17,207 nt of DNA from Thermostichus sp. DRC_bins_24 (GTDB lineage: Bacteria; Cyanobacteriota; Cyanobacteriia; Thermostichales; Thermostichaceae): positions 1 to 17,207 of the forward strand of contig JAUQVK010000088.1 in the NCBI GenBank assembly GCA_039794845.1, in the 5' to 3' direction. Below are positions 1 to 17,207 of this stretch, one piece after another (the first letter of the stretch is position 1; every line of letters starts with the position of its first letter). A model generated the notes under the pieces. It saw only the letters and a program-made list of their open reading frames with translations, was not told the DNA's origin and did not search any database. The position numbers and the translations under genes are program-made.

Positions 1-61
1 GTTGCTCAGCGTAGACACGGGTCCTTGTTTTTGTGGGGTGGATCCCTGGTTTGGATTTTAG
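1..61 (-). repeat. Toxin-cassette leader repeat, copy at the window edge (its homology-box part is cut off)
   Basis: 1-61 aligns with 989-1050 with about 10 differences in 62 positions (manual alignment). Both copies lie exactly 84 nt beyond the stop of an immunity-like gene. Confidence 0.85.
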
Positions 62-145
62 TGTAGCGAAGGGTTCTGGTTTGCATATACTCACTCAAAC
101 GAATTATGGAACTGTTCTTGAGAACTGAAAACTCTTTTGCCTGAT

Positions 146-523
146 CTACTGGTGGTTCTTGTTGTCTAACATTGAGCAATATTCTAGATATTCCTCAACG
201 GAAGTAAAATTATGCCTGTCAAGATTGCGATTTTCGCCAAAGTAAACGACTTCATAATCATCACCTAACTCATCAATTAACTGCTTCCATATCTCTACGC
301 CTTCCTTGTCAAAGGCTTCCTGCTCCTCTAACGGAGGTTCAGGAGAGTTGCCAGGATCATCCCAATCAAGCCAGCCCTCATATATGCTGACCCAATTATA
401 TATTCGTTTGCTTAGTTTTTCTGAAATGTGAAGACTTGAATGTTTAATCATTCCTCCTTTTGCCCATAAGCCTGATGAACAATAATCTGCCATTAATCTA
501 ATTATTTTTTTCATATTCTTCAC
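146..523 (-). CDS. Putative immunity protein of the orphan toxin cassette
   Basis: Small, acidic, AT-rich 125-aa ORF. Its GTG start overlaps the toxin-tip stop (GTGA at 520-523); an alternative ATG is at 514. The pattern IRLMADY..GLW...W...Y...DP...F..EG..IW..L..EL...YEVVYF resembles small proteins found behind polymorphic toxin tips (from memory). The immunity role is inferred from position. Confidence 0.7.
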   Translation of the reverse strand: MKNMKKIIRLMADYCSSGLWAKGGMIKHSSLHISEKLSKRIYNWVSIYEGWLDWDDPGNSPEPPLEEQEAFDKEGVEIWKQLIDELGDDYEVVYFGENRNLDRHNFTSVEEYLEYCSMLDNKNHQ

Positions 524-837
524 GATGGTAATGGGTAAGAAGACACGATATATCCATTGTCTGAAACAACAATGATATACTCTTTTCCGTTAACTTCATA
601 GACAGATCCAAATCCCCCTTTTTCGCCTGGCTGAGTGTATTTAACACTATCTTGCGATATTCTTTGGTAGATGAAATTGATAATTTGAGTTTCTGGGATA
701 CCCCTGTTTACAAAATCTTGTCCATGCCTAGCAATAATATGTTGATATCCACTGGCAGAATTTCCTTCCTCCAAAAATACAACTGTTACATTAGGTACGG
801 AGATAATTCTTCCTCTCTCAACCTCTCCAATGCACAA
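520..837 (-). CDS. Orphan polymorphic toxin C-terminal domain (GxxHIxxRH RNase-like); probably a silent cassette
   Basis: Motifs VFLEEGNSASGYQHIIARH and C-terminal NGYIVSSYP. The frame is open upstream to 993 (…LCKLQDPETNGKVVKFSPEKVLCIG…) with no ATG, so the TTG at 837 is only an ORF-caller start. It is preceded by a 45-bp copy of the main toxin gene. Confidence 0.7.
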   Translation of the reverse strand: MCIGEVERGRIISVPNVTVVFLEEGNSASGYQHIIARHGQDFVNRGIPETQIINFIYQRISQDSVKYTQPGEKGGFGSVYEVNGKEYIIVVSDNGYIVSSYPLPS

Positions 838-947
838 GACCTTTTCAGGTGAGAATTTGACAACCTTCCCATTCGTCTCTGGATCCTGTAGCTTACAGAG
901 CAGCTCTGTGAACAGAGGATCGGATCTGTTACAGGTATATCTACCTT

Positions 948-992
948 GGTGATCCCCTGTCTGCCATTCAGTGTTGCCCCTGCCTGGGGTTG
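948..992 (-). repeat. 45-bp homology box, copy of 2085-2129 of the full-length toxin gene
   Basis: 41/45 identical to 2085-2129. It translates as QPQAGATLNGRQGIT versus QPQAGATLNGRQEIT in the 719-aa protein. Confidence 0.95.
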
Positions 993-1050
993 CTCAGCCT
1001 AGACAAGGATCCTTATTTTGTTGGGGGTGGATCCCTTGTTTGGGGTTTAG
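989..1050 (-). repeat. Toxin-cassette leader repeat with imperfect inverted repeat
   Basis: Direct repeat of 1-61. The arms agacaaggatcc (1001-1012) and ggatcccttgttt (1029-1041) can pair with one bulge and one mismatch. Confidence 0.85.
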
Positions 1051-1134
1051 ACGGGTAGGTTGGGATCCAGAGGGTAGTCGTGCGCATGAGGAGTTCCCTT
1101 AAGTAATCTCAAACCATTTTGAGCTGGAGGCCAA

Positions 1135-1605
1135 TTACAACTTAAAACTATTCTTGAAGTTTGCATAAGCCATATCAAAATCGGAGAAATATGAGCCTTC
1201 CTCTCCTGATCTATCAAATCTTTTCTCGTTTAACAAGAGAAACTGATTCAAACTTTGCCACGTACATTGAATTAATTCCTCATCATTTAGATCTTCGATA
1301 TGGATCCTTCCTCCTAACCTTGAGGTTACTGAGATATGATTTGCAGAGCGGATCATCCAAAATCCAAAAGAGGAATCAGCTCCAATATATTCGTGCTCTT
1401 TCTTTTTTTGAGTGATAAACTTTTCTATCCCGTCCAGAAGCCAAGTTATGGACATCATTAAATAAAGATTGCGCGACCCTGTTTTTGAGCTGCAAGAGCC
1501 AAAACTGCCTTGCAATGTGATATGTCCATAGTCAAGATATTCGATAAATTTCTTGTCAGGAGAACATTCTTCGAAAATGAAAGATAACATCGTGCTTGTC
1601 CTCAC
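1135..1605 (-). CDS. Putative cognate immunity protein of the full-length toxin
   Basis: AT-rich 156-aa ORF directly downstream of the toxin gene with a GTGA start/stop overlap (1602-1605); an alternative ATG is at 1590. No signal peptide is visible. The function is inferred from context. Confidence 0.7.
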   Translation of the reverse strand: MRTSTMLSFIFEECSPDKKFIEYLDYGHITLQGSFGSCSSKTGSRNLYLMMSITWLLDGIEKFITQKKKEHEYIGADSSFGFWMIRSANHISVTSRLGGRIHIEDLNDEELIQCTWQSLNQFLLLNEKRFDRSGEEGSYFSDFDMAYANFKNSFKL

Positions 1606-3761
1606 TGGGATCTATTTGGAAATATTGTGATTACCTCGCAAGTATTTGCATTGATGACAAGTATAACTCGATCTCTCCTACCATTAATAACCATCCTATC
1701 CTCAAAAACCTGTACAGGATTTCCTGGTGTAGAAATTCTATTCGTCTTCACCAAGCTAATTGCAGCACTTTCTAACTCGGCGCGAGTGGTTCCAGGTTCG
1801 AATAAATCTCCTGGGCCGTTGGGATGATTACCTGTAACGTGCCTTGCGTCAATGTGAATCCAACCTCGCCTCAAATTGCCATCAGGAATGAAAGGCTGGA
1901 TCCTCCCTCCGCGAGGTAAAGCCGCTGCACATCTACATTCATCTGGAATATCTGGGCGGACAACACGCGATAAAGACTCGGTTTGAGGTAGAGAACACAC
2001 ATCCTCCACCGAGCCATCCCGGAGAGTGAAGTCAATCCCCGCCAACAGCCTCAGCTCCGGGTCGCCCTCAGCCCTGGCATTGAGGGTAATCTCCTGTCTG
2101 CCATTCAGCGTTGCCCCTGCCTGCGGTTGGCTAACCTGGATGACCACATCCTGCGGCAACAGATCCAGCTCCGCCTTGGCATAGAAATTCAGCCCTATCT
2201 TCGGAAGAGTAAACAGCTTCAGCCGGGGAGCCGGGCCAATCGAGCCCCAAATCTCCGCCTCAATCTCAGGATTGACCCCCACCTTGAGAAACCCACTCAG
2301 GTCAATCTGACCTTCCAGGATCCGACTGAATTGCCCCGCCTCAAACTCCGGCGTATTGTCCCACCCAGAGCTATCCCCATAGCGAATCCGCTGGATAAAC
2401 CGTCCCCCACCGTAGGCCACCCCCACCCGGCCATTGGTGACCGACAGCTCCGCCCCCGCCTCTACCGGGATGCTGCCCAGCACCTCAAACCCCACCCATA
2501 CCGATACCGGCCCAATCTGCCCGACAAAAAAAGCAGGCACCGGAATCAAGGTGAGGGGCGGATCCGGGAATCGCTGCCTGAGACTCCACTCCGCCAAACC
2601 ATTCAGCTCCAGATAGGTGCTCGCCTCGATCTCCCTCAGCCCCGCCCCCATCTCAAAGCGGCGGATTCCCGAAAAGAGTTTCCCCTCCTCTTGAAACTCA
2701 AGCCGGGGCGACTCAAACACCGGACAAAAGCCTGCTTCTGCTACCGCCTGCGCCTCCAACTGCAGCGTTAGAATCGATTCCAGTTGTTTGAGGCCTGGAA
2801 AAGGGGAAGGAATGACAATCGTGTCGGTATAAGAAGGGATCCCCGGCAATGGCACCGTCAAGCTACGGCGAATCGGGTGAGCACACTCTCCGGCTCGCCC
2901 TTGAGCCGGTAAGCGCTGTATTTCCCCATTCGGCCCTAGTTGCACCGCCTGCCATTCTGAGATCACTCCCTGTTTGATCACCTGGCGGGGTAGAGCCAAT
3001 TGCACCTGGGCTCGCAGCCGCTCCCCTTGTTCACTCAAAGCCAGGATTTGCACGGGGCGCACCCGCAAGCCTGCCCCCAGCACCACATCTCCCACCCGTA
3101 GTGTGGGCAAGCGCCCATCCGCTTTCAGCTCCAAGATCCCTTGGGTAGGGTCAAAAGCCAGTATGGTTTCGGCCAGCTCATCCCCGAGCACCTTCACATG
3201 GGGTTGAATCACCGCTTCTGGGGTGCTGACGGTAAAGCTAATCCGTGCTTGCGACTGTCCCGCCTCTCCGACTTGGGCTGTGAGGGTTTCCATCCCCACC
3301 CGCTCGGCTGTGTAGACCAGCTGGGATCCCTGTCCCAATACCCGACCGGTGCTGTCTCGCCATTCGGTGGCCTCGGAGGCGGCTTGCAAAGTGATGCTCT
3401 GGCCAATGGTGAGCGGGATCCCGTCGAGGGCCTCGGCATTGAGAATGAGCGCAGGGCCAGAGGGCTCTCCCGGAGAAGTTGGGGTAAGGGTGGGTGTTTG
3501 GCTAGGGAGGGGGATCCCGGGAGGGGTAGAGATTCCGGGAGTGGAAGGGTTGGCCCCTATCGGAGTGGGATTTTGGCTAGGGATCCCTGGAGTGGGTTGC
3601 GAAATGGGATTAGGACTTTGAGCCGGGGGCAGCAAAGACTGCACCCCACCGCCGCCACCACAGCCTTTGAGCAGCAGTACCACCAGCAAAGCCAGCAATA
3701 GCATTCCCAGCGGGAGCATCTGCCGCCAACGACGCACCAGCTGTCTCCATAGCGGCCCCAT
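1602..3761 (-). CDS. Predicted lipoprotein with C-terminal polymorphic toxin (RNase-like) domain
   Basis: Arg-rich N-terminus, hydrophobic stretch and LLKG-C34 lipobox-like site. This is followed by a Gly run, a Pro/Ser/Thr linker, an Ig/PKD-like segment (EWRDSTGRVLGQG…), a long beta-rich region and a second Ig-like start (VVIQVSQPQAGATL…ITLNARA). It ends in an AT-rich tip with GWIHIDARH … VITIFP. Confidence 0.75.
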   Translation of the reverse strand: MGPLWRQLVRRWRQMLPLGMLLLALLVVLLLKGCGGGGGVQSLLPPAQSPNPISQPTPGIPSQNPTPIGANPSTPGISTPPGIPLPSQTPTLTPTSPGEPSGPALILNAEALDGIPLTIGQSITLQAASEATEWRDSTGRVLGQGSQLVYTAERVGMETLTAQVGEAGQSQARISFTVSTPEAVIQPHVKVLGDELAETILAFDPTQGILELKADGRLPTLRVGDVVLGAGLRVRPVQILALSEQGERLRAQVQLALPRQVIKQGVISEWQAVQLGPNGEIQRLPAQGRAGECAHPIRRSLTVPLPGIPSYTDTIVIPSPFPGLKQLESILTLQLEAQAVAEAGFCPVFESPRLEFQEEGKLFSGIRRFEMGAGLREIEASTYLELNGLAEWSLRQRFPDPPLTLIPVPAFFVGQIGPVSVWVGFEVLGSIPVEAGAELSVTNGRVGVAYGGGRFIQRIRYGDSSGWDNTPEFEAGQFSRILEGQIDLSGFLKVGVNPEIEAEIWGSIGPAPRLKLFTLPKIGLNFYAKAELDLLPQDVVIQVSQPQAGATLNGRQEITLNARAEGDPELRLLAGIDFTLRDGSVEDVCSLPQTESLSRVVRPDIPDECRCAAALPRGGRIQPFIPDGNLRRGWIHIDARHVTGNHPNGPGDLFEPGTTRAELESAAISLVKTNRISTPGNPVQVFEDRMVINGRRDRVILVINANTCEVITIFPNRSQ
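2085..2129 (-). repeat. 45-bp homology box within the full-length toxin gene
   Basis: 41/45 identical to 948-992. It lies shortly before the switch to the AT-rich toxin tip. Confidence 0.95.
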
Positions 3762-3975
3762 GCTTCAATCCTTTAGAAAGGACTCACACCCAGTTACAGC
3801 ACTCAACCGCTCCCCATCTCAAGCCTGCTGCGGAACTCTTGCTAAGCCATCCCGGATCCCTCAAGGACATCGGGCCTTAGATCCTTACAGGCAGGGATCC
3901 CAGTCTTAACTGAGCAGAACGACAAATGTATTGAGGAATACGGAGAGGGGCTTGAAGTGATTGGCGAACGCCCTG

Positions 3976-4004
3976 AACCTAAATAGACTATTTTTCAAAG
4001 TCAA
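3976..4004 (-). promoter_or_regulatory. Candidate sigma70 promoter for the toxin operon
   Basis: On the minus strand, TTGACT (4004-3999), 17 nt, TAGGTT (3981-3976). The palindrome AAATAG-A-CTATTT (3981-3993) overlaps the spacer. Confidence 0.45.
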
Positions 4005-4043
4005 GAGGAAAAATAACAAGAAATGTGAAGAGGTAGCATAACC

Positions 4044-4254
4044 CCTCGGGCCGGTTTGTACGGCCTTGCCCATGGACTGGCGAAACCCTGGCGGGTGTGC
4101 CTGGCAGTTTGGGTTATGCAGCGAAAGCCCTAAGCCTGTCTGCCCTAGATCCTTGGTACGAGTGGCTGCTGACTGTGGTTACGATTGGGACAACCTGTGT
4201 TTGGTGCTGGTGTTGATCCTGTTCGCTGGGGTGAACCATGTCGCGCTACCCTAA
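4044..4254 (+). pseudogene. mrpD: Collapsed remnant of mrpD (Na+/H+ antiporter subunit D)
   Basis: Three adjacent fragments in three different frames: PRAGLYGLAHGLAK (4044-4085), TLAGVPGSLGYAAKALSLSALDPWYEWLLTVVTIGTT (4085-4195) and LCLVLVLILFAGVNHVALP* (4195-4254). They resemble, in order, the HGLxK, G-x-P-xx-G-F-x-x-K and C-terminal helix motifs of MrpD/NuoM-like subunits. The last fragment overlaps the mrpE start. Confidence 0.7.
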
Positions 4255-4645
4255 GTTGGGTTTATTAGAAATTGGCCTGCGGCTTTTGATTTGGTTTTTG
4301 CTGACGGGCGATCTGAGCTGGGCCAATATTGCCATCGGCGTCGCTGCAACACTGCTGCTGCCGCGTCAGGCCTCAGCCCCCGTGCAGTGGCGCGACTGGG
4401 GGCGTGTGCTCAAGGAAATTGTGCTCGCCATTCCGCAGGCCTACCGGGAAGCCTTTGAGATGATCCTCAAGCCCCACACTGTTGAGGCGGTTGTTCACAA
4501 ACAGGCGCTCCCCAATCGTTCGGCGGGGTTGGTGTTTCTCGATATCTTTTTGATTACCTTCACGCCCAAGACCATCGTGCTTGATTGCGATGCCCAACAG
4601 GGCACCTATGAGGTGCATGTGGTGAAGCCCCGGGAGGACGTGTGA
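4238..4645 (+). CDS. mrpE: Na+/H+ antiporter subunit E (MrpE/MnhE)
   Basis: IWFLLTGDLSWANIAIG and ITFTPKTIV motifs; first of five tightly spaced small membrane genes. Confidence 0.85.
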   Translation: MSRYPKLGLLEIGLRLLIWFLLTGDLSWANIAIGVAATLLLPRQASAPVQWRDWGRVLKEIVLAIPQAYREAFEMILKPHTVEAVVHKQALPNRSAGLVFLDIFLITFTPKTIVLDCDAQQGTYEVHVVKPREDV

Positions 4646-4893
4646 ATTTACTGCTGTTTCTACTGACCCTGACGCTGTGCTTGCCGCTGTATGCCGCTTG
4701 GCTGAAGGAGGATATTTGGCAGACAATGCTGGCATTTGCCAGTTTGGCCACCAAAACATCCATCATGATTTTGGTGGTGTCGGTGCTGCGGGATGATTGG
4801 ATGATCGGTATTGTCGGGGTTTTGATGTTGTCGGTGGGGAATGCGGCGCTGATGCTTTTGGCCCATGTGCTCAAACGTCTGGAAATGCTCTAG
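4642..4893 (+). CDS. mrpF: Na+/H+ antiporter subunit F (MrpF-like)
   Basis: 83 aa with three hydrophobic segments; GTGA overlap with mrpE; positioned between E and G. Confidence 0.75.
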   Translation: MNLLLFLLTLTLCLPLYAAWLKEDIWQTMLAFASLATKTSIMILVVSVLRDDWMIGIVGVLMLSVGNAALMLLAHVLKRLEML

Positions 4894-4901
4894 GGGGTAG
4901 C

Positions 4902-5183
4902 ATGGATTGGCTGGTCGAGGGGTTGAGCTATGTATTGTTCGCCATCGGTGTGCTGTTTTGGCTTTGGGGAACGGCACCCCTGGTTGGGGATCGCTCGATT
5001 TTGTTTAAGCTGCACAGTCTTTCGGTGTCGGATACCTTGGGGTCGATGAGCATCATGATCGGGCTGTTGTTGCGGATCCCGCGTGAGTGGCCCCTGCTGG
5101 TGCTGGCGCTGATTTCATTGGCGATTTGGAACACGATTTTGGGCTATGTGCTGGCGTTTTGCTCGCAGCGCAAGTCGTTGTAG
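4902..5183 (+). CDS. mrpG: Na+/H+ antiporter subunit G (MrpG/MnhG)
   Basis: KLHSLSVSDTLG motif. The ATG at 4902 follows a GGGGG purine tract, 8 nt after the mrpF stop; the longer 4797 start was rejected. Confidence 0.85.
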   Translation: MDWLVEGLSYVLFAIGVLFWLWGTAPLVGDRSILFKLHSLSVSDTLGSMSIMIGLLLRIPREWPLLVLALISLAIWNTILGYVLAFCSQRKSL

Positions 5184-5192
5184 GAGCGTGCG

Positions 5193-5264
5193 TTCGCGTT
5201 AGCGTTGCGGAGCAATTTCGCGTTAGCGTTGCGGAGCAATTTCGCGTTAGCGTTGCGGAGCAAT
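5193..5264 (+). repeat. Perfect tandem repeat 3 x 24 bp (TTCGCGTTAGCGTTGCGGAGCAAT)
   Basis: Identical units at 5193-5216, 5217-5240 and 5241-5264, with no spacers. The array ends immediately before the ATG at 5265. Confidence 0.97.
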
Positions 5265-5786
5265 ATGGAAGAGACTGTGTTGCTGGTGATTGTGTTGCTG
5301 TTGCCCCTGACGGCAAGCTTGGTGGTCACGCAGGTGAATCCCTATCATGCTTTGGTGATGCGAGGGATCCTGGGGGCCATTGCGGCTTTGATCTATGCCC
5401 TGTTTGGCGCGGCGGATGTGGCGCTAACTGAGGCGCTGGTGGGCACGATGCTTTCGATTACGCTCTACGCCATTGCGGTGCGTTCGTCGTTGAGTATGCG
5501 TCTGGGGGTTGTCGAAGGCAGTCCTGTGCTGGATGTCAGTACCTTAGCGGCGCGGCAGCTGTTGCAGCAGGTGCGCAAGGGGTTGCAGCCGCAGCATATG
5601 CGTCTAGAATTGGTGGCCTATGGGAGTCCTGAAGCGTTGACGGCGGCCCTTCGCAATGGCGAGGTGCACAGCATTGCCCTTGAGCCCACCGACGAGACGG
5701 TTGGCTATCGCCTGATGACGCGCGTACCTCGTCTGCAGGCTATTTTGGCGCAGCAAACCCTCATTTCTGAGGTGATCGCGGCATGA
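5265..5786 (+). CDS. DUF4040-domain Mrp antiporter subunit (MnhB-related N-terminal part)
   Basis: GAADVALTEALVGT motif. The ATG at 5265 is preferred over the TTG at 5205, which lies inside the repeat. Confidence 0.8.
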   Translation: MEETVLLVIVLLLPLTASLVVTQVNPYHALVMRGILGAIAALIYALFGAADVALTEALVGTMLSITLYAIAVRSSLSMRLGVVEGSPVLDVSTLAARQLLQQVRKGLQPQHMRLELVAYGSPEALTAALRNGEVHSIALEPTDETVGYRLMTRVPRLQAILAQQTLISEVIAA

Positions 5787-6457
5787 AATGGCTCTACGGT
5801 GTGGCAACGCTGGTGGTGGCGTTATGGCTGATTATCGCCGTTCACGCGAGCGGGACAGAGTGGGCTATTTCCCCGACGGTGGACGCGGTGAAGACTTTGG
5901 CAACCGAGAGTGGTGTGCCCAATGCGGTGACGGGCCTGATTTTGCGCAATCGTCTTTACGATACGGTGTTTGAAGTTGTCGTGTTTTCGACAGCAATTTT
6001 GGGCGCAAAATACCTGCTGGCGGATGAGCAGCCGACGGCAAGTGTGGCTCAGTTTAGCGATATTCCCTCCGTGGTGCTGGCGCGGGTGGGGGCAACCATT
6101 TCCGCCTTGATTGCGGTCGAGCTGGCGATCCGGGGGCATCTCAGTCCGGGCGGTGGTTTTGCGGCGGGGGTGGCCGGGGGTACGGCGATTGGGTTGATTG
6201 CGATTACCGCCTCTTCGACGTGGATGGAGGAGATCTACACGCAGTGGCGAGCCGCGATGTGGGAGAAGCTGTCGGTGGTGGCGTTTATCGGTGTTGCGAT
6301 CGTTGCTCTTGCCGGTTGGCAGTTGCCCACGGGCGAGCTGGGGGCTCTGATCAGCGGCGGCTGGATCCCGATTCTTAATATCTTGGTGGCGATCAAGGTG
6401 GCGTTGGGATCCTGGGCCGCGATTTTAATCTTTATCCGCTACCGGGGTTTGTTGTGA
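5783..6457 (+). CDS. mrpB: Na+/H+ antiporter subunit B (MrpB/MnhB)
   Basis: PNAVTGLILRNRLYDTVFE and GHLSPGGGFAAG motifs; ATGA overlap with the upstream gene. Confidence 0.88.
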   Translation: MKWLYGVATLVVALWLIIAVHASGTEWAISPTVDAVKTLATESGVPNAVTGLILRNRLYDTVFEVVVFSTAILGAKYLLADEQPTASVAQFSDIPSVVLARVGATISALIAVELAIRGHLSPGGGFAAGVAGGTAIGLIAITASSTWMEEIYTQWRAAMWEKLSVVAFIGVAIVALAGWQLPTGELGALISGGWIPILNILVAIKVALGSWAAILIFIRYRGLL

Positions 6458-6589
6458 AGACTTAAATGGGTTGATGAGAGGCATCCCTGTCCCGATAAAG
6501 TCATCTTGCACCCGTTCAAAATCTGAGTCGTTGCCAACGAGGTTAGAAACCTTTAGCTAATCGGCGGGTAGACCACAGGTCGTTCCCAG

Positions 6590-6899
6590 TCCCGCACCCT
6601 ATAGGATGGGCGTCGGGATGAAAGCCGAGTGAGCCAAAGGCAAACAAATAAGGCAAACAAATATTGCATAATGACATCCAATGATTTTTCATCGGTTCCG
6701 CGCCGACACCTGGAGTAGACACCCACAGCAGGAAGACGCTTCCAAAGTTGAAATGTGGATGGCCAAAATAGCAAGCCTTCTTTGAGGAGAAAAAACCAGC
6801 AGTGAGGCCGGGCGTCTTCCTCACTCTAAAAAGCTTGAATCGGCTAACCAGAGGTAAAGCTCGCGCCGTAGGCTTGCATCAGTGTCGGGAGTACGTCAC
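6590..6899 (+). mobile_element. Internally deleted IS200/IS605-family remnant (PATE-like); left boundary approximate
   Basis: Two related imperfect hairpins in direct orientation, both ending GTCGGGA (6590-6618 and ~6860-6890). The second is followed by GTACGTCAC, and TCAC is a typical right-end tetranucleotide. Weak decayed tnpA-like traces (NDF..SV…HL…RKTL) appear from ~6671. There is no intact transposase. Confidence 0.55.
6637..6662 (+). repeat. 13-bp tandem duplication (AAGGCAAACAAAT x2)
   Basis: 6637-6649 is identical to 6650-6662. Confidence 0.9.
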
Positions 6900-7702
6900 A
6901 AACCCGTGTACAGCCAAAGGGGCAAGCCAGAGGTGATCACATCGAAATGTAGACGCGCCAATGCATCACCCCCTGGGAGAACACGGGCCAAGCCCATACG
7001 CCGTGGGATCAAATCATAAAACTTCGTATCCGGTTCCAACCCAGCCAGCTCGGCTGCCCACAGACGGGCATCTTCTTCCGTTCCCAGACGATCGACAACA
7101 CCCAAATTGAGGGCCTGTTCCCCGCTGAAAATGCGACCATCGGCAAAGCTTCTGACAACGTTCAAACTCAGCTTCCGGGCCGTAGCAACCGTCTGCACAA
7201 ACTGGCTGTAGGTAATGTCAATCAACTCTTGCAAGATGTTTCGCTCTTCTGAAGTCAGCTCACGATCAAAGGAGAGAATATCTTTATAGGGGCCGGACTT
7301 GATCACCTTAAACGAAATCCCTACCTTATCCAGAAGGCGTTCGATGTTATTGCCCCGAATGATGACACCAATGCTGCCGGTGATCGTGCCTGGGTTAGCG
7401 ATAATTTTTTGGGCTCCCATGGCGATGTACACCCCTCCAGAAGCAGCAATGTTCCCAAAGCTGGCGATGATGTGGGTCCCTTTCTGTTCCCGCAGTCGCA
7501 AAAGGGCATTGTAGATTTCCTGAGAATCTGCCACCGTGCCACCAGGGCTATCGATACGCAGTACCACCGCAGGAATGTGTTTTTCCTCCACCTCTTTCAA
7601 AGCCTTCAAGACACGTTCTCGAGTTTTGCCATCAATGGCCCCATTCACCTCAATGCGACCAATTCGCCGCCGCAAGCCACCCAAGAAGAATCGCTTTAGC
7701 AT
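6896..7702 (-). CDS. sppA: Signal peptide peptidase SppA (S49, short form)
   Basis: RIDSPGG, AASGGVY, TGSIGV, KSGPYKD and ADGRIFSG motifs. Confidence 0.95.
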   Translation of the reverse strand: MLKRFFLGGLRRRIGRIEVNGAIDGKTRERVLKALKEVEEKHIPAVVLRIDSPGGTVADSQEIYNALLRLREQKGTHIIASFGNIAASGGVYIAMGAQKIIANPGTITGSIGVIIRGNNIERLLDKVGISFKVIKSGPYKDILSFDRELTSEERNILQELIDITYSQFVQTVATARKLSLNVVRSFADGRIFSGEQALNLGVVDRLGTEEDARLWAAELAGLEPDTKFYDLIPRRMGLARVLPGGDALARLHFDVITSGLPLWLYTGL

Positions 7703-7788
7703 GGAGAAGAATTTGATAAGTCCGTATTTTGTATCATGAATGGCGGCTTACGGCTTGGTCAATGGCCGTTTGCGTCGATCTATGCATC

Positions 7789-9174
7789 CTAAAGGGGGCG
7801 ATGTCTGTCGAACCATCGCATTAGCATGGCAGCCAGCCGTTCTGGATTGTGACGGACCAAACCTGTCTCAGGGTCCTCCTGCATCACATTGGCCAAAACC
7901 GCACGACAGCCAAGGTAGGCAAGTTTATCCGGGTCGAGGAGGACAAACTCAGAGCCGCTGCGCCGGTAATGGTTGAGCGCCCGCTCAGAAGGTAGCTCTC
8001 GCTGGACCAATACCCCGTCGAAGAGGCGGATCCCGGCCACTCGATCCAAAGCCATGACATGATCCCCAACCGTGTAGCCATCCGTTTCACCCGGTTCGGT
8101 CATGATGTTGCATACATAGATGTGGGGAGCGGTGTTTTTGGCGATGGCCTCGACAATTTCGGGTACCAAGAGATTGGGAATCACGCTGGTGTACAGGCTC
8201 CCCGGCCCTAGAACCAAAAATTCTGCCGCCTGAATCGCCTCGATCACCTCCGGTAGGGCTGGAGGGTTGGGTGGGTCACAGCCAATCCGGTAGATTTGCC
8301 CACCGGCCTTGGCAATGTTCGACTCCCCCACCACTCGACGGCCATCCTTGAGTTCCGCCCACAGGGTGACATCTGCGAGGGTTGCAGGCAACACCCGACC
8401 CTGAATCGCCAACACCTGAGAGGTGGCAGTGATGGCCCGAATCAGGTCACCCCCGGTTACTGCAGTCAGAGCGGTAATGAAAAGGTTGCCAAAGCTATGC
8501 CCTACCAGCCCATCTCCCGATTGGAAGCGATATTGAAACAGCTCCGTGAGCAGTTTTTCTTCGTTGGCCAGGGCCGTCAGACAGTTGCGGATATCCCCGG
8601 GAGGCAACACGCCAATTTCCCGCCGTAGCCGTCCTGAGGATCCCCCATCATCGGCAACCGTTACCACGGCGGTAATGTTGGAGCTGTAGCGCTTTAAGCC
8701 CCGCAGCAGGTGGGAAAGCCCGGTACCTCCCCCCAACACCACAATGCGCGGACCACGGCTGAGACGACGACGGGAGAGAAGCTTATCCACCAGGGCTTCG
8801 TCCCCTTCCGGGATCAGCACATCCTCGATGGAGCGCATGGCACTGCGGAACCCCAACACCACCAGAGCTAAGCCAATCGCGGTCACCAGCGGGCCGCTGA
8901 TGTTGTTCGGGATCCAAGTGGTGATCAGGCGCAGGGTGAAGTCGATGAGCTGTTTGAGGCGAAAAACCGGAGTGAGCTCTGTCCAGATGGCAATGCCCAG
9001 CACCATCAACAGCACGCCCCCGATCGCCACGGTTAGCCAGCGTTTCACTGCAAGACCGGGGGAAAGCCACTTCCACCCGGTTCCGGGCAACCAACGTTGC
9101 CAGGCAAAAAGGCGGCGGCGGGCACCCCAGGGATCCGGCTCTACGCGACTTGGGGGGGTAGCGCGCTTAACCAT
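7789..9174 (-). CDS. yvcK: YvcK/GlmR-family (CofD-like, UDP-GlcNAc-binding) protein with N-terminal membrane segments
   Basis: [35 protein letters not shown] and GPGSLYTS motifs. Confidence 0.93.
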
Positions 9175-10147
9175 GGGGGGCGGAGGGAAGGGCAGCCGTT
9201 CCCGCTAGGGTGCTCTCAGGGATCCTGAATTCGGGAACCGGGCCAAAACGGGCTTCCAGCTCCCGCTGGGAATCCAGCAAATGGCGATGGTGCACCTGCA
9301 GACTGAGACGGGGCAAATCCTGTTCAGGGGTAGCAGCCACCCAAGGCTGTAAATCCTGGGCCAACCGTTCTACCAGGGCCACAGAGCGGTGTTGCCCCCC
9401 CGTACAGCCAATGGCAAGGGTCAGGTGAGGCCGCCGCTCCGCCTGGTAGTGGGGCCAAAACTCCTGAATCAGGGAGAAGATGTGCTGATAGGCAGACTGG
9501 GTCACGGGATCGGCGAAGAGAAACTCCTGCAACAGCGGATCTTGCCCGGTCAAGCGACGCAGATGGGGTTCAAAGAAGGGGTTGGGCAAAAACCGCACAT
9601 CGAACATCAAGTTGGCATCGGGAGGGACACCGTACTTAAACCCAAAGCTGATCAGGCTGAGGTTGAGGGGTTGCGGCATCCCTTGGACGAGGGCTTCCAA
9701 CTGCTGGCGCAACTGGTGGCTATTTAGATCCGAAGTATCCAGGAGGTGGGTGCAGCGCTCACGGGCTGGGCGTAGGGCCAGACGTTCTAGATCAATGGCT
9801 TCTAGAAGGCCGCGGGCCGAAAACTGGTGTGGATGGGGGCGGCGGTGGGCGCTAAGGCGGTTGAGCAGCACCTGGGGGCTGGCTTCCATGAACAGGAAAG
9901 GGATCCCTTCCGTTTGGAACCAGGCCTCGAGGGCGGGGAGTTGTTCTAGGTAATCGGGCTGGCGCAGGTTGAGGGTCACCACCAAAGCCTCATGCCGGGG
10001 GCGCATCGCCTCAACCAAAGGGATGACATGGGCGGGTGGGATCCCTTCCAGGCCAACGTAGCCCAACTGCTCCAATTGCTGAACCGCCAGGGTTTTGCCG
10101 GCCCCCGTCAATCCCGCAATCGCCAAAATCGGTGTTGCTGCTCGCAT
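9167..10147 (-). CDS. rapZ: RapZ/YvcJ-family P-loop nucleotide-binding protein
   Basis: Walker [24 protein letters not shown] and [11 protein letters not shown] motifs; overlaps the yvcK start by 8 nt. Confidence 0.93.
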
Positions 10148-10154
10148 GGATCCT

Positions 10155-10160
10155 ATTGTA
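10155..10160 (-). promoter_or_regulatory. Candidate -10 element directly upstream of rapZ (possible leaderless transcript)
   Basis: TACAAT on the minus strand, separated from the ATG at 10147 by 7 nt. Confidence 0.4.
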
Positions 10161-10236
10161 GGGCTAGGCGGAATGTTATCGGGTTGGTGTTTGAGCCAGG
10201 GTTGCCCAGAGGGTTGGCCTGTAGGCGCTTTGACCT

Positions 10237-10938
10237 CTAGGAAGGGATCTGAAGTTTACTTTTGTTACTTTTGCCCTGGGTGCTTGCCGGTTGAATGAGG
10301 GGGGCAGTGGGGCAAAGATCTGCCAAAAAACACTGATCACACTTGGGCCTGCGGGCCTCACAAATGGTGCGCCCGTGATCGATGAGGCGGATTGACCAGT
10401 TTTCCCAATCCGGCTGGGGTAGGAGCTGCATCAGGGCTTTTTCAATGCGCACGGGATCCGCCTGGTCGGTTAACCCGAGGCGGCGGCTAAGCCGTTTCAC
10501 ATGGGTATCGACGGTTACCCCAGCATTGATGCCAAAGGCATGGGCCAGAACCACATTGGCAGTTTTGCGGGCCACCCCAGGTAGGGTGAGCAGCTCGGGC
10601 ATGGTACGGGGCAGTTCACCGCCAAAATCCGTCAGGATCTTCTGGCAAGCCCCCTGAATGTGTTTGGCCTTGTTGCGGTAAAACCCGGTGGAGTGAATCA
10701 GGGCCTCAATCTCCTCTCGGGGGGCTGTTGCCAAGGCCTGGGCATCGGGAAAGCGGCGGAACAACTCGGGGGTGACGCGATTCACCCGCTCATCTGTACA
10801 TTGGGCGGAAAGGATGGTGGCCACCAGCAGTTGCAGCGGCGTCTGGTAATGAAGGGCGCAGGTGGAGTTGGGATAGTGTCGCTTCAGACGAACCAAGATC
10901 TCCACCGCCCGCTGGCGGAGTGTCCGTTTGCCGGCCAT
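10237..10938 (-). CDS. nth: Endonuclease III
   Basis: LSAQCTD, HhH motif LPGVARKTA, VDTHV, and the 4Fe-4S motif C-x6-C-x2-C-x5-C (CEARRPKCDQCFLADLC). Confidence 0.97.
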   Translation of the reverse strand: MAGKRTLRQRAVEILVRLKRHYPNSTCALHYQTPLQLLVATILSAQCTDERVNRVTPELFRRFPDAQALATAPREEIEALIHSTGFYRNKAKHIQGACQKILTDFGGELPRTMPELLTLPGVARKTANVVLAHAFGINAGVTVDTHVKRLSRRLGLTDQADPVRIEKALMQLLPQPDWENWSIRLIDHGRTICEARRPKCDQCFLADLCPTAPLIQPASTQGKSNKSKLQIPS

Positions 10939-10950
10939 GGTGCGCGCCTC

Positions 10951-12048
10951 TCAGCCTGAACCGGTGACGATGGCAATCGTGTCTTTGAAAATCAGCACCA
11001 CCCCCAAGCCCAGGAGCAGCACCAAACCGGTTTGCATGACGCGCTCCTCTAGGCGCTTGGGCAGGCGTTTGCCGCGGATCCCCTCCAGGATCAGGAAGGC
11101 GATGTGGCCGCCATCCAGAGCCGGTAAGGGCAACAGGTTGAGAATGGCCAAGTTGATGCTGATCAGGGCGGTGAAGTTAAACAAACTGGCAGCATCGTCG
11201 CGGGCCAAATCGGCGCCAATCTTGACAATCCCCACCGGGCCAGACACCTGGGTAGCGGTACTTTGGAAGTTCTGCAACAGCTGTCGCAGGCCACTTACAT
11301 TCAACATCACAAGCCGCTGGTAGGCCCCCCCTGCCTCCGAAAAAATCTCCCCTAGGCTTGCGGCTGGACGCAGGATGGTCTCTTGGTTAGGGGCCAAGTT
11401 AACCCCGATCACCACCAACTCTTCGCGGGCCTGCGGCACCACCGTCAGCTGCAAGGGATCCCCCTCGCCCCGCTGGATCTCTAGGGGGATGGGCCGGTTT
11501 TCACTGGTGCGGATCAGCTCCTGAAAGTCGTTCAATGCCGACAGGGCTGCCGTCTCATCCGCCACCGTGCTGTAGTCCTGGTTGGCGGCCCGCAGCACCA
11601 CATCTCCTGCCCGCAGACCAGCCACCTCCGCCGGGCTATCGGGCATCACCTGGGGAATGAGAATGCCGGGATGGATGCGAGCCACCGATGGGATCCCTAT
11701 CGAGGCAAACATCAGCACCAACACCAGGTAGGCAAAGACCAAATTGGCCATGACTCCCGCCCCCATCACCACCAACCGATCCAAGACGGGGCGGTTTTTC
11801 AACAGATCCGGGTCGTTCTTGGGATAGGGACAATCCTCATCTTCATCGGGAAAACCCACAAAGCCCCCCAGAGGCAGGGCGCGAATGGCGTACTCCGTTT
11901 CCTTGCCCTGGTAGCTCCACAGGACCGGGCCAAACCCGAGGGAAAAGCGATTGACGTGGATCCCCTGTAGCTTGGCTGCCGCGAAGTGACCCGCCTCGTG
12001 AACCAGGATTAGGAGGGCGAGAATGGCAATGGAGATAAGGATAAACAT
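10951..12048 (-). CDS. rseP: RIP metalloprotease RseP (M50, PDZ)
   Basis: HEAGH zinc motif, PLGGFV, PDZ-like SPAEVAGL..GD, and NLLPLPALDGG. Confidence 0.95.
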   Translation of the reverse strand: MFILISIAILALLILVHEAGHFAAAKLQGIHVNRFSLGFGPVLWSYQGKETEYAIRALPLGGFVGFPDEDEDCPYPKNDPDLLKNRPVLDRLVVMGAGVMANLVFAYLVLVLMFASIGIPSVARIHPGILIPQVMPDSPAEVAGLRAGDVVLRAANQDYSTVADETAALSALNDFQELIRTSENRPIPLEIQRGEGDPLQLTVVPQAREELVVIGVNLAPNQETILRPAASLGEIFSEAGGAYQRLVMLNVSGLRQLLQNFQSTATQVSGPVGIVKIGADLARDDAASLFNFTALISINLAILNLLPLPALDGGHIAFLILEGIRGKRLPKRLEERVMQTGLVLLLGLGVVLIFKDTIAIVTGSG

Positions 12049-12164
12049 GCGTCGGAAGTTGAGCGGTGCGGAAATAGCCGAATGTCCGGGAGGGGCATCT
12101 GAAGGTCACCCGAAGGAGATCTGCGAGATCTGTACCAGATTAGGAGACCTAACCTGGAGGAGCT

Positions 12165-12407
12165 TCAGAACACCTGTTCCACCTCCAAAATGTCAGGAAT
12201 GCTCTCCCGCAATTTGCGCTCAATGCCCATTTTCAAGGTCATGGTGGAGCTGGGACAGGCACCACAGGCCCCCTGCAAGCGCAGCTTCACCACAGGCCCG
12301 TCAATCTCGACCAGTTCCACATTGCCCCCATCGGCCATCAAGTAAGGACGCAACTCATCCAGCACCTTTTCGATATTGGCAGGGGTCAGTTCCAGTGCTT
12401 GTGCCAT
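12165..12407 (-). CDS. nfuA: NifU C-terminal-domain (Nfu) Fe-S cluster scaffold protein
   Basis: [14 protein letters not shown]…[20 protein letters not shown]. The ATG at 12407 gives an 80-aa single-domain protein. Confidence 0.93.
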
Positions 12408-12641
12408 AGTTGATTTCAGCCTTGTTGGATCTTGATTGTAGCGATTTCTCCACAGGCCACTCAAGCCGGCATCAGATCGCTACCCCTCAGCATAGTCTGC
12501 TTCTTTCCCCTTCTCCTTTTTTTGGGCGATCGGCCAGTCCAAGGGGATCCCTCGAACACAAGTGACTAGAATAAGAAGCAGATTTGCCCACCGCCAGCAG
12601 CATCACCCAAGCACATTCCGAGCAGGGCTGCCTTCGTCGCT

Positions 12642-13763
12642 ATGATAGACGTTCTACTGATCACCATCTTCATGTTGGCCGGGGCTGGCCTTGGGTTTTA
12701 CGGCTTGGATCTGCTGCCTCCCGCCGTTACTCAAGGAGCCAATGTGGAAGGGGCGCGCATCGTCACCAGCGGCTTTGGGGTCCTGGTGGGTCTGGCCCTG
12801 GGATCTGTGGTGCGCTGGAGCTACCGTCGCTTCGAGGCCAACGTGCGCTCGTTGCCGCCGGATGTGCTGATCACCCGCTCGGTGGGGTTGGTGATCGGTT
12901 TGGTGATTGCCAACTTGGCTATGGCCCCGGTGTATTTGCTGCCCCTGCCGCAGGAGCTGAACAACTTTATCGAGCCGCTGGCCTCGGTATTCTTCAGTTT
13001 GTCTTTTGCCTACCTGGGGGTGAGCCTGGCGGATACCCATGGCCCTTCCCTGCTGCGGCTGTTTAACCCCAACTATGCTCTGCAGGCGGCCCTCTGGGCG
13101 GAAGGGAACGTAGTGGCTGCCAGCGCTAAGGTATTGGACACCAGCTCAATCATCGATGGTCGTTTGGCCCAGCTGATCGAGACGGGCTTTCTAGAGGGGA
13201 CCTTGGTGGTGCCTCGTTTTGTGCTGGCGGAATTGCAAACCATCGCCGACAAAGCCGACACCCAGAAGCGGGAGCGGGGCCGCAAAGGGTTGGATACCCT
13301 GCAAGCGCTGCGCCAAGCTTATCCAGAGCGCTTCGTCATTCACGAAACCGACTATCCTGACCTGGCCACCGTAGACGAGAAGCTGGTGCGCCTGACCCAA
13401 ACCGTGGGGGGAACGCTGCTTACCACCGATTTCAACCTGAAGAAGGTGGCGATGGTGCAGGATGTCAAGGTGCTGAACGTGAACGAGCTGGCGGAGGCGC
13501 TGCGCCCCCTCTACATTGCCGGAGACAGCCTTGACATCAAGATCACCCGCGAGGGGAAGGAGCCGGGCCAAGGGGTGGGCTACCTGGATGACGGCACGAT
13601 GGTGGTGGTGGAAGAGGGGCAGCGCTCCGTGGGCAAAACCCGCTCCGTAGTCGTGACCAGCGCCATTCAAACCTCGGCTGGCCGGATGATCTTTGCTCGT
13701 CTTAACCCGTCGGCTGCTCCTACCACTCCTACTCCTCCTGTTAATCCCTCCACAAAAGCCTGA
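12642..13763 (+). CDS. Membrane-anchored PIN/TRAM domain protein (YacL family)
   Basis: Four N-terminal hydrophobic segments, PIN motifs [10 protein letters not shown] and TTDFNL, and TRAM region [20 protein letters not shown]. Confidence 0.92.
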
Positions 13764-13774
13764 GGCTCCTGGTC

Positions 13775-15550
13775 ATGGTGACCTGCTCTCGCCTGAGTGT
13801 GCTCCGACCCGATCCAATTTTTTACACCCAGGATCGGCAGAAGCGCTTTTGGAGCTTTTACTGGGAGGAGGCCGAGAAATATGCCATTCATCCGCAGCAG
13901 ATCCTGAGTGGGCAGCAGCCCTGGGAGCTGGCCAACGCGGGGGAGTACGAGGCCAAGGTTAGCCAGGTATTCGAGAGGGGGGAGCCCTTCCAGTGCCAAT
14001 GTCAGGTGCTCTCCCCCCGCTACAAGTTGCATCTGCATCTTTCCCTCAACCCTGTGCGGGATATGGAAGGGGAGGTGGTGGCCGTCTCGGTGGTGGGCAA
14101 GTTGTTGGGGGCAACCCCTTTTTCCTTGGCCGGACGAGCCAGCAGCTCCGGCAGCCAGCTTAATCCCGTTGTTCCCGATCCGGTGCAGGGGATTACAACG
14201 CAGCTGATGCGCAACATCCGCCATTCCCTCAACATCCGCCAACTCTGTCAACAGACGGTGGATCAGTTGGGGCAACTGTTTGGGGTGGATCGCTGCCTGA
14301 TGGCCCTCTACGAAGTGGGGCACGACTCCCTCACCATTGGCGCTGAGTACCGCCGACACGCCGGGGATCCCTCCCTGCTCAACCAAACCTTGCGTCTGGC
14401 GGATTACCCCCATTTGCTGCAAGCTCTCAAGCAGGAGGAGCCGGTCGAGGCGGGGCGCAATCTGGTGATTGCCATGTCCTACCAGGGCTATGCCAACAGC
14501 CTCCTCTGGTTAGAAATTCTCGACCCCAATGTAGAGCCGATCTGGCAATCGGGCCATATTCAAGTGCTACAAAGCATTTCCACCTATTTGGGCACCGCCA
14601 TCGCCCACGCCATTTTGTTGGATCAAAGCCGTCAACTGGCGACACGCCTGCAGCTGGCCAACCAAACCCTGCGGCAGAAAAACAAGGAGCTAGAACACGC
14701 CCGCGCCCAGGCGGAATCTGCCAACCAGCTGAAGAGCCAGTTTTTGGCCAATACCTCCCACGAGTTGCGCACCCCCTTAAACGGCATGATCGGTTTTATC
14801 AAGCTGGTCCTGGATGGCATCGCCGAAGACCGTGAGGAGGAGCTGGACTTTTTGCGGGAGGCCTATCGCTCCGCCCTGCACCTGCTGGCCTTGATCAACG
14901 ATGTGCTGGATATTGCCAAGATCGAGGCGGGCAAAATGCAGCTGGAGTCGCAGCCTTGCGATCTGAAAGCCCTTTTCAAGGACGTAGAGGCCAAAACCAG
15001 CCTGCAGGCCAGCCAGAAAGGCCTGAAGCTGAGCTTTCATCTGCCTGCCACACCCGATCAGATTTTGCTCTTGGGAGATTACCAGCGGCTGTTGCAGGTG
15101 CTGCTTAATTTGGTGGGCAATGCCATCAAGTTTACCCCCAGTGGCTCGGTGACCGTACGGGCGGACATCATCCCCGGTAACCCCTTCCACGCTCGTATCC
15201 GGGTAATTGATACGGGCATTGGCGTTTCTCTGGAGAAGCAGCAGCGGTTGTTTCAAGCCTTTAGTCAGGTGGATGGCTCCACAACCCGCCAATACGGGGG
15301 CACAGGGTTGGGGCTGGCGATCAGCCAACGGTTGGTGGAGGCGATGGACGGGGAGATGAACTTCTACAGTCTGGGGGAAGGGCTGGGATCCACCGTCACC
15401 TTTACGGTGCCCCTCTACCGCAAGCCACTCTTGAGCGGAGAAGATGGCCAAGCTGCTGCCGACCCACCTGTTTTGGAACCGGTTCGGGAAGAGCGCGAAG
15501 ATACGGATCCTACCCTGGTGCCTTTCCCCAAGCCGCCGACGCGGCGATAA
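13775..15550 (+). CDS. Cytoplasmic sensor histidine kinase (PAS-like, GAF, HisKA, HATPase_c)
   Basis: GAF start IRHSLN…GVDRC, H-box [11 protein letters not shown]-box [15 protein letters not shown] and GGTGLGL. No receiver domain is seen. Confidence 0.92.
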
Positions 15551-15556
15551 AACCTC

Positions 15557-16387
15557 ATGCCCTACCCCCGCAAACGGTTTGGCCAACACTGGCTCAAGGA
15601 TGCTTCTGTTCACGAGGCGATTCTAGAGGCTGCCCATTTGGATGGGCTGCAGGTGGGTGTGGATTGGGTGCTGGAGATCGGCCCTGGCACAGGGCAGCTG
15701 ACCCAACGGCTGCTGGCCCGAGGCGCCCAGGTTTTGGCGGTGGAGATTGATCGGGATCTCTGCCGATTGTTGCAAAAACGCTTCGGTGATCAGTCCCATT
15801 TTCACCTGCTGGAGGGGGATTTTCTGCGCCTACCCCTGCCCAAAGAACCGCGCCTCTTGGTGGCCAATATCCCCTACAACCTCACCAGCCCGATTTTGGA
15901 GAAAGTGCTGGGATCCCCGGCCCATCCTGTCCAACAATTCGAGCGCATCGTCCTCCTGGTGCAAAAAGAACTGGCGGATCGCCTTGGAGCGGTTCCCGGC
16001 AGCAAAGCCTATGGAGCCATGAGCTTACGAACCCGCTATCTGGCCGATTGTGAGCTGATCTGCAGGGTGCCCCCCACAGCCTTTCAGCCTGCCCCGAAGG
16101 TGGAATCGGCTGTGGTCCGGCTTACCCCCCGCCCCGCCCCCATCCCCGCCCGGGATCCCCGCTGGTTTAACCGCCTGATTCAGCAGGGGTTCTCCACCCG
16201 TCGCAAAAAGTTGGTGAATGCCTTGGGGGGCTTGGTGGAACGGCAGGCTGTATCGGCTGCCTTGACTCAGCTCGACCTCAACCCCGATGCCCGTGCCGAG
16301 GAGCTGGATCTGCCGGATTGGCTGGCCTTGAGCGATCGGTTGCTGGACTTGCCGGGAAAGCTCACCCCTAACGACGAAAGTAAGTGA
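15557..16387 (+). CDS. rsmA: 16S rRNA m6,2A dimethyltransferase RsmA/KsgA
   Basis: KRFGQHWL, LEIGPG, VEID, VANIPYN and F.PAPKVES motifs. Confidence 0.97.
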   Translation: MPYPRKRFGQHWLKDASVHEAILEAAHLDGLQVGVDWVLEIGPGTGQLTQRLLARGAQVLAVEIDRDLCRLLQKRFGDQSHFHLLEGDFLRLPLPKEPRLLVANIPYNLTSPILEKVLGSPAHPVQQFERIVLLVQKELADRLGAVPGSKAYGAMSLRTRYLADCELICRVPPTAFQPAPKVESAVVRLTPRPAPIPARDPRWFNRLIQQGFSTRRKKLVNALGGLVERQAVSAALTQLDLNPDARAEELDLPDWLALSDRLLDLPGKLTPNDESK

Positions 16388-16461
16388 TAGCCGCGCTACG
16401 TTGAAGAGGGTGGGCCAACTGAGGTTCACGAGAAAGTCCAGAGGTTTGCGGAAATAAGGCT

Positions 16462-17157
16462 ATGCAGGGCAAACAGATCGTAATCACGGGTAGCACAGGC
16501 GGGTTGGGTTTGGGGGTAACCCCGGTGGTGCTGGCAAGCGGCGCAGAACTCACCTTGCCCTACCGCCGAGAAAAAGACCTTGCTGCTTTACGAGAAGCCT
16601 TGCCCGCCAAGGCCTTGGATCGCATCCGCTTCGTGCAGGTGGATCTGCTGGATGAGGTCGCCATTGCCCAGATGATCGACAACATGCGGCGGGTGGATGG
16701 TTTAATTCATTTGGTCGGGGGCTTTGCCATGGGGCCCACCCACGAGTACAGCTTGGAGCATTGGCGCAAAGATTTTGATCTCAACCTCACCACCACCTTC
16801 TTGATGTGCAAACACAGCTTGCGCAAAATGTGGCAGCAAGGTTACGGGCGCATTGTTACGGTGGGATCCCGAGGGGCCGTGGAGCCGGGCCCACAACTGG
16901 CGGCCTACTGTGCCTCCAAAGCAGGGGTTGTGGCCCTCACCCGCAGCATCGCTGCCGAGACCAAAGGCACGGACATTACGGCCAACGTCGTCTTGCCGAG
17001 CATCATCGATACACCGGCCAACCGAGCCGCCATGGGATCCGAGCGGGCGAAGCTGTGGGTAAAGCCGGAGTCTCTCGGGCGGGTGATCGCCTTTTTGGTG
17101 TCTGAAGAAGCGCGGGATCTGCGGGGGGCAGTAATCCCGGTGTATGGCAATGCTTGA
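16462..17157 (+). CDS. Short-chain dehydrogenase/reductase (FabG-like)
   Basis: TGSTGGLG Rossmann motif, catalytic YCASK, and NVVLPSIIDT. Confidence 0.9.
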   Translation: MQGKQIVITGSTGGLGLGVTPVVLASGAELTLPYRREKDLAALREALPAKALDRIRFVQVDLLDEVAIAQMIDNMRRVDGLIHLVGGFAMGPTHEYSLEHWRKDFDLNLTTTFLMCKHSLRKMWQQGYGRIVTVGSRGAVEPGPQLAAYCASKAGVVALTRSIAAETKGTDITANVVLPSIIDTPANRAAMGSERAKLWVKPESLGRVIAFLVSEEARDLRGAVIPVYGNA

Positions 17158-17207
17158 ATCCAATACAGAACCTTGGGTAAACCACCTGGCGCAATGCCTA
17201 ACGACAG

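Follow-up and report, generated by a model that had tools for sequence, protein, structure and literature searches.

Does a short array of genes at one end of a cyanobacterial contig encode a toxin system, and if so, is its carrier of a kind already described? The window, that is, the whole stretch of DNA analysed here, is an entire contig of 17,207 nt from Thermostichus sp. DRC_bins_24 (JAUQVK010000088.1). In it an initial annotation had noticed a 719-aa protein with a lipoprotein-type leader, a Pro-rich linker, an Ig-like body and an AT-rich tip, followed by a small gene, a second tip with no N-terminus and another small gene, and had proposed a new class of lipoprotein-anchored polymorphic toxin. 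Every element so described can be traced, and all lie on the minus strand:

1602..3761 (-): main polymorphic toxin gene, 719 aa, lipoprotein-type carrier plus C-terminal tip (from the ORF and its homologues)
3660..3761 (-): signal peptide with lipobox LKG-C34, residues 1-34 (from the sequence)
3453..3659 (-): Pro/Gly/Ser/Thr-rich tether, residues 35-103 (from composition)
1995..3452 (-): conserved carrier body, residues 104-589 (from the AlphaFold2 model and homologues)
2004..2033 (-): junction motif DFTLRDGSVE, residues 577-586, with which the conserved carrier ends
1929..1997 (-): Cys loop C589...C609/C611, linking carrier to tip
1605..1928 (-): main tip, residues 612-719, GWIHIDARH...ITIFP (from homology)
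1135..1590 (-): candidate immunity gene 1, 151 aa from ATG (alternative GTG start at 1605)
948..1003 (-): 56-nt homology box, 84% identical to main-gene positions 2085-2140, coding QPQAGATLNGRQ
989..1050 (-): inter-cassette repeat, with a second copy at 1..61, ~83% identical
1..61 (-): second copy of the inter-cassette repeat, cut off by the contig end
520..837 (-): orphan tip ORF, 105 aa, GYQHIIARH...VSSYP (from homology to the CdiA-CT BWH57 family)
146..514 (-): immunity gene 2, CdiI BWH57 family (alternative GTG start at 523)

The window thus ends within a further copy of the inter-cassette repeat. For immunity gene 1 the ATG at 1590, 11 nt past the main-gene stop, is likelier than the GTG, which would overlap that stop (1605..1135); for immunity gene 2, 514..146 is likelier than 523..146. 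Both tip motifs read as annotated, and the main tip is indeed AT-rich (GC 0.434 vs. 0.604 for the body), with values of 0.362 for the first small gene, 0.377 for the second tip and 0.381 for the second small gene; the remaining window outside the array is at 0.578.

In our view the locus is probably a polymorphic toxin-immunity array whose carrier belongs to an undescribed and so far exclusively cyanobacterial family. Polymorphic toxins in the sense of Zhang et al. 2012 combine a conserved N-terminal region with unrelated C-termini among close homologues, and this combination was found among the relatives of the 719-aa protein, of which four match at E 1e-219 to 5e-66 and 149 representatives are related at E<=1e-3, with 13 related genome loci. 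The homologue alignment is conserved as far as residue 589 and divergent beyond. The family junction motif, D[FL]TLRDG[SR]VE, is present in 19 sequences and is followed by a Cys-x(17-35)-Cys loop, with a Cys 1-5 residues past the motif in all 19 and a second Cys at tail position 20-39 in 17 of them. Across 153 pairs from 18 sequences, identity was 53% over the 60 aa up to the motif vs. 25% in the tails, where it exceeded 35% in only 5 pairs, and the window's tip was present on none of the other motif-bearing sequences compared in this way. The check that the initial annotation had suggested, whether homologues carry different C-termini, thus returned a common body with differing ends.

The downstream immunity gene co-varies with the tip (CdiI/CdiA-CT, ComJ/NucA, Imm11/AHH, DUF5953/DUF6310), although several tip assignments in the relatives score below Pfam cut-offs. 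Loci L002 and L007 have NucA/NucB tips with ComJ; the L007 pair lies close to its cut-offs (tip 30.2 bits vs. 23.8, ComJ 23.9 vs. 25), and the L002 tip falls under the cut-off (18.6 vs. 23.8). L009 has an AHH tip, also below its cut-off (20.3 vs. 22.3), with three Imm11 paralogues, and L008 a DUF6310 tip with DUF5953, both well over their cut-offs. Tandem immunity paralogues occur in L009 and L001. Orphan tip/immunity cassettes with junction homology were found both in the window, where the box is out of frame, and in L001, where the orphan cassette comes with ~110 aa of body homology.

The carrier begins with MGPLWRQLVRRWRQMLPLGMLLLALLVVLLLKG-C34, which reads as a positive n-region, a hydrophobic h-region and a lipobox with terminal Cys, ending in LKGC as had been annotated. 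The Lys at lipobox position -2 is atypical relative to the usual consensus; in homologues the hydrophobic segment closes with LKSC, LLAC, LIAC, LISC, LVSC, LAGC or LASC. The parallel already drawn with cyanobacterial CmpA agrees with PMC11349869, according to which LKGC, identical to the window lipobox, is the CmpA signal peptidase II site and anchors a periplasmic protein of the plasma membrane. As described in PMC5033237, cyanobacterial lipoproteins can also reach the thylakoid lumen, and the outward-facing location of the toxin is therefore an assumption. The tether (29% Pro, 16% Gly, 13% Ser, 12% Thr) varies in length among homologues, where CBM_2 domains replace or extend it; one or two such domains lie between lipobox and body in many of these (E 1e-18 to 1e-55), and none in the window protein.

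An AlphaFold2 model of residues 98-600 (mean pLDDT 88.0, pTM 0.66) shows the body, ~490 aa, as all-beta, with two N-terminal beta domains, a beta domain of very long strands and a small Ig-like domain; local fold matches are of Ig/BIG2-like type, in keeping with its first description as Ig-like and beta-rich. The annotation had seen no RHS, haemagglutinin, VENN, LXG, PAAR or Hint domain, and a Pfam search of the 719-aa protein accordingly returned 0 families at E<=1; against NCBIfam there were only three sub-threshold matches, all inside residues 5-101. The body, which had been put forward as distinct from described toxin carriers, is without sequence match in Pfam, NCBIfam or PDB, and a full-text literature search found no description of this carrier. 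The family is apparently cyanobacterial, having been found so far only in cyanobacterial genomes. Toxins are not the only proteins with this body: in P0047 it is joined to a VWD/LRR module, and its N-terminal domains recur in SLH proteins.

That a lipoprotein-type carrier here heads a toxin-immunity array which includes an orphan cassette, as had been proposed, is supported by the homologies of both tips and both immunity genes. The main tip is 55-57% identical to the last ~100 aa of RHS, HINT and DUF4157 (PF13699) proteins, seven of which match at E 2e-26 to 6e-24. It also matches an annotated polymorphic toxin-type HINT protein on plasmid pOSC7112.02 of Oscillatoria nigro-viridis PCC 7112 (53%, E 5e-26), whose downstream 151-aa gene is 30% identical to immunity gene 1 (E 3e-14); a second cyanobacterium thus has tip and downstream gene side by side, but on an unlike carrier. 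Five close homologues of immunity gene 1 were also found.

The orphan pair is homologous to the solved Serratia CdiA-CT/CdiI BWH57 complex (7M5F), the tip matching 7m5f_C at E 8.9e-11 (residues 18-99 against 52-135) and immunity gene 2 matching 7m5f_A at E 2.1e-8 (residues 6-96 against 2-96). The depositors describe the BWH57 toxin as BECR-fold, with candidate active-site residues H47, E51, H52 and R89 (PMC8616854, section 2.3 for the fold); in the orphan tip both His align and the E51 position is Arg, as it is in the main tip. The main tip is probably a BECR-type RNase, a link that consists of a single hhalign match to the orphan tip (77% probability, E 2e-5), its family profile having no match to 7m5f at E<=1. 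Two copies of a 30-nt core of the junction box lie in the window (957-986 and 2094-2123) vs. 0 matches in 200 shuffles, which argues that the array is more than chance. The orphan ORF is without signal peptide or carrier; its stop-free frame extends to 993, with a TTG start of its own. The upstream box lies in another reading frame than the orphan tip, and the box-to-tip spacing falls ~40 nt short of that in the main gene; a simple crossover there would give no working fusion.

Toxicity, neutralisation and lipidation of the products are predictions from these sequences, and the surface or vesicle delivery and the kin discrimination suggested in the initial annotation are likewise conjectural. 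The precursor would be exported by Sec and lipidated at Cys34, and the Pro-rich tether would hold the lipidated protein on the membrane, with the body serving to escort or target it. The tip could then be freed at the disulphide-bridged junction loop and enter the cytoplasm of a neighbouring cell, while the 151-aa immunity protein would shield the producer from within its own cytoplasm. The second tip and immunity gene may be a displaced former cassette, now partly decayed, retained for immunity and as recombination stock, with tips exchanged through recombination at the conserved junction.

A VWD-domain lipoprotein gene is always downstream of the carrier in related loci. We know of no interbacterial delivery route in the cyanobacterial phylum, and one could imagine that the carrier and its adjacent VWD/LRR/NHL lipoprotein form a cell-contact toxin-transfer system, though we think this improbable. 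Cells would recognise one another or dock through the VWD lipoprotein, passage across the membrane would fall to the long-strand beta domain, and the Cys-x(17-35)-Cys loop would act as a nick-and-reduce latch freeing the tip in the target cytoplasm; if true, cyanobacteria would have a functional equivalent of the TraAB/SitA outer-membrane exchange of myxobacteria.

The same locus could instead encode a released, diffusible bacteriocin of colicin/pyocin S type, its anchor or tether cleaved or its cells lysing, with the body binding a surface receptor or polysaccharide of the target and driving import of the nuclease tip. The position of the CBM_2 domains in many homologues would suit a receptor-binding module, cleavage might take place in the Pro-rich tether, as PMC8546572 proposes for SitA, and the relatives have no conserved upstream apparatus dedicated to secretion or contact. 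Absence of secretion genes had indeed been noted at the outset, and it holds for the window and for what is conserved next to the relatives. But there is no lysis gene, Pfam gives no colicin/pyocin translocation or receptor domain, the window protein itself is without CBM_2, and a lipid anchor conserved across the family would be needless for a freely released toxin; we regard such a bacteriocin as rather unlikely.

Much less probable is that the protein is no weapon at all, being a nuclease anchored at the surface that scavenges in the mat by digesting extracellular nucleic acid, with an intracellular inhibitor acting before export after the barnase-barstar or NucA-Nin logic. In several relatives a NucA/NucB-type tip precedes ComJ (in Bacillus, ComJ/Nin inhibits the competence nuclease), and the immunity proteins of both cassettes have no evident signal peptide as read. 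Scavenging leaves unexplained, however, the unrelated tips on near-identical carriers, the orphan tip/immunity cassettes and tandem immunity paralogues, and the identical tip families on RHS, HINT and CdiA toxins. Least credible is that the small pairs are intracellular toxin-antitoxin or abortive-infection modules and the long ORF an unrelated surface protein fused by chance or misassembly: BECR-fold toxins do occur in toxin-antitoxin systems too (MqsR and BrnT are structural neighbours of the BWH57 toxin according to the 7M5F depositors; PMC8616854), GC drops sharply at the main tip and the orphan ORF has its own TTG start, but carrier and tip are joined in frame, 11 further loci from cyanobacterial genome bins show such a fusion with different tips, and its joining point is constant, at the junction motif and Cys loop.

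To our knowledge, very little is known of interbacterial antagonism in cyanobacteria. Read as a toxin-immunity array, the locus offers two toxin/immunity pairs, a conserved partner gene and a well-delimited carrier whose junction motif is sharp, and makes kin discrimination by lipoprotein toxins in mat-forming cyanobacteria testable. The 7M5F depositors consider the activity of the BWH57 toxin family hard to predict (PMC8616854), and the orphan pair therefore supplies a second, non-CDI context for that family.

Among known systems, the CdiA-CT/CdiI BWH57 pair is matched by the orphan cassette, and CdiI proteins of this type occur in cyanobacteria according to the same depositors (PMC8616854). 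CDI itself differs: the window has no CdiA filament and no cdiB neighbour, Pfam finds neither a TPS domain nor FHA repeats or VENN in the protein, the orphan cassette follows a lipoprotein carrier, and candidate residue E51 is replaced by Arg. Rhs, HINT and DUF4157 toxins share the main tip, and the Oscillatoria one the immunity gene 1 homologue as well, but on carriers entirely unlike the window protein, which is without YD repeats or an RHS core with cleavage motif (Pfam, 0 families), Hint or a PF13699 domain; MafB-N, LXG and PAAR domains are likewise absent from the 719-aa protein (Pfam, 0 families; NCBIfam, sub-threshold matches only). As described in PMC3482391, the APD1/APD2 effectors of Amoebophilus have a lipobox, then a conserved N-terminal domain and polymorphic C-termini, and these and the MafB-N type toxins of Neisseria are exported by the general secretory pathway; both resemble our locus in placing a lineage-specific N-terminal domain behind a signal peptide or lipobox ahead of polymorphic C-termini. 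They differ in that the window protein matches no Pfam model and in that the APD effectors, likened to it by description, are predicted to target a eukaryotic host (PMC3482391).

By analogy, the locus follows the logic of the SitA lipoprotein toxins of myxobacteria, which with SitI are transferred by TraAB outer membrane exchange and are described in PMC8546572 as having a lipobox, a disordered tether, a family-specific carrier, a modular toxin and an immunity gene. The likeness extends to the lipobox followed by a disordered region (here LKG-C34 and, after it, 69 residues with 29% Pro), to a conserved N-terminal escort domain of several hundred residues, to polymorphic, modular C-terminal nuclease-type toxins found in other toxin systems too, and to a cytoplasmic immunity gene adjoining the toxin gene (PMC8546572). 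Because this architecture is that already described for SitA, and because both tip/immunity modules come from families used by CdiA, Rhs and HINT toxins, the 'new class' of the initial annotation was overstated. Unlike SitA, the host here is a cyanobacterium, the body is ~490 aa and all-beta (the six SitA escort families being compared by description), no TraA/TraB-like genes lie within the window, and a VWD-domain lipoprotein is conserved downstream in related loci; the carrier family and this conserved partner gene are what is new here.

On sequence evidence, the long protein of the Thermostichus contig is a polymorphic toxin carrier. It heads an array of four ORFs, all running in the same direction:

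3761..1602, minus strand: main toxin ORF, 719 aa
GTG at 1605 overlapping the main-gene stop, or ATG at 1590, 11 nt past the stop, minus strand: first small ORF (immunity 1); the ATG is the start in the public protein atlas, yielding 151 aa
837..520, minus strand: orphan tip ORF, 105 aa, lacking a signal peptide, separated from the first small ORF by a 297-nt gap
523..146, minus strand: second small ORF (immunity 2), overlapping the orphan ORF; ATG at 514 is the likelier start, from CdiI alignment

GC content drops within the main gene, from 0.604 over the body to 0.434 over the final 100 codons, and is 0.362, 0.377 and 0.381 in the next three ORFs, with the remaining window at 0.578. The initial annotation had described a lipoprotein-like toxin, two coupled small genes and a second tip with no N-terminus; all of the motifs that it quoted were found in the ORF translations, confirming that description. 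A promoter and terminator scan of 1-4300 was uninformative (promoter-like sites, 5 vs. 4.2 expected; terminator-like sites, 2 vs. 5.1 expected), and Rfam gave no match there at E ≤ 0.1.

A word-indexed search, restricted to proteins of 395-1259 aa, found four homologues (E 1e-219 to 5e-66) whose alignment holds through residue 589 and diverges completely beyond it. An exhaustive profile search returned 149 representatives at E ≤ 1e-3, 43 of them at E ≤ 1e-30; the weaker matches are not all carriers, because the profile also held CBM_2 and NucA-tip columns. The motif D[FL]TLRDG[SR]VE was present in 19 sequences, a count that overstates independence because some of them are related. For the 153 pairs among the 18 motif sequences with enough upstream sequence, mean identity was 53% over the 60 residues ending at the motif vs. 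25% in the tails; tail identity exceeded 35% in just five pairs, and the window's tip occurred in none of the other motif-bearing sequences. A Cys lies 1-5 residues past the motif in all 19, and a second, at tail position 20-39, in 17; the window's main protein has C589 and C609/C611, and a C-x20-C stretch is retained in the orphan ORF. The protein collections searched thus answer the question raised in the initial annotation, whether homologues carry different C-termini: the body is common and the tips are unrelated. All 13 genome loci with a carrier belong to bins that have a cyanobacterial or uncultured label.

Pfam, applied to 48 of the 149 representatives and to 11 genome loci, recognised tips of the families DUF6310 (E 5e-24), DUF6972 (E 4e-24 and 1e-24) and NucA/NucB (E 2e-7, 1e-7 and 7e-7, all past the cut-off, and 0.003, short of it), together with an AHH tip below the cut-off (6e-4) and weak matches to Tox-REase-2, EndoU and HNH. 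In each of the 11 loci whose 3' end is complete, a small ORF lies 0-160 nt downstream and, where recognisable, fits the tip.

Tips and downstream genes at related genome loci (L-numbers)
L002, L007: NucA/NucB tip; ComJ downstream
L009: AHH tip; three Imm11 paralogues downstream (tandem, L009:10697-12764)
L008: DUF6310 tip; DUF5953 downstream
L006: unassigned tip; DUF4279 downstream
L012: unassigned tip; DUF7668 downstream

Orphans also occur among the relatives. In L001, a fragment still homologous to the body over ~110 aa carries a new tip and is accompanied by two small paralogous genes; these tandem immunity-type genes, of 165-170 aa, occupy L001:11728-12828. Past the immunity gene of L006, a 3'-open ORF (L006:4267-4494) weakly matches residues 611-627 of the L006 toxin body and, to judge from this match, may be where a further orphan cassette begins, truncated as the contig stops.

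Both cassettes of the window have relatives in known toxin systems. The orphan ORF matched the toxin chain of 7M5F, the solved CdiA-CT/CdiI complex of Serratia marcescens BWH57 (E 8.9e-11, residues 18-99 against 52-135), and the last small ORF its immunity chain (E 2.1e-8, residues 6-96 against 2-96). The depositors assign the BWH57 toxin a BECR fold, name H47, E51, H52 and R89 as its candidate residues, and note that this CdiI family also occurs in cyanobacteria (PMC8616854); at the E51 position, both tips of the window have Arg. Seven of 187 candidate proteins matched the main tip (residues 600-719; E 2e-26 to 6e-24), every one bearing it, at 55-57% identity, at the C-terminus of an RHS, HINT or PF13699 carrier. 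An annotated polymorphic toxin-type HINT protein on pOSC7112.02 of Oscillatoria nigro-viridis PCC 7112 also ends in this tip (53% over 87 aa, E 5e-26) and is followed by an IS transposase and then by a 151-aa gene 30% identical to immunity 1 (E 3e-14). Since an immunity 1 homologue thus stands behind the same tip, tip and gene move together between carriers, as expected of an immunity gene. The transposase between the two plasmid genes is ISKra4-like (L014:4356-5422, NC_019730.1) and seems to have clipped the last tip residues of the HINT toxin.

Immunity 1 has five close homologues and no match in PDB or Pfam searches; its Atlas look-alikes, unnamed clusters of 144-160 aa from Actinomycetota and Bacillota, serve as leads only. 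The main tip alone matched only WD-repeat and light-harvesting chains in the PDB, which we judged spurious, and a search with its profile gave no 7m5f match at E ≤ 1, the matches being confined to RHS and Hint parts of other carriers. In direct comparison, BLAST paired the two tips over a short stretch (9 of 18 residues) and hhalign aligned them over 86 columns (77%, E 2e-5), so that their sequences likely have a common fold; immunity 1 and immunity 2 were unrelated when compared.

Upstream of the orphan, a 56-nt box (948-1003) is 84% identical to 2085-2140 in the main gene and encodes the same stretch, QPQAGATLNGRQ; its 30-nt core occurs twice, vs. 0 in 200 shuffles. The frame of the box differs from that of the orphan tip, and box and loop lie ~40 nt closer together than their main-gene counterparts; therefore the orphan, as assembled, is a decayed remnant and no ready spare, with a sequencing error a possible source of the frame difference. 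A second repeat (989-1050) has another copy at 1-61, where the 17,207-nt contig, which the window spans in full, ends. Because the contig ends within this copy, the array probably runs on and interrupted the assembly, with another orphan cassette probable past the break.

Within the first 34 residues of the main protein are four Arg and a Leu-rich hydrophobic stretch, with LKG-C34 at the end. The initial annotation had pointed to an LKGC lipobox in cyanobacterial CmpA, and this is borne out by the description of LKGC as the CmpA signal peptidase II site, with its Cys lipidated (PMC11349869). By a simple pattern of our own, a lipobox-like site falls within the first 60 residues of 18 of 71 family sequences (two of the 18 doubtful), variants including LKSC, LLAC, LIAC, LISC, LVSC, LAGC and LASC; of the other 53, many are either fragments truncated at the N-terminus or SLH proteins whose signal peptides are ordinary. 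Residues 35-103 are rich in Pro (29%), Gly (16%), Ser (13%) and Thr (12%). Many homologues (P0003, P0017, P0019-P0025; L002, L005, L008) have one or two CBM_2 domains between lipobox and body (E 1e-18 to 1e-55), where the window protein has the Pro-rich tether alone.

Sequence searches of the body found nothing in the PDB (best E only 0.16 and 1.4; none by profile at E ≤ 0.1), and NCBIfam gave three sub-threshold matches, all of them inside residues 5-101. Residues 98-600 were modelled by AlphaFold2 from a 61-sequence alignment (mean pLDDT 88.0, pTM 0.66); this model, which superseded a poor one from five sequences (pLDDT 61.7), shows two predicted N-terminal beta domains, a domain with beta strands of 20-44 residues and a small Ig-like domain before the tip. 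Foldseek with the whole model gave only generic Ig-array matches in the PDB (best TM by query 0.16) and local BIG2/Ig-like matches in BFVD. For residues 290-590 of the Atlas model, TM was ~0.6 to unnamed actinobacterial, DUF8402/DUF8403 and fungal DUF7223 clusters; these predicted look-alikes are leads only. SLH cell-wall proteins of ~1000 aa without the toxin junction (P0045, P0049, P0050, P0059, P0060, P0062) are distant relatives of the N-terminal body domains, which are therefore a general surface-protein module.

The remaining window genes are housekeeping: mnh/mrp-type antiporter subunits, SppA, a CofD-family protein, RapZ, endonuclease III, an M50 protease, a PIN-TRAM protein, a histidine kinase, KsgA and a short-chain dehydrogenase. 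The cation/proton antiporter operon (4238-6457, plus strand; MnhE, MnhG, MbhD-like, MnhB-like) is divergent and begins 476 nt upstream of the toxin gene; the PIN and TRAM domain protein (12642-13763, plus strand) adjoins a GAF histidine kinase and has no relation to the toxin locus. Genes upstream of the carrier in seven related loci were mutually unrelated. Downstream of the immunity or orphan genes, all eight loci that reach far enough (L004, L006 and L010 end too soon) carry a gene for a VWD-domain lipoprotein, often with LRR or NHL repeats, recognised by Pfam in L001, L003, L005 and L009, by 41% identity to the L001 protein in L007, and by truncated N-terminal matches (E 2e-4 to 3e-16) in L002, L008 and L012.

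VWD lipoprotein genes
L001:12929-15604
L003:7840-8964
L005:10622-13036
L007:10412-11776
L009:12807-14486

P0047 (1602 aa) joins the VWD/LRR module (E 8e-54) to a carrier body that matches residues 53-592 of the window protein (E 2e-31). The window stops short of where such a gene could appear.

These comparisons establish a conserved lipoprotein-type carrier with modular tips and cognate downstream genes. We propose that the toxin precursor would be exported by Sec and then lipidated at Cys34, the tether displaying it on a membrane; the body would target, assisted in relatives by CBM_2 domains, and the tip, freed at the disulphide loop, would cleave RNA inside a neighbour's cytoplasm, while the cytoplasmic immunity protein would shield the producer. 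CmpA is anchored in the plasma membrane (PMC11349869), and the location of the window toxin's anchor could differ. The main rival is that the same locus encodes a toxin that is released in the manner of a bacteriocin; the data agree poorly with a scavenging nuclease, with an intracellular toxin-antitoxin pair and with misassembly.

As the initial annotation had noted, RHS, haemagglutinin, VENN, LXG, PAAR and Hint domains are not detected, Pfam at E ≤ 1 finding no family in any of the four window proteins; Pfam, NCBIfam and the window neighbours place the locus in none of the CDI, Rhs, MafB, LXG or PAAR systems, and our literature search found no description of this carrier. The locus shares its logic with the myxobacterial SitA toxins, in whose description (PMC8546572) a lipobox and a disordered region are combined with modular nucleases, SitI immunity and an escort domain of ~375 aa, by which six families without homology to one another are each defined; the likeness is drawn from this described architecture. 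The lipobox-led APD1/APD2 domains of Amoebophilus, as Zhang et al. describe them (PMC3482391), likewise match the logic of the window carrier. The "new class" of the initial annotation overstates the case: we rate the toxin modules and logic as known, and the carrier (compared with SitA by description), the junction signature, the partner gene and the phylum as new.
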